Shown here one piece after another: positions 1 to 64,000 of a stretch of 64,000 nucleotides of DNA. Numbering within the stretch: position 1 is the stretch's first letter; each line of letters starts with the position of its first letter. The notes under the pieces are model-generated. The model was given only the letters and a program-made list of their open reading frames with translations, did not search any database and was not told the DNA's origin. The stretch comes from a virus. The position numbers and the translations under genes are program-made. The stretch is from the IMG/VR virus record IMGVR_UViG_3300033064_003894, positions 75,838 through 139,837 of that record; one strand, 5' to 3'.

Positions 1-185
1 ACAAAATGTCTGACGAAGAGATAGCAGGGATACCAGAAAACTTCCGAAGACTTGTGTATAATGAATCTATACGTTGGGAGCTAGTTGAGAGTGTAACTAA
101 AACTGGACGAAAGATTAGAATGTATGACCTGACAGTTGAAGAAAACAAAAACTTTGTTGACTCAAAAGGGTATCTTGTGTGGGAC
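1..185 (+). mobile_element. Intein C-terminal splicing region in RNAP beta' (ends ...GYLVWD, +1 Thr)
   Basis: WELVESVT..MYDLTVEENKNFV.SKGYLVWD is a block F/G pattern immediately before the RpoC sequence TMNIH. Confidence 0.8.
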
Positions 186-2072
186 ACGATGAACATACAT
201 GCACCTGTTTCTGATAGAGCAGTGGTTGAGGCAGCGACAAAGCTTCTACCTAGCAAATTTCTTTATGGACCAGATAGGCATATTCTTCCAATGCCAAGTA
301 ACGAGTCAATTCTTGGCATATACATGTTATCTAAGAAGACTCTTAAGGATTCAGGAGAATCCTATTCAAGCCTGGATAAAGCAGAGGGAGACTTCCTTAG
401 CAATAAACTAAATATGAATGACTATATTAAGCTTAATGGCAAGAAGACAACCCTTGGAGGTGAGATTTTGGTGTCTGCCGTTAAGGAAAAGTTTAAAGAT
501 AAACTTCGAGCGTCAGACATAGATAAAAAGTATCTGCAATCTTTAGTTACTGAAATATATAAGGAGTCTCCTGAAGACGCAGCAGAGGCACTTAACAAGC
601 TCAAAGACATTGGATATAAATATTCATATTTATATGGATTTAGCATATCACTTAATGACTTTGATGCTCCTAACGATTTGAGGTCATATACAAAGGGGGT
701 TATGGATTCTTTAGGTGACGACAATAAGAACTCTGAGAAGATGGATATTAAGCTTAGGGGGGCAGAGACGAAATTCCATAAGTTCTTTGATGACAATAGG
801 CTCATGCAAATGTCCAGATCTGGCGCTAAAGGAAGCTGGAGCAATATTGCTCAAATGCTTCTTGCCCCTGGATATATGGAAGGAGCCGGAGGAATGATAG
901 GAGAGAATCCAGTAAAGACAGGATATGCAGAGGGCATGTCTCCGTCTGATTATCTTAATACATTATATGCAGCAAGAAGCGGCATTGTCAGTAAAGTTAG
1001 AGGTGTGGCCAAAGGAGGAGAGCTTGCGAAGAGCGAGGTTCACACAGCTATAGAAATTGTGATAACAGAAAAAGACTGCGGAACGATTAATGGAATATAC
1101 ATGGACAGAGACGATAAGTTTATTGTTGGCAGGTTTGACGTAAGAGCTAAAGAGATAGATGAACAGTACCTGTCTTCACATAAAGGTAAGCAGATAAAAG
1201 TGAGAAGTCCGTTGACATGCGAATCAATAAAAGGACTCTGCTCTATTTGCTACGGAATAAATGACCAAGGCGTTATGCCTAAAGTTGGAGATCACGTTGG
1301 AATTGATGCTGCTCAAAGTACAACTGAGAGAATCACACAAAGCTTACTTCGAGCATTCCACGGAGGACGAGGAGCAAAAGAAAAGGGGACGACTGACCTA
1401 GCTAAAAACCTTCACAATTTGTTCGGAAAAATGCCGAAAACGTTTTCTGGAGAAGCCCCTGTATCTATAGAGCCTGGAGTCGTAAAAAGAATTAATAAAT
1501 CTCCTGCTGGAGGGTGGGATATATACGTTGACAATGAAAGATATAGAACCAGTGTTGAGGTTGACCCCATAGTTTCTGTTGGAGACTCTGTGTCTCGTGG
1601 TCAAAAGCTAACTACAGGAATGGAGAATCCTCGTTCAATACTAAGAACTGGAGGATTAATTGGTGCTCGTCGCTTCATAACTGGTAAAATGAGAGAGATG
1701 TATAAGGGAACAGGAGTAGACATGAATCCAGTCCATTTTGAGGTTGTAACTAGGGGATTGACAGAGCACGCTCGCGTCATAGACCCAGGAGAGAGTCAGT
1801 ATGAGTATGGAGATATTGACACAATAGCAACAATTGAACACAAAATTAAAAACGGAGAAAAGGTAAGATATGAACCAATTATGGCTGGAGCAGACAGGAT
1901 ACCTATCTATAGAAAAGATTTCTTATCTCAATCTGCAAGGCGAGAAGGTAAGAGGGGGATTATTGAGTCAGCAGCCTCAGGAGCAAAATCAGAGTTGCAT
2001 GGCGTAAATCCATTAAACTCCTGGATGCTAGGAGAGTTTAGGCCGACTATAGGTGATGGTGGAGTATACTAA
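1..2072 (+). CDS. rpoC: Multisubunit DNA-directed RNA polymerase beta' subunit, C-terminal part (5'-truncated, begins inside an intein)
   Basis: TMNIHAP (follows NADFDGD in RpoC), SGAKGS, bridge helix AARSGIVSK..GGELAK, DCGT, VRSPLTC..GLCSICYG Zn site, trigger loop AAQSTTERITQSLLRAFHGG, HFEVVTR. Confidence 0.9.
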   Translation, partial: KMSDEEIAGIPENFRRLVYNESIRWELVESVTKTGRKIRMYDLTVEENKNFVDSKGYLVWDTMNIHAPVSDRAVVEAATKLLPSKFLYGPDRHILPMPSNESILGIYMLSKKTLKDSGESYSSLDKAEGDFLSNKLNMNDYIKLNGKKTTLGGEILVSAVKEKFKDKLRASDIDKKYLQSLVTEIYKESPEDAAEALNKLKDIGYKYSYLYGFSISLNDFDAPNDLRSYTKGVMDSLGDDNKNSEKMDIKLRGAETKFHKFFDDNRLMQMSRSGAKGSWSNIAQMLLAPGYMEGAGGMIGENPVKTGYAEGMSPSDYLNTLYAARSGIVSKVRGVAKGGELAKSEVHTAIEIVITEKDCGTINGIYMDRDDKFIVGRFDVRAKEIDEQYLSSHKGKQIKVRSPLTCESIKGLCSICYGINDQGVMPKVGDHVGIDAAQSTTERITQSLLRAFHGGRGAKEKGTTDLAKNLHNLFGKMPKTFSGEAPVSIEPGVVKRINKSPAGGWDIYVDNERYRTSVEVDPIVSVGDSVSRGQKLTTGMENPRSILRTGGLIGARRFITGKMREMYKGTGVDMNPVHFEVVTRGLTEHARVIDPGESQYEYGDIDTIATIEHKIKNGEKVRYEPIMAGADRIPIYRKDFLSQSARREGKRGIIESAASGAKSELHGVNPLNSWMLGEFRPTIGDGGVY

Positions 2073-2773
2073 TGTTTTCAGAAAAACTTATAACAATTGC
2101 ATGCGATGGAGACGACTTAGGTGTTCAGTGCAGAAACACATATGAAAGCCTTTGTGAGGCGCTTATAGATGACTTTTGGTTTGTAGTTTTGCCAAAAAAT
2201 GAGAATCAAGCCTATCAACTTAATAGTTGGACAAAGAACAAGAATAACATAATTATTGCAAATCATAATGAAGGCGTAGGTGGATATGTAGACAGGAATA
2301 TATTTTTTGAGTACTTTCCTAAAAATAAGGTCTATACGCACATAATATCTGGTGTGATTGCATCAGACGCATATTTTCAATTCTGCATATCTAAGCTTGA
2401 GGATAAAACAGTCGGAGCCGTTGGAGGAATAGGGTATTCCGCTCATGGAAATTGGGAGAGCATAGAGGGAAACATGGTTCTTCCTAAGCATCTTTGTCAC
2501 GTTCTGGATGACGCCCTTTGGTCATGGAAGAATACAGGATATAGGTATGGACCTCCGTTCCAGAGTCTTCCAGGTGGACACTATGATCATCAGATGCATC
2601 TCCACCAGCTTGGTCTAAATCTATGGTCTGGGCCATCAGAGTCTATAATAATGCTTCCAGAGGGATATGACATAATGGAAAATAATGATGAGTCGGTAAA
2701 GTATTTAGAAGACACCTGGAGAGATAAGATAGAGTTCCTTTTCCCGTCAGATGTAATGGAAACGTACTCATGA
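2072..2773 (+). CDS. Hypothetical protein, possibly degenerate GT2-like glycosyltransferase
   Basis: 233-aa ORF coupled to the RNAP stop; NEGVGG..N and VGAVG motifs resemble the GT-A fold. Confidence 0.4.
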   Translation: MFSEKLITIACDGDDLGVQCRNTYESLCEALIDDFWFVVLPKNENQAYQLNSWTKNKNNIIIANHNEGVGGYVDRNIFFEYFPKNKVYTHIISGVIASDAYFQFCISKLEDKTVGAVGGIGYSAHGNWESIEGNMVLPKHLCHVLDDALWSWKNTGYRYGPPFQSLPGGHYDHQMHLHQLGLNLWSGPSESIIMLPEGYDIMENNDESVKYLEDTWRDKIEFLFPSDVMETYS

Positions 2774-3096
2774 TAGAGATGTCATTAATAGAGGTAGCCT
2801 TATCGATAATAGCGTCAGTAGGTATGACTATAATCATAACGCAAAGCACGTTATTTAAGAAGCCAAGAGACATCGTGTTTGCAAAAACAGTGATGCCATG
2901 GAAAACATTTCTTATGTGTCCTATATGTATAGGGTTCTGGGCAGGCATTATATCTTTTTCTATTTTAGGAAAAAATTTTTCTATATTTGATATGTTCCTA
3001 TATGGGTGCGTAGGGTCTGGAGTAAACCACTTCGTAGTGCTATGGAATAGGTCCATCATATCTGACTCACCCTCTAAATGTGGAAAATGCCAATAG
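2770..3096 (+). CDS. DUF1360-like membrane protein
   Basis: Hydrophobic helices and a CPICIGFW motif. Confidence 0.55.
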   Translation: MIEMSLIEVALSIIASVGMTIIITQSTLFKKPRDIVFAKTVMPWKTFLMCPICIGFWAGIISFSILGKNFSIFDMFLYGCVGSGVNHFVVLWNRSIISDSPSKCGKCQ

Positions 3097-3440
3097 ATGC
3101 ATCTACTAGAGAGAGAGTGTTCGAGAGAGCATATTGGAGGTGTGAAATGTGTCATTCTCTTGGTAAGCCCTATAACCAATTAGAGATACACCATATCGTA
3201 ACCAAGGCAAGAGGTGTTGGGTGGACCTTCCTTAATCATGAGCTAAACCTATGTCTTCTATGTCACGGGTGTCACATGAATGTCCATAAGCAGGGGATAA
3301 AGCAGTGGCTATCTAAACGACCTCCAGACGTTTGCTATCAATGTGATCAGGTTCTGGTTCCGCTTGAAGACAGTCGTGGGGTTGGGTGCCAAGAATGTAA
3401 AGAGGTACTTTTTCAGACTGTTCATTCTTCTTTATTATAA
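3087..3440 (+). CDS. HNH endonuclease
   Basis: CEMC..LEIHHIV..NLCLLCHGCH; ATG at 3087 preferred over 3078. Confidence 0.85.
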   Translation: MPIDASTRERVFERAYWRCEMCHSLGKPYNQLEIHHIVTKARGVGWTFLNHELNLCLLCHGCHMNVHKQGIKQWLSKRPPDVCYQCDQVLVPLEDSRGVGCQECKEVLFQTVHSSLL

Positions 3441-4575
3441 ATCTTGTGATAGCTGCGAGTATTTTTGTGTTAGGATGTATGCCGCATAAATTTATTAAAT
3501 CAGGTATATATTTTGAAAATCTAGATACGCTGTGCACATCGGAAGAAAGGATATAAACAATTCGTCCAGAAACAACATTTGAGAATTCGAAAGAGTCTCC
3601 GCTGTATAAGTTATTTATCTCTCTTAGCGCCATAGCTCTTGTTTTATCTATATAAGCTTTAGTGCATTTTATTCTAACCGTAGTGTTTAATCCTAGCACT
3701 GGTTCTTTCCTATTTAGCTCTGACTTAAATATTCTTGTTTTCTTGCCGTTAACAACAAGTTTATACCTATATGAAAGTTTACATATTGAATTAATTAGTA
3801 TTTCTACAAAGTCATCGATGAACTTAAAGTCATTGTAGAAAATCTTGATGTAAATGTTATCAATGTATCGTATGTAATTTATTGAAAGCTTTTTTGGATA
3901 CTCAAACTTATTGTCAATTCTACGTAGACGATCAAAAAGTCGACTTTTAATAGAAGCTGAAATGTACTCTCCGGAAGTTAGTGAATATTGGGAGTGCATA
4001 GCCTTTGGACACGATGACTTCTTACTAATCTTCTCTCCATTTATTGTTATTTGAGTATCAGAAGTAGAAGCTTCTAGTCTAGACAGACAAGACAGTATTA
4101 TGCAGTCAAAGCCTTGAAGGTATATATTGCTAATGTCTTGAGACATAGCGCTGCCCTGTGAAAGAACTCTAACGTCGTTCCCTACAAAAACAAACGCATT
4201 GTCGACAAAAGTGATTAAATTTTTGTGTTTAGAGGCGAAGCAGTCATAAAAGATTGAGTGATAAAAATTTTTAAAGTCAAGTCCTATAAGTACACTTTTA
4301 TCTCCTTCATCAACCGGGCTTCGTTTTGTTATCAAAGACAAGACCAGAGCCTTCATATTTGTTCCACCAAAAGGATATCCAAAAACAGACTTCTTTAAAT
4401 TAACACTCGTGTTATGTAATGAGTCGGAGCCATCGAAGATAAATCCTCTAAGCGCCCACAGTTTTTCATAATGGTCGTTCGTTGTACCAAAGTCGTGAAC
4501 TAATCGGAAAGAGCTTTTATCTTTTTTTGGTATAAGAACGGCTCTAGGTAATACTCTTTTTGAGCCTTCTTGCAT
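3313..4575 (-). CDS. Reverse transcriptase-like protein with YIDN catalytic loop
   Basis: RT motifs in order: IPKKDKSSFRLV, SVFGY, LDFKNFYHSI, LSQGSAMSQDISNIYL..FD, YIRYIDNI, LVVNGKKTRI, PVLGL. Confidence 0.85.
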   Translation of the reverse strand: MQEGSKRVLPRAVLIPKKDKSSFRLVHDFGTTNDHYEKLWALRGFIFDGSDSLHNTSVNLKKSVFGYPFGGTNMKALVLSLITKRSPVDEGDKSVLIGLDFKNFYHSIFYDCFASKHKNLITFVDNAFVFVGNDVRVLSQGSAMSQDISNIYLQGFDCIILSCLSRLEASTSDTQITINGEKISKKSSCPKAMHSQYSLTSGEYISASIKSRLFDRLRRIDNKFEYPKKLSINYIRYIDNIYIKIFYNDFKFIDDFVEILINSICKLSYRYKLVVNGKKTRIFKSELNRKEPVLGLNTTVRIKCTKAYIDKTRAMALREINNLYSGDSFEFSNVVSGRIVYILSSDVHSVSRFSKYIPDLINLCGIHPNTKILAAITRFIIKKNEQSEKVPLYILGTQPHDCLQAEPEPDHIDSKRLEVV

Positions 4576-4580
4576 TAGTG

Positions 4581-4592
4581 TATTATTCCGTA
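4581..4592 (-). promoter_or_regulatory. Putative promoter TACGGAATAATA upstream of the RT
   Basis: AATAAT lies 6 nt before the RT ATG; identical 12-mer at 47714-47725. Confidence 0.45.
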
Positions 4593-4596
4593 TAAA

Positions 4597-5793
4597 ATGA
4601 CAATATTAATGGGAGCACCCCAGGTACCGTCGTCGTCATACTCTAGCACACATTTTGGTGTTGTTAAGGGGCCATATACAAGAAATAGCGAGGACTCTAA
4701 GTCTCAAGAGTATACAGGACTGTATTGGGTATCTATAGACACAGCAAGTGGCACCTCTATAGATAGGGTCTGTATGGTTTCTTCTACGTCATACAGCTAC
4801 TCGCAAGGTGTAGGAATGTTCAGGCTGCCCTCTCCAGGAGAGTCAGTTTTGGTTGCAAGGACAGTAAATAATCAATTTTATATTATTGGCGGAACGGCAC
4901 AAAGGACTATAGGAAATCTTGACTCTGCCATACCAAAATTAGGATCTCCTCTTAAACCAATTTCAGAAAATGAGTTAATTATAGTAGGGAATAGAACTGA
5001 CTTTCCTCTTAGCCAATCATATATTAAGTTTAGCAAGTCTGGAAGCATACGTATTCAGGCAGGCGAATATCCTAAAATAGTTCTATCTAAGTCTAAGGGA
5101 GAGATAGAGGAATCTTCTTACAGGAAAACTACGTGGACAAGGAGTGGATATGAAAAATGGGGCGTTGATGGGTCAGTGTCTTATGGGATACGTGAGCCAA
5201 TGAAGGCTCCAGCGAAATGGGAGCGATACGTAAGAACTAGAGAGGCTGACAACTCTGCACCCTTTGTTCATACTCAAGAGGGGGACCTTGAAGGAGACAG
5301 GGATATACTGACTAAGGTTGACGCAATTATTTTCTCAAAGAACGTAAATAATAAATCATTTTCAATATCATATAAGAGCGGCAAAACAGTAATGGGCTTT
5401 GGAGCCATTGGTTTGCCATCAAATGGACTTGTTAGGCCAAAGGTTACGCAAATGCAATCAATTATTGACAGCTCGTCTTCAAGCATTACTATCAATCCTG
5501 ATCTAAATAATATGATTTTAAGATCTTATGATATAATTATTAGAGGCGGTAGGACCAGCTCAGACAGAACAGGAAAAGTAACAATAGAGGGCCGGGAGCT
5601 CTCTGTACAAATGACAGGACCAATATCAATACGTGGCACTTCGGAAATATTCATAAGTGCCCCAAACATTAGGATGTCGTCTAACGTAATTGTTGATGGC
5701 ACACTAACGGTTAACGGTACGGCTAATGTAAATGGCACAATTTTATGTTCTGGTCCTGTTTTTGGGAATCCGTGCACTTGGACACCTAATTAA
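4597..5793 (+). CDS. Baseplate central spike / gp5-gpV-like protein
   Basis: N-terminal OB-fold signature LPSPGESVLV; C-terminal beta-helix repeats VDGTLTVNGTANVNG. Confidence 0.65.
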   Translation: MTILMGAPQVPSSSYSSTHFGVVKGPYTRNSEDSKSQEYTGLYWVSIDTASGTSIDRVCMVSSTSYSYSQGVGMFRLPSPGESVLVARTVNNQFYIIGGTAQRTIGNLDSAIPKLGSPLKPISENELIIVGNRTDFPLSQSYIKFSKSGSIRIQAGEYPKIVLSKSKGEIEESSYRKTTWTRSGYEKWGVDGSVSYGIREPMKAPAKWERYVRTREADNSAPFVHTQEGDLEGDRDILTKVDAIIFSKNVNNKSFSISYKSGKTVMGFGAIGLPSNGLVRPKVTQMQSIIDSSSSSITINPDLNNMILRSYDIIIRGGRTSSDRTGKVTIEGRELSVQMTGPISIRGTSEIFISAPNIRMSSNVIVDGTLTVNGTANVNGTILCSGPVFGNPCTWTPN

Positions 5794-7650
5794 ATGGAAA
5801 CTAACCTAGGAAACAACGTAGGTCTATGGCCTCAAAAGATCTTTGAGTACGTTAGCGCAGAATACAACTATATAATTCCATATATACAGAATATATCATT
5901 CAAGAGAATTGACATTGTAAATGGAGCGGCAATTGGTGGCATCACGATTGGTAATAAATCTTCTGGAATGATGGCAATTGTGCCATTAATAGTCTCAGAA
6001 TTCAACCTTGCCCCAATGGACGTAATGATTATGGAAGAAGACTTGTATATTCCAATGACAGAGGCAAGAGTTTTGGAATATCTTGGACAAAACTTTGGGT
6101 CTCACATACCTAAAACAAATAATAACTATAGCACAGGAGGACGTATGCCAGTGACCCCTTTGCCTCCTGGGCACAGAAATGGCGACGTAAATAAGTATTC
6201 TAGTATATTTAGGCACGCATCTGAAAAGGCTGGCTTTGGACCAGGAGTACTTAAAATTATAATGGACAGTATGCCTCACCTTATAAAAAAAGACGAGTCT
6301 GTTGCAAAGAGAGTTATGTCAGTGATCTCAGACATCCCGTACAGAGCTGTATGGATAAAGAGAGACTCTGACAAGAATACATGGACTGCTATATGTTCTG
6401 ATGACGCAGGAAGAATAAATTTAATCGATGGCAAGGATGCGATAATACGAACTCTTTCTAAGTTTGATCCAGAGGTTGCCGAAGAGATGAAGGTGTCTGA
6501 CAACATATATTTTAGTAAATATGGGAATAAGCCTATTGTCTTTGAGTCCATATCAGAGCTACCTGAAGTTCTTAGTAACACAGGAAGGGTTGCCGTGTTT
6601 GGGAAAAACAAAGATCTTATTGTAGGTCAATTTTATCATAGAGTTTCAGATATGGCAGGGAGGAGTCTAGGCCTGAGCATTTGGTTTAATGACAGCAACT
6701 GGTCAGTATCAGAGGAGATGACTGGTTACATGATACGAGAGGGACATGCTGATCGTACTCCTACGGTTAAAAATAGAAGAAGTTACTGCTTTAGTTTTAT
6801 TCATAGTGACAATGACTATATGTGCACAATGCCTTTCAAGGTTGTGTCTGAACCTAAAATAGAGGGTGGAGACTCTAAAGAAATGATAGTAGATATTGTC
6901 GACTCTAATGGGAAAGATGCAGTTCTATATTATAGCTCAGATGTATTCAAGCCTCACTGTAATAAAGCAGGAGATAAAATAAGATACTATATTCCAAGAG
7001 ATTGGAAGATGCATGATGTAGGAGAGTGCAAAATATCTCTATCGTATGTAGGAGGAAAATCATTAGCAGATTTGGCGTCAACTGCAGCAAACACTATATC
7101 TCTGTCATTATTGGATGGCGTGTATTACATATCAGGAGAGCATTCAAAAAATTTGGCAACATCATTCGACGGAGATTATGATCCCAGGCTAGGGAAGTCT
7201 GCAGACACATTAAATAAGGCCATATGGAACCTGGTAATGTTTGGCATGTCAGAAGGAGATGCAAGAATGTGTATTTCTTCATTGCACGAACACGGAGGCA
7301 GGATAACTATAGGGAATATAGCACCATTTGTAGCGTACGAGCCAAAGATTAGGGGAATACCTACGGAGCTTATAAGTCTAGCAAGTTCTGTATCTAGCGA
7401 ATCAGTTGACTCTATCCTTGGTCTTGGCATGTCTGACATATTGTCAAGGGATGAGCTAAGCCAGCATTCGCTCGAAATAAGAAAGCTTGAGAGCGTTTTG
7501 GCGAAACTGCTATTCAATGTTAGGATAGGTGCGTTAAACATTGAAGAGGATATGATAGTCAAGGCAATGAAATATCTTTCTGTTGTCGTAGACGAGATAG
7601 AAGCGTCAAACTCTTCAATAGTAAGAGAAAAGAAGAAAGAGGGACTATAA
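5794..7650 (+). CDS. Hypothetical (probable virion) protein
   Basis: 618-aa ORF abutting the spike gene in a + strand structural operon. Confidence 0.45.
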   Translation: METNLGNNVGLWPQKIFEYVSAEYNYIIPYIQNISFKRIDIVNGAAIGGITIGNKSSGMMAIVPLIVSEFNLAPMDVMIMEEDLYIPMTEARVLEYLGQNFGSHIPKTNNNYSTGGRMPVTPLPPGHRNGDVNKYSSIFRHASEKAGFGPGVLKIIMDSMPHLIKKDESVAKRVMSVISDIPYRAVWIKRDSDKNTWTAICSDDAGRINLIDGKDAIIRTLSKFDPEVAEEMKVSDNIYFSKYGNKPIVFESISELPEVLSNTGRVAVFGKNKDLIVGQFYHRVSDMAGRSLGLSIWFNDSNWSVSEEMTGYMIREGHADRTPTVKNRRSYCFSFIHSDNDYMCTMPFKVVSEPKIEGGDSKEMIVDIVDSNGKDAVLYYSSDVFKPHCNKAGDKIRYYIPRDWKMHDVGECKISLSYVGGKSLADLASTAANTISLSLLDGVYYISGEHSKNLATSFDGDYDPRLGKSADTLNKAIWNLVMFGMSEGDARMCISSLHEHGGRITIGNIAPFVAYEPKIRGIPTELISLASSVSSESVDSILGLGMSDILSRDELSQHSLEIRKLESVLAKLLFNVRIGALNIEEDMIVKAMKYLSVVVDEIEASNSSIVREKKKEGL

Positions 7651-8039
7651 TGAAGTGCACATATATATATGATGATGACTCTAAATGCGATGGCGACCAA
7701 TTTGGTGGGTATGAATTCTGTATAGAACACTATAAATCCGCCATAGCAAAGACTAAGGCGATGGATGATACGAGGGATCGCGAGGCCTTATACGATGAGG
7801 CATTAAAGTCAATACCGCCCGTAGTTACTTCGCTAGAGCAGATAAGAGATGTTCTCGGTATTGCGATTCCTCACCTTATATTTGGAAACATGTCTCCGAA
7901 GATTGTTGATGCACTAACCAGAGCCTGCCTTGCTCAGGCTAGAATACTTGAAATAACAGAGATTGATCAAAAGCTAAAACAGCTGGAGAAGCTGGCATCA
8001 AACGACATGCGTTATACAACGGCGTTAAGCGATGAATAG
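7650..8039 (+). CDS. Zn-finger/coiled-coil protein, possible terminase small subunit
   Basis: N-terminal C..C..C..H and C-terminal EIDQKLKQLE; upstream of the large terminase. Confidence 0.35.
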   Translation: MKCTYIYDDDSKCDGDQFGGYEFCIEHYKSAIAKTKAMDDTRDREALYDEALKSIPPVVTSLEQIRDVLGIAIPHLIFGNMSPKIVDALTRACLAQARILEITEIDQKLKQLEKLASNDMRYTTALSDE

Positions 8040-8267
8040 ATGTCCAATATCGACGCGAGACTTAAAAAACTAGAGAATGCCCTTATTGACAGAGCAAGAG
8101 TTTTAAGGGCAACGGAAGACACCATAAGAAATCCGCTTGAGAATATAGATGAGGTCTTTGAACTGTGCGTAAAAGGTTCAATAAAGGTAGTTCTTGAATC
8201 AAATGTTTACATATTTAAAACATCAGATACAATAGATAACGAAAATGAGATACCAGTCAATAGGTGA
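8040..8267 (+). CDS. Hypothetical protein
   Basis: Abuts the previous ORF; N-terminal coiled coil. Confidence 0.5.
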   Translation: MSNIDARLKKLENALIDRARVLRATEDTIRNPLENIDEVFELCVKGSIKVVLESNVYIFKTSDTIDNENEIPVNR

Positions 8268-8577
8268 TATGCTACTACTTAAGGGTCTAGAAAAGGTTGC
8301 ATTTGTTGCAACGCTAGCGAAAGGCGTACAGGCTATTGGATCTAAAGTGGTAGGTGCTGTCCCCAAGAAAGCTAGAAGCTTTTTGAAAGCTTCCACTCCA
8401 TCAATGGTAGGCGGGGCAGCAGTTGGAGGAGCAGTTGGAGCGGTTACAGGCGGGCTTAGTGACGACAGTACAGCTCTGAAAGGGCTAGGGAAAGGACTGC
8501 TTGGAGGAGCTGCATCTGGTGCAGGAGTTTACGCTGGTGGTAAGGGATGGGCGTCTTTAGCAAAAAAAACAAAATAG
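8245..8577 (+). CDS. Glycine-zipper membrane/virion protein
   Basis: GGAAVGGAVGAVTGG glycine zipper; LEKVA motif. Confidence 0.5.
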   Translation: MRYQSIGDMLLLKGLEKVAFVATLAKGVQAIGSKVVGAVPKKARSFLKASTPSMVGGAAVGGAVGAVTGGLSDDSTALKGLGKGLLGGAASGAGVYAGGKGWASLAKKTK

Positions 8578-8606
8578 GACAACACTTAGCGTTGCCCTAC
8601 TAGAGG

Positions 8607-8885
8607 CTAAGACATTGCAGCTTTAGCTTCTTTCCTTTCTGCTCTAGCCAACGCCCTTTCTCTCTCGTTAAGATCGGTGCGCTTTTGGCTCAAGGCAAGA
8701 GCCGCTTCCTCTTTCTTGCACACATCTTCAGCGAAGTCAATAGCTTCTTGTCTTTCGATTAAGGTGCGTTTTTTTAGACGCTGGTTGTTTGCCGAGAAGC
8801 CTGCGGAAATTGCAAAGCCGGCAATGAAGCCCCTTAGAAGACCGCCAACTACAACTCTTCCTAGCGTGATGATGATTGGACCCAT
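8607..8885 (-). CDS. Small membrane-anchored coiled-coil protein
   Basis: AGGAG Shine-Dalgarno, N-terminal hydrophobic helix, upstream GGTATAA. Confidence 0.55.
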   Translation of the reverse strand: MGPIIITLGRVVVGGLLRGFIAGFAISAGFSANNQRLKKRTLIERQEAIDFAEDVCKKEEAALALSQKRTDLNERERALARAERKEAKAAMS

Positions 8886-8963
8886 TTTTCTCCTTTGTTA
8901 GGGTTCAGTATTTTATACCATTAAGGGTTGCATTTTTAAGGTACAAAGGCTAAAATCTAAGCA

Positions 8964-9893
8964 ATGAAAATAGGATGCTTTGTGTCCACAAATGAAGACC
9001 TACTTACTCAAACTCTAGTTAGTGGTCTTAAAAGTCTTGGGCACGATGTAGTGTCAGACAGGGGTAATAATTACACAAGAAAGGTAGATTATGAAAAGGA
9101 AGACGGGTTTGACCTATTTATAGAGTTTTCTAATGCATGCGTTGACACGATGTTAGCCTTTAACGTGTCTTCTGCGCACAATGGGCAACTTGTATATGTC
9201 AATGGGTGCGACTTTGAAGATGAACATTTCTTAGAAATATATCAAGATAGCTTTAGGTATCCTTCAGACTACAAGGTCTATTTTAGAAGAGAGTACAGAT
9301 CTAAACTTGCAAACGGTAATGAGTATCCTCTTCAGTTTGGCATAGAGGACCGGTATCTTAAATATAACAACAAAGATAAGAGCATCTTTGCAACGTTTCC
9401 ATCTAATGGAGAATATGCCAACAGGCTTAGTTTAAAAAGCTATATAGAGGAAAATTTCTCAGATGTAATCACTGGACGTATAGGAAATTGGGTTCACCAG
9501 TCACCAAAAGATGACCGTGACCTATATTATGAGCATATAAGCAAAGCTAAAGCCATAGTTGTTGCGCATGGTTGGGGAGAGGATACGGCAAGATTTTATG
9601 AGTCAGTGGCAACTGGAGCTATAGTTATTGCTCAAAGATTTACTATAGACGTATACAGGCCGTTTACTCACGGAGAAAACATATTGTTTTGGGACCATCC
9701 GTCTGAAGTAGTTAAATACCTAAAAGAAGTCCGTGATGGGAAATGGGATCATATAGGCCCAGCATGTAAGGAGTTCGCGCTAAAAAATCACACAGTCAAA
9801 GAGAGGGCTAAGTACTTTTTTGATATATTGAAGAAAATAGAGTTTTATTCATTGGCAGAGAGTGGTGCAGGCGCTATACTTCAGAAGTCGTAA
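8964..9893 (+). CDS. Glycosyltransferase (GT-B, CgeB/Glyco_trans_1_2-like)
   Basis: RFYESVATGA..PFTHGENILF..FALKNHTVKERA. Confidence 0.75.
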   Translation: MKIGCFVSTNEDLLTQTLVSGLKSLGHDVVSDRGNNYTRKVDYEKEDGFDLFIEFSNACVDTMLAFNVSSAHNGQLVYVNGCDFEDEHFLEIYQDSFRYPSDYKVYFRREYRSKLANGNEYPLQFGIEDRYLKYNNKDKSIFATFPSNGEYANRLSLKSYIEENFSDVITGRIGNWVHQSPKDDRDLYYEHISKAKAIVVAHGWGEDTARFYESVATGAIVIAQRFTIDVYRPFTHGENILFWDHPSEVVKYLKEVRDGKWDHIGPACKEFALKNHTVKERAKYFFDILKKIEFYSLAESGAGAILQKS

Positions 9894-9900
9894 AAAAAAC

Positions 9901-10704
9901 ATGAAAAATGACCTAGGAATTGTTGTACCAGTAAGAGGACAAGAGGCTTACACAAGAAAGTTTTTAGCTAACTTGGACAGTGAGCTCTCAGACTTTATGT
10001 ATGATAAGAAAGTCAACGTTGTGCTTATGGACTCTGGCGGACACGAAGAATTTTCTGTTGGGAAGGATCATAGGCTATTGGAAGGGATAAGGGATATAGA
10101 AGGTATTACGTTTACATATCACAAGGTTGAGAACCCTGACGAGTCGTCTTACTATAAAATATGGAACGACGGGACAAAGTTGTCGGACGCAAAAAACGTT
10201 ATAATGTCAAACAATGATATACTCGTTGTCCCAAGAACTATATATGACTTAAACTATGGTCTAGACAATGGGTACGAGTTGGTGTCTCCCGCTCAGGTGG
10301 CTACGGAGAGAGAAATAGAGGACACCAAGATAAACCATTTCACTGAGGTATTAGTCGTAGACGGTAGGGTTAGCTTTGTGGGATGGCTATTTGGGTACAC
10401 AAGAGAATACTTCGATTCAGTCGGAGGGTTCAACGAGAAATATAAGTTATGGTTTGCCGATTCTGAATTCTTTATTCGGTCACATGGCAGGAAAGTTTGC
10501 GTTATAAGCAGCGCTGGAGTTTTCCACTTTTTCAGTAAAACGGTCTCCACGCTTGGACGGGATAAGCTGTGGAGTGTAGTCAAAGAGGATTTCGAAACTC
10601 AAAAGCTTGTATCAAAAGAGCTTGGCGTAGAAATAGATGGAAGGACTGATGAAGAGTATGCATCTATGTTTGAGAGATATTGGAGTCAAGTAGGGGCGTC
10701 TTAA
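9901..10704 (+). CDS. Glycosyltransferase family 2
   Basis: IVVPV, MDSG, WNDG, NNDI, VGGFNEKY.LWFADSE. Confidence 0.85.
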   Translation: MKNDLGIVVPVRGQEAYTRKFLANLDSELSDFMYDKKVNVVLMDSGGHEEFSVGKDHRLLEGIRDIEGITFTYHKVENPDESSYYKIWNDGTKLSDAKNVIMSNNDILVVPRTIYDLNYGLDNGYELVSPAQVATEREIEDTKINHFTEVLVVDGRVSFVGWLFGYTREYFDSVGGFNEKYKLWFADSEFFIRSHGRKVCVISSAGVFHFFSKTVSTLGRDKLWSVVKEDFETQKLVSKELGVEIDGRTDEEYASMFERYWSQVGAS

Positions 10705-10708
10705 CTTA

Positions 10709-13498
10709 ATGCAGGAGATAAAGATACCAACTAGTAAGCTTATAGAAAAGGCTTTCTATGTTGACATGGACCTTCCGTTCTCATTTAAGGAGCGTGAGTA
10801 TCTTCTTCCTATATACGACAATAATGATAAAATCATTGTTCTATATTTTGCAAGACAGTCGGAAAAAAGCGTTTTAGAGTTTTCTCGTGTAATAAACCAA
10901 TATGGCGAAAGAGTCCAAATAAAAGATTTGAATGTTGGAGATAAAGTCGCAACATTAAATACCGATGGCGTGACCATTGGCACAAGCCGTGTCATTTGGA
11001 AATCAAGAAGATACAAAAAAGACTGCTTAAGACTAAATACAAAACTAAATTATTCAATAGAGGTTGCAGGAACTCATCCAATTAGGCAGTGGAATCGTTG
11101 GACGGAAGCGAAAGCTTTAGCAGTTGGAGATAGAATTGCAACAGCACGTTTTATTGAGACGAATCATGAAGAAAATAATATACCAGATGATGTAATTAAA
11201 TTTATAGGATATATGATTGCTGATGGTAGTATTATAAAAGCGATAAGCTTTACGCAACGTATAGATTCTCTAGTATTGAAAGACTTTAGGGATATTTGCT
11301 CTAATATGGGATTTGTATATAGAGAACGTTACAGAAATAGTGATGTATTAATGCTTCACTTTGTGACTAAATCTCCGGCAGCAGAGTTATTGAGAAAATA
11401 TGGTATTTACGGAAAATCTTCTTTTAATCATGCACTCCCCGCCTGTTTAATGAGGTTAGATCTTAGACAAACGAAAATACTTATTGAATCATTGTGGTCG
11501 TGTGATGGATATGTTAAGAAGTGCGAAGGTGAAGAGACTGACTACAAAATTTCTTACTGTTCTGTATCTAAAGGGCTATTAGAACAAATGCAGGCATTGC
11601 TCTGGAAATTTAAGATAGCTTCAAGAATAAGAAAATTTAAGCCGACCTTATATAAAGGAACGGGAAAGTATGCATATAGTTTATATGTAAGAACTAGAGA
11701 GAGTCAAAATATTTTCCATGAAACATTTAAAATTATTGGTAAAGAGTCATGCTTTGTTTGTGCCCAATCAAGAGACAACAGAGATACATTTCCTATTGAA
11801 ATCAATGAGGATATATATGAATTAGAAAGGACTAGGGTGAAACCGAGAAGTCATAAGCCTCTATATAAAAACGGTCTAAGGAAGACCTTAGAATATCCCT
11901 TAAGCAAAGTTAAATTCCGCAAATACTTAAAGCATTTCAGGACAGCTGGAGGTTATGATCAAGCATTGGTGGATAAATTAGATATACACTCAGACACGGA
12001 CCTTTTTTGGGATAAGATTGAAAGCGTAGAAGATATAGGAGAACAGTGGTGTTACGACATTGAAGTAGAGGGAACGAATAATTTCTTGGTTGATGGGGTT
12101 GTCACTCATAATAGTACAACATTGGCAAATAAAATACTTTTAAATAGTATTACGAACAGGAGATTTAGATCTCTTTACGTCACCTCAGCGGATGCTCAGG
12201 CTAAAGAATTTTCAGTAGATAAGCTGCAACCTAAATTAAAGTATTCTCCGACAATAAATAGGCACTTTTGGGGCTCTCAGCCAGAAGCAGACAACGTGTT
12301 TTCTAAAGAGCTTAAGAATGGAAGCAGAATATTGATAAGGAGTATGTTTAAGAGTGCAGATAGGATAAGGGGAATTTCAGCAGACCTCCTGGCGGTCGAC
12401 GAATTGCAGGACATAAATCCTGATTTCCTCGCAGTAGCGGAAGAGTGTCTTTCTCACTCAAATTATAAGCTAAGAATGTATGCTGGGACGCCTGACACCG
12501 CTTTGGATGCATTAGATCAGGTCTGGTCATTTTCTGATAAAACAGAGTTCGTATTTAAATGTCCTAAAGGCCATTGGAACAGACAAGACCATGCAATGGT
12601 GGCAAGAATTACCAAGGCTGGAATTTTATGCAAAACATGTGGAGAGGTATTAGATAGGCGTACCGGTGAATGGGTGGTTATGAATAAACAAGGAAGATAT
12701 AAAGGATACAGAACTAGTCAAATGATGGTGCCGTGGATAACGGTTGATGAGCTTATAGATAAAAGAGAGCGTTACTCATCTAAGAGGTTTTTTAACGAAG
12801 TTGCAGCTCTTCCTTATGATGCGATAGGTGCTCCTATAAATGAAGGGCACTTAAGAAAATGTTGCGATGAAGGGTTTAAGATGATCAAAGACGGGGTCTA
12901 TCCAAAAATAGATAGAAATGTTCATGTATTTATGGGCTCCGATTGGGGCTCTGGGTCCGCCTCATACACAGTAATAAGTTTTTGGGCTCATATAGGTGGG
13001 AAGTGGACGCTGTTAAGGGCAAAGAAATATACAGGCGTCGAGTCTGATCCGGCTTTACAAATGAATTTAATACTATCTGAAATGGACAGAATTAATCCTA
13101 TAAGAGTAGGGTCTGACTGGGGGTTTGGATTCCTTAACAACGCTCAACTAAAACTTCATTATAAAAAGGGTGAGGTGTGTGAAATATTTAGCAGTTCTGG
13201 AGCTAGCCCGATAACTAGAGACAGCTTATCTGGAAGGTTTGTGATCAACAGGTCATATATGATGAGCAGAGTATTTAATATGATATTAGAGGAGAGGGTA
13301 AGGTTCCCGTGCTGGGAAGACTTTGCTCAGTTTGCTCCAGACATTCTTTCTATTAGAGCTGACGACCCGGATGAAAAGCCAGGACAGAGACAGATAAAAT
13401 ATGTACGTGTTGCGCCAGATGATTTTTTTCATTCAATGATGTACGCATTAATTATGGGTGAAATTCATACAGGAAAGCTCTTGATAGATGCCATTTGA
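10709..13498 (+). CDS. terL: Terminase large subunit with LAGLIDADG intein
   Basis: Walker A ARQSEK|STT split by an intein; IRGISAD..VDELQD Walker B; AGTP; Zn finger; GSDWG and PDDFFHS nuclease motifs. Confidence 0.9.
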   Translation: MQEIKIPTSKLIEKAFYVDMDLPFSFKEREYLLPIYDNNDKIIVLYFARQSEKSVLEFSRVINQYGERVQIKDLNVGDKVATLNTDGVTIGTSRVIWKSRRYKKDCLRLNTKLNYSIEVAGTHPIRQWNRWTEAKALAVGDRIATARFIETNHEENNIPDDVIKFIGYMIADGSIIKAISFTQRIDSLVLKDFRDICSNMGFVYRERYRNSDVLMLHFVTKSPAAELLRKYGIYGKSSFNHALPACLMRLDLRQTKILIESLWSCDGYVKKCEGEETDYKISYCSVSKGLLEQMQALLWKFKIASRIRKFKPTLYKGTGKYAYSLYVRTRESQNIFHETFKIIGKESCFVCAQSRDNRDTFPIEINEDIYELERTRVKPRSHKPLYKNGLRKTLEYPLSKVKFRKYLKHFRTAGGYDQALVDKLDIHSDTDLFWDKIESVEDIGEQWCYDIEVEGTNNFLVDGVVTHNSTTLANKILLNSITNRRFRSLYVTSADAQAKEFSVDKLQPKLKYSPTINRHFWGSQPEADNVFSKELKNGSRILIRSMFKSADRIRGISADLLAVDELQDINPDFLAVAEECLSHSNYKLRMYAGTPDTALDALDQVWSFSDKTEFVFKCPKGHWNRQDHAMVARITKAGILCKTCGEVLDRRTGEWVVMNKQGRYKGYRTSQMMVPWITVDELIDKRERYSSKRFFNEVAALPYDAIGAPINEGHLRKCCDEGFKMIKDGVYPKIDRNVHVFMGSDWGSGSASYTVISFWAHIGGKWTLLRAKKYTGVESDPALQMNLILSEMDRINPIRVGSDWGFGFLNNAQLKLHYKKGEVCEIFSSSGASPITRDSLSGRFVINRSYMMSRVFNMILEERVRFPCWEDFAQFAPDILSIRADDPDEKPGQRQIKYVRVAPDDFFHSMMYALIMGEIHTGKLLIDAI
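10868..12112 (+). mobile_element. Intein (Ser1...His-Asn, +1 Ser) with LAGLIDADG endonuclease
   Basis: SVLEFSRV start, HPI block B, GYMIADGS and LWSCDGY, YDIEVEGTNNFLVDGVVTHN|S. Confidence 0.9.
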
Positions 13499-14274
13499 AA
13501 ACTCATCGGTGATATGCCGCCAGCCTTTCCTCCGCTTCTCATCCATATTGGTAGCGCTAATTCCTTTTTATATATAGAGTTCAAAAACTTCTTTGCAATC
13601 ACCTGATACTTTTTATTATTTATAGAGTCGATAAGGTCCAGAATCGTTCCGTCAGAAAGCATGCTAGACATTGTTTTATCTATATTTACGCAGGATTTAG
13701 CCCTAAAGCTGTTATTTTCTATTATTACAGAAGATACGGCAAGCATCGAAACGTCATTCTCAACAGATGGAGTAATATGTCTATTTATTACAAAAGAGTA
13801 TCTAGTTCCAAGCCCAAAGTTTGCGCCATTAAAGTCTATGATTTTAAATTCAGACTTAGACTTCATTATGTTCCATGGAGACAGATCGTTGTGATATATA
13901 CCAAATCTATGCATTTGCTCTATGGGCTCTATGCAGAAATTAAACACATCAGAGGCCTTTTCATTTTCTATCTCTCTATATCTGTCCATTATTATTAGAG
14001 AGTGGGCACAAGGGAAAGAGGTTTTTATTAGATTTTTGTATATGTGTGGGAAACCTACTATGCCAGAGAGTCTTTTCAATATGTAGTGCTCATGCATTGA
14101 TTCATAAAACTCAGCTAAATGCTGGTCATCCTTTAAGTTGAAAAATAGAAGCTTAGCGCAGTGTTTTTTTGTTTTATTTATACTGTAAACTGCTTTTTCG
14201 AACCCATAAGAACCCATAATGTCTTCAAAAAAAAGGTTTTTATGGTCCAAAATCTTATAACTATTTTCAATCAT
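13465..14274 (-). CDS. Ser/Thr (Hanks-type) protein kinase
   Basis: GSYGF loop, AK, E helix, HNDLSPWN, IIDFNG. Confidence 0.8.
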   Translation of the reverse strand: MIENSYKILDHKNLFFEDIMGSYGFEKAVYSINKTKKHCAKLLFFNLKDDQHLAEFYESMHEHYILKRLSGIVGFPHIYKNLIKTSFPCAHSLIIMDRYREIENEKASDVFNFCIEPIEQMHRFGIYHNDLSPWNIMKSKSEFKIIDFNGANFGLGTRYSFVINRHITPSVENDVSMLAVSSVIIENNSFRAKSCVNIDKTMSSMLSDGTILDLIDSINNKKYQVIAKKFLNSIYKKELALPIWMRSGGKAGGISPMSFQMASIKSFPV

Positions 14275-14696
14275 TCTACAGTCAAGTTAGAGATATTTTC
14301 GCCTGCAATTTTTAGTATGTTTTCTGGGCACTCTGTCTTTCTGAGACCATAAAGACATTTTATCATTTTTGCTTTTTCTTGACTAGATATTCTCCCACCT
14401 CTTACACTGACAGAAGGAAGCCCTAAAAGTTTTCTCCTATGATTAACTGTTGACTGAATAACAGATTTATGTGCACTTGAATTGTTACCCACCGACCAAA
14501 ACAATATTATCTCGTCATCAGACACCTTGAGAGATCCAGTGCCATTCATTTGTTGATGAAGGCGTACTCTTTTTTGTGTAATATAAGCTGGCTTAATATA
14601 AGTACCTTTCTGTATAGCATAAGTCACTGCGAATGACCTTGTTGACTTATATCTATTTTGTATTTTCTTTAGAAGCCCTAGTATGGTTCTTGCCAT
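14271..14696 (-). CDS. Hypothetical basic protein
   Basis: ORF in the - strand operon with overlapping start/stop. Confidence 0.45.
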   Translation of the reverse strand: MARTILGLLKKIQNRYKSTRSFAVTYAIQKGTYIKPAYITQKRVRLHQQMNGTGSLKVSDDEIILFWSVGNNSSAHKSVIQSTVNHRRKLLGLPSVSVRGGRISSQEKAKMIKCLYGLRKTECPENILKIAGENISNLTVE

Positions 14697-15219
14697 TAGT
14701 TTCCACCCGTTTATTTTTTACTTTGTGAGGTTGCGTTCTTGTGTTCCAAAACACAGAACCGTCATTTTTCCCATATCCAGTGTCAGGCTCAGTCTCTTTA
14801 GTTTTTACAACTCTAAGACACTGGCTTATTAGTTTTCCATATTGTTTATTTTTAGATGTCTGCGGAAGATCCCACATTACTGAGGACATAAAAGACCGAA
14901 CAGCCTCTACTAGTCCATCAACGGGATCCATTCTTTGAATCTTATACCTTAAATTCCTGAAGTGTTTACACGACTTACATATGTTTCCTCTTCCAGATCT
15001 ATTTTTTGTCTGAATGCTCATCATGAACGGTGGGAAAAATTCTAAACAATCCGAACACTGTATCAACATAAGCTCTGATGCTATATCTATAGGTCCTCCA
15101 CCCTTCCCTATTTCTAAGATTACATCTTTTGCTACCTGAGTATCTTTTCCGCTCTTTGCATAGTAAATAATAGCAGTTATTATATTAGATAACTGTTCTT
15201 GAGTAAGTACATTTTTCAT
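14653..15219 (-). CDS. Hypothetical Zn-finger protein
   Basis: CSDC...CKSC. Confidence 0.45.
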   Translation of the reverse strand: MKNVLTQEQLSNIITAIIYYAKSGKDTQVAKDVILEIGKGGGPIDIASELMLIQCSDCLEFFPPFMMSIQTKNRSGRGNICKSCKHFRNLRYKIQRMDPVDGLVEAVRSFMSSVMWDLPQTSKNKQYGKLISQCLRVVKTKETEPDTGYGKNDGSVFWNTRTQPHKVKNKRVETNGKNHTRASKENTK

Positions 15220-15668
15220 TATACTCCAGTAGACCCAAGACCTCCGGCTCCCCTATCTGTGACATCTTCAAAGTATTCATTTCTTGTTACGTATTCAATA
15301 TCGGCAATAGTAACCTTCTGTATCGTTAGCTGAGCGACACGTTCACCTTGAGATAGGTTAATATCCATATTACCAACGTTAGCGAGAATAAGTTTAATCT
15401 CACCACGGTAGTCGCTGTCAATTTTCCCAGGAGAATTGGCAATAATAAGCCCTCTAGCAGATTGACCGCTCTTCATGCTAAGAAGTCCCTCATATCCTTT
15501 TGGAATGATAATTCTAATTCCAGTCTCTATAATCTGAACTCTTCTAGGAAGAAGAGTTACAGCATTTCTAGACGCAATGTCTATTCCAGAAGATCCGTCA
15601 GTGTGGTATTTGGGGTCAGGAAGAAATTGTTCTTCCTTTAGAATCTTAATTGTAACGTTTGCAGTCAT
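15219..15668 (-). CDS. dut: Trimeric dUTPase
   Basis: SSGIDI, KSG, GKIDSDYRGEI, RVAQL, RGAGGLGSTG. Confidence 0.95.
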   Translation of the reverse strand: MTANVTIKILKEEQFLPDPKYHTDGSSGIDIASRNAVTLLPRRVQIIETGIRIIIPKGYEGLLSMKSGQSARGLIIANSPGKIDSDYRGEIKLILANVGNMDINLSQGERVAQLTIQKVTIADIEYVTRNEYFEDVTDRGAGGLGSTGV

Positions 15669-15682
15669 TTTTTTAAGTTAAG

Positions 15683-15757
15683 TGGAGCCCCCTCCCAGAA
15701 TCGAACTGAGCTATCTAGTTTACAAAACTAGGGCATCGCCAACAATGCTTAAGGGGC
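15683..15757 (-). tRNA. tRNA-Thr(UGU)
   Basis: Cloverleaf, CTAGT-TTTGTAA-ACTAG, CCA end. Confidence 0.9.
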
Positions 15758-15758
15758 G

Positions 15759-15848
15759 TGGCGGAGGAGGAGGGAGTCGAACCCCCATTACGCTATGACA
15801 CGTTTAGCCGATTTCAAGTCGGTGTGCTACGCCAGTTGCCGCTCCTCC
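15759..15848 (-). tRNA. tRNA-Ser(UGA)
   Basis: CT-TGA-AA loop, long variable arm, GCCA end. Confidence 0.85.
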
Positions 15849-15854
15849 GAACCG

Positions 15855-16688
15855 TTATTGTATCAAAGTTCCAGACTTTACAACAAAACTTTCTTTTTCT
15901 AAAGATATCTTTTTATATGGATCAAATCTTCGTCCCTCTCCAATTGCGTGTATACCTACTGGGTTATTCGTAAGTAATGTAGTCAGGTGTGCAGTGTCAA
16001 CAACTTCATGACTGTGACCATATATGCAGACATCAAAATAATTTAACAGTTCTTCGTTTATGTCTGCACAGAAAAAAGAGTTGAATCTAGAGTCTGGACC
16101 AGTTTTATACATATCATGAGTGCATCTGTAAGATGGCAGGAAATGCGACAAAAGAACCTTATGTTTATAATTACAAACTTCGTGTTTTCTGAACTGATCA
16201 ATAGAGTTGCAGGCAATTTGGTGAAGCTCTCTAATTGAAGAAGCTCTAAATCTTGCATTCATGTATTTTATCTGTCTAAAATCCTGAATTCTAGAAACAA
16301 TATCATACTCTTGAACTGGGTCTTTAAGTCCAGACCATAAGGTGGTTCCAAAAACAACTATGTTTTTATCAATAGAGCACGAGCTATTATTTAAAATTTT
16401 AATCCTTCCTTTATGGTTGGAAGAATTGAATTTCTTAATAATATGGTTAGTAGGCTCTATTCCTCTTTTGTAGTATTCGTGGTTTCCTGGGACAAAGATA
16501 AGCTTCCTGTATTTGTATTTCTTCTGAATGCTCTCTATGTACGGTATGCTTACTTTTATATCATTTGAGACGTCTCCGACTACAGCTAAAATGTCGGCAG
16601 ATTTCTCGATAGAGAAGTCTCGCCGCTTTTTTCCTATAAACTCATTGTAGTCAACGTGAATATCAGAGATGTATTGGATGTCAGTCAT
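15855..16688 (-). CDS. Calcineurin-like metallophosphoesterase
   Basis: SDIH, GD, PGNHE, SH, GHSH; start moved to ATG 16688 because the longer ORF overlaps tRNA-Leu. Confidence 0.9.
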   Translation of the reverse strand: MTDIQYISDIHVDYNEFIGKKRRDFSIEKSADILAVVGDVSNDIKVSIPYIESIQKKYKYRKLIFVPGNHEYYKRGIEPTNHIIKKFNSSNHKGRIKILNNSSCSIDKNIVVFGTTLWSGLKDPVQEYDIVSRIQDFRQIKYMNARFRASSIRELHQIACNSIDQFRKHEVCNYKHKVLLSHFLPSYRCTHDMYKTGPDSRFNSFFCADINEELLNYFDVCIYGHSHEVVDTAHLTTLLTNNPVGIHAIGEGRRFDPYKKISLEKESFVVKSGTLIQ

Positions 16689-16694
16689 GATTGA

Positions 16695-16771
16695 TGGTAG
16701 TGGAGGACGGAGTCGAACCGACACTGTCAGGCTCCTAAAGCCTGTTTCTCTTCCATTTGGAATACTCCACC
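16695..16771 (-). tRNA. tRNA-Leu(UAG), short variable loop
   Basis: CAGGC-TTTAGGA-GCCTG, ACCA end. Confidence 0.85.
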
Positions 16772-16815
16772 ATTGCCAGTTGATTAATTATACCAAATTA
16801 TATACAATCGTTTAG

Positions 16816-17463
16816 ATGAAAGAGTCATTCATACAGATAGGGGCAGGAGCTGGAGATTTAGACCCGCGTGCAAATTATAGAGACGGGTTCACTGAAACTG
16901 TGAAAGGTATTCCACGAGACAAAATCGATAAAATAATTTTAGTTGAACCAAATCCAATAAATATTCCACTTCTGAAAGAGTGCTGGAAAGAGTATCCAGA
17001 GGCGGAAATTTATGAGATCGGGATAGTCCCAAAAGAATTTGGAGACAAAAACCTTATACTATATTATTGCCCAAGCGACGCCCCTCATTATCAGGTTGCG
17101 TCTATAAAAAAGGAGCATGTTAAAAAGCATTATGGAGAGAATTGTACACTAAAGGAATTCACTATAAAGACAAGGCACCTTGAAGAGTTCATTTCTGAAG
17201 CCGCCGGGTCCGCAAGTATTGGAATATTAGCTCTTGATATAGAAGGAATTGATGCTGAAGTTGTTCTAGAAATGAAATTTGGGTTCAATTTGAGATATCT
17301 ATCATTTGAGGACACACACCTTGGAAATGACAAAGAGCGCGTAATTAAGCACTTATGTGATAGTGGTTTCAGGTATTCTGGCACTGGCCTTGACCACAGA
17401 GGGTTAGATTCTTTATATGTTAATGAAAAGTGTGATAAGAAAAATTTGCTTATAATACGATAA
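16816..17463 (+). CDS. FkbM-family methyltransferase
   Basis: IQIGAG.G, VEPNP, LDIEGID, FE. Confidence 0.8.
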   Translation: MKESFIQIGAGAGDLDPRANYRDGFTETVKGIPRDKIDKIILVEPNPINIPLLKECWKEYPEAEIYEIGIVPKEFGDKNLILYYCPSDAPHYQVASIKKEHVKKHYGENCTLKEFTIKTRHLEEFISEAAGSASIGILALDIEGIDAEVVLEMKFGFNLRYLSFEDTHLGNDKERVIKHLCDSGFRYSGTGLDHRGLDSLYVNEKCDKKNLLIIR

Positions 17464-17502
17464 ATTTGTGGATTGTTAGTTATTAAATAGTAAACTGCTT
17501 CT

Positions 17503-18066
17503 ATGAGGTTCACAAACAACTGGTTTGACTGCAGCGCGAATAATTTTATTAAGTTCCTGTCGCCACATAAAGGTGAGCCTGGTATTAAATATTTAGAAAT
17601 AGGGTCTTATGAGGGCAGGAGCGCTCTAAGCATTGCTGATCATATACTTACTGGATTAGGTAGTGAGATTCATTGCGTAGACACATTTGAAGGTTCAATC
17701 GAGCACACAGAAAAACAAAAGGATTCTCTATATGATAGGTTTATGAATAACCTAAAAGGCTCAGGCATTAAAAACGTTACTGTTCACAAGATGACTAGTA
17801 GAGAGTACTGGATGAACAATAATGAGATGTTCGATTTTATATATATAGATGGAGACCACAATTCGTGTACAGTAATAGAGGACGCAATGTGTGCATGGCA
17901 GAGAATAAAGCCAGGAGGCGTAATAGCGTTTCATGATTACGAAGGAGGCGGCGAGCCAATATGCACACCAAAGCCAGCGATTGATTTCTTTTTGCTGTCA
18001 CATTATGGCAAGTATGATTTGCTGCTGAAGGGATACCAGGTTTGGGTAAGAAGGAAAATTCTATAG
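17503..18066 (+). CDS. Class I SAM-dependent methyltransferase (Methyltransf_24-like)
   Basis: LEIGSYEGRS, FDFIYIDGDH, KPGGVIAFHDY. Confidence 0.85.
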   Translation: MRFTNNWFDCSANNFIKFLSPHKGEPGIKYLEIGSYEGRSALSIADHILTGLGSEIHCVDTFEGSIEHTEKQKDSLYDRFMNNLKGSGIKNVTVHKMTSREYWMNNNEMFDFIYIDGDHNSCTVIEDAMCAWQRIKPGGVIAFHDYEGGGEPICTPKPAIDFFLLSHYGKYDLLLKGYQVWVRRKIL

Positions 18067-18477
18067 GTCTATAAAGACAACGTCTTTGCCTTGATTAAGG
18101 CTAATATTAAGAATCTTGTAAGCTCTATGTCGATTGCGTCTATTTATAAAGACAACAACAGAAAGGTTAAGTAAAATGGAAGAGAATGGCTCATAATGAG
18201 AAGGAGCTGTTGGTGGCCTTATCTTAAAAAGTGTGAAATGTTTGTTGCAGGAGTGTTTTACCACAAAAAATCTTAAACTGTAGGCATTTAATAGTTCTTT
18301 ATATGAACTGGCATAGACAAATATGTCGCACTGTGACATGAGGATTCTGTATGATAAAACCATATTATGGTTTCTTTCTGAACATGCTTCGCCAAGTCCT
18401 GTAATAAGACGAATTCCTTTATTACAGACGTTGAAATCATGGAGATATTTTAGTAGAGTGGCAGTCATTATTTTCAT
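18061..18477 (-). CDS. Hypothetical protein
   Basis: 138-aa ORF filling the gap in the - strand block. Confidence 0.4.
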   Translation of the reverse strand: MKIMTATLLKYLHDFNVCNKGIRLITGLGEACSERNHNMVLSYRILMSQCDIFVYASSYKELLNAYSLRFFVVKHSCNKHFTLFKIRPPTAPSHYEPFSSILLNLSVVVFINRRNRHRAYKILNISLNQGKDVVFIDL

Positions 18478-18507
18478 TCGAAGTTACGAAAAATAATAGA
18501 TATATTT

Positions 18508-19095
18508 TTATATAGGCAGACTATTTCTGTATACAGAGTCAGTCGTAAAGTGATCAATGTTTACGCAAAGTCTGTTTCTGCACGTAAGGTATATAAATCT
18601 GTATTTCTTTCTATTGTCCCACCAGTTAAACTTTTCAGCAACAGCATGACGAACAGGTCCGTTTCTTATTGCTTTAGCTGTGCAAGATGGAGACCCATGT
18701 GTAAGGCTTCCAGTCCAAATAAGACATTTGCCATCTTTCTTTGTATGTCTTTTCATCATATCTTCGAACGACATAACTTTTAAATGTCGTCCGTCTATCT
18801 TTTCTATCTCAAGAGCCTTCTTCTTTTGATAATAAGCCCTATCATTTCTCTTTTTAGCATAGGATTCTCTGCACTCAGGACAAAGCCTAAGATTTCTCCT
18901 ATTAAATGATGCGCTCGTATACTTCTTTTTGCACCCGATTGTTGTACAGTCATGATATGAAATAAGTTCAGAACCTTTTTCTTTGTTGTTTGTGCAAACA
19001 ATACACAAGTCATCTTCTACAATATATCTAGTTAGTCGGCATCCTTCGCAATATCCAATTTTAAGATCTGGCTTGACTTCAAGTTCTTCGGTCAT
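18508..19095 (-). CDS. Zn-finger / degenerate HNH (His-Me finger) protein
   Basis: CLIWTG...CRNRLCVNIDH; several CxxC. Confidence 0.55.
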   Translation of the reverse strand: MTEELEVKPDLKIGYCEGCRLTRYIVEDDLCIVCTNNKEKGSELISYHDCTTIGCKKKYTSASFNRRNLRLCPECRESYAKKRNDRAYYQKKKALEIEKIDGRHLKVMSFEDMMKRHTKKDGKCLIWTGSLTHGSPSCTAKAIRNGPVRHAVAEKFNWWDNRKKYRFIYLTCRNRLCVNIDHFTTDSVYRNSLPI

Positions 19096-19111
19096 GATTT
19101 CTTATTGTTGG

Positions 19112-19187
19112 TGGTATGTGGGCCGGGACTCGAACCCGGACTAAGAGATTCAAAATATCTGGTGCTGACCAATTACACTACTCACAT
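19112..19187 (-). tRNA. tRNA-Gln(UUG), stems contain mismatches
   Basis: TT-TTG-AA loop, CCGGG-TTCGAGT-CCCGG T arm, CCA. Confidence 0.75.
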
Positions 19188-19201
19188 TTAGTTTGGTAAG
19201 G

Positions 19202-19279
19202 TGGTAGGGGTGGTCGGATTCGAACCGACACTGTACGAATCTTAAGTTCGTTGCCTGCTGCCAATTGGGCTACACCCCC
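19202..19279 (-). tRNA. tRNA-Leu(UAA), short variable loop
   Basis: ACGAA-CTTAAGA-TTCGT, ACCA. Confidence 0.88.
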
Positions 19280-19285
19280 AGTAAA

Positions 19286-19582
19286 CTAAGCCCTCTTCTT
19301 TAAACCACTATATGTATCTTTATTTATATATCTAACCATCTCGTTCCAAAGGATAATTCTTAATGTTTGATCTCTCATAACGCCTCCAGTCTCAGAATTA
19401 GTCCAAGGAGTTTCATCAAATGGTTTAGCAGGTTTACGTATTAATGACCAGTAACGATTAGTATAAACTAAATTTTTCATTAATATCCTTTTATATGTTA
19501 CTTCTACTTCAATTTCGAGTAAAGATGACGTTTCCCCTACAGAAGCCTTAGTTACTTTAGTTACTTTATAAGACGTCTTCAT
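19286..19582 (-). CDS. Hypothetical protein
   Basis: ATGA overlap with nadV. Confidence 0.5.
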   Translation of the reverse strand: MKTSYKVTKVTKASVGETSSLLEIEVEVTYKRILMKNLVYTNRYWSLIRKPAKPFDETPWTNSETGGVMRDQTLRIILWNEMVRYINKDTYSGLKKRA

Positions 19583-20964
19583 TGTGCGGATATTTTTCTT
19601 ATGTCTTCAAAAGACTGATCTACAAGAAGCCTTCCGTTTTGGTAAACAGTAACAAGCTGTGCGTCCATGTCAGGGATGCCTTCTCTTCCGGTTTGGTATT
19701 TTCCTTGAACTTTGTAAAGCTCAAGACGTCCCTTTTTCGAGTTCTTGCTCTGGTCACTATGTGGGCGCTTGAAGACGTCGAAACCTTTACCATCACGCTC
19801 AGTGTAGCTTGCCTTAAAGGCGAACCTTTGAGTGTCACGATCAACCTTTTGAAGAAGTCCACCACCCATCCCAAATGACCAGTTCTCAATAGCAAACCCT
19901 TTAAGCGTCATCTCTCTAATGAACTCACGTATGCTATCGAAATTCATTCCATCTCCTTGAATAATCCTTATGTAAGGAGGAAGCACTTTATGGCCCGTTG
20001 GGTTTTTTGTGTACCCAAACTTATTCATGAGAGCTTCTACGATAAAGGTGTTCACTTCAGTGATATGTCCGCTGTCAGGTCTAATTACAACACGACCGTC
20101 TCTAGCTTTCACTTGCTCAGCGAGCTCACCACACCAGAAGTCAGAAACAGCTTTCTTGATGTCCCACGAGTCAGAGACTATAGAGACAATACCTTTCGGG
20201 TAAACATTTAGCATGTTCTTGAAGGCCTCAAGCTCTCCGTGCTCACCCCAAGAGGTCATGGTCGAGTGTTCAGACGCTGGAACGCTGTATCCAGCTACCT
20301 GCTCTCCGTAGTAATCTTTTAGAAGCTTTAAGGCCGGAAGATTGTCAGTTCCACGAAAGTTCACTAAGTGAGAAGCTCCTCCAATCCCTGCGGCTTCCAT
20401 CGTAGTAGCGCCACGACATCCAAAGTCATGAAGCATAAACATTAGAGTATCCTCTATGTTTACGCACCCAGTCGACTTCAATGCATCTCTAAGGATCTTT
20501 TTGATGTAGTACGACTGCGTTCCGACGGTAGAACTGTACCACGACTGCACCAGGAGAGTTTCCAGGAAGCTGGTAAGCCAGAAGCACTTAGGATCGGTAT
20601 TCTCTACCGTCATAAGAACGTTGCTCTGTGGGATCACTGAGCCCTCTGGTACGGCCATTATTCTTACTGGAAGTTGTCCACCATGGTTTTTCAATATATG
20701 CTTCCAGCCTTTAATATTAAAATGTGAATCATCTCCGAAATGTCCCTTAGACATATCAGAAGCTTCTTGTATTTCAACTTCTGTTACTACTTGCCCAAGC
20801 ATGTAACGTTTTAGAATATACTGTAGTCCAAAGAAAAGAGTGTTTGGGAACTTAGCTCCTTGCCTTGATTCGAAATAAGAGTAAATCTTTGTAGTACCAT
20901 GAGGGTATTGTTTGTCGTGAGTAAGCTTATAGCTGTCACTAAACAGTATGATGTTGTCTTTCAT
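19579..20964 (-). CDS. nadV: Nicotinamide phosphoribosyltransferase
   Basis: SDSYKLTH..QYP, LHDFGCRG, SVPASEHS, VSDSWD, IRPDSG, IIQGDG, FGMGGGLLQ. Confidence 0.95.
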   Translation of the reverse strand: MKDNIILFSDSYKLTHDKQYPHGTTKIYSYFESRQGAKFPNTLFFGLQYILKRYMLGQVVTEVEIQEASDMSKGHFGDDSHFNIKGWKHILKNHGGQLPVRIMAVPEGSVIPQSNVLMTVENTDPKCFWLTSFLETLLVQSWYSSTVGTQSYYIKKILRDALKSTGCVNIEDTLMFMLHDFGCRGATTMEAAGIGGASHLVNFRGTDNLPALKLLKDYYGEQVAGYSVPASEHSTMTSWGEHGELEAFKNMLNVYPKGIVSIVSDSWDIKKAVSDFWCGELAEQVKARDGRVVIRPDSGHITEVNTFIVEALMNKFGYTKNPTGHKVLPPYIRIIQGDGMNFDSIREFIREMTLKGFAIENWSFGMGGGLLQKVDRDTQRFAFKASYTERDGKGFDVFKRPHSDQSKNSKKGRLELYKVQGKYQTGREGIPDMDAQLVTVYQNGRLLVDQSFEDIRKISAQ

Positions 20965-20969
20965 CGAAC

Positions 20970-21887
20970 TTATTGGCGTATGATTGAATTAAGCACAAGC
21001 TTAACTATTGGTTTATGCTGGTCTATAATCAAATTATCTAAATCCTCAAGCTTAAATAGTCCAGCATCGCAAATATCGTCATCGGCATACGGCTTTCCAA
21101 AAGAAAAATCAAATACAAAAACTGAAGACATTATTTTATCTTCCTCTTTCCTGTATCTCCAGTCTGTAGTTAAAAAGCTTCCAACATATCTTCCTGGAGG
21201 ATGCACACCAATCCCTTTAACCTCTTCGCTTAGTTCTCTTGCGGCAGCGGATTCAAGGCTTTTATCTGTAGGAGAAACGAATCCTCCCGGAAACCTCCAT
21301 TTATCTTTAGGGTCTGTGTGTTTTTTGCAAAGAACAATGCTGTTATTATTCACATCAATTACTGCACAATCTACAGCTTGATACGCAACAGCATATCTTT
21401 GGAAAGAAGAATAAATAACGCCGCGTCTAAATTCAGAAGAAGATCTTACTTCATTAGAAACAAAATCTCTCATTTCTGTTCCAGAAATCTTGTAAGAATC
21501 CTCTAGCTCAACAACAGTGTGTTTCCCTTTGTAATGAGAAATGAAGCTATCCCTTGAACCGTATAGAGTGACAGAAAGGTTCCCGCCAACTATTTCTCTA
21601 ATCTTATTGTCAAGCTGATTGCTCCAGTCTTCATCAGATGGCATATCGATAACGTGTGAAACATAAATGTTTGGATATTCATAAATAAGCATTTGCTGAC
21701 GAGTTAGAAAATCTAGTGGATTTTGTCTTGTACCAAAAATATCAGGTGCTGACCCAATAAAAATAACTACCTTTCTATGTCTTACAAGGGCAGAGTCAAT
21801 GATTTCTTTATGTCCGTCATGTAGTTCATGTACTTGAAATCTTCCAATAATCACCCCTACGTCAGTTTTTGGAATTTTGACTTTCAT
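20970..21887 (-). CDS. nadM: Bifunctional NMN adenylyltransferase / Nudix hydrolase
   Basis: GRFQ..LHDGH, NPL, SGT, Nudix box GGFV...ESAAARELSEE. Confidence 0.9.
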   Translation of the reverse strand: MKVKIPKTDVGVIIGRFQVHELHDGHKEIIDSALVRHRKVVIFIGSAPDIFGTRQNPLDFLTRQQMLIYEYPNIYVSHVIDMPSDEDWSNQLDNKIREIVGGNLSVTLYGSRDSFISHYKGKHTVVELEDSYKISGTEMRDFVSNEVRSSSEFRRGVIYSSFQRYAVAYQAVDCAVIDVNNNSIVLCKKHTDPKDKWRFPGGFVSPTDKSLESAAARELSEEVKGIGVHPPGRYVGSFLTTDWRYRKEEDKIMSSVFVFDFSFGKPYADDDICDAGLFKLEDLDNLIIDQHKPIVKLVLNSIIRQ

Positions 21888-21889
21888 GA

Positions 21890-22159
21890 TTATCTATTTT
21901 TAATTAGTTTAGCAATCAAGATTGGCCAAAATATGACTAATATGATTTCTTTTCTCATTCCAGACTCATATATTCTCTCTTCTTCTCCTTCATCATTAAT
22001 AACTTTCTTTGTTACTCTGGAGTCCACATCAAATAAGAAATTGAGACTTACATTAAAAATCATTCCTAGTGCAATATAAACAATCAAAATCAGAAGTAGG
22101 GTTGCCATTTTGTATGGGTTGGTATTGGTTGGTATTGGCACACGGTTAAGTACGCCCAA
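21890..22159 (-). CDS. Small membrane protein
   Basis: Two hydrophobic segments, IFWP. Confidence 0.5.
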   Translation of the reverse strand: MGVLNRVPIPTNTNPYKMATLLLILIVYIALGMIFNVSLNFLFDVDSRVTKKVINDEGEEERIYESGMRKEIILVIFWPILIAKLIKNR

Positions 22160-22162
22160 TGC

Positions 22163-22789
22163 TCAGACAGACCGAATAATCTCTTCAGCGTATTTGGTCT
22201 TAATTGCCAGCTTGCTTTTCTCTACCCACATATGCTCAATTTCCTCGTATTCCACCAAGAACCAGTTGGTACCAATGTAACTAAGGTAAAGACGGTCTCT
22301 GTTGAGTGCGTAAGAAGTTACTGGATCCTTCTCAGGCTTTTTACGATTCTTGCATCGAAGGTTGCCGTAGTAGTCGATATCGGGACATTCAAGAAGAATG
22401 CCTTCTTCGTCCGTGTAGAAGCTAGATCGGTAAAAAGCCCTTTTACCATTAATAATACGGTAGTTCACGTATCTCTTAACGTGCTCCCTAAGATGAAAGC
22501 CACGAATGCTTCGGTTGCTGCAGGATTCGCAAATTTCCTTCCAAACATCATCCCACTTCCTTCCACAGTTATTTTCCAAGAACCTGTAAAGAGGCGTGAG
22601 TCTGTCTGCCATACCTTTTTTGGAACTCAAGCCGCATGAGTAAGGAAAACGCATGCCTTCTTTGGTGAAGTTGAATGCATCTTCGTCGTAATCCACAGAA
22701 CGAATTTTCTTTCTGCGAACCATTTTGTACCCGCCGTATCCGTAGACGCGGCCAGTATCGATGATCACGTGTTTCATGTCTTGTCTCAT
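22163..22789 (-). CDS. Hypothetical protein
   Basis: GAGG Shine-Dalgarno; 208-aa ORF. Confidence 0.55.
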   Translation of the reverse strand: MRQDMKHVIIDTGRVYGYGGYKMVRRKKIRSVDYDEDAFNFTKEGMRFPYSCGLSSKKGMADRLTPLYRFLENNCGRKWDDVWKEICESCSNRSIRGFHLREHVKRYVNYRIINGKRAFYRSSFYTDEEGILLECPDIDYYGNLRCKNRKKPEKDPVTSYALNRDRLYLSYIGTNWFLVEYEEIEHMWVEKSKLAIKTKYAEEIIRSV

Positions 22790-22958
22790 GTTACCTCAAA
22801 TTACTGTAATCATGTGTACCTCCTTTGTTTGAGTTAATGGAAAGCGGGACGGATTTTGTTCCAGGCTCCGTCCCTATTTTACCTTCTTCTTGACCAGCAC
22901 TAAAATTGACTGAGAGATTGGTGGGGGAGGTGGGACTTGAACCCACGACCAACGAATT

Positions 22959-23408
22959 CACATTTGTGTTGGTTTCCCAACTCTGTGGACTATTTCACAC
23001 CCGTCGACTTTACGTTACGGGCCGGGTTGTTATTTCCGGTAATTAAGAAGACTGTACTTCTCCGGTAGTCTCTGAACCTTCAAGCGGTGTACCGCAAGAT
23101 TGGCTGCAGATTGCCATTTCCGATAAGTTATAAGAAGTCATCCATTTTTTTATGGCTGCATGACTTACTCCAAACATTTTCCCAACTTTGTTGAACGAGT
23201 TTTCATTAAGAAGATTTGTAAGTTCCTCTCTTGATGGACGATCAACTTTTCTGGAATGTATCCTGTAGCACTGAACGGAGCAGAACTCTCTCTGTCTTCG
23301 CTGCAATGTAGACCCACAGTGACACCTTTCTGTTACCTTATCGACTTTAGGTTTCCTGCAATTAAACCCGATCCCAACGGATCTTTCGAGTCCATTGGCA
23401 CCTAGCTG
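22959..23408 (-). mobile_element. Group I self-splicing intron (IC3-like)
   Basis: 5' exon ends in U, intron ends in G; IGS GTG; P AATTGCAGGAAAC, Q AATCTGCAGC, R GTTCAGAGACTA, S AAATAGTCC. Confidence 0.9.
23043..23360 (-). pseudogene. Homing endonuclease remnant inside the intron (Zn finger + HTH only)
   Basis: CHC...FCSVQC, VGKMFGVSHAAIKKW; frame reads into the intron core (EGSET); no nuclease domain and no ATG upstream of the Zn finger/HTH. Confidence 0.6.
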
Positions 23409-23570
23409 ATGAGTTCGCTGCTCTAAACCAACTGAGCTACACCCCCATTTTTATTTAAGGGAATGGCACGGGGTTTATCCGTAATTATTAGCCTACTTGG
23501 TTTGATTTTTCTAGAATATTACAAACGGTTCGCTATCTAACTGATTATCTAGTAATCACGCATTCTTTTT

Positions 23571-23648
23571 TGGTACTCACATGTGGATTTGAACCACAGA
23601 CATCCACCTTATCAGGATGGCGCTCTTACCGGGCTGAGCTATGTGAGT
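23571..23648 (-). tRNA. tRNA-Ile(GAU)
   Basis: CCATC-CTGATAA-GGTGG, ACCA. Confidence 0.9.
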
Positions 23649-23659
23649 TTGTTTTAAAA

Positions 23660-23770
23660 TCTTGCTATAGGATCTCTACAAGTGTCACAACATCCCCTCA
23701 CCGACCCAGTTCCGGAACTAATCGTTTAGTTGGGTATGATTCTATTACCTGAGTCTCCTCTATAGCAAGA
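23660..23770 (-). ncRNA. Candidate structured ncRNA
   Basis: Perfect 11-bp terminal inverted repeat TCTTGCTATAG/CTATAGCAAGA, internal stems, upstream TATAAT palindrome. Confidence 0.4.
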
Positions 23771-23805
23771 CTGCTCTGGAGCTGTATTATAATACAGCAA
23801 TTGAT

Positions 23806-23881
23806 TGGTACCCTCTGCGGGAATTGAACCCAGCATCAGCTCCTTGAAAGGGAGCTATCCTGACCGTTAGAAGAAGAGGGC
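23806..23881 (-). tRNA. tRNA-Glu(UUC)
   Basis: GCTCC-CTTTCAA-GGAGC, CCA. Confidence 0.9.
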
Positions 23882-23885
23882 ATTG

Positions 23886-23959
23886 CGTCCCCAGCATGAG
23901 TCGAACATGCGACCTACGATTTAGGAAACCGTCGCTCTATCCAACTGAGCTATGAGGAC
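23886..23959 (-). tRNA. tRNA-Arg(CCU), no encoded CCA
   Basis: ACGGT-TTCCTAA-ATCGT. Confidence 0.88.
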
Positions 23960-23969
23960 ATTTAATTAG

Positions 23970-24042
23970 TGAGACCAGCAGGGATCGAACCTGCGACATT
24001 CTGGTTAAGAGCCAGATACTCTACCAACTGAGTTATGGTCCC
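23970..24042 (-). tRNA. tRNA-Lys(CUU), no encoded CCA
   Basis: TCTGG-CTCTTAA-CCAGA. Confidence 0.9.
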
Positions 24043-24044
24043 TG

Positions 24045-24118
24045 TACTATCGGCTGGACTCGAACCAGCAACCTTTCGCATATGAAACGAATGCTCTATC
24101 CGGTTGAGCTACGATAGC
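24045..24118 (-). tRNA. tRNA-Met(CAU), no encoded CCA
   Basis: TTCGT-TTCATAT-GCGAA. Confidence 0.85.
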
Positions 24119-24181
24119 GTACTGTTAAAACTAACAGAAATGTAGTTGAGGAGGAGGCAGTTTAATGCCTCCCCCTATCAA

Positions 24182-24436
24182 CTAGGCGTATCCATGTTCC
24201 TTCATGGAAGCAAGTACGCCTTCTAGCGATTCGTCAATCATTTCGATCATCTCTTCAATGTCTTGATTGCAAAGATCAGAGTAAAGAACCCAAAGCGCTG
24301 AACCCTTAAGGTTGCTATCATGCAAAGTCTCAATCAGATCTTCTCTTTCGTGCCTTAAAAGTTGTGCTATTACTGTTATTGCACCAGGGTTACCAAGAGA
24401 GATGTCATAGAGCTCATTTTCCGAGTATCCACTCAC
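24182..24436 (-). CDS. Hypothetical protein (GNPGA motif)
   Basis: GNPGAITV...LWVLYSDLC; GTGA overlap with the upstream gene. Confidence 0.55.
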   Translation of the reverse strand: MSGYSENELYDISLGNPGAITVIAQLLRHEREDLIETLHDSNLKGSALWVLYSDLCNQDIEEMIEMIDESLEGVLASMKEHGYA

Positions 24437-25212
24437 TGAGGCCCGAATCGCTCGATTCCAATACCGGCGTTGTAATCTACAGACTGTATTGAGTAGCTAT
24501 CTACGTACGATTGGCTCAAGAACGTAACCCCTGTTGGATCCCAAGTAACATTCTCTCCTCGTGCCCTAGCAATGCTGGTGAGTTGTGCGTATACGACATT
24601 ACGTGATGATCCTATCATGATTCTAACACGGTACTCATTATCCATTACGCTAATCTTAATGAAGTCACGTCCGCCTCCAGCAGCGACTCCTGACGGTTCA
24701 TCAGTAAGGTAGAATCGAATTCCACAGTTGTATGGTGCCATGCTTGGTGCAGACATGAACGATACAGAAGAAGGATCTTCATTAATTAAAGAACCGTGCT
24801 CAGAGATTTTAGTGTCTTCGCATGAAGTGTCATACGTTATATCCATTCGAATCTTCCAGATGTTTGAATCGTATGCCTGGAATGTGGCAGTTCGACCGAA
24901 GGCGTTTCCTTTGATTTTTCCTTTGAGCTCTGCCTTGCTCTCGACGTAAGCGTTCACTAGAATAACGTTCTGCTCAGCCTTCCAAGCACCATCTTTTCCT
25001 TCAGGAACAATAACGATGATTGAATCACCGCCAAGAGTCTGTTTGTCTTTTGTTACGGCAGACCACGTGATCTTGTACGTGCCAGCCTTTTTCGGATCTC
25101 CATGTATGGCGGTAGTTGCTCCACCCAACGTTTTGTCTTTTTCTTGTGCTGTCGCCTGAGACGAGAACATCGTCGCGGCAAAGGTAAGAAGTAAGAAGTA
25201 GTACTTTTTCAT
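24433..25212 (-). CDS. Secreted protein with Sec signal peptide
   Basis: MKKYYFLLLTFAATMFSSQATA|Q. Confidence 0.6.
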   Translation of the reverse strand: MKKYYFLLLTFAATMFSSQATAQEKDKTLGGATTAIHGDPKKAGTYKITWSAVTKDKQTLGGDSIIVIVPEGKDGAWKAEQNVILVNAYVESKAELKGKIKGNAFGRTATFQAYDSNIWKIRMDITYDTSCEDTKISEHGSLINEDPSSVSFMSAPSMAPYNCGIRFYLTDEPSGVAAGGGRDFIKISVMDNEYRVRIMIGSSRNVVYAQLTSIARARGENVTWDPTGVTFLSQSYVDSYSIQSVDYNAGIGIERFGPQ

Positions 25213-25271
25213 GTGGTTTCCCTATGGTTACGTAAAGCGAAATGCCTTACGTGTTCATCTAAAAGATGAAG

Positions 25272-25348
25272 TGGCTCCACGGATCGGACTCGAACCGACG
25301 ACCATCTGATTAACAGTCAGACGCTCTGACCAACTGAGCTACCGTGGA
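25272..25348 (-). tRNA. tRNA-Asn(GUU)
   Basis: TCTGA-CTGTTAA-TCAGA, GCCA. Confidence 0.92.
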
Positions 25349-25393
25349 AATTCCATCTACGTATTTATTCCATAAAAATCATAAAAATATAAT

Positions 25394-25470
25394 TGGTAGG
25401 CGTTGAGGGACTCGAACCCACGACATCCTCCATGTAAAGGAGGTACTCTAACCGACTGAGCTAAACGCCT
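25394..25470 (-). tRNA. tRNA-Val(UAC)
   Basis: CCTCC-TTTACAT-GGAGG, ACCA. Confidence 0.9.
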
Positions 25471-25500
25471 AATGTTATTTCTTTTTTTTACTTTCTTTTT

Positions 25501-25923
25501 TTATTTATTAGTCGAATTTATCATTTCCATTACACTGAAACTTCCATGTCTTGTTATTTTGTCTTCCGGAACTCTATGATAACTACCGACATATAGAGAA
25601 TATGATGCGGAAGAGTTACAAGAAGAATAGAAATACTTACCAAGGCAGTCTTTCTTTTGATCTATTCTGCGCTGCATTTGGTTAGGAAGTATAATACAAA
25701 AAGAGCTAAATTGCTCTAAGTTTTTCCTTATAAATATCTCTGGACTGTATGTACAACAAAATCCATCAAACTCGACACCTTCAACGTCAACAGGCTCAGT
25801 TCCTAATGTAAATACCTTGACTGAACTGCTCCTGCACGAAGACAAGTCTTTAATGAACTTATTTTCGACAGACACTAAAGGAGTGAAGAGTACAAACGAA
25901 TGTATAACTATAGCTGTCTTCAT
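25501..25923 (-). CDS. Hypothetical protein
   Basis: 140-aa ORF with GGTATAAG 5 nt upstream. Confidence 0.5.
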   Translation of the reverse strand: MKTAIVIHSFVLFTPLVSVENKFIKDLSSCRSSSVKVFTLGTEPVDVEGVEFDGFCCTYSPEIFIRKNLEQFSSFCIILPNQMQRRIDQKKDCLGKYFYSSCNSSASYSLYVGSYHRVPEDKITRHGSFSVMEMINSTNK

Positions 25924-25946
25924 ATGGTCTTATACCAAGCATTCAG

Positions 25947-27332
25947 TTAGTTTTCAAAGCCGACAAAAGACGGTTGCCAGAAATTCCCCTTATCTTTGAA
26001 TGCTTTAACTGCGGACAAGTAGGCTGATTTGCCTATATATTTATTCTTATTTTTAAAGATTTCTTCTCTTTGAGATCTTGAGAATCCAGTACCAACACGA
26101 CCGATGACCTCTCCATCTGGAGACAAAGAGTATTCTAAAGATCCCATACTTCCTTTTGGTTTCCCATGCTTATCGATCTCCTCAATAATACCCCTAACAT
26201 ACACAGGGTACTCATCTCTAAACTTAAGCTTCATAGGAGTCTTCTTTCCTTCCTCATGCACTATAATGCCCTCATGAGTTTGCCCATGTTGTTTATTTTT
26301 AATAGAAGAGTACAGAGCCCTCTTTTGCTCTTCTGTGTATGCGAATTCAGGAAGCTCTAATTGTGGCATTTTCTTCACTAGATCTTGAAGTATCGCAATC
26401 CTTCCCTTAAAGCTAGAGGCTAATGCTCCGCCGTCCATATTATAAACATCAAATGGAGACATCTTTAGTGATCCAAGTTCTTGCTGCTTAGACCGGCTCT
26501 TCATTACGCTGGAGTTTAGAATCCCGCCTATTTGATGTAGCTCTAGCGGAGCACCTTTTTTGTCTTTACCCCAAATCTCTCCACGTACGATCATCTTCTT
26601 TACATCTTTAGGTACCTTAGTCCTATAAAGATCTTCAAGCTTATGTGTATGTTCAATCAGTCCAGACTTAGCCCTTGCAGGATCTCTATATGAGAAAAGC
26701 CTTGGATGCTTACCAGGGTCAAGCACCATTAAATTGTGCGCGCCGTCAATTTTAGAAGAAAAAATCTGCCTTGGATTGTTAAATTCAACATCATCTATAA
26801 GTTTATATTTTGGCTTTACATTAGAAATATTATATTTATCTTTAGTTGGAGTAATGTTTTTCAGGTACCACCCCTTATCATATCTCTTATCTTTTACTAG
26901 TATGAATTCTTCTGGGTACTTTTCATTATAAAGATTGAATCGTATATGGTTATCACCTGATCTTAAAATCTCAACATCAGAATCTATGACCTTCTTAATC
27001 TTTTCTCCGTCCCTTGTCTTTCCGTAAGTTGACCGTATTTCTCCTTCATAATTCATATATTCTTTTGTATGCGTTGGTTGCCTGAATACAATAATTCCAG
27101 GATCTCCAGGCTTCGGCATTTCTTTTTTAGTTGCCCAGCTGTGAGCAACGCCTGTATCAGGGTCTAACAGTCTAAGATCATAGTGGTCTCCAGCTCTTTT
27201 GGCTGGGTGTTTTTGTAATACAAACCGTGACATTTTAGGTATATCTGTCACGGAGACAGGGTCAAAATTTTTCCTGTCAGGAAGACCAGGAATGTCAGCA
27301 TACTTAAACAAGTAGTCACCAAGCCTTGACAC
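25947..27332 (-). CDS. ATP-dependent DNA ligase with N-terminal LigD-type 3'-phosphoesterase domain
   Basis: FVLQKH.A..HYDLRL..SWA..H..EY (PE domain); KIDG, RGEI, PFDV, EGII, KLK, VGTGFS (ligase). Confidence 0.85.
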   Translation of the reverse strand: MSRLGDYLFKYADIPGLPDRKNFDPVSVTDIPKMSRFVLQKHPAKRAGDHYDLRLLDPDTGVAHSWATKKEMPKPGDPGIIVFRQPTHTKEYMNYEGEIRSTYGKTRDGEKIKKVIDSDVEILRSGDNHIRFNLYNEKYPEEFILVKDKRYDKGWYLKNITPTKDKYNISNVKPKYKLIDDVEFNNPRQIFSSKIDGAHNLMVLDPGKHPRLFSYRDPARAKSGLIEHTHKLEDLYRTKVPKDVKKMIVRGEIWGKDKKGAPLELHQIGGILNSSVMKSRSKQQELGSLKMSPFDVYNMDGGALASSFKGRIAILQDLVKKMPQLELPEFAYTEEQKRALYSSIKNKQHGQTHEGIIVHEEGKKTPMKLKFRDEYPVYVRGIIEEIDKHGKPKGSMGSLEYSLSPDGEVIGRVGTGFSRSQREEIFKNKNKYIGKSAYLSAVKAFKDKGNFWQPSFVGFEN

Positions 27333-27368
27333 TTATGCATTTTATCATAAAAACCATAAAAAAATAAT

Positions 27369-27728
27369 CTACAAGGAGGATATGACTAATGCAGTACAAT
27401 CGCTTACATGCTCATATCCAGAGATTCCTCCTTCTTCAACTATTAAGATAAACGAATTATCGGAAGCAATCTTTTTCAACGCCTTTTTATATGATTCAGT
27501 GGCTTCTTTCATAAGCTGCTGCCATCTAGCTGTCCCCTCGACAATACCTTCTTTCTTTATAGTTTTATATGCTGGTATTTCTTCATAGATATCCTTAGAT
27601 CTTATTGTGCCAACCTTATGGGCTTTACTTGCATCAAATGAGGAGGCGTCTCCATATCTAATTTCAGCGCGATCTAAGGTTACTCCGTCTTGTGGAGAAA
27701 TTAAGGCAAGTAGTAGTATAGGTATCAT
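27369..27728 (-). CDS. Small secreted protein, weakly OmpH/Skp-like
   Basis: Hydrophobic N-terminus; VGTI...IYEEIPAYK...ALKKIA...ILIV. Confidence 0.4.
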   Translation of the reverse strand: MIPILLLALISPQDGVTLDRAEIRYGDASSFDASKAHKVGTIRSKDIYEEIPAYKTIKKEGIVEGTARWQQLMKEATESYKKALKKIASDNSFILIVEEGGISGYEHVSDCTALVISSL

Positions 27729-27741
27729 CTTGTATTATTAA

Positions 27742-27817
27742 TGGTGGAGACGATGGGACTCAAACCCATAACTTCTACCTTGCAAAGATAGCACTCTATC
27801 AATTGAGTTACGTCCCC
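27742..27817 (-). tRNA. tRNA-Ala(UGC)
   Basis: TT-TGC-AA loop, G3:U70, ACCA. Confidence 0.9.
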
Positions 27818-27820
27818 AAG

Positions 27821-27898
27821 TGGTCTCCGCAGCAGGATTCGAACCTGCGGTCCTCTGCTACCCAAGAGCAGCGCTCTACCATGCTGAGCTATGCGGAG
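27821..27898 (-). tRNA. tRNA-Pro(UGG)
   Basis: CTGCT-CTTGGGT-AGCAG, ACCA. Confidence 0.9.
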
Positions 27899-27905
27899 AT
27901 TAAAG

Positions 27906-27981
27906 TGGAGTGGCCGAAGAGACTCGAACTCTCGACATTCTCCTTGGAAGGGAGAAGCTCTACCAACTGAGCTACGGCCAC
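27906..27981 (-). tRNA. tRNA-Gly(UCC)
   Basis: TCTCC-CTTCCAA-GGAGA, TCCA; TGCTATAAT 6 nt upstream. Confidence 0.92.
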
Positions 27982-28001
27982 ATTGCAATTATAGCATAAA
28001 C

Positions 28002-28616
28002 TTATTTATCATACTTCTTTTTTAATCTTTCTAGCGTTTCAAGATCTCTATTTCTAGCTCGCTCTTTTGCTAATTTAGAGCTCTTTTTATTATTCTCTAT
28101 TTTCTTTCTGTTTGACTCTAATCGTTTCTCGAAATCTTCGTCCGATTCTTCCACTACTCCGCAGATAGTAACTACGGATTTAAAGGTCAAAAAGTCGTTT
28201 TCTTCATAATATTTGTTCCGCTCTAAGCTAGATCTAATAGTTATAGTCGGAGTTATACCCTCTTTCTCTAACATCTCGATAGTCTGTTTGAGTATTATTT
28301 TAACATTATCTTTTGTAGAGGAAGAGTAATATCTTGACAATAAAGTTAATGAAGTGACTTCCATAGTCGAACAAAACGCTTCTTTTAAAAAACGACTAAA
28401 GGGTTTTTCGTTTATCAATAAATCCTTGCTTATCTCGACATCTTCTCCTTTAAATTCCTCATCAAGACGTGAATCTAGTATAGTATATACTGAAAAATAT
28501 CTGACACGTCCCTTAGAATCAGTAGTTGAATCATCAATCCTTCTACTTAGATAGTGTCTAAATTTTTTATTAAGCTCTTTACTGTCTTGCTTTTCCATTG
28601 GTCCTCTCTGTTGCAT
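28002..28616 (-). CDS. Hypothetical protein
   Basis: 204-aa ORF with a charged C-terminal helix. Confidence 0.55.
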   Translation of the reverse strand: MQQRGPMEKQDSKELNKKFRHYLSRRIDDSTTDSKGRVRYFSVYTILDSRLDEEFKGEDVEISKDLLINEKPFSRFLKEAFCSTMEVTSLTLLSRYYSSSTKDNVKIILKQTIEMLEKEGITPTITIRSSLERNKYYEENDFLTFKSVVTICGVVEESDEDFEKRLESNRKKIENNKKSSKLAKERARNRDLETLERLKKKYDK

Positions 28617-28626
28617 AATGGTTACA

Positions 28627-28812
28627 CTATCTTATATCTTCTTCTACTATGTAAAAATATATCTTACCGTCTTTTGTGAACACTGGAACTTCTTCTTCAG
28701 ATTCCTGCCACATTTTAATATAATCTTCAGCCTTTCCCCTAGATAGGAATGATCGCATATAGTCATGTTTTCCAGGACTCTGCTCACTAAATACAACAAA
28801 TATTTTAACCAT
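28627..28812 (-). CDS. Small hypothetical protein
   Basis: KIFVVF...FLSRGKAEDY pattern typical of small phage ORFs. Confidence 0.5.
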   Translation of the reverse strand: MVKIFVVFSEQSPGKHDYMRSFLSRGKAEDYIKMWQESEEEVPVFTKDGKIYFYIVEEDIR

Positions 28813-29299
28813 TTAGTCCTGACTTCAGCCTCTCAACTTCCTCAAGAGCGTCTTTTGATTGCTGAAGAAGGCGTTTGATTTTAGATTTATTATGCGACAA
28901 AAACAGGTTTTTCTTTTTAATCTCTATATCATTTTTTAACTGTTCTTCTTTTTCGGTCTCCTCACGTTCTGCCTTCATTACAACACTAATACAGACTATG
29001 GGTTTGTAATCATAATCGAAAGAAACTTCAATGTGTAAATATGATGTAATATACGAATCCTTATTCTCTACAGCAAAGGACTTAATCCTCTTATTGGCAA
29101 TAAGGCATTCTCTGTCAGTACATTTGGTCCCAACCATTCTTGCATTACTTTTAAGAAATTCAGAAATCTTATCAAATAAGACCTCTTTACTGATTCCGCG
29201 ATCATCCAGTGCAAAATCAAGTTCAGCGCCTGCGAGTGCATTATAAGGACTAAATTCTTTAACAAGGTAGCTGTTAAACTTTATCACTTTATTTTTCAT
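28805..29299 (-). CDS. Hypothetical protein
   Basis: 164-aa ORF overlapping the next gene. Confidence 0.5.
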   Translation of the reverse strand: MKNKVIKFNSYLVKEFSPYNALAGAELDFALDDRGISKEVLFDKISEFLKSNARMVGTKCTDRECLIANKRIKSFAVENKDSYITSYLHIEVSFDYDYKPIVCISVVMKAEREETEKEEQLKNDIEIKKKNLFLSHNKSKIKRLLQQSKDALEEVERLKSGLNG

Positions 29300-29422
29300 G
29301 CCTTTTCCACATACTTCTTTTCTAACATAGAGATCTTGGATGTTTTTGAAATAGAAAAGTCGACTTCATAACTGAATACAAAAACCTGTAATATCCTTCT
29401 GATAGTCCCTCTAGAATCTTCA

Positions 29423-30064
29423 TCATTGATTACGCATTCGTCTCGCATCTTCTTTCTCCTTCTCTGTTGTTTTTATTTTTTCAAGAGCCACAGACAAAGC
29501 GTCAACGGCTCTAGGAGTTCTTAGTAGTTGAGCCATATCAACACCGGTTGATTTTAGCTCTTCTCCATATTTCGATGCATGGCAATTTATTCCTCCTTGA
29601 AGTTTGAATCGATAATCAATCCACCCCATATACCAGAACCAGTCTGTGTAATACAAGAAGGAGTCCTCATTAAAAGCTCTCACGTGTGTAGGATCTCTCC
29701 ACGCATTTATAGATAGATCATATGGGACAGTGATTTTCATAACTCCGCCAACTTTAAGCAAAGACAGGCAATTAGTCATAGCCGTAACCAAATCTGGTAT
29801 ATGCTCAAGCACGTCTTCAGCAAGAATCTCTTCATAAAATCCAACGCCGAGAGTCCCCGCATAATAATCCACTTTTTCATCACAGTTACCTATCATTTCG
29901 AAAAACTCTTTATAGACCAAATCTTCTATTGAGATATCCGCAACAAGATCAGGATTTGTTCCTTCATCTATATCTATATTTAAATATCCAGGTAGTTTAC
30001 TTTTGCCGCTTCCAATGTTAATCTTATTTGGAGCGCCTTCTTTGCCGAGACGGATGTGGCTCAT
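29423..30064 (-). CDS. SAM-dependent methyltransferase (type 11-like)
   Basis: NIGSG..GYLNIDI, DVLEHI, LKVGG, DPTH. Confidence 0.85.
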   Translation of the reverse strand: MSHIRLGKEGAPNKINIGSGKSKLPGYLNIDIDEGTNPDLVADISIEDLVYKEFFEMIGNCDEKVDYYAGTLGVGFYEEILAEDVLEHIPDLVTAMTNCLSLLKVGGVMKITVPYDLSINAWRDPTHVRAFNEDSFLYYTDWFWYMGWIDYRFKLQGGINCHASKYGEELKSTGVDMAQLLRTPRAVDALSVALEKIKTTEKEKEDARRMRNQ

Positions 30065-31045
30065 TTATTTGACTACCAACGCGAGAGTTTTGTCGTAAAT
30101 CTCTTTATACAAATCCTTATTGTCTTTAAGAAGCTGAATGGTTTTAGGTCTTCCCTGTCCAAGCTTTATTTCTTCTTCTCCTTTGATATAGTATATCCAA
30201 GCGCCTCTTATATCTATTACGCCTACAGAGCTTGCGTTATCTAAAAGATCCGACTCAACTGAAAAACCAGATGCGAAGTCGAGAATCGCCACAGTTTCAA
30301 GATATGGAGTAGACGTCTTATTCTTAATATTCTTTATTTTTACCTTAATTCCTACCGGAATTGCGTTTTCCAGAATTGTCTCAACCTTAGTAGTTTTGAT
30401 TCTTACAGAAGAATAGAATCTAAGTGCTCTTCCTCCAGGAGTAACCTCGCTTGGACCGAACGGATTCATTGTCTCCCTTACTTGATTTATAAAAATAACA
30501 GAAGCATTTGAGTCGCTAAGCTTTGGGACCATCTTTCTTATTATCTGACCCATTAGCCTAGCAGCTAGGCCCATATGGGCATCTCCAATATCTCCCTCAA
30601 TCTCCGCTCGTGGGACCAATGACGGCACGCTATCAATGACGATAAGTCCTATATCCTTATGCCCAAGCATAGCTTCTGCGATCTCTCCTGCCTCCTCACC
30701 TGAGTGAGGCCTAGAAAAGACAAAGAGTGGATCGTCAATGGACAATCCAAAGGCATTAAGATAAGAGACGTTTAGCCCATGCTCTGCATCTATATAGCAA
30801 ACATGTTCACCGGCCGATGTTACAGCTTTAGCGAACTGAAGAGCTAGACCTGTTTTTCCGCTAGATTCGTTTCCGAACAGTTCAATAATCTTTCTCTTCG
30901 GTAGTCCGTTGCCGCCAAAGATTTTATCTATAGAGATAAGCCCAGAAGAAACACGTTCACAGTCTTCTGTTGACCAGTCAAAGTGGTTTTTTCCATACTG
31001 CTTTTTAAGCTCTTCTATTGTTGCAGTTATAGGTTTGTCTTTCAT
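30065..31045 (-). CDS. recA: RecA recombinase
   Basis: ELFGNESSGKT, IDAEH, VIDSV, IFINQVRE, TPGGRALRFYSS, KNK. Confidence 0.95.
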   Translation of the reverse strand: MKDKPITATIEELKKQYGKNHFDWSTEDCERVSSGLISIDKIFGGNGLPKRKIIELFGNESSGKTGLALQFAKAVTSAGEHVCYIDAEHGLNVSYLNAFGLSIDDPLFVFSRPHSGEEAGEIAEAMLGHKDIGLIVIDSVPSLVPRAEIEGDIGDAHMGLAARLMGQIIRKMVPKLSDSNASVIFINQVRETMNPFGPSEVTPGGRALRFYSSVRIKTTKVETILENAIPVGIKVKIKNIKNKTSTPYLETVAILDFASGFSVESDLLDNASSVGVIDIRGAWIYYIKGEEEIKLGQGRPKTIQLLKDNKDLYKEIYDKTLALVVK

Positions 31046-31084
31046 TGACCTTAAAGTGTACACATGCAGAGATATTAAAACAAC

Positions 31085-31118
31085 AAAAAAAAAGTCACAA
31101 GTGGGGTTCTTGTGACTT
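31085..31118 (-). terminator. Rho-independent terminator
   Basis: AAGTCACAAG/CTTGTGACTT hairpin followed by a T-run on the - strand. Confidence 0.7.
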
Positions 31119-31132
31119 GTCGCTCAGGCGAC

Positions 31133-31984
31133 TTAGATTCTGTCTAGAACCTTCTTAATCAATTCAGGATTGGTAAGATTGGTCTTAGGCTGAGGGAGCT
31201 CTTTGAGACCATCGAAACCAGTTATCCCGTAATGTATGTGATCACACCCGTTGCCGTCTGTTCCGAAGCACGTACTCTTGTCCTTTCCAGCGGAAAGAAC
31301 ATTGAACAGGATGCTGTTGTTGATTGGAGAGAAAGGGGCGTCAACACTCTTTTTCACTGCATCGAGAATCATGTCGTACATCTCACCCTTGTCAGTGTAC
31401 TTAGAACTCCTTATGATCCTCCTTGCGAACTTGGGGATAGAACGCTTGGAGACGTACGTCTTGAAAGCGAACTCGCCCTCAATTGCCCAATCTGGCCCAT
31501 CAACATTGTCGGATTTACGACATATGAAGTGACAGATGACAATTTCTTCGTTTGTCCTCGCCCAAAGGGAACATCTTTTTCCCTCTGTTCTGAGAAGAGT
31601 TTCATGATTAGGAGATGACCCAATAATCGGATCTCCCCTCATGTCGCAGACAACGTAAGTTTTGGTTGAATCAACGTCAACCTCTTGCGCTTCGGGGACG
31701 CGAATCGCAAGACTAACTCCTTGAACATGTTCGAAGAAAGAGCAGACCTCGTCTCTCGAAAAGACAGGATCTCCTCCATAGCCCCTCGCTGGCCCAAAGA
31801 TTTTCTTTGCCTCGATGCTAAGCAGACTGTCGCGTTTCAGCTTCTTCCCGAGCCTGACGAAGGACGGGAACGACCCCTCAAGCTCTTCTGCTGAATCCCT
31901 AGGGAACTGAAGCTCAACAACTGGTATTTTGTATAAGACGTTTTCTGAATGCGCAGGGGAATCAAGATGATGTTTCTTAACCAT
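31133..31984 (-). CDS. Hypothetical protein
   Basis: 283-aa ORF with its own GGTATAA element and terminator. Confidence 0.55.
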   Translation of the reverse strand: MVKKHHLDSPAHSENVLYKIPVVELQFPRDSAEELEGSFPSFVRLGKKLKRDSLLSIEAKKIFGPARGYGGDPVFSRDEVCSFFEHVQGVSLAIRVPEAQEVDVDSTKTYVVCDMRGDPIIGSSPNHETLLRTEGKRCSLWARTNEEIVICHFICRKSDNVDGPDWAIEGEFAFKTYVSKRSIPKFARRIIRSSKYTDKGEMYDMILDAVKKSVDAPFSPINNSILFNVLSAGKDKSTCFGTDGNGCDHIHYGITGFDGLKELPQPKTNLTNPELIKKVLDRI

Positions 31985-32098
31985 TAGCCCAATGTTTTAC
32001 AGATAGAGCGAAATTACTCCTTCTGTAAAGATTTATACCTTTTTTTACATAAAAATTAGTTGTTTGTTATATTTGGCATTCATGATAAAATAAATGCG

Positions 32099-32923
32099 AT
32101 GTCATCTTCGTTTATTGCCGTATCGGCCGATGGTATTGTAAACTCTTTTCTGAGAGATCAAGGTTCATTATATGACCTTACAAGATCAGCCGCATTAGAG
32201 AACAGCCTTACACCAGATGAAATAGAACACCTTTCACAGGCTGTGAACAGAGAGGCTCAAGTCAGAATTTATGCAGAGAAAGGACCTTCTGGAGTATATG
32301 ACTTTGAATTGGTTAAGGCCGCAGACGTTGTTAAGTCTCTCAATGAAGAGTACCCAGACGCATTCTTTGTAAAGACCGCCAGCAAGCCAGACAACGGAGT
32401 ATATGGAGAGGTCAAGTTCGTTGGAGAGACTGAAAGTGTCTTTGCATATGAAAAAGAGAAATATTTGAGAATCGGACTTTCTAGGCTTAAAAACGTTGAA
32501 GAGGATTATCAGTTTGAGATTAACAAGATTGCTGGTGAAGTTGAAGACCTGTATCTTAAGATTAAGTCTCAAGTAAAGAATGCTCTGATTGACGACCCAA
32601 AGGGGTGCTCTGATTTGCTTAAGCAGGCTAATGAGATGGTGGGAGACGAGGGTGTTGAAATAATTTCTATGATAATTAAAGAGATTTCAGAATCAGACCC
32701 ATACTTTAGCGCGATGCTCCCATCATCTATGATAGTAGACGGGAATCCTCTTGAATATGACAGGCTGGAAGGATCAGACGGTATTGTAAAGGGTCTTAAT
32801 ACTTTAGTAAGGCAGCATGATGGATTTGACTATCAGGGCGGCAACTTAATGAAAATACGAGAGCATATTAGGTATGTAGAAGAGGAGATTATAAGCGATA
32901 TGAGTCAGGAGAAAATTGTTTGA
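32099..32923 (+). CDS. Probable head/virion protein
   Basis: First gene of the head operon; KTAS/KIA/KQA motifs; TAAAAT 7 nt before ATG 32099. Confidence 0.55.
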   Translation: MSSSFIAVSADGIVNSFLRDQGSLYDLTRSAALENSLTPDEIEHLSQAVNREAQVRIYAEKGPSGVYDFELVKAADVVKSLNEEYPDAFFVKTASKPDNGVYGEVKFVGETESVFAYEKEKYLRIGLSRLKNVEEDYQFEINKIAGEVEDLYLKIKSQVKNALIDDPKGCSDLLKQANEMVGDEGVEIISMIIKEISESDPYFSAMLPSSMIVDGNPLEYDRLEGSDGIVKGLNTLVRQHDGFDYQGGNLMKIREHIRYVEEEIISDMSQEKIV

Positions 32924-33213
32924 GTAGATCGGCATTGATTAGAGATGCGATGCATAAGTCTGCGTCTTGTCAAATGATAAAGATGGGGCTAGATCCTGCG
33001 GCAATGCCAAAGCCTGTACCTGTAGGAACAAAGATAGTTAGAGATACTCTAAAGATGGGATGGGGTGGTGTGAAAGGAATAGGAAAAGCTCTACCAGGTT
33101 TTGGTAAGGCTTCACTCAAGGGATTTATGTCGCCGGTATGGGCTCCAATAGCATCAGGAGCCTTTACGCTTGGGAAAGGAGTTTTGGGCGCAAAGAGAAC
33201 AAAGTATTACTAA
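32920..33213 (+). CDS. Small Gly-rich virion protein
   Basis: KSAS motif, amphipathic Gly-rich helices. Confidence 0.45.
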   Translation: MSRSALIRDAMHKSASCQMIKMGLDPAAMPKPVPVGTKIVRDTLKMGWGGVKGIGKALPGFGKASLKGFMSPVWAPIASGAFTLGKGVLGAKRTKYY

Positions 33214-33214
33214 A

Positions 33215-33712
33215 ATGAATAAAACTGCAATACAACTTCGTAAGATACTGCATGAGGTGGCCCCAGCAATCGGCATACTTGGTACGGCAGCCCTAGTGTT
33301 TGATGGAATAGTTAGGCCAATGATAGATAAAAATAAGATGCGTGCAGAGCACTCATCTGCACTGAACATGATTAAGAAGAGCTATCCAGAGGAGAAGCAT
33401 GAATTTGTTGATGCTGTTTTTGATATGATATCGAGGGCTACTCCAACTATTGCTGGTAATTATTTGATAGCCAAGACGCTTGTTGACCAACAAATGTCTC
33501 ATATGGAGGCAATCTCTGGGTCTCACCCTGCTGGCGCCCAAATAAGCATACCCACGATATCTGAGGCGATAAACATGGAGAAGAGTACTGTTCAGAGTAA
33601 CAGCTCATTAAGGCCAAGACCTGAGGGTATTGCAAAGAACATTCTTAGCTTAGCTATGCTTGGCAAGACGGTTGGTGGAGATGAATTCTTTGGAGGAAGG
33701 CAGGGCATTTAA
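33215..33712 (+). CDS. Probable virion protein with hydrophobic helix
   Basis: MNKTA start; located in the head operon. Confidence 0.5.
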   Translation: MNKTAIQLRKILHEVAPAIGILGTAALVFDGIVRPMIDKNKMRAEHSSALNMIKKSYPEEKHEFVDAVFDMISRATPTIAGNYLIAKTLVDQQMSHMEAISGSHPAGAQISIPTISEAINMEKSTVQSNSSLRPRPEGIAKNILSLAMLGKTVGGDEFFGGRQGI

Positions 33713-33751
33713 AGAAAACACACATTAGTCCTCCATGTACCATACGATCAT

Positions 33752-35161
33752 TTGTTACTAATGGAAAATAGAAGATTAACTGCATCATCATCATCAGGCA
33801 ATGTGCCTGGTCAGGTGAAGATGTTCCTTGACAACATCAAGTCTGACGACAAGAGTGTTTATCTGTACATCCCAGCTGTAGCTGCAGGAGAATATTACGG
33901 ACCCAACACATGGGGGGACTATTTTCCAGAAGAATCTTTAAAGAAGCATTACAAGTCATTTTATAACGCAAAAGTATACAGGGGACATAAGAACTCAGAC
34001 CCAAAGAAGTCAATAGGAGATGTAGTTCTTTCTGTGTATAACGACAGCAGGCATAGAATAGAGCTTGTTGTTAAAGTGTTTAGGGATATAGCGAAAGACG
34101 TTGCAGACGCGGCAGATGTTGGCAAGCCGGTCGGATTTTCTATGGGATGCCGAGTTCCTTACGAGGTATGCTCGCACTGTAAGGGAAAGTTTTATAAAAC
34201 ATCTGATAGGTGCTCACATTTAAGAGACCATATGAACAAACACCTTGATGGGAAACTTGTTTATGCTGTTAACGAGCATCCGGACTTTTTCGATATATCG
34301 GAAACTCCAAAGCCTGCAGATAATACTATATGGCTAATAAAAAAGGTTGCTTCGTTAGAGTCAGGTGAAGAGGCGTCAGACGAGGACATTTCTCTGTCTC
34401 TAAGTGATCTTGCAGAGTTAGACATTTTGTCTCAGAGTATTAATAAAGAAGATATTGTTGCTATGTCTAGATACGGGTTAGAGGACTTTGTTAAGTCCGC
34501 CAGCAGCCTTGGACTGTACGTAAAGCCAGAAGAATTTCAGTATGTGTTTCTATCCTCTGCAGGAAGGTCTGGTCTTGCGGATACACTTTATGATTCAGGA
34601 GTAACATTTTGCGACTACAATACTCCTCTAATGAAAGTGGCGGACGGCCTATATGACATGCTTACGTCTAAAAACAAGCCAGAGGAGCATAGATTAAAAT
34701 CGCGAGACATTCTTAAAGGGTACAACGGGAGGTTCATGCGCCCGGTGTTTGATAGAAAGACTGGCGAAGGTAGCATTAAATCTAACGATGCCGTCAACAA
34801 TATTATGGGAGATATATCTAGTGCATATCTGGCATACAGAGGGAGTGAGACGTCGAAGGACCCAACATCTGAGGCAAACCAAGCATCTAACAATATTTTT
34901 AAATCTTCAAGCGCATCTTCTATCGCTATACCGGTTGCTGCAGGAATAGGTGCCAGCTACTTTGCTTCCGCAGACGCATGGAGGAGAGTTCGTCAAGGCA
35001 AGCCGGTGCCTGCGGTTGAAAAATTTATTGCTCAGAATCCAGCAATATCATCTCTTGTTATCGGCGGCGCGACCTGGAAAATCAACAAAAGGTTGTCTTC
35101 TGGTCTGTTTAAAAAGAAGCCGATAACCACAGCATCTGGAGCTCCAGCGGCTGCAAAGTAA
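33752..35161 (+). CDS. Prohead (capsid maturation) protease-like protein
   Basis: H (GHKN..SIGDV), S (GFSMGC), CSHC..CSH, FFDIS..PAD; upstream of scaffold and capsid genes. Confidence 0.65.
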   Translation: MLLMENRRLTASSSSGNVPGQVKMFLDNIKSDDKSVYLYIPAVAAGEYYGPNTWGDYFPEESLKKHYKSFYNAKVYRGHKNSDPKKSIGDVVLSVYNDSRHRIELVVKVFRDIAKDVADAADVGKPVGFSMGCRVPYEVCSHCKGKFYKTSDRCSHLRDHMNKHLDGKLVYAVNEHPDFFDISETPKPADNTIWLIKKVASLESGEEASDEDISLSLSDLAELDILSQSINKEDIVAMSRYGLEDFVKSASSLGLYVKPEEFQYVFLSSAGRSGLADTLYDSGVTFCDYNTPLMKVADGLYDMLTSKNKPEEHRLKSRDILKGYNGRFMRPVFDRKTGEGSIKSNDAVNNIMGDISSAYLAYRGSETSKDPTSEANQASNNIFKSSSASSIAIPVAAGIGASYFASADAWRRVRQGKPVPAVEKFIAQNPAISSLVIGGATWKINKRLSSGLFKKKPITTASGAPAAAK

Positions 35162-35253
35162 CATATATTTGACGGATTAACTAAAAGCAAGACAATAACG
35201 TAATGAGGCAGGGTAGCTCCTTGTCTCATATTCGTACAACCATAAAAAATAAA

Positions 35254-35775
35254 ATGACATTCAACATTGACAACTTTATGGCCGTAGTGAAACAAGTAAA
35301 AGAGCTAAAGAAGCAAGCTGAAGCTGCGCCAATTGAGGCGGCAGCGGACGCGAGGGGACAGGCGATTGCCCAACAGGCTGCAGCTTCGCAAGTTGCCGCA
35401 GCTGGTAATGAGCAAGTGCAGGTTGCCGAAATGCTTGGCGGTTCAATGGGAGAGCAGCAAGCTCTTGCGGACGGGCAGAAGGAACTGGCTGATGGACAGA
35501 ACCTTTTGGCTCAAGCCGCGCAGGAAATGGCAGTTGAAACTGTTATTAACCAGCCAACCAATGCAGAGACACTGCAAGCCAAAGTAGCTTCTGAAGACCG
35601 TATCGCGACAATCTTGGCGGCAGTCAAAGACGAGCTTGGAAAGCATGCTTCGGAAGAAGATGCAGACGAGCTTTATAAGACTGCGGAAGAGGCTGTTCAG
35701 TATGGTCGCTTGATGGCTCTTGGGTTCCTCGACGGCGTCCAAGAAATCCTCAACACCGACGGTGAAGGGGAGTAA
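35254..35775 (+). CDS. Scaffold/internal head protein
   Basis: Ala/Gln/Glu-rich with repeated KxA motifs. Confidence 0.5.
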   Translation: MTFNIDNFMAVVKQVKELKKQAEAAPIEAAADARGQAIAQQAAASQVAAAGNEQVQVAEMLGGSMGEQQALADGQKELADGQNLLAQAAQEMAVETVINQPTNAETLQAKVASEDRIATILAAVKDELGKHASEEDADELYKTAEEAVQYGRLMALGFLDGVQEILNTDGEGE

Positions 35776-35780
35776 GCAGC

Positions 35781-36122
35781 ATGGCTGAAAGGCTAAACGA
35801 AATCCTAGTTAAACTAGGCCAAGACGACAGTGAGGAATCTTCGGCGCTTCTTGATAACATCAACAAGCTTTCAGAAGAAAATCCTGAATTTTTTAAAGCT
35901 TATGTAAGTAAGCTAGAGAAAAGTGCCGAAGAGGCCGATATGGCTTATATGGCTGGGGCTCAGTTTGCTAATCAGCTATTAAAACTAGCTGCAGTACGGC
36001 AGGACACTGATGGCGTTCCGGATGAGTTAGTCGAGAAGACTGCCTCCCGGCACGGTGTATCTCAGGCGGCGCATTTGTTTGCAGAGTTTGGTTCAGCGAT
36101 TCTACGTATGAAGGGTAATTAG
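35781..36122 (+). CDS. Scaffold/internal head protein
   Basis: Repeated KxA/S motifs. Confidence 0.5.
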   Translation: MAERLNEILVKLGQDDSEESSALLDNINKLSEENPEFFKAYVSKLEKSAEEADMAYMAGAQFANQLLKLAAVRQDTDGVPDELVEKTASRHGVSQAAHLFAEFGSAILRMKGN

Positions 36123-36133
36123 AAGTATTAGCT

Positions 36134-36538
36134 ATGGCTACTACGCATGATCTTACATCGATGTTGAAAGAAGCGCAAGAGCTATTGACCTCCACAGGGG
36201 GGACAATACAGCGACTTAGAAATTCATTGGTGCAGGAGCGTGCGGAGAAAACAGAGCTTATATCTAAAATCGCCGCAATGTCACGCGAGTTTGAATTCCA
36301 AAAATTATTGGATGATATGATTGGCGAAGGCATCATAGGGTACGAATCAAAGAACGAAAAGCTAGAAGAAATGCTAAAGTCAGGATATGACCCGATTGTG
36401 TATCGGGAGGCTGTCAATATCGCTGCTGGTATGACTCAGCTTGGGAAGCTTAGCGACCAAGAAGAGTTAGAAAAAGATGCTGAGAACCCTTTAGATAGTG
36501 TTCTTATCAGCTTCATTCGAAACAAAAAACAATACTAA
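36134..36538 (+). CDS. Scaffold-like coiled-coil protein
   Basis: Coiled coil just upstream of the capsid genes. Confidence 0.5.
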   Translation: MATTHDLTSMLKEAQELLTSTGGTIQRLRNSLVQERAEKTELISKIAAMSREFEFQKLLDDMIGEGIIGYESKNEKLEEMLKSGYDPIVYREAVNIAAGMTQLGKLSDQEELEKDAENPLDSVLISFIRNKKQY

Positions 36539-36559
36539 TAAAAAAATAGGGAAACAATA

Positions 36560-37135
36560 ATGGCTGTAACTAACGGAATGGGTGATTACGGAAGTCAGCA
36601 GACTGCCAATGGCGTCGTAGAATTGCTTTCCCCGCTTCAGATGGTATGGCGTCGTGGTATCGAGTGGGGCGGAACAGCTGCACTCTCAAGCGACGGCATC
36701 AGTGTAACGGTCACATCCACTAACCTTCCAAAGGAAGGCAACCTGGTTAGGATCAATTCAAGCGGGAAGGCGGTTTCTTTGACTGAAAATTTGGCAACTA
36801 CTGACTCTGGAACGACTAGCCTTGCCCTTGTTTGGGTGGGGTATGAGGTATCAGATGCGGCGGCTTCGGACGTCATAACTGTTATCGATGCTCCGTGGTA
36901 TCTCTTTGAGATATCATCGGAACGAGTTTCTGCGAGCTATGCATTAACAGCAGGCTTTCTAGTGTATTACGATGGCGCGGCGAACCTCTTCTATGGTGAG
37001 GAATTTACGGCTAGTGGTAAAACCAATAGCACGTATGGTTACCATTGCGGAGTTTCAGAAGGCGCAGCAACAAGGAATGGCTCAACGTACTTTAGAGTTC
37101 GTTGGAATCGTTCCACAAATATGGGGCAACTATAA
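36560..37135 (+). CDS. Capsid decoration/cement protein
   Basis: Beta-rich protein directly upstream of the MCP. Confidence 0.5.
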   Translation: MAVTNGMGDYGSQQTANGVVELLSPLQMVWRRGIEWGGTAALSSDGISVTVTSTNLPKEGNLVRINSSGKAVSLTENLATTDSGTTSLALVWVGYEVSDAAASDVITVIDAPWYLFEISSERVSASYALTAGFLVYYDGAANLFYGEEFTASGKTNSTYGYHCGVSEGAATRNGSTYFRVRWNRSTNMGQL

Positions 37136-37138
37136 GCT

Positions 37139-38146
37139 ATGGAAAAAATCAGCAAAGAAGCATTGGCGGCTGCATTTGGAGAGATGCTCGACTCAGAAGG
37201 TGGCACCGACACGTTACGAGAAGCTGGCACGCAGTATGTGCGCCAGAAGATGCGTGAGGAGTCTTTCGTAAGAAAGATATTGCCAGCGGAAAAAGTCACA
37301 AAGCATGACCTGCAGCGCAACGTAAAAAATGATAGTCTAGAAAAGATCGTCGACCTGGAACCCAACTCAATGGCCGTAGCGGTTAACTTCCGCAGCGATA
37401 CGATTGAGCAGTTCGTGGAAGGATCAAGATATGCTATTGCTTTCCATAACATCACAACTCCTGTCTATCATAAGACAGAAGAAGAGTTGCTGGCTTATGA
37501 GATGCCTGTAGTAGAAATCATCGAGCGCAACTCGGTGAAAGATGTTCAGGCGGCAGAAGACAGACAGTTTATTAAGTATATTGCGGCAGCACTAACTCGT
37601 TCAAACCAGTGGCATTCAGTTGCCTCTGCGGCAAGCGGTGGTGACCCGTATACAGGAGCAATGACAAGTGGTCGTTTCCTCACGCGTGCAATACGTGCGC
37701 TAGAGCAAAACAACCAACTCGTTGCAGATAAGCTGCTTATGTCAAAGTCGACCTACACTGATCTACTTGGACTAGGTACAGAACAATTGGGTGACGTTTT
37801 AAGAAGTGAAGTATTCCAAAACGGTTATATGACTGGTACCTTGTTTGGTAAGCAGTTCATCGTAACCCTTAAGGAGGACCTCGTTCCTTACGGCGCCATT
37901 ATAGCGTTTACATCGCCCGAGTTTATGGGAAACTTCTACGTACTTGGAAACACCAAGTTCTGGATAGAGAAGAAGGCAAACCTTATTTCCTGGAGAACCT
38001 GGGAAACGGTCGGTCTTGGTATCGGTAACATAAAAGCTATCGGTGCTCTCTTCTGGAATGATGCGCAAACTAGCACGCTGTTTGGCCTACCAGCCCACGC
38101 GGCTATTACGACAGTATCAATGACGTCATCGGTGTCGGTATTCTAA
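37139..38146 (+). CDS. Major capsid protein (HK97-like)
   Basis: MREESFVRKILP, KDVQAAEDRQF, size, position, downstream terminator. Confidence 0.8.
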   Translation: MEKISKEALAAAFGEMLDSEGGTDTLREAGTQYVRQKMREESFVRKILPAEKVTKHDLQRNVKNDSLEKIVDLEPNSMAVAVNFRSDTIEQFVEGSRYAIAFHNITTPVYHKTEEELLAYEMPVVEIIERNSVKDVQAAEDRQFIKYIAAALTRSNQWHSVASAASGGDPYTGAMTSGRFLTRAIRALEQNNQLVADKLLMSKSTYTDLLGLGTEQLGDVLRSEVFQNGYMTGTLFGKQFIVTLKEDLVPYGAIIAFTSPEFMGNFYVLGNTKFWIEKKANLISWRTWETVGLGIGNIKAIGALFWNDAQTSTLFGLPAHAAITTVSMTSSVSVF

Positions 38147-38168
38147 GAATAAACAGAGTCAACAAGGT

Positions 38169-38201
38169 CGGGACCCGGTTTTGCTGGGTCCTGATTTTTT
38201 T
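38169..38201 (+). terminator. Rho-independent terminator after the MCP
   Basis: GGGACCCGG/CTGGGTCCT hairpin + T-run. Confidence 0.75.
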
Positions 38202-38213
38202 GTATAATCTGGC

Positions 38214-38561
38214 ATGTACAAGAACATAACAGACCAAGATGTAACTATCTGTGGTCATACAAAAGTGATAGTCCATCCAGGAGAGATTTACTACCCAGCA
38301 GCAGGAATGGAAAATCAGGTTTATTACCATGTATCAATGGGTCATCTTGCAGCTGCAGCATCTAAGAAAGAAAAGATAACTGCTGCACAGGTTGAAGTCG
38401 CCAAGGTGGCAGAAGAGGATGTAGTTGTTGAAGTAGTAGACAACTCTCTTGAAGTAGTAGACAACTCTCTTGAAGTAGAAGAAGATGAGATAGATGATCT
38501 CCCTTCAGAGTCTACCTTGTCAACTCCAAAGAATAAGCTTCGTAGGCAAAAGAGATCTTAA
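38214..38561 (+). CDS. Hypothetical virion protein
   Basis: Acidic C-terminus with an EVVDNSL duplication. Confidence 0.55.
   Translation: MYKNITDQDVTICGHTKVIVHPGEIYYPAAGMENQVYYHVSMGHLAAAASKKEKITAAQVEVAKVAEEDVVVEVVDNSLEVVDNSLEVEEDEIDDLPSESTLSTPKNKLRRQKRS
38428..38478 (+). repeat. 21-bp tandem repeat (about 2.4 copies)
   Basis: TTGAAGTAGTAGACAACTCTC x2 + TTGAAGTAG. Confidence 0.85.
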
Positions 38562-38600
38562 TTGCGGCCGCATAAATTTTAGATATAATAAATAAACTCT

Positions 38601-39086
38601 ATGGATAAATCCACTTTTGTTGCTTACGTGAGAGACCTTCTTCAGGACAGTCCTGAGTCGAATGCTCTTTTGAATGGTAGAGAGATGGGAGATAAGACTT
38701 TAAATGCATGCGCTGAGCTTGCCTTGGCCGACTTTAATGCAACTCCTCCTGTCATAACAGGATATGGTATAGGTGACTTCCCTGCGTACTCTATTCTTAT
38801 TTATGGGACAATGATTGAGGCGTTAACAATGTCTGGTATCTTGGCGTCTAGAAATAAGATTAATTATAATGCTGGCGGTGTTCAGGTAGAAATAAATTCA
38901 AAGTCGACAGAATACATGAACTGGATATCATTACTTATGGGCAGATATCAACAGATGAAATCTCAATATAAACAAGCGCTGTCAATGAATAGTGCATATA
39001 GAGGAGTATCAAGCGAGTACCTCTTTGCTGGACTTGGCGACGCCGTTGGTGGATTAAGAAGCGACATCATAGATGCTATGAACTAA
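38601..39086 (+). CDS. Head-tail adaptor/neck protein
   Basis: VRDLLQD...ALADFNATPP; position after the MCP. Confidence 0.55.
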   Translation: MDKSTFVAYVRDLLQDSPESNALLNGREMGDKTLNACAELALADFNATPPVITGYGIGDFPAYSILIYGTMIEALTMSGILASRNKINYNAGGVQVEINSKSTEYMNWISLLMGRYQQMKSQYKQALSMNSAYRGVSSEYLFAGLGDAVGGLRSDIIDAMN

Positions 39087-39087
39087 C

Positions 39088-39345
39088 ATGAAAACTACAC
39101 AAGAACGAATTGAAGAGTTCCTTAGCGGTCTTCCAGCCGATAGACTTGAAAGGTTTGCAGAAGCACTCACTAAAGTAGAAGAAAACATAAAGTACGCGGA
39201 GCTTTCTGAAATAACAGGTCAAACTGTTGATCAGATAAAGTCAGCTGAGCTTATTAATGATCTTGTAATGGAAGGGTTCTATTCAGGGCTTGACGATATT
39301 ATGGATTCAGGCGGACTGTCTTCATTGATTAAGGAGAACAAATAA
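39088..39345 (+). CDS. Hypothetical virion protein
   Basis: KYAE/KSAE motifs. Confidence 0.5.
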   Translation: MKTTQERIEEFLSGLPADRLERFAEALTKVEENIKYAELSEITGQTVDQIKSAELINDLVMEGFYSGLDDIMDSGGLSSLIKENK

Positions 39346-39902
39346 TGAATAACGGGATTAAACAGTACATACTTGACATTGACTCAGAAGCTATATTGTC
39401 TGCAAGGACTCAAGATGATAATTTTCTCAAGTTGGCTAGCTCTAAAAATGACAGTCTTGAGAAGGTAGCCTCTGAACTTGCAGAGGAGATATACCAAGAA
39501 ATGAAGTCAGATGAAGACTTTAGGGATCATGTAATCTGTATATACAAGGAAGCTAAGATTTCTATGCCATCCATTAAGGCTGGATTTTCCAAGCACGGGC
39601 CTATGGCGCTTGCCGGCATTGCAGCGGCAGGGTCTGGATACGCAATAGGAAAGTCTAGATCAACAGATAAATCTGTTACTGGTCTAGCCAAAATGCTTGC
39701 AGCTGAGACCACGTCTGATATACAAACAGAACAAATTATGGGAAGGGAAATGATGAGGAATCGTAGCGCAATCCTGTCCTTGGCTAGAGCTCTTGATGGG
39801 CAAGTGGGCATAAAAAAGAAGGCTTCATGCACACTATCAAGCGCCGCATCTGTAGCTATGGCTGCGGCAAAGAATAAGAAAGTCATAAAAGCAGTGAAAT
39901 AA
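39345..39902 (+). CDS. Hypothetical virion protein
   Basis: KLAS/KVAS/KEA motifs; Gly/Ala hydrophobic helix. Confidence 0.5.
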   Translation: MNNGIKQYILDIDSEAILSARTQDDNFLKLASSKNDSLEKVASELAEEIYQEMKSDEDFRDHVICIYKEAKISMPSIKAGFSKHGPMALAGIAAAGSGYAIGKSRSTDKSVTGLAKMLAAETTSDIQTEQIMGREMMRNRSAILSLARALDGQVGIKKKASCTLSSAASVAMAAAKNKKVIKAVK

Positions 39903-39905
39903 TGG

Positions 39906-40805
39906 ATGATTAATGTCAAAGTATCATGGCTGACTCCAAAGTCGGTCAGCATAATATGGGAAGAAATTCCATCAGAAACGGCTGCTAGTTATAGCGGCCA
40001 CTTTTATGTTGCACAGAGGTCTAATGCAAAGAACGGCGAATTCTATAACTTAGGCTCTCCTGTTCTTCCAAGCTCCACGTTAAGCCTTATAGACGCAGAC
40101 CTTCCTACAGAAAATAGGAACGATGTGTTTTTTTATCGCATACAAAGAAGGGCTGCAAATGGCGACATATTAAAGACGTCCAGCGTAGAGAATCCTAGAA
40201 GGGAGCGTCCATATATTGCTTTAGAAATAATAAGAAGAACGAACCTTCTCCTTAGACGATTATCTGGTATACGTGCATTTCTTTTTACAAAGTCTTCTTC
40301 TGGAGAGAGATGTAGTTCATGCTGGGATCCAATAAAGGAAAGGAAGACCAAATCTCATTGTCCTATATGCCTAGGCGAAGATTATGTTGGTGGTTATTCT
40401 CAGGCAACTCCTATTCTTATTCTTCAGAACTCATCCTCTATATCTAAAGTGGTTGACATAACGGGATCAATGGAGAACATTGCTTCAAACTTTGTAACGT
40501 CTAACTATCCTCCAATAAAGCCAGGAGATTTAATAGTTCTTGACAGCTTTAGATTTTATCGAGTAGACAATGTATCTGCAATAAACTTTAGAGACGTAAC
40601 CGTAGTTCAGGCTCTAGGCATGTCGTCTTTAGAGAAAGGAAGAGAGATAAGTAATTTAACAATACCAAGCTTTTCTGAGTTTGACGAAATGGATCTAATC
40701 CATAGGCAGTATGGAGGACTGTCAGGAGACACTCTTGACAAGACGATTGACAACAAGCTTGTTCATGGAGAGTTTTATATAGATAAAGAGGGGTACGCTA
40801 AGTGA
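39906..40805 (+). CDS. Neck/head-closure protein with Zn finger
   Basis: RCSSCWD..CPICLG...GGY, P.IKPGDLIV. Confidence 0.55.
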   Translation: MINVKVSWLTPKSVSIIWEEIPSETAASYSGHFYVAQRSNAKNGEFYNLGSPVLPSSTLSLIDADLPTENRNDVFFYRIQRRAANGDILKTSSVENPRRERPYIALEIIRRTNLLLRRLSGIRAFLFTKSSSGERCSSCWDPIKERKTKSHCPICLGEDYVGGYSQATPILILQNSSSISKVVDITGSMENIASNFVTSNYPPIKPGDLIVLDSFRFYRVDNVSAINFRDVTVVQALGMSSLEKGREISNLTIPSFSEFDEMDLIHRQYGGLSGDTLDKTIDNKLVHGEFYIDKEGYAK

Positions 40806-41092
40806 AGAAGCTAAAGTCGGTAGATCAGCAAGAAAAGGTATACAAGTCATTTGATTTTGAATTCGTGTTTCGTGATAACTATAAAGAACTCCTTACTAAG
40901 GGCATAGAAGATAAATATGGCAAGAGAGCAAAGGTCGTGTGGTCTGGATTTTATCTTACAGTAGATTTGTCTGGTGGTAGCAAAAGTGACAGAAAGGAAA
41001 TAGCTGATATTATGAGCGCTGTAGTAATGGAGGCGTATTCTAAAACGTCTAAGTACATTAGATTTAGAGAATTAGGAGAGACTGATGCCTGA
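40802..41092 (+). CDS. Hypothetical neck-region protein
   Basis: Overlapping ORF in the structural operon. Confidence 0.45.
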   Translation: MKKLKSVDQQEKVYKSFDFEFVFRDNYKELLTKGIEDKYGKRAKVVWSGFYLTVDLSGGSKSDRKEIADIMSAVVMEAYSKTSKYIRFRELGETDA

Positions 41093-41672
41093 AATCCACG
41101 ATCCTGAACCTAAGGACCTGTATCCTTCATTCCCTATAAATGGGATGAAAGACATTATTTTGTCTTCCCTTAAGGGTTTTTACGCTAACCACAAAGAGTT
41201 CCCGTGGTCAAGCGATCAAAAAAAGTCAGCTATTGCAATATCAGACTCGTACCCGATAGATAGGGAAAACCATGACAGGTACCCTCTTATTGTAATAAAG
41301 AGAAACCCATTTCAGTTTAGGAATCGACATCTGAATCAATCCTTATATAATAATCTATCGGATAGGCAATCAAAAATGGACATTCTTTATGGTACTCTCG
41401 ACGTGCTTTGTACCTCAACGGTGGGATTAGAGGCGGATAGAATAGCAGAAGAAGTATTCCTATTTCTTTGTTTTTACAGAGATCAAATAAGCATGAAAGG
41501 AATTTTTGACATTAGAAGCCTTGTGCTTGGGGAAGAGTCCATACAGAGAGCAGGATCAGATACAGACACAGTTACTGTGCCAGTTAGGGCGGTTATTGAA
41601 GTCCCTTACTCATGGGAAGTCCTAGAGTTTGGGTCGACATTGGAAGACATACTTGTGCGTGTAAGAGAATAA
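41085..41672 (+). CDS. Tail completion/terminator protein
   Basis: YPLIVIKR...EADRIA; immediately before the sheath. Confidence 0.55.
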   Translation: MPEIHDPEPKDLYPSFPINGMKDIILSSLKGFYANHKEFPWSSDQKKSAIAISDSYPIDRENHDRYPLIVIKRNPFQFRNRHLNQSLYNNLSDRQSKMDILYGTLDVLCTSTVGLEADRIAEEVFLFLCFYRDQISMKGIFDIRSLVLGEESIQRAGSDTDTVTVPVRAVIEVPYSWEVLEFGSTLEDILVRVRE

Positions 41673-41675
41673 GTT

Positions 41676-43709
41676 ATGGCAAGCAGACTAAATCAACCTG
41701 GAGTAGAAGTTCAACAACTTACAGACGAGCGTCGTCCAACCGTGTTTCGTCCAGTAATGGTGCCATGTATTTTTGGCATCCACAACAACATTCAGAAGAA
41801 TCTGGATCTTGTATATCACGCTGATGGAGCTGCAAATTCGGGCGTTGTAATAGCTTCCGGATTGTCAACCGTAACGTCTCAGATAATTAGTTCTTCTTCT
41901 TTGTCAGTATACGCTGAGACAACACGTGGGCTTGCACCGCTGACTATTACAACTCACTACACGGCCAGTTTTGATATAGAACTTGGTGTGACAAACCTTA
42001 TCACAATAAAGGATCCTATTGATATAACTAAGCAGCTAGTCTCTACAAATTCTTCGACATCGATAAACTCTCTATCTAGTGCAGGGACCAACTATGTAAT
42101 CATAACGGACACAGGAGCAGACTTCTCTCAGGCAGGAATAAAGCCTGGAGATTTAATCACGATTGATTTCGCAACATCTGTTAGAAATTCTAGCGGAGCA
42201 TTTACTGGGCAAGATCTAACTGTTGTTGAGGTGTCAGACAGCCAGAACCTTAAATCTGTGTGGAGTAACAACAATTCATCATGGGTAAGCGAATACAGCG
42301 TTTCATACGCTGCATGGACTCCGACTATGACAGATGTTAGCGGTCAGATACTTGTAAGTTATACGGGTAGGGTGATTAATGATGTAAATAAAATTGTAGA
42401 GATAATTAGTAATGAGGATGCTAGGAATCAGTTTGGTGTTCTTGAGCCTGAGAATCCTCTTGGATATCATGTATTGTCAGCTCTCTCAGCAACAGACAAG
42501 TCATTATATGCAATGCGTGTAGCTACAGATGACACAGCAGGATATGACTCAGCTCTTGACTCTATGAGGAACGAAGAAGACATTTACTTCGTAGTCCCAA
42601 CTACGCAGTCTTCAACGGTGGCTTCATTATGTGAGGTGCACGTTGATTACATGAGTTTGCCTGAGAATAAGGCTGAGCGGGTGGCGTTCATTAACAGGAC
42701 TGTTCCTGACTACGATGTAAAATTCAACCTTGACACTCCAATAGATATTTTGGAAGTTGGCCCCGCATCCACAGGACTGTCAATGAGCGACGCGGGATGG
42801 ACATCAGGACTGCCATTCATAGTACCAGGAGACATTTGGAGGCCTAATGAGACAGTGATACTTTCAAATGGATCAGTAGTTAACAATTCAGATGTAAGAT
42901 TGACTGTTATAGCAAAATCAGGAACAGTTGTTACTGTGTCCGGAGCAATAGCTTATTATAATGGTTTAGCTGCTCCTGCAACAACCGCCGTCGAAGGATT
43001 TTTTACAACCACAAACTACACCAAAGACAATAGAGCGAAGTATCTTTCAGCGCTTGGTGAGGCGTATGACAATAAGAGAATAATTAATGTTGTACCAGAC
43101 AACTGCAAGATGTTCGTTTCTAGGATTAAGCAAAAGGCTCCTACTTGGGAGCTTTATGCTGAGAATGCAGAAGAAACAGTAAATGGAACAAATATATGCG
43201 CATCGTTAGCTGCGTATGCTTCTGCTGTTGCACCATCCAAGCCTCTAACTAACGAAATAGTCCCAGGCATCACAGATCTAATTGGGTCAAATGACATTAT
43301 GACAAATGACCACTTAGACACTATTGCAGGAGGAGGAAACTGGATTCTTATTAGAACCAGAGGCGGTGGTATTTCAACAACGAGGCATCAACTAACGACA
43401 GCCGTCTCTGATGTGAACACAAGAGAATTCTCTGTGGTTAAGTCAATAGACTTCGCTGCTAAGACGTTTAGGGCTTATCTGAGGCCTCTTGTAGGAAAGA
43501 GCACCATAACCGACAATTTTATTAAGAAGGTTCTCAGGCCTGTCACATTCGCTGCTATGCATGCATTAATTGAAGGTGGGACAGTGTCCGGCAAGTCATC
43601 AGTCCTTAGCATTGTTCAAAACACTGACGATCCTACTAAAATAACGATTGAAGTTAAGATAGTTCCGCTGTACCCAGCTAACTACTTCGTAGTGAAAATT
43701 TACGTATAA
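41676..43709 (+). CDS. Contractile tail sheath protein
   Basis: PGVEV N-terminus, RHQLTT..REFSVVK..DF, PLYPANYFVVKI C-terminus. Confidence 0.85.
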   Translation: MASRLNQPGVEVQQLTDERRPTVFRPVMVPCIFGIHNNIQKNLDLVYHADGAANSGVVIASGLSTVTSQIISSSSLSVYAETTRGLAPLTITTHYTASFDIELGVTNLITIKDPIDITKQLVSTNSSTSINSLSSAGTNYVIITDTGADFSQAGIKPGDLITIDFATSVRNSSGAFTGQDLTVVEVSDSQNLKSVWSNNNSSWVSEYSVSYAAWTPTMTDVSGQILVSYTGRVINDVNKIVEIISNEDARNQFGVLEPENPLGYHVLSALSATDKSLYAMRVATDDTAGYDSALDSMRNEEDIYFVVPTTQSSTVASLCEVHVDYMSLPENKAERVAFINRTVPDYDVKFNLDTPIDILEVGPASTGLSMSDAGWTSGLPFIVPGDIWRPNETVILSNGSVVNNSDVRLTVIAKSGTVVTVSGAIAYYNGLAAPATTAVEGFFTTTNYTKDNRAKYLSALGEAYDNKRIINVVPDNCKMFVSRIKQKAPTWELYAENAEETVNGTNICASLAAYASAVAPSKPLTNEIVPGITDLIGSNDIMTNDHLDTIAGGGNWILIRTRGGGISTTRHQLTTAVSDVNTREFSVVKSIDFAAKTFRAYLRPLVGKSTITDNFIKKVLRPVTFAAMHALIEGGTVSGKSSVLSIVQNTDDPTKITIEVKIVPLYPANYFVVKIYV

Positions 43710-43714
43710 AAAAA

Positions 43715-44485
43715 ATGGCAACCTCCTCAGCATTCGACTTCGAGAACAACCAGGTTCAGCGCGAGCTTCTTGGCAGCAACTTTTTAAAGGGAGAGACCAC
43801 TATAATTGCTGCTGGTCCTCCGTTTCTTAACTTTATGGGAATAACTAACAATATTAGTCCTGGATCTGGAGGAGAATCAAGAAGAACAGACGTCCCTTCC
43901 CCAGGTCGACCATACTTCGGAGCGGCCGATCTTGGCGGTGTACCAGTATTTCCAATAGGCGTTATTGAGAATGCCAACATTGTCCAACAGAGGCAGCTGA
44001 GAAGAATACCTGAAATTGGAAGCAAGAGGTTCCACTTCGTGTCTGGAAGAACTGCTGGTCAAATAACTATATCTAGAGTAATGTTTCACGGGCCTAACCT
44101 ATTACGTGTATTGTATGCCTATATAAATCCAGATAGGTTTACTAATGCAAGCGGCTCAATTGGTGAGCTTCTTGGAAATAACGCTGATAGCCTATATTCT
44201 TCAGGCCTAGACAACGCAAAGATTCTATCTAATCCTGGTTACGCTGACTTCTTCGTAAACCTAGACTCTACTTTATTCGACTATCCATTCGGACTTATGT
44301 TCTATTTTGAAGACAACAAGAGAGAACCGTACGGCGCGTTCTACTGCGAAGAGGCGCACATCGCGGCTCACCAGATGAATATTGGAGCGTCAACTACCGT
44401 TATAGCTGAGGCCGTTACAATTCAGTATGACCAGCTCGTGCCTATTGATCTTGGCAACAACAGCCTATTTGGAAGAAGTAGCTAA
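43715..44485 (+). CDS. Tail tube protein
   Basis: PIGVIEN..QQRQLRRIPEIGS, VIAEAVTIQY; follows the sheath. Confidence 0.75.
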   Translation: MATSSAFDFENNQVQRELLGSNFLKGETTIIAAGPPFLNFMGITNNISPGSGGESRRTDVPSPGRPYFGAADLGGVPVFPIGVIENANIVQQRQLRRIPEIGSKRFHFVSGRTAGQITISRVMFHGPNLLRVLYAYINPDRFTNASGSIGELLGNNADSLYSSGLDNAKILSNPGYADFFVNLDSTLFDYPFGLMFYFEDNKREPYGAFYCEEAHIAAHQMNIGASTTVIAEAVTIQYDQLVPIDLGNNSLFGRSS

Positions 44486-44489
44486 TTCT

Positions 44490-44918
44490 CTATTCAGAGA
44501 TAGACCATAGTCTAACTCTCTTAATTGTATGAAGCTTTTTCCTTGCTTCTATCATGGCTCCCTGGTTTACAGTAATGCTAAACCTTGTTTGAAGTCCAGA
44601 GTGTATGAAGTTAGCAACACGAGTTTTGTTTGGGTCATCATTGCATACAACCCTAAAGATTATATTCTTGATGGGGAAATCATTACAACAAAACGATTTA
44701 GACTCTGAACCGATTAGACCTCTTTCGTAAGCCTCAATATCAGAGATTGAATGAAATATACTAGATCTTACCCTGTTAGGTCTTTTTAAAAAAATTGATA
44801 TAGTAAGTATATCTCCGCTACATTCGCAGTAGCGGGACATTAAATCTGAAGTTTCAATCGACCCTACGAACAGGTCGTTTTGTTTTTCTTTTAGCAGTTC
44901 TTGGTTTGGAAACATCAA
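44490..44918 (-). CDS. Hypothetical Cys-containing protein, last gene of the Ubl operon
   Basis: Overlaps the E1 3' end on the same strand. Confidence 0.45.
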   Translation of the reverse strand: MMFPNQELLKEKQNDLFVGSIETSDLMSRYCECSGDILTISIFLKRPNRVRSSIFHSISDIEAYERGLIGSESKSFCCNDFPIKNIIFRVVCNDDPNKTRVANFIHSGLQTRFSITVNQGAMIEARKKLHTIKRVRLWSISE

Positions 44919-45627
44919 GAGATTCTACTATATTTGAGGACTCTGCTTCAACAACTTTTATGTGAATCATTTGCTCCATGTCATAAAACTGCTCGAACGG
45001 ATTCTTTTTGCCTAGAATCGCATTACGAACGCCTGATCCAATAATACCTGCTATAGTGAAAACAGTAAAGACAATTGCCTTTTCTGCACACGGAAGAGGA
45101 GTAACTGGACGATTAAGGCTTTCTATGTATTTAGATGCGAGAGTTGGTCTATCTTCTGAACTCATCATGAAGAAGGAAGCTCCAGTAGAGCCCATTCTGG
45201 CATCAATAAGATAAGATGATTTTGATCCAGACCGAGAGAGAAAGACTGATCGTCTTGAATCTATTGAATCTAGAGCAAACACTAGAATGTCAGTTTCTCT
45301 ATCCATGGACTGGTTTGCAAATTCAACTACCGGATTAATGATTAGTTCGTTTCCGCAGAAATATTTTAACTTTTCAGCAAGAGCTTCTGACTTTTGTTTA
45401 CCTATGTCACTTTCAGTAAAGAACTGACTACCAAGGTTAGCCCTTTCAACGGTGTCCATATCTATAAGAGTTAGGTTGCTAATTCCCATCTTTGCAAGAC
45501 AGAAGGCGGCATTGCTGCCTATTCCTCCGCATCCGACTACGGTTACGCTCCTGTCTTTGTAAAGCTCAGGATCAAATAATCCAAACTGTCTAGAGAATTT
45601 TTCTCTATTTACTTCTAGATCTTCCAT
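44854..45627 (-). CDS. ThiF/E1-like ubiquitin-activating enzyme
   Basis: FSRQ, VVGCGGIGS, IDMDTVERANLGSQ, K, ALDS..R, IDARMG, candidate catalytic Cys PLPCAEK. Confidence 0.9.
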   Translation of the reverse strand: MEDLEVNREKFSRQFGLFDPELYKDRSVTVVGCGGIGSNAAFCLAKMGISNLTLIDMDTVERANLGSQFFTESDIGKQKSEALAEKLKYFCGNELIINPVVEFANQSMDRETDILVFALDSIDSRRSVFLSRSGSKSSYLIDARMGSTGASFFMMSSEDRPTLASKYIESLNRPVTPLPCAEKAIVFTVFTIAGIIGSGVRNAILGKKNPFEQFYDMEQMIHIKVVEAESSNIVESLDVSKPRTAKRKTKRPVRRVD

Positions 45628-45628
45628 T

Positions 45629-47380
45629 TTAACTTATCGACTTTGCTAGTTTAACTGGTTCATGCCTAACTATGCTTATAAGAGAGCTATTCTTTAATCC
45701 TATAGTCTTTATATATTTCAGAAGAGTATCTTCTGTCGAGCATTCATCCTCTACATCAGACAAGGGTATACCATTTTTCATTAAAGGAAGTAAGGAATAG
45801 GAAAAAGCGGCGATGCCTGTCAAATCTAATGATGACGCAGTTCCTCTAATTATAGACTCTATCGACTTTATAGTCTGAAGCATTATTGGCTCACTAATTA
45901 CCTCTATTCGTTTAGATGCCGATGTTTTAGACATAAGTATCAAAACTTCTTCTGTGAACATTCCACATAGTGCGAATTTATATATTAATCTTTCTTCCTC
46001 AAGCGTAAAATTACCAATGCCTCTAATAGATTGGAAGGACACTTTTAATTTATCAAGCAGATGGTTGTCTGAGTCATACAAAGACCGAACTAAGTACTTA
46101 ACAGAAATACTATCTTCTTGCTGCTTCTCTGTATCTCCAACAGAGAGGTATGAAGGAACAAAGATCTTTTTTGTTGAGTACAGAGCTTCTGTGCCAAACG
46201 ATGCCGCAATGTCATACATCGAGAATGGAGCAGATACACGCGAAAAGGCATCCTTGTAGAACTCTTTTTCAACATTTGACTTTATGTTCTTAATATTACA
46301 TGCACGGCCAGAATCTTTTGCTAAGTGTATATTTTCAGATATACTCTTTAATAGGTCATTTCCAGCAGAAGTTGCTTGTATTGATGGGAGTGCGGACAAA
46401 GGAGAGTCCATAATGTACAGCATTTCTTTATCTGGATTTGCCTGAAACATTGCCACAATCATTGAGGCTAAGTATTTGCCAACTGTTCCACTTTCAACAA
46501 ACAGCATTCTCTCAAATGGAACATCTCCAGAGTAATAATTCCTAAGCGCCTCGACTAGTGCGTCTTTGCCGCTGCATTTCAGACCGTCTTTGTGTATAAC
46601 AAACGATACAAGTTGCTGTAATGTGAACGTTTCGTAATTGTTTCTTAATTCATATGCCCGTGTCCGAAGTGACGGTAAAATGTACGTATCTTGATCGAAA
46701 CCTTTCGCAACTTTAGGTTTTTCGAAATATCCTGGAAATAAATCTAAGTCCTCGTCTTGGGTTGGATTTACCCACGGAGTGGGAGGAGCGTAGCTCTTTT
46801 TTGTTACTTTCTCTTTTATCTCTTCTACCGTCTGATCGTCTAATTCGTCGATAATAGCGATAACAGGACACTCAATTGCGATCCTTATAGGACTAAATAG
46901 GTCTATTCTGCCAATTATCTCTTGCCTCTTGTTGAATACGCATGACAGAAAGAAACTTGAGTCTTCTCCAAGAGCTATAATTCCTTTTTCGTCTACGTCT
47001 GAGATGAACACTGGCATGTTTACGTGACTATGTCCCCAGTACCTTAGCCTAGGGTATATTGTCTTAGAGAACTCTTCAAATTTCCCTTCTTTTGTAAAAG
47101 ACTCAATAAAGTCTGCAAACATTTCTTTTGTTACATTTACACTAGCACCGTCCACAAGTTGTGGCGGGATATAGAGCTTATCAACGACAAAAGTTTTCTT
47201 ATCTTCTAATACATCTGCAGTTCCTAGCCAAGCTATTTCTGTGTCTACATGTTTAGTAATTGCCTGCTGCTTAATAAGCAAAGAGTTGCTCATTCTTATT
47301 GAGTAGCCCATTGAGGCCCCATCTTTTAAGCTTATGATAAACTTTTCATTTGACTTTATTTCAGTCTTCATTCTCGCCAC
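45629..47380 (-). CDS. JAB/MPN+ metallopeptidase with long C-terminal extension
   Basis: TEIAWLG (catalytic Glu), IPPQ, WGHSHVNMPVFISDVD (HxH-x7-S-x2-D). Confidence 0.85.
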   Translation of the reverse strand: MARMKTEIKSNEKFIISLKDGASMGYSIRMSNSLLIKQQAITKHVDTEIAWLGTADVLEDKKTFVVDKLYIPPQLVDGASVNVTKEMFADFIESFTKEGKFEEFSKTIYPRLRYWGHSHVNMPVFISDVDEKGIIALGEDSSFFLSCVFNKRQEIIGRIDLFSPIRIAIECPVIAIIDELDDQTVEEIKEKVTKKSYAPPTPWVNPTQDEDLDLFPGYFEKPKVAKGFDQDTYILPSLRTRAYELRNNYETFTLQQLVSFVIHKDGLKCSGKDALVEALRNYYSGDVPFERMLFVESGTVGKYLASMIVAMFQANPDKEMLYIMDSPLSALPSIQATSAGNDLLKSISENIHLAKDSGRACNIKNIKSNVEKEFYKDAFSRVSAPFSMYDIAASFGTEALYSTKKIFVPSYLSVGDTEKQQEDSISVKYLVRSLYDSDNHLLDKLKVSFQSIRGIGNFTLEEERLIYKFALCGMFTEEVLILMSKTSASKRIEVISEPIMLQTIKSIESIIRGTASSLDLTGIAAFSYSLLPLMKNGIPLSDVEDECSTEDTLLKYIKTIGLKNSSLISIVRHEPVKLAKSIS

Positions 47381-47437
47381 AAATCGATGACAAAAAAATT
47401 AATTATATTTGTTTTAAATTTTCTAGCCGATTAACGG

Positions 47438-47650
47438 CTACAGACCAGCGTCGAAGTTAGGGGCCAACATCACGTGGGACCCCGGCTGGAGCTGTACGCT
47501 CTTGTCTGCGCGAGTCCCGTTAAGGAGAACGCTGTAGTTTACCTTGGTGCTGCCAGAAGCGGAGATTGCATCCTGCACGGTCATGCCGGGCTGGAACGGA
47601 ACTCTCACTTGATCTTGGCCAGGCACCTGTACGATGATTTCATTTGCCAT
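47438..47650 (-). CDS. Ubiquitin-like (beta-grasp) protein ending DAG-L
   Basis: GMTVQDAI..VLLNG....LQPGSHVML...DAGL; AAGGA Shine-Dalgarno. Confidence 0.85.
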   Translation of the reverse strand: MANEIIVQVPGQDQVRVPFQPGMTVQDAISASGSTKVNYSVLLNGTRADKSVQLQPGSHVMLAPNFDAGL

Positions 47651-47743
47651 GTTGTATTTCCTTCTTGTAAGTTTGTTGGGATTACTGAAATATTAAATAG
47701 GACTAACATGTGATATTATTCCGTACAAAGTGAAAATTTTTAG

Positions 47744-49642
47744 TTAGAATCTTGGCTCAACGTCTCTAATTTCAAAGACGCCCAGGTTTACGTCTATCGG
47801 ATCAGCTATAACTTGTTGATGTCTGTTTTCTACTTCATGCCAAGCATAGCCAACATAGTTGGCATCGCCGACTTGAGCATCGCCGACTTGAGCATCGCCG
47901 ACTTGAGCATCGACGACTTGAGCCTGCTGATGCATCTCTATGAACCTAGCCAGAATAGGTTCATTAATATTCACGTTGAGTGGTTTTGGATACTGTTTGT
48001 TATATACATCCTTTAAGTCTTTTTCTAATTTCACAAGATCTGCATGGTTAAATAAGGATGACATCAAATCATTAATAGCAAATATTATCTCTGGCTCTTT
48101 CACCCCGTAGAAGAATGAATACTTAAGTGAAGCAGCAATCTCGGTTGTGTTGTCAATCCCTTCATCTGAGCAAAAGTCTGAAACATAATTAATTGCGCCA
48201 ACAAGATTTTTAACATTAAAGAGAATACCGTTTGAGACAAACTTACCCATAGAGATTAGCTTACTAGACCTTATTTTTACAATGTCATTTTTAAGAGCGA
48301 CAACCTTATTAGAAAAAGCGGCACTTGACAAAGTTTTACACCACAGTGAGCAAATTGTTTCGACAGAATAATATTGTTCAGGGTTGATATAGCCCGAATC
48401 TTTGTTGTAAGTGTTCATGACCTCTGACAATAAGCTCATCATAGAAAAGATGTCACCTGTTGCGCAATATGACTTAAGCGCTCCTTCGTACGATCCTAAG
48501 CAAACTTCGTTATCCACACTTACGTGTGGATGTCTAATAGTCTCCCTAAGCCCGTGATCAGGAATCTCAGCTCGTTCACCACATGAAGGCCCGGAAATCA
48601 AATCCGCATATGCACAAACTCTATTCGACTCAAGACTATATACGACCATTATATCGTAAAAACCGACACTAGTAGGAGATACTTGAACACTTATCATATC
48701 TGTTTGTGACGAGACTTTTTTTATAGCACACTTGATGGTTAATCTAAATTTAACCTGGTATGCCTGAGACAAAGAGATGAATTTTGAAATGTCACGATTG
48801 AGTAAATCAGTTACTGAGCATCTTTTGCTAATATAATTGTCAGAAGAATGATCTCTATTTGAGAGTCCACTACTAAATGGCGAGCATATAACATTTTTTT
48901 TGCTTTCATTTATTAGATATCCATTAGAGATTATAGAGAATTCTTCTAACTTACAGTTATTTGTATGTGAAAAATTATTACCTTTATATATAGAAGAGTC
49001 TACGCCGTCAATTATAGCTGCAGCCAATGAAGCACGCACTATCGCTCCATTTATATTTGCCACACTATGAGCATACGTTTGTTTATTATATCTAGAAATG
49101 TTCAGGTTATGAATAGCTGAACTGTTAGAAGAAATCAAATATGGTCTAGGAATAATATTAAAGCATTCCTTACTTACTATTACGCCATCGTACATCTTAA
49201 GTAGACGAATAAAACTCCTAATCTCCTCGGATGACACATAAAGAACAATGTTTGTTAAATATATCCCCTCTATTGACGAAACGAACTTCATAGTTATTGG
49301 TATTTTCTTTATTAAATAAAAATCATAAAACGCGTCATTAGATCTTTCAAATGGGAAAACTGTAATATCAAACGAATTCATTGGACCTGCACCAGATTTT
49401 ATAGCAGAAGGAATTAGTGCATTGATGGTTAATGTTAATACACTTTTATATGAACCAACAGACCGCCTTGTCTTTATATTAACTGTCTTTATTGGCCTGC
49501 CATAGAGAATAGTTACTCGTTTACTTTTCAATGGCAAGGCATCGTTCTTTTTTGGAGACCAATGCAGTTCAGAAGTATTAACCACTGCGTGAAATAGTTT
49601 GTTAATATATGAAAGGTTGGTACGGCATGTAATTAATGCCAA
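47744..49642 (-). CDS. Large protein with prokaryotic E2 (UBC-like) domain
   Basis: RHPHVSVDNEVCLG...LLSEVMNTYN.DS.Y. Confidence 0.75.
   Translation of the reverse strand: MALITCRTNLSYINKLFHAVVNTSELHWSPKKNDALPLKSKRVTILYGRPIKTVNIKTRRSVGSYKSVLTLTINALIPSAIKSGAGPMNSFDITVFPFERSNDAFYDFYLIKKIPITMKFVSSIEGIYLTNIVLYVSSEEIRSFIRLLKMYDGVIVSKECFNIIPRPYLISSNSSAIHNLNISRYNKQTYAHSVANINGAIVRASLAAAIIDGVDSSIYKGNNFSHTNNCKLEEFSIISNGYLINESKKNVICSPFSSGLSNRDHSSDNYISKRCSVTDLLNRDISKFISLSQAYQVKFRLTIKCAIKKVSSQTDMISVQVSPTSVGFYDIMVVYSLESNRVCAYADLISGPSCGERAEIPDHGLRETIRHPHVSVDNEVCLGSYEGALKSYCATGDIFSMMSLLSEVMNTYNKDSGYINPEQYYSVETICSLWCKTLSSAAFSNKVVALKNDIVKIRSSKLISMGKFVSNGILFNVKNLVGAINYVSDFCSDEGIDNTTEIAASLKYSFFYGVKEPEIIFAINDLMSSLFNHADLVKLEKDLKDVYNKQYPKPLNVNINEPILARFIEMHQQAQVVDAQVGDAQVGDAQVGDANYVGYAWHEVENRHQQVIADPIDVNLGVFEIRDVEPRF
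47862..47921 (-). repeat. 15-bp tandem repeat x4 encoding QVGDA
   Basis: GCATCGCCGACTTGA x3 + GCATCGACGACTTGA (+ strand). Confidence 0.9.
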
Positions 49643-49698
49643 GTCCTCTATTAGTGTTGCTAAATTATTACGTAGCTTTTTCTTTTCTTTCTGGTTGC

Positions 49699-50544
49699 TT
49701 ATGGCTTTACTCCTAACTCTCCCATGCAGGTCGTGTAAAATTCACACATTGTCTTTTTACATAAGAAGGAGTTTGTATTATATGCGAATATCTCTGGGTT
49801 TGATATGCCGGCCTTAATGAAGCTAATTGCCCAGTTTATTTTTTTCTCTACAAAGCCAAGGTGAGCAGCAGTTACAGGCTCTTCTATTTGTATTACCTCA
49901 GGATCTCCTCGCTTCTTAAGAAGAGCAATATCATACCTTGTAGACTTACTGTTTATACCATTCTTGTTCGCTAAATAGGCATACGAAGTATTCTGCCATC
50001 TAGACTCTATATTTCCCCATCTTTTCCAGGCGGTCTTGTTGTCTATAACAACATTGGATGTGTCAATTGTGTCTATATATCCATGGAATGGGATCTCTAG
50101 AGAATCGTCAGAAAGATGCGCCTGGACGTGTGACGGCTCTACGCTAGGGAAGACTTCTCTGTTAAACAAGATAATTCCTTTATGACAGCTTGATTTTGCA
50201 GTGTCAATCTGTTCTCCCTTAGAGCCCTCATCATCAAATATGATTTCTCCACTTTGCTCATTTATATACGCTTCTGCGTAATCAGTTAGAACAGATACAG
50301 GCAAATCCTTTCCTTCTCTCTTTTTTGACCGGTAGTTAAAATCTAAAGTTTTATCGAAGGCTGACCCTACAAACATTTTAAAGCTATCCCTTGTTATGGG
50401 GCGTTGCTGTAAAATATATCTCTTGTAGAATAGCTGAGGGCAAATCTCAAGAGAGGAGATTGCCGAATACGACAACCTCCTCACAGGATACAAACTACCT
50501 TTTAGAGAGTTTCGTTCTTCAAATTCATTAGAAGGGTGGGTCAT
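49699..50544 (-). CDS. PD-(D/E)xK Cas4/RecB-like exonuclease
   Basis: LSYSAI...CP, GYIDTI..VIDNKT, Q..SY, C-terminal C..C.F...C. Confidence 0.8.
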   Translation of the reverse strand: MTHPSNEFEERNSLKGSLYPVRRLSYSAISSLEICPQLFYKRYILQQRPITRDSFKMFVGSAFDKTLDFNYRSKKREGKDLPVSVLTDYAEAYINEQSGEIIFDDEGSKGEQIDTAKSSCHKGIILFNREVFPSVEPSHVQAHLSDDSLEIPFHGYIDTIDTSNVVIDNKTAWKRWGNIESRWQNTSYAYLANKNGINSKSTRYDIALLKKRGDPEVIQIEEPVTAAHLGFVEKKINWAISFIKAGISNPEIFAYNTNSFLCKKTMCEFYTTCMGELGVKP

Positions 50545-51067
50545 TGGCTGGGCGATAGGTGCCCTCTCCGTAAACTGGTCTACGTTGACCCTCTCCGTAA
50601 GCGGGACTACGTTGATTCTGCGGAGGATCATTATATCTAGGCTGAGATAGCTGAGCTTGTCCCTTATTCTGACTCTGATCTCTTGGATTAAGGTCTTCAA
50701 GCTGCCCAATTGCTCCAGGCGGGTGATGTTTCACATTATAAAACACTCCTCCGTCGTTACGTTGAGAGCCATGAGACACCTCAAGGTCAAGGATCTTGCC
50801 TTTCAGCTGATCAGTTTCAAGACCTCCATCCATGCCAATAGCGTCGCAAAGCTCGCGAAGCTTCCATCCGAATTTCTTAGTATTGTATGAGCAGAATAAT
50901 GATCCTGCGTTTGTTCTATAACCTATCCTTACAGAGTAGCTTGCATCTGGTTTAACAGAGGCATTGCAATAGAATATCTCTGCTCTAAAGTTACCTTTCG
51001 GGTGTATGGGGTCTTTATCCCCTTTATTTTGTTGTTGTCCATCAGGACTATTCAGCGGAATTTTCAT
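50528..51067 (-). CDS. Single-stranded DNA-binding protein (DUF669-like)
   Basis: PKGNF OB-fold start, LRELCDAIG, disordered tail ending NDPPF. Confidence 0.65.
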   Translation of the reverse strand: MKIPLNSPDGQQQNKGDKDPIHPKGNFRAEIFYCNASVKPDASYSVRIGYRTNAGSLFCSYNTKKFGWKLRELCDAIGMDGGLETDQLKGKILDLEVSHGSQRNDGGVFYNVKHHPPGAIGQLEDLNPRDQSQNKGQAQLSQPRYNDPPQNQRSPAYGEGQRRPVYGEGTYRPANDPPF

Positions 51068-51842
51068 CTTTTCTTGTTGTTCGTTTTTTTGCTTTTGAAA
51101 GCATCTTTTGTAAGCTGTCTATGGCAAGTTTAATTGTTGCCTCTCTAGCAGCATACGGGATAGAGTTTATCATATAGGAGGCTTTAGTCATAATTGCAGC
51201 GACTATATAGTGCGGCAATATGGTTGTGTCCGTTGTGGATATTTTAAGGTTTTCAACATTACCACATTGAGGGCAAATCTTGTCTGCAAACTTAGAAATA
51301 TTTCTAATATTAGACTGACCCATCTTAATATCTTGTATAGTCCTCTTTAGGTCTTCCTTTGTTATCCCAGCAGGATCCCTAGTTTTTACTGCTCTTGTGA
51401 TGATTTCTTCTGGTATCCCAAGAGTGTCAGACAAGACGCCGTAGAATTTCTCTTCATATTTTGTAGCACTAAACATTCGTAGCCAGATCCTCTCAAGATT
51501 TGAAACTGTTGACGCTATATTTATAGATCCAAAATCTGTTGAGTCGACCTTGTCTTTTATAATTCGCTTTATTTCTATAATACATCGATCTTCTTCTCCT
51601 CCGATTATACATTCTATGCTTGAGTGCCCAAGTCGCTTATAAGCAGAAATTATGTTTGAGTCTTTAAAGCATAAAAAATAGTTTTCCATTCTGAATACAA
51701 TTGGTTTAATTACCATTCGATTCTTCTGTATATATTCTATAGTTTTGCCTATGTTTGGTCCGTAGCCACGGACTTGTCTTATTAAGTCTAGGCTTATTTT
51801 GCCAATACCGTTCGGATGACTAAAAAGAGGTTGCTCTGGCAC
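51048..51842 (-). CDS. Hypothetical protein, possibly ParB-like N-terminus
   Basis: ISLDLI..KPIV..AYKRLG...IECII; CPQC. Confidence 0.4.
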   Translation of the reverse strand: MPEQPLFSHPNGIGKISLDLIRQVRGYGPNIGKTIEYIQKNRMVIKPIVFRMENYFLCFKDSNIISAYKRLGHSSIECIIGGEEDRCIIEIKRIIKDKVDSTDFGSINIASTVSNLERIWLRMFSATKYEEKFYGVLSDTLGIPEEIITRAVKTRDPAGITKEDLKRTIQDIKMGQSNIRNISKFADKICPQCGNVENLKISTTDTTILPHYIVAAIMTKASYMINSIPYAAREATIKLAIDSLQKMLSKAKKRTTRKDENSAE

Positions 51843-53790
51843 GAACGTCCTCCTGAGGTGTTTTGAATTGCATAGTTTCTGTATCGAATACCAAGGTTAC
51901 GTCAATGTTAGCCTTTCCTCTTCTATTTTTCAAGACACGAATTACAAATTTATCTTCTCCTGTGCTTACGCCAGGTCTGAAACTTCCAAGTATGATGTCA
52001 GCAGACTCTTCAGTTTGCCCACTATCTCTTCCAGAGCTTATCTCAACAATTGCCTCAGAGTTCTCTACAGATCTATTTACCTGGTGAAGATAGAAAACTG
52101 CCATTTCATGACGCTTTGCTATAGTTTTAAGTCCCTTTGCAAGTCCACTTATATGCTCATAGCTATTAGCATTCTTTTGCGCAACACGGTTAAGGTAGTC
52201 GATAAATACAACCTTAACACCATACAATTCTTTTGCCTTATGAACGTACTGCTCAATCTTATCTATATCTATGCTGTCTTCGTCTACTATGAATACATTT
52301 TTAAAGGCGTCGCCAGTTTTGTCTGTAAGTCCTTTAGAGATCTCGTCTTTAGTCTTCTTTGCATTCATTAAATCAACAACGATTCTTTCAAGCGCAACTG
52401 AGGTTTTATTTGAGGCCATCTGGAATCCTCTCTCTGCAATATCGGCTCCTGTCATCTCAAGAGACATAAACAAAGACGGAATGCCCATCTTGCTTAGATT
52501 ATTCATACAGTGCATAGCAAAGGCCGTTTTACCTCCTCCAGCTTTAGCCATGTACTGAAGTACGTGCCCCATATGTAACTTTACATATTGATCAAGCTCA
52601 GGTATTCCAAGAGTTATTCCTCCACTTTCAGAATAGAAACGATCTACATACTCCTTAAATATAGACTCCTTAGTCTTAAAAGAAGAGTGTGATATAGCAT
52701 CGTCCTCCTTTTTACCCTTTACAAGCTTGCTGTACAAAAAGCACTTATTGCTGCACCTTGAAGCAAGTATGTCATCATAGCATCCGAAGTCCATGTTATT
52801 TGAGAAGGCACTCTTAACTGATTTACGCACTTCCCAATCCTGCATAGGAGGATCATTCTTTAAGTTCCACGACAGAAGAATTCCTTCTACGGCATCTATA
52901 GAAAGTCCCTGTTTTCTGTAATGGTCAGACAAACGTATTGAGACCTTGTCTCTTTCTCCAGAACCAACACCATGCATTAATCTAGCGATGCATATTTTCC
53001 CGTTCTTAATGGCGTCCTCTCCAGACCTTGAGATTGGAAATTCAATCCTATCCATAGGCTCTTCTTCAAACGCCATCATTGTAGCTTCAAACATAATTGT
53101 TTTAAGCTTCTCATTAGGCCCGTCTACACTTAATACGTACAGAGGCTCTTTAGGAAGTTGCGCTCTTTCATATATATGATTTATATCTCCAAAGACATCT
53201 CTAGGCTGCACTTGAACTTTATATAGTCCAGACTTTTTATGTTTAGAGTTTGGTAAGCGTATAAGCCTAGTCTTATCGTAGATCAAGTCTATACCAGCCT
53301 TTTCTCCTTTAGCTAAAGGACATTCTGCATATTTAGCTAATAATGACACAAACCTTTTTATGGTACGGTTTGCATCCTGACCTGAAGCTATACCTATCAA
53401 ATCATCTGGAATATATATATGGAACCCCTTTGCTCCGGAGAAAAACAGATAAAATGACTTCTCTTCAATCTCGCAGTCCTCTATAAGGTAGCTAACCATA
53501 TCCGAAGCGACCTTAGCTGCTTCTTCTATGTCCCCTGTAGGAGAGTCTATATCTATGATTACATATGGAGCATATGTCGGTCCAGAGAAGCCAGATACAG
53601 ATTTATTTGTTGAGATGTGATCTTTGAATGAGTCATCAAAGGCAAACATTCCCATATAGGCGTCTTCATGTAAAAGTCTTCCACTGAATGATCCCCAGAA
53701 TGTTGAGTGATAGTCAACGCAGTTATTTCTATTAGCTACGCCATTTTTGGCGAAATCCGTCCACTTAAACTTTTCTGAATCGTTGCTCAT
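51820..53790 (-). CDS. Primase-helicase (AEP primase + PriCT + DnaB-like SF4 helicase)
   Basis: IDID, FSGAKGFH, RLPNSKH; AKAGGGKT, SLEM, FIDYL, HQVNR, SGQTEESAD, KNRRG. Confidence 0.9.
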   Translation of the reverse strand: MSNDSEKFKWTDFAKNGVANRNNCVDYHSTFWGSFSGRLLHEDAYMGMFAFDDSFKDHISTNKSVSGFSGPTYAPYVIIDIDSPTGDIEEAAKVASDMVSYLIEDCEIEEKSFYLFFSGAKGFHIYIPDDLIGIASGQDANRTIKRFVSLLAKYAECPLAKGEKAGIDLIYDKTRLIRLPNSKHKKSGLYKVQVQPRDVFGDINHIYERAQLPKEPLYVLSVDGPNEKLKTIMFEATMMAFEEEPMDRIEFPISRSGEDAIKNGKICIARLMHGVGSGERDKVSIRLSDHYRKQGLSIDAVEGILLSWNLKNDPPMQDWEVRKSVKSAFSNNMDFGCYDDILASRCSNKCFLYSKLVKGKKEDDAISHSSFKTKESIFKEYVDRFYSESGGITLGIPELDQYVKLHMGHVLQYMAKAGGGKTAFAMHCMNNLSKMGIPSLFMSLEMTGADIAERGFQMASNKTSVALERIVVDLMNAKKTKDEISKGLTDKTGDAFKNVFIVDEDSIDIDKIEQYVHKAKELYGVKVVFIDYLNRVAQKNANSYEHISGLAKGLKTIAKRHEMAVFYLHQVNRSVENSEAIVEISSGRDSGQTEESADIILGSFRPGVSTGEDKFVIRVLKNRRGKANIDVTLVFDTETMQFKTPQEDVRARATSF

Positions 53791-54310
53791 GTTTTAGTCT
53801 TAATACTTCAACAGGTAAGGAGTCTACTGATTTTTGATAGCTCTGCCAAATAATTCTTTGCTTAGTTGCGCCTCTTGATGCGTTTATCTTTTTAATAGCT
53901 TCCCACTGGGCCAATGAAACCTTCATGTACAACTCTTCTTCTCTAATTGAATCTACACCTAAGCTCTTGACTGAATCCCAAACAGGTCCCGTTTTCCTTA
54001 CAATAGAATCTATTGCAGAAGACAGCCCAACAATGTCAAGATCAATAGCCCACCTGTTCTTAAGTATTGAGTACTCAAGGCGCTTGTTTTTTAATGTCCT
54101 TGCTGTGCTCACCAGCATTCCAGTAAGATTCGGGATCTCCTTGCCTTCAAGAATAAGCTTAGTTGCAAACTCCATTGATTTATATGCTGCGTCATCTCCA
54201 TAAAACTTTGAGATCCTTCTCATTAATGAATATACGTTAAATTTTTCGTCTATTAACTCGTTCTCTTTTAGTAGATTTCCGAACTCTTCCAGGTCTTCTC
54301 CCGCTATCAT
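53765..54310 (-). CDS. Hypothetical protein
   Basis: ORF between the two helicase genes. Confidence 0.5.
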   Translation of the reverse strand: MIAGEDLEEFGNLLKENELIDEKFNVYSLMRRISKFYGDDAAYKSMEFATKLILEGKEIPNLTGMLVSTARTLKNKRLEYSILKNRWAIDLDIVGLSSAIDSIVRKTGPVWDSVKSLGVDSIREEELYMKVSLAQWEAIKKINASRGATKQRIIWQSYQKSVDSLPVEVLRLKHEQRFRKV

Positions 54311-55979
54311 TTTTTTGCCTAATCAACTCGTCAATTATAAAGGTGGCCTGACCGCGATTAGTGATGCTGTCAGGAATGGTTGTTTTATAAGACAGACGCT
54401 TTATTAAAGCAATCTGGCTTTCAGTAGGACGACTGTCTCGCCAAGAAGCGTTTCTTTTATACAAGGTTGTTTTATTGTTGTCTCCAACAATCTTCTCACC
54501 CCTCTTAAAGCACTCCTTGGCGTCCCCAGTATACAGCAAGTCCCATTGCTCGTAAGGCTTTCTATGCCAAATCTCCCACTCTCCCAAAGCGTTCTCTCTT
54601 ATTGAGATGTTACCTACGCCAGCAGAAGAGATGTTATATGAGCCGTCAGAAATCTTCTTCCAGTACAATTTAGAATTCTTCTTAGAGAATGAGTCTTCTC
54701 TTTGTTCGTATATTTTTGACATTAAGTCCAAGATGTCAACAGACGAGACCTTAAGCACAACATCGTCTAGAGTAGATACATCTAATGCTTCAGCAACAGA
54801 GTCTGGCGTGAAGTTTGGGAAAAGAGGAGCAATGAAGTCCTTAATCTTTTTCCACTCCTTATATCCACACTTCTCTGTTGGAGCATTAAATATAGAATCA
54901 GAATGAACGGACGGTAGCTCTGTCCTATCATAGAAGTCTATTAGTATTACATGCTCTTTTGATGCGTGCGGACGTAGCCCCCTCCCAATTATTTGAGAAT
55001 ACAATACAGGCGATCTTGTAGGACGCGCCATAATTATGCACCCAATGTCAGGCACATCGAATCCTTCCGTAAGGACAGAAACGTTAGTTAGTATTCTTAG
55101 ATCACCAGAACGGAACCGATCAATGATATCCCTTCTCTCTTCTTTAGGAGTTGCTCCGCAGACAAATCCTGATTTCAATCCGTATTGATTACACATGGCA
55201 TTTATGCTGCGAGCATGATCAAGGTCAGCACAGAAAATTACAGCCTTTGATCCTTTCCCATATTCCTTGTATGCCTTAATGATCTGTTCATTGCGGTTGT
55301 CTGTATTAATTCTTTCTGACAACATAGAAGGAGAATAATCTCCAGAAGACATTTTGATGCCAGCAAGATCAGTTTCAGTCTCTATTTTGTACGCTTTTAT
55401 GTCACACAGGAATCCTTCAAGTATCAAGTCTCCTATCTTCTGAACGAAGGTTATCTCTTGAAATACATCAGACATCTTCTGTCCATCTCCCCTGAAAGGA
55501 GTTGCGGTAATTCCTATATGTATGTTTGAGGTTTTGCTGCTAGGGTAAAGACCGAAGTATTCATAAATAGATTTGTACGTTTCAGCACAAGAGTGATGAG
55601 CCTCATCTGTTATCACTAGTATCGATTTATCTAATGGATCAGGGAAGCATTCTTTTAGCCTCCCTATCCTAGAACCACCAATAGAGCTCACAGAGGCGAT
55701 TACAATAGAATCTTGACTGGTAGCCCTATTAGAGGCAATCTCCTTGCCTATTGATAAGGATGGGTATTTTAAAGCAAACGTGTCATATGCCTGATCGATT
55801 AGCTCTTCTCTGTGAGCAAGGAACAGAACCCGGCTTGGTTTTATTCTTTCTGGAAGGTATGCAGAAAATATCGTCTTACCACCTCCGGTTGGACAAACGC
55901 AAAGTTGTCGGTTTATTCCTCTCTTGAGAGCCTCTTCAACATTTGATATACACGTCTTCTGGTAGTGTCGTAGTTCCAT
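54237..55979 (-). CDS. SF2 DEAH-box helicase
   Basis: LRHYQ, PTGGGKT, DEAHH, TATP, LTEGFDVP, QIIGRGLR. Confidence 0.93.
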   Translation of the reverse strand: MELRHYQKTCISNVEEALKRGINRQLCVCPTGGGKTIFSAYLPERIKPSRVLFLAHREELIDQAYDTFALKYPSLSIGKEIASNRATSQDSIVIASVSSIGGSRIGRLKECFPDPLDKSILVITDEAHHSCAETYKSIYEYFGLYPSSKTSNIHIGITATPFRGDGQKMSDVFQEITFVQKIGDLILEGFLCDIKAYKIETETDLAGIKMSSGDYSPSMLSERINTDNRNEQIIKAYKEYGKGSKAVIFCADLDHARSINAMCNQYGLKSGFVCGATPKEERRDIIDRFRSGDLRILTNVSVLTEGFDVPDIGCIIMARPTRSPVLYSQIIGRGLRPHASKEHVILIDFYDRTELPSVHSDSIFNAPTEKCGYKEWKKIKDFIAPLFPNFTPDSVAEALDVSTLDDVVLKVSSVDILDLMSKIYEQREDSFSKKNSKLYWKKISDGSYNISSAGVGNISIRENALGEWEIWHRKPYEQWDLLYTGDAKECFKRGEKIVGDNNKTTLYKRNASWRDSRPTESQIALIKRLSYKTTIPDSITNRGQATFIIDELIRQKNDSGRRPGRVRKSTKRERVNRRKI

Positions 55980-57124
55980 TATAAGTTTCGGAATATGAGC
56001 ATCTCAGTGCACCCAGTCACAAATTGTCCTGGAACTTGAGGCTCATGTATGTTGGTTTTAACGTCGCAAATAAGGCGACGTTCTAATTGCATGTTTCGAG
56101 ATATCACATCTATTGCGGATAACACAATGTCATCCTTAGGAGTGTAAACGTGTCCAGGCTGTCTAAGCATTAGAGCAAAAACGCCATTCTCTCGTATATT
56201 GTCTTTCGCATTCATGGAGACAAGCATTATATAATCAAGATAGACTCCTATGTCGTCTTGAGTCACTTGATTATAAGGGGCAGTCTCTTCCCAGCTCCCA
56301 TCTCCCCAAACAAATCTTGGCATGTCTGCAAATATAAGGTGAGCCCTCTTATTGGAGAGCAAATCCTTGTTCCAAGGCTCGAAACTGTTTGCCTTAAAGT
56401 ATTTTTCTCCGTGACGCCTGGCCGGACCAGTTACATGATTTATGTCCCAACCCATATAATTTCTGCTCATAGCTCTTGCTACGTCAATCTCTGTTCCGCT
56501 TCCAACGAACGGGAAGTAACACAGGTCTCCCTCCCTTGTATAGTGGTAGAGAACATTTACAGCTATCTCATACGGGAGTCTGCCTGGATAAGTTTCACCG
56601 AACCTTGGGTCCGTCTTTAATCCTGGCTTCCACAGCGTAGTTCTAAAAATCTTTGTATCCTCCTCTACTTTACCTCTTGGCATCTTGGACGAAATAAGAG
56701 CAACAACTGACTTCTTATCCATCTTTGTTTTTACCGCATCTTCGAGGATTTTCTTCTTGTCTGCGTCTAAAAGCTTGTTGTTGTACAGTATTTCCTTAAC
56801 AGTTGACTGTCCAATAACCATATTAGTTACTTCGTCGTGATCTCCTAAAATGGCATACGAATCACGGTATATACTATGAGCGTTACGAACGGATGCAGCG
56901 CTTACGCTAGCAGCTACAGCTATGTCATGATATATTTTACCCATACCGCGAGGCGTTCCTCTTAAGCGAGGAGAAGACATGTGAAGAACATTTAAAGCCC
57001 CCTCACACGCTTCATATACTTTTTTCATCCCAGCCCAAGTAGCTACAGAGATTTGATTCTCTAGATCAGTAATGATTTGCCTGCCGTTTTCTATAGCAAG
57101 CTCGTATTCAGTAATTGCTGTCAT
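55979..57124 (-). CDS. DNA amino-methyltransferase-like protein, degenerate motif IV
   Basis: YPGRLP, PFVGSGT, GWDI, but ADMPRF where DPPY is expected. Confidence 0.7.
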   Translation of the reverse strand: MTAITEYELAIENGRQIITDLENQISVATWAGMKKVYEACEGALNVLHMSSPRLRGTPRGMGKIYHDIAVAASVSAASVRNAHSIYRDSYAILGDHDEVTNMVIGQSTVKEILYNNKLLDADKKKILEDAVKTKMDKKSVVALISSKMPRGKVEEDTKIFRTTLWKPGLKTDPRFGETYPGRLPYEIAVNVLYHYTREGDLCYFPFVGSGTEIDVARAMSRNYMGWDINHVTGPARRHGEKYFKANSFEPWNKDLLSNKRAHLIFADMPRFVWGDGSWEETAPYNQVTQDDIGVYLDYIMLVSMNAKDNIRENGVFALMLRQPGHVYTPKDDIVLSAIDVISRNMQLERRLICDVKTNIHEPQVPGQFVTGCTEMLIFRNL

Positions 57125-57215
57125 GAGATCAATTGTATGGTGTCAAATTACAGAAATCAACCTTAAATGCGGTTGATTTTTAACACACAGGATGTACAAT
57201 CCCTGTCCAACAAAA

Positions 57216-60200
57216 ATGAATAAAATTGCAATTAAAAGTAAGACAGAGCCAATAGAATTGACTGAACCGCATGTAACTCCAAATGCCTTGAAAGTTTTAA
57301 ACAGCCGATATTTAAAGAAAGACGAAAGGACAGGAGAGGTAATAGAAGACCCTAAGGGTATGTACCTACGCATCGCTTCAGCCGTGGCTTCAGCAGAAGA
57401 AACGGATGAAGCAGTAGAGGAGTGGACAAGAACTTTTTATAATATTATGGCAACTAATAAGTTTGTTCCTAACACGCCAACGGTTATGAATGCTGGATGT
57501 AGGTCAGGATCGTTAAGTGCTTGCTATCTATTCGCCGTAGAGGACTCATTAGACAAAATATTTGATACATTAAAAAACGCAGCCATGACTCAAAAGACTG
57601 GTGGTGGAGTTGGATTCGCCTTTTCGAGATTAAGGCCAGAAGGAGATTTAATAAAAGGTAGCGGAGGAGAGAGCCCTGGCCCGCTGTGTTTTATAGATAT
57701 TTATAGCTCCTCTACTGAATCTATACAGCAAGGGTCAGCAGGAAGACGCGGTGCGAACATGGCAGTTTTGAGCTGTACGCACCCGGACTTAGTTGAGTTC
57801 ATCTGTGCCAAGGAGAATCTTGACCGGTGGAACAACTTTAACGTGAGCGTCGGCGTTACAGACGAGTGGATGAAAAATGCAAAAGAAAGACCTAAAGATA
57901 GAGCGAAGGTTAAAAATCCAAGAACAGGAAAATACGCCTTTCTTGGAAAGAGCAACGAGGGTCGTCGCAGATCCGTTATTGATTATATCTCTTATGATGA
58001 GTTTGATGTCACTGATGGGATTGATACAGATGTTGAAAAGTTTTGGACTTACGGTGACATTTTAGATTTAATTATTCATAAGGCATGGGAAAATGCCGAG
58101 CCTGGTTTGTTATTTCTTGATAGATCAAACGAGACAAACCAGGTGCCGAACTTGGGGGAATATGAGGGCACGAATCCATGTTTAGCAAAGGGTTCTTTAG
58201 TTATGACTGGCTCTGGGTATAAGCGGGTTGAAGAGTTTGTTATAGGTGACAAGATTTTAAATGCAGATGGAAATTCACGCCCAATAGAATCTATTGAAAA
58301 ACACGAAAATTATCCTGTGTTTAAGGTTTGCTTTTCGGACGGATCAGAGCAGGTCGTCACAGAGGCGCACCAATTCTATGCTGTCAAAAAATCCAGTATG
58401 AAGTCAGAGAAATTCTTTGAGCCCATCTGTTTGAAAGATTTAGAGGTAGGAGACTGCATTAGGGTTAGTCTTGGAGGAATGCCAAACAATCAGGTTGAAG
58501 ACCGACCAGAGGCTCTTTCTGATAGAGAGTATGGAGTTATGTTAGGCGTTGTTTTAGGAGATGGTGGATGGACAGATGGCCAAAATAAGTTTCTGTCTAT
58601 TTCGTCACACATTGACGAAGAAGAATGGAACACGCATTTGAAATCTATATTTGGAGAACATAAGGGAGAGAGGCATAAATGCTCTACCGGTGAATATGAC
58701 AAATCGATAAGATACTTTTATTACAAGTCAAGTGAGGCGGTGTCAATCCTTGAGCAGTCGAAAATAAAAAAGGCAAAGTCAATTCATAAAGACATTCCAG
58801 AAGAATATATTAATAGCAATGAAGAGTTTTTGTCTGGACTTATAGATGGTCTATTCTCAACGGATGGCAATGTTTCGTTGGGAGGAAGTCATCCATTAGT
58901 AAGGTTCTCGTCAGGCAGCAAAGACCTCGCCATTGCGGTCAAAAGAATACTTGGATTGTTCAATATACACGGAAGAATGTACAGCTATGAGCGAGATGAA
59001 CACATAATTGATGGAAGAAAAATTAAAGGTAATTCTTTTAAACATGAGGTTATCATAAGTGGAAGAGACATTACTGAATTCAATAAGCGCATAGGCCTTT
59101 CTCATCCAAAGAAAAAAGAGGCTCTTATGAAAGCTGCAATGTTTGCTCGCTCTACCAATGCATTGCGAAGCACTAAAATAGTTAATATAGAGCCATTCGG
59201 ATTTGAAGATGTATATGATTTATATGAGCCAGTAACTGATACTTGGATATCAGAAGGCATAGTATCAAGAGGATGCGGCGAACAATTTCTTCTTCCATAC
59301 AGCTCATGCAACCTAGGATCAATCAATTTAGGAAAATATATAGACAATGGTGATTTTGATTTTACGTTATTCAGGGAAGACGTAAAAAAGTGTGTAAGGT
59401 TTTTAGATAATGTGGTAACCGTAAATAACTATCCAGTTCCTGAGATCAGGGAGATGTCTGATAAGGAAAGGAGGATTGGACTAGGTGTAATGGGTTGGGC
59501 TGACCTTCTTTTCAGGCTTGGGATTAGATACGGATCTGATAAATCATTTGAATTAGCTGGATCAATCGCATACCATCTTCAAGATGCCGCGATTACGGAA
59601 AGTGAGGAGCTTGTGTCTATGGAAGGGAAAGAGCCTTTTGGTGCGTGGGAAGGAAGTCGCCCTCAAATAGATGGACTTCCTAAGAGAAGAAATTCTTATG
59701 TCTCAACAATAGCACCGACCGGAACAATATCAATTATTGCTGGGTGTTCAGGAGGTATAGAGCCTATATTCTCGTTGGCGTTTAAGCGTCAAGTTATGAA
59801 AAACAAAGATGGTGTACCGGTAGTAATGAATGAAATACAAAATGATTTCCTGAAGGCTCTTAAGGAGGAGGGCTTAGAGGAGAAGCTGGACGAAATCGTT
59901 GAGCATTGCATGACGCATGGAACGATACAGGACTGCAGTCTTGTGAGTGATGAGATGAAGAATGTGTTTGTTTCTGCAAGGGATGTAGCACCGGAGGAAC
60001 ATGTAAAAATGCAGGCGGCTTGGCAACAGCATATAGACAATTCTGTGTCAAAAACGATTAATATGCCTAAAAGTGCAACAGAGAATGAGGTTAGAATGGC
60101 TTACTCTCTGGCATGGGAAACTGGATGTAAGGGGATAACCGTATATAGGGACGGTTCGAGAGAAATGCAGCCGATGGCATTGTCTGTCAAGAAAGATGTG

Positions 60201-60683
60201 GCTCCATCTCCTGTAAAGCTTGATGATGTCCTTCCTTCGATTAGAGTTAAGCAGTCCTCTCCGTTTGGGAACATGCATGTTAACGTCGTTCGAGACCATG
60301 ATGGAAGGGTAAGAGAGATCTTTGCGCAGGTTGGTAAAGCTGGAGAGGTGATTAACGGAGACTTAGAGGCCATATGCAGACTTTCCTCTCTATATCTAAG
60401 GTCTGGCGGGGAAATGGAAAGAGTTATAAATCAGTTAGATGGAATTGGGACATCATTTCAGATACCTTCCGCTGAAGGGAAAGTGATGTCAATAGCAGAT
60501 GCTTTAGCTAAAGCACTAAAGAAGGCTACTAATGTACCTAATCAACCTGAAGCGGATGTGGTAACTAAGTACGCCGACACGGTCTTTAAGCTACAGTGTC
60601 CGTCTTGCGATGAGGTGTCAGTTGTAAAGTCTGAGGGTTGTACCTCATGTCTTACTCCGGGTTGTGGTTGGACAGCCTGTTAA
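57216..60683 (+). CDS. nrdJ: Class II (B12-dependent) ribonucleotide reductase with intein and C-terminal TSCPD-like domain
   Basis: PNTPT.MNAG, LSACY, GGGVG, RRGANM, TNP|CGEQ, CNLGSINL, TIAPTGTIS, SKTIN, KGITVYRDGS, terminal Zn ribbon. Confidence 0.93.
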   Translation: MNKIAIKSKTEPIELTEPHVTPNALKVLNSRYLKKDERTGEVIEDPKGMYLRIASAVASAEETDEAVEEWTRTFYNIMATNKFVPNTPTVMNAGCRSGSLSACYLFAVEDSLDKIFDTLKNAAMTQKTGGGVGFAFSRLRPEGDLIKGSGGESPGPLCFIDIYSSSTESIQQGSAGRRGANMAVLSCTHPDLVEFICAKENLDRWNNFNVSVGVTDEWMKNAKERPKDRAKVKNPRTGKYAFLGKSNEGRRRSVIDYISYDEFDVTDGIDTDVEKFWTYGDILDLIIHKAWENAEPGLLFLDRSNETNQVPNLGEYEGTNPCLAKGSLVMTGSGYKRVEEFVIGDKILNADGNSRPIESIEKHENYPVFKVCFSDGSEQVVTEAHQFYAVKKSSMKSEKFFEPICLKDLEVGDCIRVSLGGMPNNQVEDRPEALSDREYGVMLGVVLGDGGWTDGQNKFLSISSHIDEEEWNTHLKSIFGEHKGERHKCSTGEYDKSIRYFYYKSSEAVSILEQSKIKKAKSIHKDIPEEYINSNEEFLSGLIDGLFSTDGNVSLGGSHPLVRFSSGSKDLAIAVKRILGLFNIHGRMYSYERDEHIIDGRKIKGNSFKHEVIISGRDITEFNKRIGLSHPKKKEALMKAAMFARSTNALRSTKIVNIEPFGFEDVYDLYEPVTDTWISEGIVSRGCGEQFLLPYSSCNLGSINLGKYIDNGDFDFTLFREDVKKCVRFLDNVVTVNNYPVPEIREMSDKERRIGLGVMGWADLLFRLGIRYGSDKSFELAGSIAYHLQDAAITESEELVSMEGKEPFGAWEGSRPQIDGLPKRRNSYVSTIAPTGTISIIAGCSGGIEPIFSLAFKRQVMKNKDGVPVVMNEIQNDFLKALKEEGLEEKLDEIVEHCMTHGTIQDCSLVSDEMKNVFVSARDVAPEEHVKMQAAWQQHIDNSVSKTINMPKSATENEVRMAYSLAWETGCKGITVYRDGSREMQPMALSVKKDVAPSPVKLDDVLPSIRVKQSSPFGNMHVNVVRDHDGRVREIFAQVGKAGEVINGDLEAICRLSSLYLRSGGEMERVINQLDGIGTSFQIPSAEGKVMSIADALAKALKKATNVPNQPEADVVTKYADTVFKLQCPSCDEVSVVKSEGCTSCLTPGCGWTAC
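58179..59273 (+). mobile_element. Intein with LAGLIDADG endonuclease, atypical C-terminus (...IVSRG, +1 Cys)
   Basis: CLAKGSLV, VTEAHQF block B, GVVLGDG, GLFSTDG, VYDLYEP block F; inserted in NP|CGE. Confidence 0.88.
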
Positions 60684-60723
60684 ATAGTAATATAATAATC
60701 CCTGTACGTTATTCTTGCAGGGA

Positions 60724-60759
60724 GGCCCACGTAGCATTAGGACCTACGTGGGTTTTTTT
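60724..60759 (+). terminator. Rho-independent terminator after nrdJ
   Basis: CCCACGTAG/CTACGTGGG + T7. Confidence 0.85.
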
Positions 60760-60789
60760 GTTGACTTTTCCTTTCTAGTACAATAGACT

Positions 60790-61239
60790 ATGCAAATGGT
60801 AGAAGGCGTACAAAAGGCTTCAGATAAACCTGGTCATTCTAAAGAGGACACCAAGATGTCCTTAAGTCACTTGGTCCTACAAGGATATGTTGAGGACGAG
60901 GCAGAGTCAGATACAGGACTTATTAGGGCTAGGTTTAGATCTCTTAAGACACAGGACACTCAAGATATAGATAATGAGGTATCAATGATTTATGGTGGAC
61001 GTGACGACCGGGCGTCTAGAAGTGACAGAAATAAAAAGTATCTCGCTAAGTCACTAATACATTTCTCTGTATTTGATCATGGCAGGCTAATTAAAGAAGT
61101 TCGTGGAGATGAGGACTTAATGCAGAAAGAGATTAAGGGTATGTCTCAATATCTTTTAGGAATGATGCTTGTTCTATACTCGAAGTTTGAAGGCGAAGTC
61201 TCCAAACTGATGAACAATGCAGACATAAAAAACTCCTAA
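60790..61239 (+). CDS. Tail assembly chaperone (short form)
   Basis: Precedes the tape measure gene; ends at a slippery site. Confidence 0.7.
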   Translation: MQMVEGVQKASDKPGHSKEDTKMSLSHLVLQGYVEDEAESDTGLIRARFRSLKTQDTQDIDNEVSMIYGGRDDRASRSDRNKKYLAKSLIHFSVFDHGRLIKEVRGDEDLMQKEIKGMSQYLLGMMLVLYSKFEGEVSKLMNNADIKNS

Positions 61240-61270
61240 GGACTCCTCGGTTATTTACAAGGGGGGTCCT
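61227..61270 (+). other. Programmed -1 ribosomal frameshift signal
   Basis: A AAA AAC heptamer, 5-nt spacer, AGGACTCCTC/GGGGGGTCCT stem; the -1 frame is open into 61320..61586. Confidence 0.8.
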
Positions 61271-61586
61271 AAAGTCTCGCGGAGTTGATGTTCCATTTGG
61301 GACTCTTGAAGAATCTTTTTTGATAAAAATTATTGAACTTGAGAGAGATGCAAAATTCTACGAGTCAATAATCCCAGTGTTTGCCGCTATGGGGTCTGAT
61401 CCTGCCACGATTAAGAAGTTTGTTCAAGAATATACGCAAGTTCTGTTTCCAGAAATCGACTTCGATAAAGACAGCTTCGCAGCAAAAGCTCACGACGTTA
61501 TCGACCGGTATTTCGGCAAGCCCTTTATTCTGTCTACGGTAGGAAAAGGACAGCACGTTATGCATCCTATAAACCAGGAAGAATAG
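61230..61586 (+). CDS. Tail assembly chaperone frameshift extension (gpGT-like)
   Basis: -1 frame reads KLLRTPRLFTRGVLKSRG...LIKIIELE with no stop. Confidence 0.7.
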   Translation, partial: KLLRTPRLFTRGVLKSRGVDVPFGTLEESFLIKIIELERDAKFYESIIPVFAAMGSDPATIKKFVQEYTQVLFPEIDFDKDSFAAKAHDVIDRYFGKPFILSTVGKGQHVMHPINQEE

Positions 61587-61636
61587 TCGCTGCGTAATCA
61601 AGTAAAATTTTACTATTATAGTATAATTAATATAGG

Positions 61637-63964
61637 TTGTCCTACGAAGAAACTCTACGTTTAAAGCTAGAACTCGACAGCACTGACATAGGAGCTTCGC
61701 TCTCTGGAGTTAGGCAATCTGTTGCTGATGCGGTTAGCAATTTAGATATTCAGGCTAATGGTGGGACTGTTGGCTCTATGGGAGCCACAACTGGTGGCAA
61801 TCCAAATGTAGACGCTAACTCAATCATGTGGGGATTGGGGATTGCTGCCAAACAGATGGCTGGAGACGTCGGTGGATTAGGATCTCACATTGGAATTATA
61901 GGAGGAGCCGCAGCAACCGGTTTGGGTCTACTTGCTGGCGGCGCATTTGATTCTTCTGCGCCATCATCTGGAGTATATGGTATGCCTGGCGGTTTGTCCG
62001 GCATGCCTCTACAGATGGGTATATTCGACCCAATGCAATTCTCTATGAGAAGGGCAATTGGACTTGAAAGTCACATTGGTGGTCTCTCTCAAGTTCAGTC
62101 GCAAATGATTGCAGACGACCCCTCCCTTGTCGGAGGCCTTGGGATGGACATGATTGGCATGGAAGCGCTTCAGACTGTTGCAAGCGTTGGAACTCTGTTT
62201 GGAGGTTTTGCAATAGGTCAAGCAGGATTTGCTGGACTTGGATATGGGGTTGGCGCAATGGCCATGGGTCTAGGAATAGGTGCAGGATTAACGGCTGCTG
62301 CGGATTATTTACTTTTTGACCCAATAATGACAAGAATGGGGTCAGCAAAGTCCTTGAGTAAAATGCTACCAGACATAGGTATGGAGGGGGCTTATGACAT
62401 ATTAGGTGGAGGCCCAATGTCGCGGGCATTCAGAATGGGCGGAGATTATGGAGAGATAACACCAGAGTGGATGTCTGGGAAAATGGATACACGATGGGGA
62501 GAGATGGAGGGAACTGCTGGATATCTAATGAATGCGATGTCTAGTGGAGTGCTTTCTAGGGACTCCAGTACCGGCATGGTTAAAGACTTTTTAATGTCTT
62601 CTATAAAAATGGAGCAAGGGCTGAATATAGGACAGGAAGGCTTATTGGAAGTTCGAAGGCTAATGGGTAGAGGAAGAAATATAGGCGCAACTACAGCAGA
62701 TTGGGCTTTCCTTACATCAGGCATAACTGACGATATTGGTCTTATAGACGCCGCATCTAGGGGTCCTTTGTCTGCAGCATTGGGTGTTCAGTATTCTCTT
62801 CACCAGGGTGGTCTAAGTTTAGACGGTCAGCATTTAAATGCTCAATATCTTGGAGGACTTTTGGGAAGGCACGACAGTAGAGATAGCGGGCTAATGGGAT
62901 TTCTTAATAATAATGGCATTAATATGGAGGACTACATACCAGGAGCACAGAGAGGTATTATGGGCTTAGGAAGGACACCTGGAGTATCAAATCTGCTGAT
63001 GGCTGGTGCATTGATGTCAACAATTTCAGGAGGCTCAGGAATTGGCGAAGCGTCGTCGGCTGTGTCTTCTGGTGGCCTTGGAGCGCTTTCGTCTGCCATA
63101 ATGAAAGATCCTTCGCTTGTATATAAAGCAAAGACTTCTTTCTATGACGCCATGTCAGGGAATACAACGTTATTGCTTGAGTCTGCCAGTGCCATGATTG
63201 ACTTAATAGGCAAGCACGCTCCAGGAGTTCTAGACACCGGTGGAGTCCCAGATAACGACAAAATTAAGTGGTACACCGAGTCTTCATTAATTGAGGCTGG
63301 GGTTAATCCAAGAGACGCCAGAATAACAGCTGAAGAGCTTACAAGAGAAAGGTCGTTTTCTGTGAACTCAGATAGAGACCTTCAGGGAGAATTTCTTTCT
63401 TCCATGAAAGCCTCTGACGCAGAACTCAAAAAAAATGCTGCGGCCTTAATGGGAGAGGGCGGTAATATACTTCTTCCTTTCACTATGAATAAACCATCTG
63501 GATCATACGGAGCCAGGTCTGCTGCCGCAAACAGGGGGTATTTGGATGACATAAGAAGAATAGGCGGGGCGGATGCAGCAGAAATGATCGCTGCTTCTTA
63601 TTTGGGAGACGACTTCTCAAAAGACCCAAGGTACGACACGTACAATGAAAGAAAGCAGTTTCGCGATAGAGTCTCAGGAGTAATAGGGAAAATAGATGAA
63701 ACCATTAAGAGTATCACGAAGGGTGGGTCATATGATTACAGTTCAGGAATGGCTGCTGGTATAACTTCAGATGAGTACCATTTGATTAAGCAGAGTAGAA
63801 ATCTTTACTCTAATGCAGCAGCAGGGTTAACAAAGAATGTAGGGTCAGGGTTTGGCGCTGACCAGAAAGAGTTTACTAGTCTGTTTAGACAGCTTGCAGA
63901 GGTGGCTAACGGACTAGAAGCTAAATTCGGAGAATCAGGCGCGTCGCATGTAGTTGGAGGATAA
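61637..63964 (+). CDS. Tape measure-like protein
   Basis: LKLELDSTDI N-terminus, Gly/Ala/Met-rich helical body, follows the frameshifted chaperone. Confidence 0.7.
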   Translation: MSYEETLRLKLELDSTDIGASLSGVRQSVADAVSNLDIQANGGTVGSMGATTGGNPNVDANSIMWGLGIAAKQMAGDVGGLGSHIGIIGGAAATGLGLLAGGAFDSSAPSSGVYGMPGGLSGMPLQMGIFDPMQFSMRRAIGLESHIGGLSQVQSQMIADDPSLVGGLGMDMIGMEALQTVASVGTLFGGFAIGQAGFAGLGYGVGAMAMGLGIGAGLTAAADYLLFDPIMTRMGSAKSLSKMLPDIGMEGAYDILGGGPMSRAFRMGGDYGEITPEWMSGKMDTRWGEMEGTAGYLMNAMSSGVLSRDSSTGMVKDFLMSSIKMEQGLNIGQEGLLEVRRLMGRGRNIGATTADWAFLTSGITDDIGLIDAASRGPLSAALGVQYSLHQGGLSLDGQHLNAQYLGGLLGRHDSRDSGLMGFLNNNGINMEDYIPGAQRGIMGLGRTPGVSNLLMAGALMSTISGGSGIGEASSAVSSGGLGALSSAIMKDPSLVYKAKTSFYDAMSGNTTLLLESASAMIDLIGKHAPGVLDTGGVPDNDKIKWYTESSLIEAGVNPRDARITAEELTRERSFSVNSDRDLQGEFLSSMKASDAELKKNAAALMGEGGNILLPFTMNKPSGSYGARSAAANRGYLDDIRRIGGADAAEMIAASYLGDDFSKDPRYDTYNERKQFRDRVSGVIGKIDETIKSITKGGSYDYSSGMAAGITSDEYHLIKQSRNLYSNAAAGLTKNVGSGFGADQKEFTSLFRQLAEVANGLEAKFGESGASHVVGG

Positions 63965-64000
63965 AAATGGCACTAGAGCACAACATAATATACTTCGCAA

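Follow-up and report, generated by a model that had tools for sequence, protein, structure and literature searches.

A phage-borne variant of the Azoarcus-site tRNA group I intron carrying an extra hairpin and the remains of an HNH endonuclease gene

Introduction

Azoarcus-type introns interrupt bacterial pre-tRNA-Ile genes, are 204–205 nt long, and lack an ORF as well as any hairpin separating P7 from P3'. A census of tRNA group I introns (Williams, 2020) covered cellular genomes only and defined the classical bacterial classes, including Ile2.5Ug. Phage group I introns were stated in a 2014 review of bacterial group I introns to lie, to date, all in protein-coding genes, despite the many tRNA genes of phages (PMC3984707). 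Group I introns also occur in the T-loops of tmRNAs (PMC11915505). In describing 'enigmatic' tRNA introns of Lak megaphages, Devoto et al. (2019; PMC6784885) state that these have no precedent among phage tRNAs; in the available text of that paper these are named without an Rfam class, whereas the intron analyzed here is clearly group I. The tRNA-fMet gene of Synechocystis PCC 6803 contains a group I intron that encodes I-Ssp6803I (Bonocora & Shub, 2001, cited in PMC3984707). That intron resembles the phage lineage in interrupting a tRNA anticodon loop and in carrying a homing endonuclease gene aimed at tRNA genes, but it occupies a different site (fMet.2Ug), is bacterial, and has an intact endonuclease. 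The literature searched contained no account of a group I intron in a phage tRNA gene.

The DNA analyzed (the window, 64,000 nt) comprises bases 75838–139837 of a 139,837-nt linear IMG/VR phage record (completeness estimate 79%) from an uncultured freshwater phage of ~140 kb. An annotation made from the window's letters (the original prediction) had placed a group I intron in a tRNA(CAU) gene at the Azoarcus tRNA-Ile site.

Materials and methods

The window was scanned with Rfam models at gathering thresholds and at relaxed thresholds, and with ARAGORN by default and with the intron option (-i). Relatives of the intron were sought with a motif consisting of its P6 loop and R element, which matched at least 118 IMG/VR stretches, and tRNA 3' halves following motif matches were identified by ARAGORN -i and a T-arm scan. 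Azoarcus-type pre-tRNA-Ile genes (L153–L157) were taken from Rhodocyclaceae, Propionivibrio, Brachymonas and Burkholderiaceae genomes.

Eleven introns (seven phage, four Azoarcus-type) were aligned. Loop inserts were trimmed by script before alignment because MAFFT misaligned the 5' halves when full-length introns were used. Helices (P1, P1 extension, P3, P4, P5, P6, P7, the extra two-part hairpin, P8 and P9) were set by column, and pairing was scored as aligned, with the partner slid by 1–3 columns, and in 500 column shuffles. Codons were counted in 93 ORFs (35,837 codons) of the whole record.

Results

Boundaries of the split gene. The insertion follows the fifth anticodon-loop nucleotide of a CAU tRNA (CUCAU|intron|AA), and the limits of the 450-nt insert at CAU^AA were found exactly where they had been predicted (Table 1). 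The U/omega-G boundary and the 3-bp CAU/GUG P1 were likewise recovered: U 23409 can wobble-pair with G 23401 in P1, and G 22959 terminates the intron. Boundaries were set at CAU|...G|AA because the group I rules (U–G wobble, terminal G) pick them, and U-1 and omega G occur at CAU|..G|AA in all ten aligned homologues as well (six phage, four Azoarcus-type). When joined, the exons form a 78-nt cloverleaf with one U-U mismatch at 6–67 in the acceptor stem. The 23-mer spanning the spliced junction is present, exact, in ten other viral contigs, each time within an uninterrupted tRNA(CAU) gene that is 79–87% identical to the spliced product.

Table 1. Positions of the split tRNA(CAU) gene and its parts in the window, followed by the same-site introns of other viral contigs.
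Feature	Position	Strand	Description
tRNA(CAU) gene, split	22919-23446	minus	5' exon, intron and 3' exon
tRNA 5' exon	23409..23446	minus	38 nt; acceptor, D arm, 5' anticodon stem, loop CUCAU
Group I intron	22959..23408	minus	450 nt; U-1 (23409) precedes it, omega G (22959) is its last nucleotide; from RF00028 match, helices and covariation
Internal guide GUG	23399..23401	minus	intron G8-U9-G10; pairs with exon CAU (23411-23409) as P1, U-1 opposite G8
P2 hairpin	23374..23398	minus	GAAA tetraloop; folds in 11 of 11 sequences and in the MFE fold
P5-loop insert	23128..23336	minus	209 nt, intron positions 73-281; Zn-finger and HTH remnant of an HNH endonuclease
Start-less open frame	23043-23450	minus	135 codons; TAA stop at 23045-23043, inside P7.1
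Frame residues 28-135	23046..23369	minus	aligned with sister HNH proteins; read through P3-P7
3' half of ribozyme core	22959..23127	minus	P5', P4', P6, P7, P7.1, P3', P8, P7', P9 (GAAA loop), omega G
Extra hairpin P7.1	23036..23065	minus	30 nt here; between P7 and P3'; from alignments; name given here
tRNA 3' exon	22919..22958	minus	AAUUCG...ACCA; loop AA, 3' anticodon stem, variable loop, T arm, acceptor, encoded CCA
L062 intron			235 nt; no ORF
L137 intron			232 nt; no ORF
L117 intron			240 nt; no ORF
L074 intron			704 nt; HNH ORF, 179 aa, at 1805-1266 (minus) of its sequence
L115 intron			777 nt; HNH ORF, 205 aa, at 7028-7645 of its sequence
L087 intron			712 nt; HNH ORF, 204 aa, at 2257-2871 of its sequence

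Both junctions were bridged, with no differences, by contigs from four freshwater DNA runs (all of one study; two of the runs may be the source sample), and no intron-less joint was found in the DNA contigs of these runs. No RNA run was listed as containing the stretch. A pattern search with the 3' junction gave 0 matches. The pattern GCGAACTCAT-N7-GGTGCC matched viral contigs 20 times, in each case by chance and in coding DNA, and these matches were discarded. Neither the flanking 208-aa protein, which has no relatives in viral contigs, nor the ligase-like neighbour, the relatives of which are distant and without tRNA genes, led to a sister phage whose site is empty.

It had been suggested that standard tRNA scans may miss the gene, and they did: default ARAGORN reported 15 tRNAs in the window with the split tRNA(CAU) gene absent from its output, and Rfam at gathering thresholds reported only tRNAs, passing over both the split gene and the intron. 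ARAGORN -i, which had been proposed as a check, recovered the split gene with a 450-nt intron but placed both junctions 2 nt upstream and labelled the product tRNA-Gln(CUG).

Fold and covariation. At relaxed thresholds, RF00028 aligned over the full model (1–253) at 22966–23421 (minus) with the P, Q, R and S stretches in place, in agreement with the elements named in the original prediction and with the covariance-model check suggested there. The score was 49.5 bits (E 1.7e-11; 7.3e-13 over the whole record), 0.5 below the cut-off of 50, and this intron was the sole RF00028 match in the phage record. The near miss is not a warning sign, because genuine Azoarcus-type introns reach only 52–55 bits on the same model.

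Across the 11 aligned introns, standard pairs occupied 91.6% of cells, compared with 33–46% when the partner was slid by 1–3 columns and a maximum of 77.5% in the shuffles. Compensatory double changes were counted in 31 of the 53 scored pairs (4–14 with a slid partner; shuffle maximum, 25). The guide GUG was unchanged in 11 of 11 introns, and the pairs of the P1 extension covary. The tRNA(CAU) phage intron itself pairs at nearly all positions, with two U-U mismatches in P6 and with the core helices and family-invariant core columns all intact. An unconstrained MFE fold of the precursor (z = -4.0) recovered P2, P4, P5a (the helix closing the insert), P6, P7.1, P8, P9 and the anticodon stem. P7.1 was present in seven of seven phage introns at a length of 30–36 nt, with compensatory changes in seven of its nine pairs.

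Short contigs from the same lake metagenomes match only the P7/hairpin stretch (window 23037–23081), with 2–4 differences; those samples probably contain other introns of the subfamily.

Comparison with Azoarcus-type introns. A parallel between the 5' part of the intron and Azoarcus pre-tRNA-Ile had been proposed. Direct alignment with the Azoarcus-type genes bore this out and extended it to the 3' end. In common are the CAU tRNA, the insertion at CUCAU|AA, and a CAU/GUG P1 with a 7-nt loop followed by GUGCC; then a 21-nt P2 hairpin with a GAAA loop, GGGAU, AAUU..GAAACCUAA and a CCUAA-type P5; and, at the 3' end, AUAGUCC-P9(GAAA)-ACACAAA..G|AAU. Core identity between the phage intron and the Azoarcus type is 58–60%. 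The IC3 subgroup is usually described as compact in its core, lacking additional helices between P7 and P3' (the Azoarcus-type introns aligned here have none), with GAAA loops in L2 and L9. The P1, P2, P5, P8 and P9 of the phage intron match IC3 members, and a conserved 30-nt hairpin lies between P7 and P3'; this departure of the 3' half from Azoarcus had been overlooked in the original prediction. Also unlike the Azoarcus type are the GUACAC-capped P6, the Anabaena-like P8 and the 209-nt endonuclease remnant in L5. As judged from the alignment, the core is IC3-like with what appears to be a phage-lineage addition. These comparisons support a predicted place for the intron in the Ile2.5Ug class of Williams (2020), at the Azoarcus tRNA-Ile site. 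The phage-type motif (GTACAC...R element) did not turn up in a sample of 401 genomes from the phylum to which a Propionivibrio genome belongs.

With its GUACAC P6 loop, R element and extra hairpin, the 3' half of the phage intron can be aligned with the intron of a tmRNA gene in LR756501 and with introns in protein genes of crAss-like phages; these lie in other host genes and have other P1 guides. In LR756501.1, a 735-kb uncultured phage (L002, 1071–1660), a tmRNA-like gene has its T arm apparently split by a 232-nt group I intron, which scores 96 bits on RF00028. The record carries no annotation, and a weak tmRNA match ends exactly at the intron start.

Phage relatives. A tRNA 3' half followed the motif in 11 of 123 motif matches. 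Six full-length tRNA(CAU) genes split at the identical point were obtained (Table 1), five inside contigs of 56–171 kb and one (L074) in a contig of 5.5 kb, most of them in tRNA clusters or near other tRNA genes. No description of these six introns was found in the literature searched. They have the site and the architecture of the window's intron, including the extra hairpin, and a core identity to it of 60–69%; L074, L115 and L087 encode intact HNH_3 endonucleases of 179–205 aa, of which the window's intron keeps the C-terminal half only.

Other split tRNA genes were seen in viral contigs. In L115 (6086–7771, in an 85-kb contig), two split tRNA genes adjoin, each with its own HNH ORF: tRNA-Arg(UCU), with a ~606-nt intron, and the tRNA(CAU) gene with the 777-nt intron. 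In phage tRNA clusters of L123 (2922–3192) and L147 (5522–5813, minus), tRNA-Asn(GUU) is split after U35 (CUGU|UAA) by introns of 197 and 218 nt that belong to the same subfamily as the tRNA(CAU) phage introns. In L055 (5298–6108, minus) and L087 (3099–3394), tRNA-Leu(UAA) on phage contigs is split at the classical cyanobacterial/plastid U34|A35 site by introns of 727 and 212 nt by ARAGORN boundaries.

Endonuclease remnant in the P5 loop. A decayed HNH homing-endonuclease gene, likewise overlooked, lies in the P5 loop and makes up roughly half of the 450 nt. The insert is closed by an 8-bp helix (23344–23337 with 23127–23120). The 135-codon frame that reads through it contains no start codon. 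Its residues 33–111 match PHROG 15471 (HNH endonuclease) at profile positions 98–176 of 183 (E 1.3e-12), and residues 28–135 are 47% identical to residues ~100–205 of the intact ORFs of L115 and L087 (E 7e-29 and 9e-26). Neither the HNH catalytic motif nor an HNH_3 (PF13392) domain was found in the remnant, which holds only the C-terminal Zn-finger/HTH part. In the intact sister ORFs, HNH_3 occupies residues ~31–80 and is coded in the P1 loop, the region missing from the remnant; with a P1 loop of 7 nt, the window's intron has lost the nuclease part.

The HNH frames of L074, L115 and L087 start in the P1 loop and continue through the guide and P2–P5, with the Zn-finger/HTH part in L5. Those of L115 and L087 run on through P4', P6 and P7 and end at the TAA of the extra hairpin, and that of L074 stops earlier, in P4'. 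Most of the 5' two-thirds of the ribozyme doubles as coding sequence in L087 and L115. The window's intron is without the nuclease-coding P1-loop insert, as are the ORF-less copies, but with the L5 insert; by its sequence it appears to be a homing element that is half decayed and stands between the relatives with an ORF and those without. The 209-nt insert could slow folding of the ribozyme.

The Synechocystis enzyme I-Ssp6803I presumably has a PD-(D/E)XK fold, other than HNH. Homologues of the intron HNH protein (PHIKZ296; 42–44% identity) lie just downstream of tRNA genes in phiKZ (L159, 267776–270670) and in Pseudomonas phage BRkr (L158). They were rejected as intron-borne, being free-standing and without a ribozyme. 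Immediately upstream of the 89-nt tRNA-Asn annotated in phiKZ is a fragment resembling tRNA-Asn (AGAGCAAATGACTGTTA).

Discussion

The covariance model, the same-site homologues with their compensatory changes, the uninterrupted alleles and the alignment with Azoarcus-type genes confirm, at the level of sequence comparison, that the predicted group I intron at the Azoarcus site of a phage tRNA(CAU) gene is real. It is a variant carried by a phage, set apart by its additional hairpin and the remains of an HNH gene. The explanation favoured, with good confidence, is that a phage intron of the Ile2.5Ug class, a decayed member of an HNH-mobile lineage, would splice to give an AUA-reading tRNA.

Four other explanations were weighed. 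Two concern whether the gene and its junctions are what they seem. IMG/VR contains prophage fragments, and the related matches L118 and L127 lie at contig ends, as might be expected if the phage did not encode the split gene and it were instead a product of chimeric assembly or a tRNA of the host at the border of a prophage. The gene, however, is located ~99 kb into the 139.8-kb contig amid 15 other minus-strand tRNA genes, with phage genes around it that include those for terminase, sheath and an RNAP-like protein, and separate contigs of four runs bridge both junctions; this origin is considered extremely improbable. Scarcely more probable are junctions 2 nt upstream and a tRNA-Gln(CUG) product, as in the ARAGORN -i output. 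An intron shifted in this way would end in G here as well, but C instead of U would stand at -1 and the splice site would fall off the U–G wobble, and the same shift in L137 yields an intron ending in C. The CAU junction 23-mer is, moreover, uninterrupted in the ten contigs, and the tRNA body shares 64% identity with tRNA-Gln(UUG) of the window, compared with 78–87% for CAU tRNAs.

The remaining two accept the intron and its boundaries and differ in what becomes of the transcript. A decaying, splicing-dead relic within a tRNA pseudogene, with the phage using host tRNA-Ile2, would accord with the endonuclease gene being already truncated, with the two U-U mismatches in P6 and the one in the acceptor stem, and with the Rfam score slightly under the cut-off. 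It is at odds with core helices and family-invariant core columns that are all intact, with the clean 8-bp helix closing the insert, with exons that form a normal cloverleaf with encoded CCA, with a sequence identical in four runs, and with ATA being the most frequent Ile codon of the phage (1390 of the 2735 counted in the whole record, 51%); a relic is accordingly judged improbable. A somewhat stronger case, still unlikely, can be made for an intron that splices to a second elongator tRNA-Met and not to tRNA-Ile2. Without modification a CAU anticodon reads AUG, 'Met' is the ARAGORN label of the uninterrupted relatives, and acceptor pairs 4–69 and 5–68 are G–C in the spliced tRNA and differ from the E. 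coli TilS acceptor-stem determinants, C4–G69 and C5–G68. Yet the phage has a distinct tRNA-Met(CAU) at a distance of 600 nt, with only 59% identity to the spliced tRNA, which is closest to Azoarcus-type tRNA-Ile2 (78%) and adjoins tRNA-Ile(GAU), which precedes it by 124 nt. ATA is also used more than ATG (38.8 versus 25.1 per 1000 codons), and the phage tRNA set mostly reads A-ending codons. From this context (AUA use, a separate tRNA-Met, and identity), the split gene is likely to encode a tRNA-Ile2 of the lysidine type.

For the preferred explanation, splicing to an AUA-reading tRNA, the following course is proposed. The split gene would be transcribed together with the adjacent minus-strand tRNA genes, and the intron would fold with the 8-bp helix keeping the P5-loop insert outside the core. 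Free guanosine would attack 3' of the U in the CAU/GUG P1 helix, whereupon the terminal G would enter the guanosine site and the exons, held by the anticodon stem, would be joined. The ligation product would be a 78-nt tRNA with the loop CUCAUAA, in which host TilS most likely would turn C34 to lysidine, so that the tRNA would read AUA, the phage's commonest Ile codon. Modification would depend on TilS of the host because no TilS gene (PF01171) was found in the phage record. The intron itself would stem from a phage-borne lineage moved by an HNH homing endonuclease. With its nuclease-coding part lost and only a DNA-binding remnant left, the tRNA(CAU) phage copy is probably no longer mobile for that reason.

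The classical Azoarcus-site intron has phage-borne cousins, some with a homing endonuclease, and these bear on the spread of tRNA introns between bacteria. A role of phages as vectors of tRNA introns, as suggested earlier, is made plausible by the three sister phage introns whose HNH gene is intact. A wider proposal is put forward as speculation and is doubtful: that phage tRNA clusters might be a principal reservoir and vehicle, so far overlooked, for tRNA group I introns, mobile via an HNH gene read through the ribozyme core, that the ORF-less bacterial Ile2 (Azoarcus-type) intron might be a stranded relative, and that the supply of AUA-tRNA might here depend on ribozyme splicing. If it were true, ribozyme splicing could gate translation or shield the tRNA gene from rival endonucleases. 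Phage tRNA inventories and codon-supply analyses are incomplete because standard tRNA finders miss such split genes, and the gene missed here probably serves the Ile codon that the phage uses most.

The window also codes for a large terminase, a tail sheath, RNA-polymerase-like and ribonucleotide-reductase proteins, and 17 tRNA genes; Arg codons in the whole record are mainly AGA and AGG. In the ribonucleotide reductase large subunit (1163 aa; window 57192–60683), a gap of ~470 aa separates the RNR-matching parts, and the terminase (929 aa; window 10709–13498) has ~470 additional N-terminal residues. Both inserts match one PHROG (30356) and may be inteins or other mobile inserts.

What the first reader, a model, noticed from the sequence alone, without database searches (positions are those of the whole stretch)
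44490..49642. Complete phage-encoded ubiquitin-like conjugation operon (E2 - Ubl - JAB - E1 - small ORF)
Seen: five co-oriented genes at the end of the early/replication block. They encode an E2-like domain (HPHV-x5-CLG), a 70-aa beta-grasp protein, a JAB peptidase with intact E...HSH-x7-S-x2-D, and a ThiF/E1 with GxGGxG and a free Cys (PLPC). Established: E1+E2+JAB+Ubl is the core of bacterial protein-conjugation systems such as the Bil anti-phage systems; ThiS/MoaD sulfur relay needs no E2. Inference: this phage ubiquitylates host or rival-phage proteins, or jams host Bil/CBASS conjugation, which would be the reverse of the known host-defence direction. No thiamine or molybdopterin genes lie nearby.
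Basis: partly seen in the sequence, partly recalled or inferred. Interest (0 to 1): 0.92.

Follow-up and report, generated by a model that had tools for sequence, protein, structure and literature searches.

The report
Phage-encoded ubiquitin-like protein-tagging operon
An uncultured 140-kb phage carries its own complete ubiquitin-style tagging kit (tag, activating enzyme, carrier enzyme, trimming protease). The kit belongs to a family found almost only in uncultured phages, whereas such kits have been studied in bacteria only as defences against phages.

Summary
Window 44490-49642 (minus strand) encodes four proteins of a ubiquitin-like (Ubl) conjugation cascade, all with intact catalytic motifs.

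- **E2:** 632 aa, with an HPH-x7-C core.
- **Ubl:** 70 aa, SAMP2/ThiS-like, ending Gly-Leu.
- **JAB:** 583 aa, a JAMM peptidase (E…HSH-x7-S-x2-D).
- **E1:** 257 aa, ThiF-type, with one family-invariant Cys.
- **Fifth ORF:** 142 aa, an orphan with no relatives found.

Pfam recognises only the E1. The other three were established through a family I assembled from 80 IMG/VR phage contigs.

- 53 of 80 loci carry all four genes, in several gene orders.
- An AlphaFold model of a family E2 (pLDDT 83) matches E2/UBC structures almost exclusively.
- The JAB profile hits RPN11 and the Ubl profile hits SAMP2.
- The tags end in a conserved Gly plus a 1-3 residue variable tail, which implies JAB trimming.

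The family is nearly confined to uncultured phages: 1 of 50,697 GenBank phage records and 16 MAG contigs among 185,579 species genomes. It usually sits in the replication module. No sulfur-relay partner is present in the phage record.

The biochemical reading is well supported. The target and the biological role (host takeover, anti-defence or exclusion of rival phages) are unknown. I found no paper describing this. This scan has flagged comparable phage cassettes on other DNA.

The parts
47744..49642 (-). E2-like protein, 632 aa (TTG start as called). The UBC-like core is roughly residues 290-430 (window ~48350-48780), with H371-P-H373 and the putative catalytic C381 (codon 48500-48502). It is flanked by orphan N-terminal (~1-290) and C-terminal (~430-632) regions.
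   Evidence: ORF and motif. Family HMM hit on residues 368-415: 28-30 bits. AF2 model of family member L051 with pLDDT 83. Foldseek top hits are almost all E2 enzymes. VIA Z 7-8 over 110-125 residues, top 50 all E2/UEV. The unbiased search of 48,161 chains again puts E2/UEV/RWD on top. An exhaustive phmmer search finds only 2 non-self relatives.
47438..47650 (-). Pre-Ubl, 70 aa. A beta-grasp tag ending ...F-D-A-G69-L70. G69 (codon 47444-47446) is the predicted mature C-terminus. An AAGGA ribosome-binding site lies upstream.
   Evidence: Family of ~70-aa proteins in 65 of 80 loci, ending KG-N or KG-X(1-3). Profile hits SAMP2 5lda_B at 3.8e-5 over the full length. Pfam Ub-Mut7C in 17 of 29 members and ThiS in 11 of 29. 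A near relative (91% identical) ends DAG-LN.
45629..47380 (-). JAB/JAMM metallopeptidase, 583 aa. The true start is probably the ATG at 47371. The catalytic domain is residues ~1-200 (window ~46780-47380) with E48, H117, H119, S127 and D130. Residues 205-583 are an orphan extension.
   Evidence: Alignment A4 shows invariant E, WGHSHVNM, S and D. Profile hits RPN11 at 1.5e-4, plus BRCC36, JAMM1 and CSN5. 20 of 35 members hit Prok-JAB. The extension has no relatives. Start inferred from the relative L081 and the Atlas record.
44854..45627 (-). Minimal E1 (ThiF-type adenylating enzyme), 257 aa. It has R13, G32xGGxG37, D56/D58, K79, D120 and the single family-invariant C180 (codon 45088-45090). 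It starts 1 nt after the JAB stop.
   Evidence: Pfam ThiF 2e-27. PDB hits to Uba1, UBA7, MoeB and MccB. Below every NCBIfam equivalog cut-off. Conservation analysis of 64 family E1s, with Cys 100% conserved and no CxxC pairs.
44490..44918 (-). Orphan 142-aa ORF. A TTG start overlaps the E1 3' end by 65 nt; an in-frame ATG at about 44840 lies after the E1 stop. It is probably a gene, but its link to the system is unproven.
   Evidence: No hit in Pfam, PADLOC, PHROGs, NCBIfam or IMG/VR. The codon-usage score is in frame but at the low end of the phage's genes.

Best explanation
This is a phage-encoded, self-contained ubiquitin-like protein conjugation cascade.

Proposed steps (all inferred from motifs and family patterns, not shown):
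1. The JAMM peptidase removes Leu70 from the 70-aa pre-tag and exposes Gly69.
2. The minimal ThiF-type E1 adenylates Gly69 and takes the tag onto its single invariant Cys180.
3. The tag passes to Cys381 of the UBC-fold E2 (HPH-x7-C).
4. The E2 transfers the tag to lysines of target proteins. Its large orphan N- and C-terminal regions may act as the substrate-recognition (E3-like) part.
5. The JAB enzyme can probably also reverse the modification.

The cassette sits with the replication and early-middle genes. It is therefore most likely expressed during genome replication, to modify host or phage proteins to the phage's benefit. The target is unknown.
For: - All four enzymes or tags carry intact catalytic signatures.
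- E1: ThiF domain, with every ATP/Mg-binding residue and one Cys invariant across 64 family members.
- E2: the family model (pLDDT 83) matches E2/UBC structures almost exclusively by Foldseek and by two VIA searches. HPH and Cys are nearly invariant at the canonical spacing, and invariant in the smaller set. The window protein matches the family profile over the HPH-Cys-helix region.
- JAB: invariant JAMM motif, with profile hits to RPN11, BRCC36 and JAMM1.
- Ubl: the profile hits SAMP2. A conserved Gly is followed by a 1-3 residue tail that differs even between 91%-identical relatives, L versus LN.
- The four genes stay together through several gene orders: 53 of 80 loci have all four, and 77 of 80 pair JAB with E1.
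- JAB pre-processing of a Ubl tail is experimentally established for BilC/BilA (PMC10557695).
- No sulfur-relay partners occur in the phage record.
Against: - No biochemistry exists for any member.
- The fold evidence comes from a family member, not the window protein. The window's own single-sequence model failed (pLDDT 32), and its N-terminal beta-sheet is aligned only weakly.
- VIA Z of 7-8 is in the range the tool flags as possibly 'a common arrangement'.
- The E1 is ThiF/MoeB-sized. It lacks a CYS domain and a UFD, so how it would hand over to an E2 is unclear.
- Its best named hits are sulfur-carrier adenylyltransferases, and the tag is closest to the dual-function SAMP2/ThiS group.
- The catalytic triad residue is His rather than the canonical Asn (HPH versus HPN).
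- The target and the benefit to the phage are entirely unknown.
Confidence: 0.74

Rival explanations
1. Counter-defence by interference. The cassette exists to subvert host Ubl-based immunity (Bil, Bub, type II CBASS). The phage JAB might strip host conjugates, or the phage E1/E2 might capture or mis-route the host tag. It would not be running a tagging pathway with targets of its own.
For: Bacterial Ubl systems are anti-phage. The same genome is noted to carry other anti-defence genes, such as Tad1 (an unchecked note). The cassette sits among early and middle genes.
Against: The phages almost always encode their own tag (65 of 80 loci), some in 2-3 paralogues or as di-Ubl forms. A decoy or deconjugase strategy would not need that. 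The family is spread across very diverse phages, whereas Bil and Bub are sparse in bacteria. There is no sequence affinity to the CBASS or Bil components beyond the generic Rossmann core.
Confidence: 0.1
2. A defence system carried by the phage for superinfection exclusion. It would work like Bil and tag structural proteins of competing phages that infect the same cell.
For: The only demonstrated role of a four-gene Ubl/E1/E2/JAB operon in prokaryotes is tagging a phage tail fibre (10.1101/2023.09.04.556158). Phages often carry defence genes.
Against: The family is almost absent from bacterial genomes. Only 16 MAG contigs were found, most of them short, against 89 motif-matched stretches (82 confirmed) in viral contigs. 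It sits inside replication modules rather than moron or defence hot spots. This is unlike a horizontally shuffled defence island.
Confidence: 0.08
3. A sulfur-carrier or other acyl-adenylate chemistry of the ThiS/MoaD/CysO/QbsE type. E1 would make a Ubl thiocarboxylate for thiolation of a nucleic acid or metabolite, JAB would only mature or release the product, and the UBC-like protein would be a scaffold.
For: The Ubl profile is closest to SAMP2, ThiS and MoaD. The E1 is ThiF/MoeB-sized and its best NCBIfam hits are ThiF and MoeB. JAB plus Ubl plus E1 sulfur systems exist (PMC1779556).
Against: The E2 domain keeps HPH and Cys nearly invariant (invariant in the smaller set) and travels with the other genes. 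No rhodanese, cysteine desulfurase, PP-loop thiolase, MoaE or ThiG is present in the record. The E1 has no rhodanese domain and scores far below the ThiF and MoeB cut-offs (77.6 versus 159 bits).
Confidence: 0.06
4. A virion-assembly accessory like lambda tail-assembly proteins I and K (Ubl plus JAB), suggested by the adjacent tail sheath and tube genes.
For: The cassette ends 4 nt from the stop codon of the ORF that follows the tail sheath gene, which I take to be the tail tube (no family hit). Ubl plus JAB tail-assembly pairs are known (PMC1779556).
Against: It is on the opposite strand, co-oriented with the exonuclease and primase-helicase genes. In other phages it lies beside DNA polymerase, DnaB-like helicase and Sak4. 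It has an E1 and an E2, which the lambda system lacks.
Confidence: 0.02

Closest known systems
BilABCD (bacterial ISG15-like) anti-phage ubiquitination operons (PMC10557695; 10.1101/2023.09.04.556158)
   Same: It has four separate genes: Ubl, E2, JAB deubiquitinase and E1. The tag carries a conserved C-terminal Gly, often with a short tail that the JAB enzyme removes. Some members of the phage family have di-Ubl tags like BilA.
   Different: It is encoded by phages rather than bacterial defence islands. The E1 is 220-283 aa with no room for the mobile CYS domain described for BilD. The tag is SAMP2/ThiS-like and single-domain in this phage. The E2 has HPH instead of HPN, plus a family-specific D-x-AG motif. 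No sequence-level match to the PADLOC defence models was found beyond the E1 Rossmann core.
Archaeal SAMP / UbaA / JAMM sampylation
   Same: The tag profile's best solved relative is SAMP2, and the JAB profile also touches its partner JAMM1 (same entry 5lda). The E1 is a small ThiF-type enzyme.
   Different: Sampylation has no E2, whereas here a UBC-fold E2 is conserved. UbaA doubles as a sulfur-relay enzyme, and no sulfur-relay partners are present here.
Iyer-Burroughs-Aravind 2006 class 6d operons (Ubl, JAB, E1-like, E2-like, alpha-helical protein) on bacterial mobile elements (PMC1779556)
   Same: Stand-alone Ubl, JAB, E1 and E2 genes on a mobile replicon, predicted to conjugate and deconjugate a tag.
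   Different: The 6d E2 lacks the classical His before the Cys, whereas the phage E2 keeps it at the canonical spacing. No conserved alpha-helical fifth protein was found. That paper's only phage-borne Ubl/JAB case is the tail-assembly I/K pair, with no E1 or E2.
Type II CBASS Cap2/Cap3
   Same: E1 and E2 chemistry plus a JAB. The E1 N-terminal Rossmann part hits Cap2 models (3.5e-17).
   Different: Cap2 is an E1-E2 fusion that conjugates the CD-NTase itself. Here E1 and E2 are separate genes and a dedicated Ubl is present.

Membership tests
Ubl conjugation cascade (generic E1-E2-DUB-Ubl) | Beta-grasp tag with a conserved C-terminal Gly | tested here: met
   The profile of 29 family tags hits SAMP2 at 3.8e-5 over the full length. 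Gly is conserved in at least 90% of members and is followed by a 1-3 residue tail. The window tag ends AG-L.
Ubl conjugation cascade (generic E1-E2-DUB-Ubl) | E1 adenylation domain with intact ATP/Mg site | tested here: met
   Pfam ThiF 2e-27. R13, GxGGxG, D56/D58, K79, D120 and R125 are conserved at 98-100% across 64 family E1s and the window.
Ubl conjugation cascade (generic E1-E2-DUB-Ubl) | E1 catalytic cysteine that forms the thioester | tested here: inconclusive
   There is one 100%-conserved Cys (C180) after the adenylation core. Its position in a crossover loop was not checked on a structure. The same position could serve a ThiF-type acyl persulfide.
Ubl conjugation cascade (generic E1-E2-DUB-Ubl) | E2 with UBC fold and HPx...Cys active site | tested here: met
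   The family-member model has pLDDT 83. E2/UEV/RWD structures dominate three structure searches, with Z up to 8.0 and 110-125 aligned residues. HPH-x7-C is invariant. Caveat: the window protein itself is tied in by a 28-30 bit profile hit and synteny, not by its own model.
Ubl conjugation cascade (generic E1-E2-DUB-Ubl) | JAMM/MPN+ isopeptidase motif E...HxH-x7-S-x2-D | tested here: met
   The motif is invariant in 35 aligned sequences including the window. The profile hits RPN11 at 1.5e-4.
Ubl conjugation cascade (generic E1-E2-DUB-Ubl) | Thioester intermediates and isopeptide conjugates actually form | not testable with these tools
   This needs biochemistry.
BilABCD | E1 (BilD) with an inserted mobile CYS domain carrying the catalytic Cys (PMC10557695 abstract) | tested here: not met
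   The window E1 is 257 aa and the 64 family E1s are 220-283 aa. The ThiF profile covers residues 24-215, which leaves no room for an inserted domain.
BilABCD | Resides in bacterial genomes as an anti-phage defence operon | tested here: not met
   The window is a 139.8-kb virus record. With the strict JAB motif, the family gives 89 matching stretches (82 confirmed) in viral contigs and 16 MAG contigs in 185,579 species genomes.
ThiS/MoaD-type sulfur-carrier systems | Partner sulfur-transfer or acceptor enzymes, and no E2 | tested here: not met
   Rhodanese, Aminotran_5, ATP_bind_3, MoaE and ThiG are all absent from the record, while positive controls ring in 11-14 of 14 genomes. An E2 is present. 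The E1 scores 77.6 bits against the 159-bit ThiF cut-off. The record is estimated to be 79% complete.
Type II CBASS (Cap2/Cap3) | E1-E2 fusion protein acting on a neighbouring CD-NTase | tested here: not met
   E1 and E2 are separate genes with the Ubl and JAB genes between them. The PADLOC Cap2 models match only E1 residues ~24-130. The presence of a CD-NTase was not searched for explicitly.
Iyer 2006 class 6d operon | E2 lacking the classical upstream His, plus a conserved alpha-helical fifth protein (PMC1779556) | tested here: not met
   The classical His is present at the canonical spacing. Clustering of neighbours finds no fifth family shared across clades.

The most novel reading that the evidence does not exclude
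Uncultured tailed phages of many lineages carry a phage-restricted family of complete E1-E2-DUB-Ubl systems. They use it offensively, tagging host or their own proteins during replication. That would be ubiquitin-like signalling deployed by prokaryotic viruses rather than against them. Its minimal E1/E2 pair retains the eukaryote-type HPx-x7-Cys active site.
Probability: 0.45. Interest if true: 0.9.

Novelty: new variant of a known kind. Interest (0 to 1): 0.72.

Why it matters
Ubiquitin-like conjugation in bacteria has so far been characterised as host immunity (Bil, Bub, type II CBASS). A conserved family that is almost exclusive to phages and has all four parts would show that viruses of prokaryotes run their own tagging pathway, as eukaryotic viruses manipulate ubiquitin.

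- It offers a very small E1 (about 230-260 aa) paired with a canonical-motif E2. This is useful for asking how E1-to-E2 transfer works without CYS and UFD domains, and for the evolutionary origin of the cascade.
- The four genes can be synthesised and tested in E. coli, so the question is directly approachable.
- No member is in a cultured phage: 1 unannotated record among 50,697 GenBank phage records. That explains why it has escaped study.

Tried and rejected
- **Direct searches on the window proteins.** Pfam, PADLOC, PHROGs, NCBIfam and PDB sequence searches found nothing for the 632-aa, 583-aa and 142-aa proteins.
- **Exhaustive phmmer of the 632-aa protein.** The search against 1.84 billion representatives gave only two fragment relatives.
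- **Single-sequence AF2 of the 632-aa protein.** It failed with pLDDT 32. This used one of two folding jobs, so the window E2 domain, JAB and Ubl could not be folded themselves.
- **E2 family profile.** The profile against PDB sequences gave no hit. Pfam scans of 31 members gave no consistent family. The word-indexed homologue search with the family alignment returned only two proteins.
- **ESM Atlas.** It gave only a weak lead: viral clusters, one with Prok-E2_D in 11% of members.
- **DNA-level search against GenBank phages.** No match.
- **JAB C-terminal extension.** No relatives and no usable Atlas hit.
- **Small ORF.** No relatives in IMG/VR.
- **Retron link.** Other phages in this scan show a retron joined to a Ubl cassette. 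Here the genome's reverse transcriptase (window 3313-4575) is 40 kb away, and no homologue of it lies in any of the 80 loci. I found no such link here.
- **Promoter and terminator scans.** Counts were at chance level, and the GGBATAA word is not enriched.
- **MccB-type chemistry on a C-terminal Asn.** I considered this because most family tags end G-N. I rejected it because the tail varies (N, NN, NL, NK, A, L, LN) while the Gly is fixed.


Full report
**Setting.** The window is the last 64 kb of a single 139,837-bp virus record (CheckV completeness about 79%). The finding lies on the minus strand. On one side is the tail sheath gene (41676-43709, PHROG tail sheath) followed by a 256-aa ORF (43715-44485). 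That ORF has no family hit, and its position after the sheath gene suggests a tail tube. Both are on the plus strand and converge on the cassette. On the other side is a minus-strand replication block: a PD-(D/E)XK exonuclease at 49699-50709, and further on a 656-aa ORF at 51820-53790 that I read as a primase-helicase (not scanned against the family libraries). Nothing similar at the DNA level exists among 50,697 GenBank phage records. The sheath protein is only about 25% identical to those of large myoviruses.

**Observation.** The five ORFs and the quoted motifs are there.
- The only correction is that the E2 motif is HPH-x7-C (HPHV-x6-CLG, not x5). That is exactly the spacing of the canonical E2 HPN-x7-C, which I recall from UbcH5-type enzymes.
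- JAB and E1 are separated by 1 nt.
- The Ubl gene has an AAGGA ribosome-binding site.
- Each of the four families occurs once in the genome.

**What single-sequence tools see.** Only the E1 is recognised: Pfam ThiF 2e-27, PDB relatives Uba1, UBA7, MoeB and MccB, and the Rossmann part of CBASS Cap2 models. It falls far below every curated NCBIfam cut-off, for example 77.6 bits against 159 for ThiF. It is therefore a ThiF-superfamily enzyme of no named type. The 70-aa protein gives a sub-threshold Ub-Mut7C hit. The 632-aa, 583-aa and 142-aa proteins give nothing. An exhaustive phmmer search of the 632-aa protein against 1.84 billion representatives finds only two fragments.

**A phage family emerges.**
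- Searching IMG/VR with the JAB protein returned 80 loci, all sharing the motif WGHSHVNM.
- In 77 of 80 loci a ThiF-type E1 lies beside the JAB gene.
- Nearly every locus also has a neighbour with an invariant H-P-H ... C-x-G motif and, about 35 residues later, D-x-A-G.
- 65 of 80 loci have a roughly 70-aa protein related to the window's tag.
- All four genes are detected in 53 of 80 loci. Many of the rest are truncated contigs.
- The genes occur in several orders: E2-JAB-E1-Ubl (24 loci), Ubl-E1-JAB-E2 (16), Ubl-E2-JAB-E1 (7) and others. Retention through rearrangement argues for a functional unit.
- Other neighbours are lineage-specific, and no fifth gene is shared across clades.
- The window's 632-aa protein matches the family's HPH-C profile over residues 368-415 (28-30 bits) and aligns through the preceding beta-hairpin and the two following helices.
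- A short metagenomic contig (L081) from a close relative keeps the window's order E2-Ubl-JAB.

**E2.**
- A single-sequence model of the window protein failed (pLDDT 32).
- I then modelled L051, a 269-aa family member and the only one that the window protein hits directly, with a 55-sequence alignment. The model has mean pLDDT 83, with the domain above 90.
- Foldseek against the PDB lists E2 ubiquitin-conjugating enzymes in nearly all of its top 48 rows (best E 0.011, probability 0.97).
- VIA realignment gives Z 7.0-8.0, rmsd 3.4-4.5 Å and 110-127 aligned residues, covering essentially the whole 140-150-residue UBC domain. All 50 rows are E2 or UEV.
- An independent all-against-48,161-chains search again ranks E2, UEV and RWD domains first (Z up to 7.6). 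It includes the bacterial Bub complex 9eav at Z 5.7. Unrelated coiled coils appear only below, matching the N-terminal helix.
- The tool warns that Z below 8 alone can be a common arrangement. The uniformity of the hit list, the full-domain coverage and the invariant HPH-x7-C at the canonical place together make a catalytically competent E2 the clear reading.
- Differences from classical E2s are His in place of the HPN Asn, the family-specific D-x-AG motif and a long N-terminal helix.
- In this phage the core is embedded between orphan regions of about 290 and about 200 residues. These regions have normal phage codon usage.

**JAB.**
- Thirty-five aligned sequences, including the window, have invariant E48, W115-G-H-S-H-V-N-M, S127 and D130.
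- The profile hits RPN11 over the full domain (1.5e-4), then BRCC36, archaeal JAMM1 and CSN5.
- 20 of 35 members hit Pfam Prok-JAB.
- Most family members are 212-353 aa. The window enzyme carries an extra orphan C-terminal part of about 380 residues.
- Its real start is probably the ATG three codons in.

**Ubl.**
- The family profile hits Pyrococcus SAMP2 end to end (3.8e-5), then RnfH, Haloferax SAMP2, MoaD and ThiS.
- 17 of 29 members hit Ub-Mut7C and 11 of 29 hit ThiS.
- Some relatives are tandem di-Ubl proteins (ThiS, two stretches, above the Pfam cut-off).
- The tags end in a conserved Gly followed by a short variable tail. Most are KG-N, with KG-NN, -NL, -NK, -NS and -A also seen.
- The window has AG-L. 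Its 91%-identical relative has AG-LN.
- A fixed Gly with a variable tail is what is expected if the tail is removed before activation. This has been shown experimentally for BilC acting on BilA (PMC10557695).

**E1.**
- Across 64 distinct family E1s (220-283 aa) plus the window, the arginine finger, GxGxxG, two Asp, Asn, Gln, Lys, the Mg-binding Asp and two Arg are 98-100% conserved.
- Exactly one Cys (C180 in the window) is 100% conserved.
- There are no paired CxxC zinc motifs and no rhodanese domain.

**Distribution and context.**
- With the strict JAB motif, the viral collection gave 89 matching stretches, of which 82 were confirmed.
- The 185,579-species genome collection gave 16 hits, all on MAG contigs. 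Most are short, and one lies within a 1.2-Mb Saccharibacteria contig.
- GenBank phages gave a single unannotated faecal 'Bacteriophage sp.' record.
- The family is therefore essentially restricted to uncultured phages.
- In other clades the cassette is flanked by DNA polymerase, DnaB-like helicase and Sak4-like annealing protein. This matches its position here next to the exonuclease and primase-helicase block.
- The phage record contains no rhodanese, cysteine desulfurase, PP-loop thiolase, MoaE or ThiG, and positive controls worked.

**Mechanism.**
- Shown computationally: four families with intact active sites, kept together on phage genomes.
- Inferred: JAB trims Leu70, E1 adenylates Gly69 and forms a thioester at C180, the tag is transferred to E2 C381 and then to target lysines, and JAB reverses the modification.
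- The orphan extensions on E2 and JAB, which are unusual within the family, are candidates for target recognition.
- The target and the pay-off are unknown. I regard the biochemical reading as likely (about 0.74).
- Within that reading, the role is open. An offensive or host-takeover role is somewhat more likely than superinfection exclusion, because of the phage-restricted distribution and the replication-module location.

**Comparison with known systems.**
- It works like Bil (Ubl, E2, JAB and E1, with tail trimming) but fails Bil membership on the E1 architecture and on genomic habitat.
- Its tag and JAB resemble the archaeal SAMP2/JAMM1 pair, but sampylation has no E2.
- It differs from the 2006 class 6d operons by retaining the classical His.
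- It differs from CBASS Cap2 by having separate E1 and E2 genes and a dedicated tag.

**Literature.** In the searchable literature I found no description of a phage-encoded E1/E2/JAB/Ubl set.
- The 2006 survey mentions phages only for the lambda and T1 tail-assembly Ubl/JAB pair.
- Asgard-virus E1-like genes have been reported without the other parts.
- The Bil papers do not mention phage copies.
- Other searches found nothing relevant.
- Subscription-only papers are not covered.

**Earlier notes of this scan.** The scan has flagged comparable phage Ubl cassettes on other genomes. Some are joined to retrons. This genome also has a retron-like reverse transcriptase at window 3313-4575, but it is 40 kb away. 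No homologue of it occurs in the 80 loci, so I see no such coupling here.

**Verdict.** The 'complete conjugation operon' reading is supported. The 'attacks the host or jams Bil/CBASS' reading is untested. The fifth ORF is unsupported. I class this as a new, phage-borne variant of a known kind of system. It is of high interest to the phage-defence and ubiquitin-evolution fields, and it can be tested directly with synthetic genes.

Noticed in passing
window 47843-47920 (minus strand; residues ~575-600 of the 632-aa protein): There is a short tandem peptide repeat, (A/D)QVGD about three times, near the C-terminus of the E2-like protein. It lies in a region with no homologues. A 163-aa stand-alone-looking fragment (P0002, contig L081) is 47% identical to residues 450-552.
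   Followed up: partly
L074:9655-10761, L032:5513-6445, L033:3851-4696: In one clade of the family, the gene after E1 encodes a 280-370-aa protein with a MIB_HERC2-like segment. The L074 hit scores 4.7e-8 and 33.3 bits, just under the 33.5-bit cut-off. This domain is otherwise known from eukaryotic E3 ligases, so the protein could be an adaptor or E3-like partner.
   Followed up: no
L036:10091-14005, L043, L062 (1305-1319 aa); L076:2759-7831 (1690 aa): In some phages the HPH-Cys E2 domain is embedded near the C-terminal part of giant 1300-1690-aa proteins instead of a 270-650-aa protein.
   Followed up: no
L018 (three tag genes at 3286-3504, 3516-3770 and 4021-4290); L011 (two); L027, L044, L050 (two E2 paralogues each): Several phages have duplicated tags or duplicated E2s within one cassette. 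This hints at more than one tagging specificity.
   Followed up: no
L005:9496-9906, L044:9435-9863, L048:9815-10258, L069:1347-1772: Tags of 137-148 aa are tandem di-Ubl proteins. L048 matches ThiS in two stretches, above the Pfam cut-off. This parallels the BilA/ISG15 architecture.
   Followed up: partly
window 3313-4575 (minus strand): This is a 420-aa reverse transcriptase (weak RVT_1 hit), already noted by the scan as retron-like. It is unlinked to the Ubl cassette in this genome, although other phages in the scan join the two.
   Followed up: partly
window 47441-47650: The tag gene has a much lower phage-codon-usage score (0.05) than its neighbours (0.21-0.25). Its composition is atypical despite clear homology.
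   Followed up: no
L092 (contig CAYYWQ010000001.1, 1.21 Mb, Saccharibacteria MAG, ~1,070,038-1,086,523): This is the only family hit that lies inside a long bacterial contig. It may be a prophage or a chromosomal copy in a CPR bacterium.
   Followed up: no
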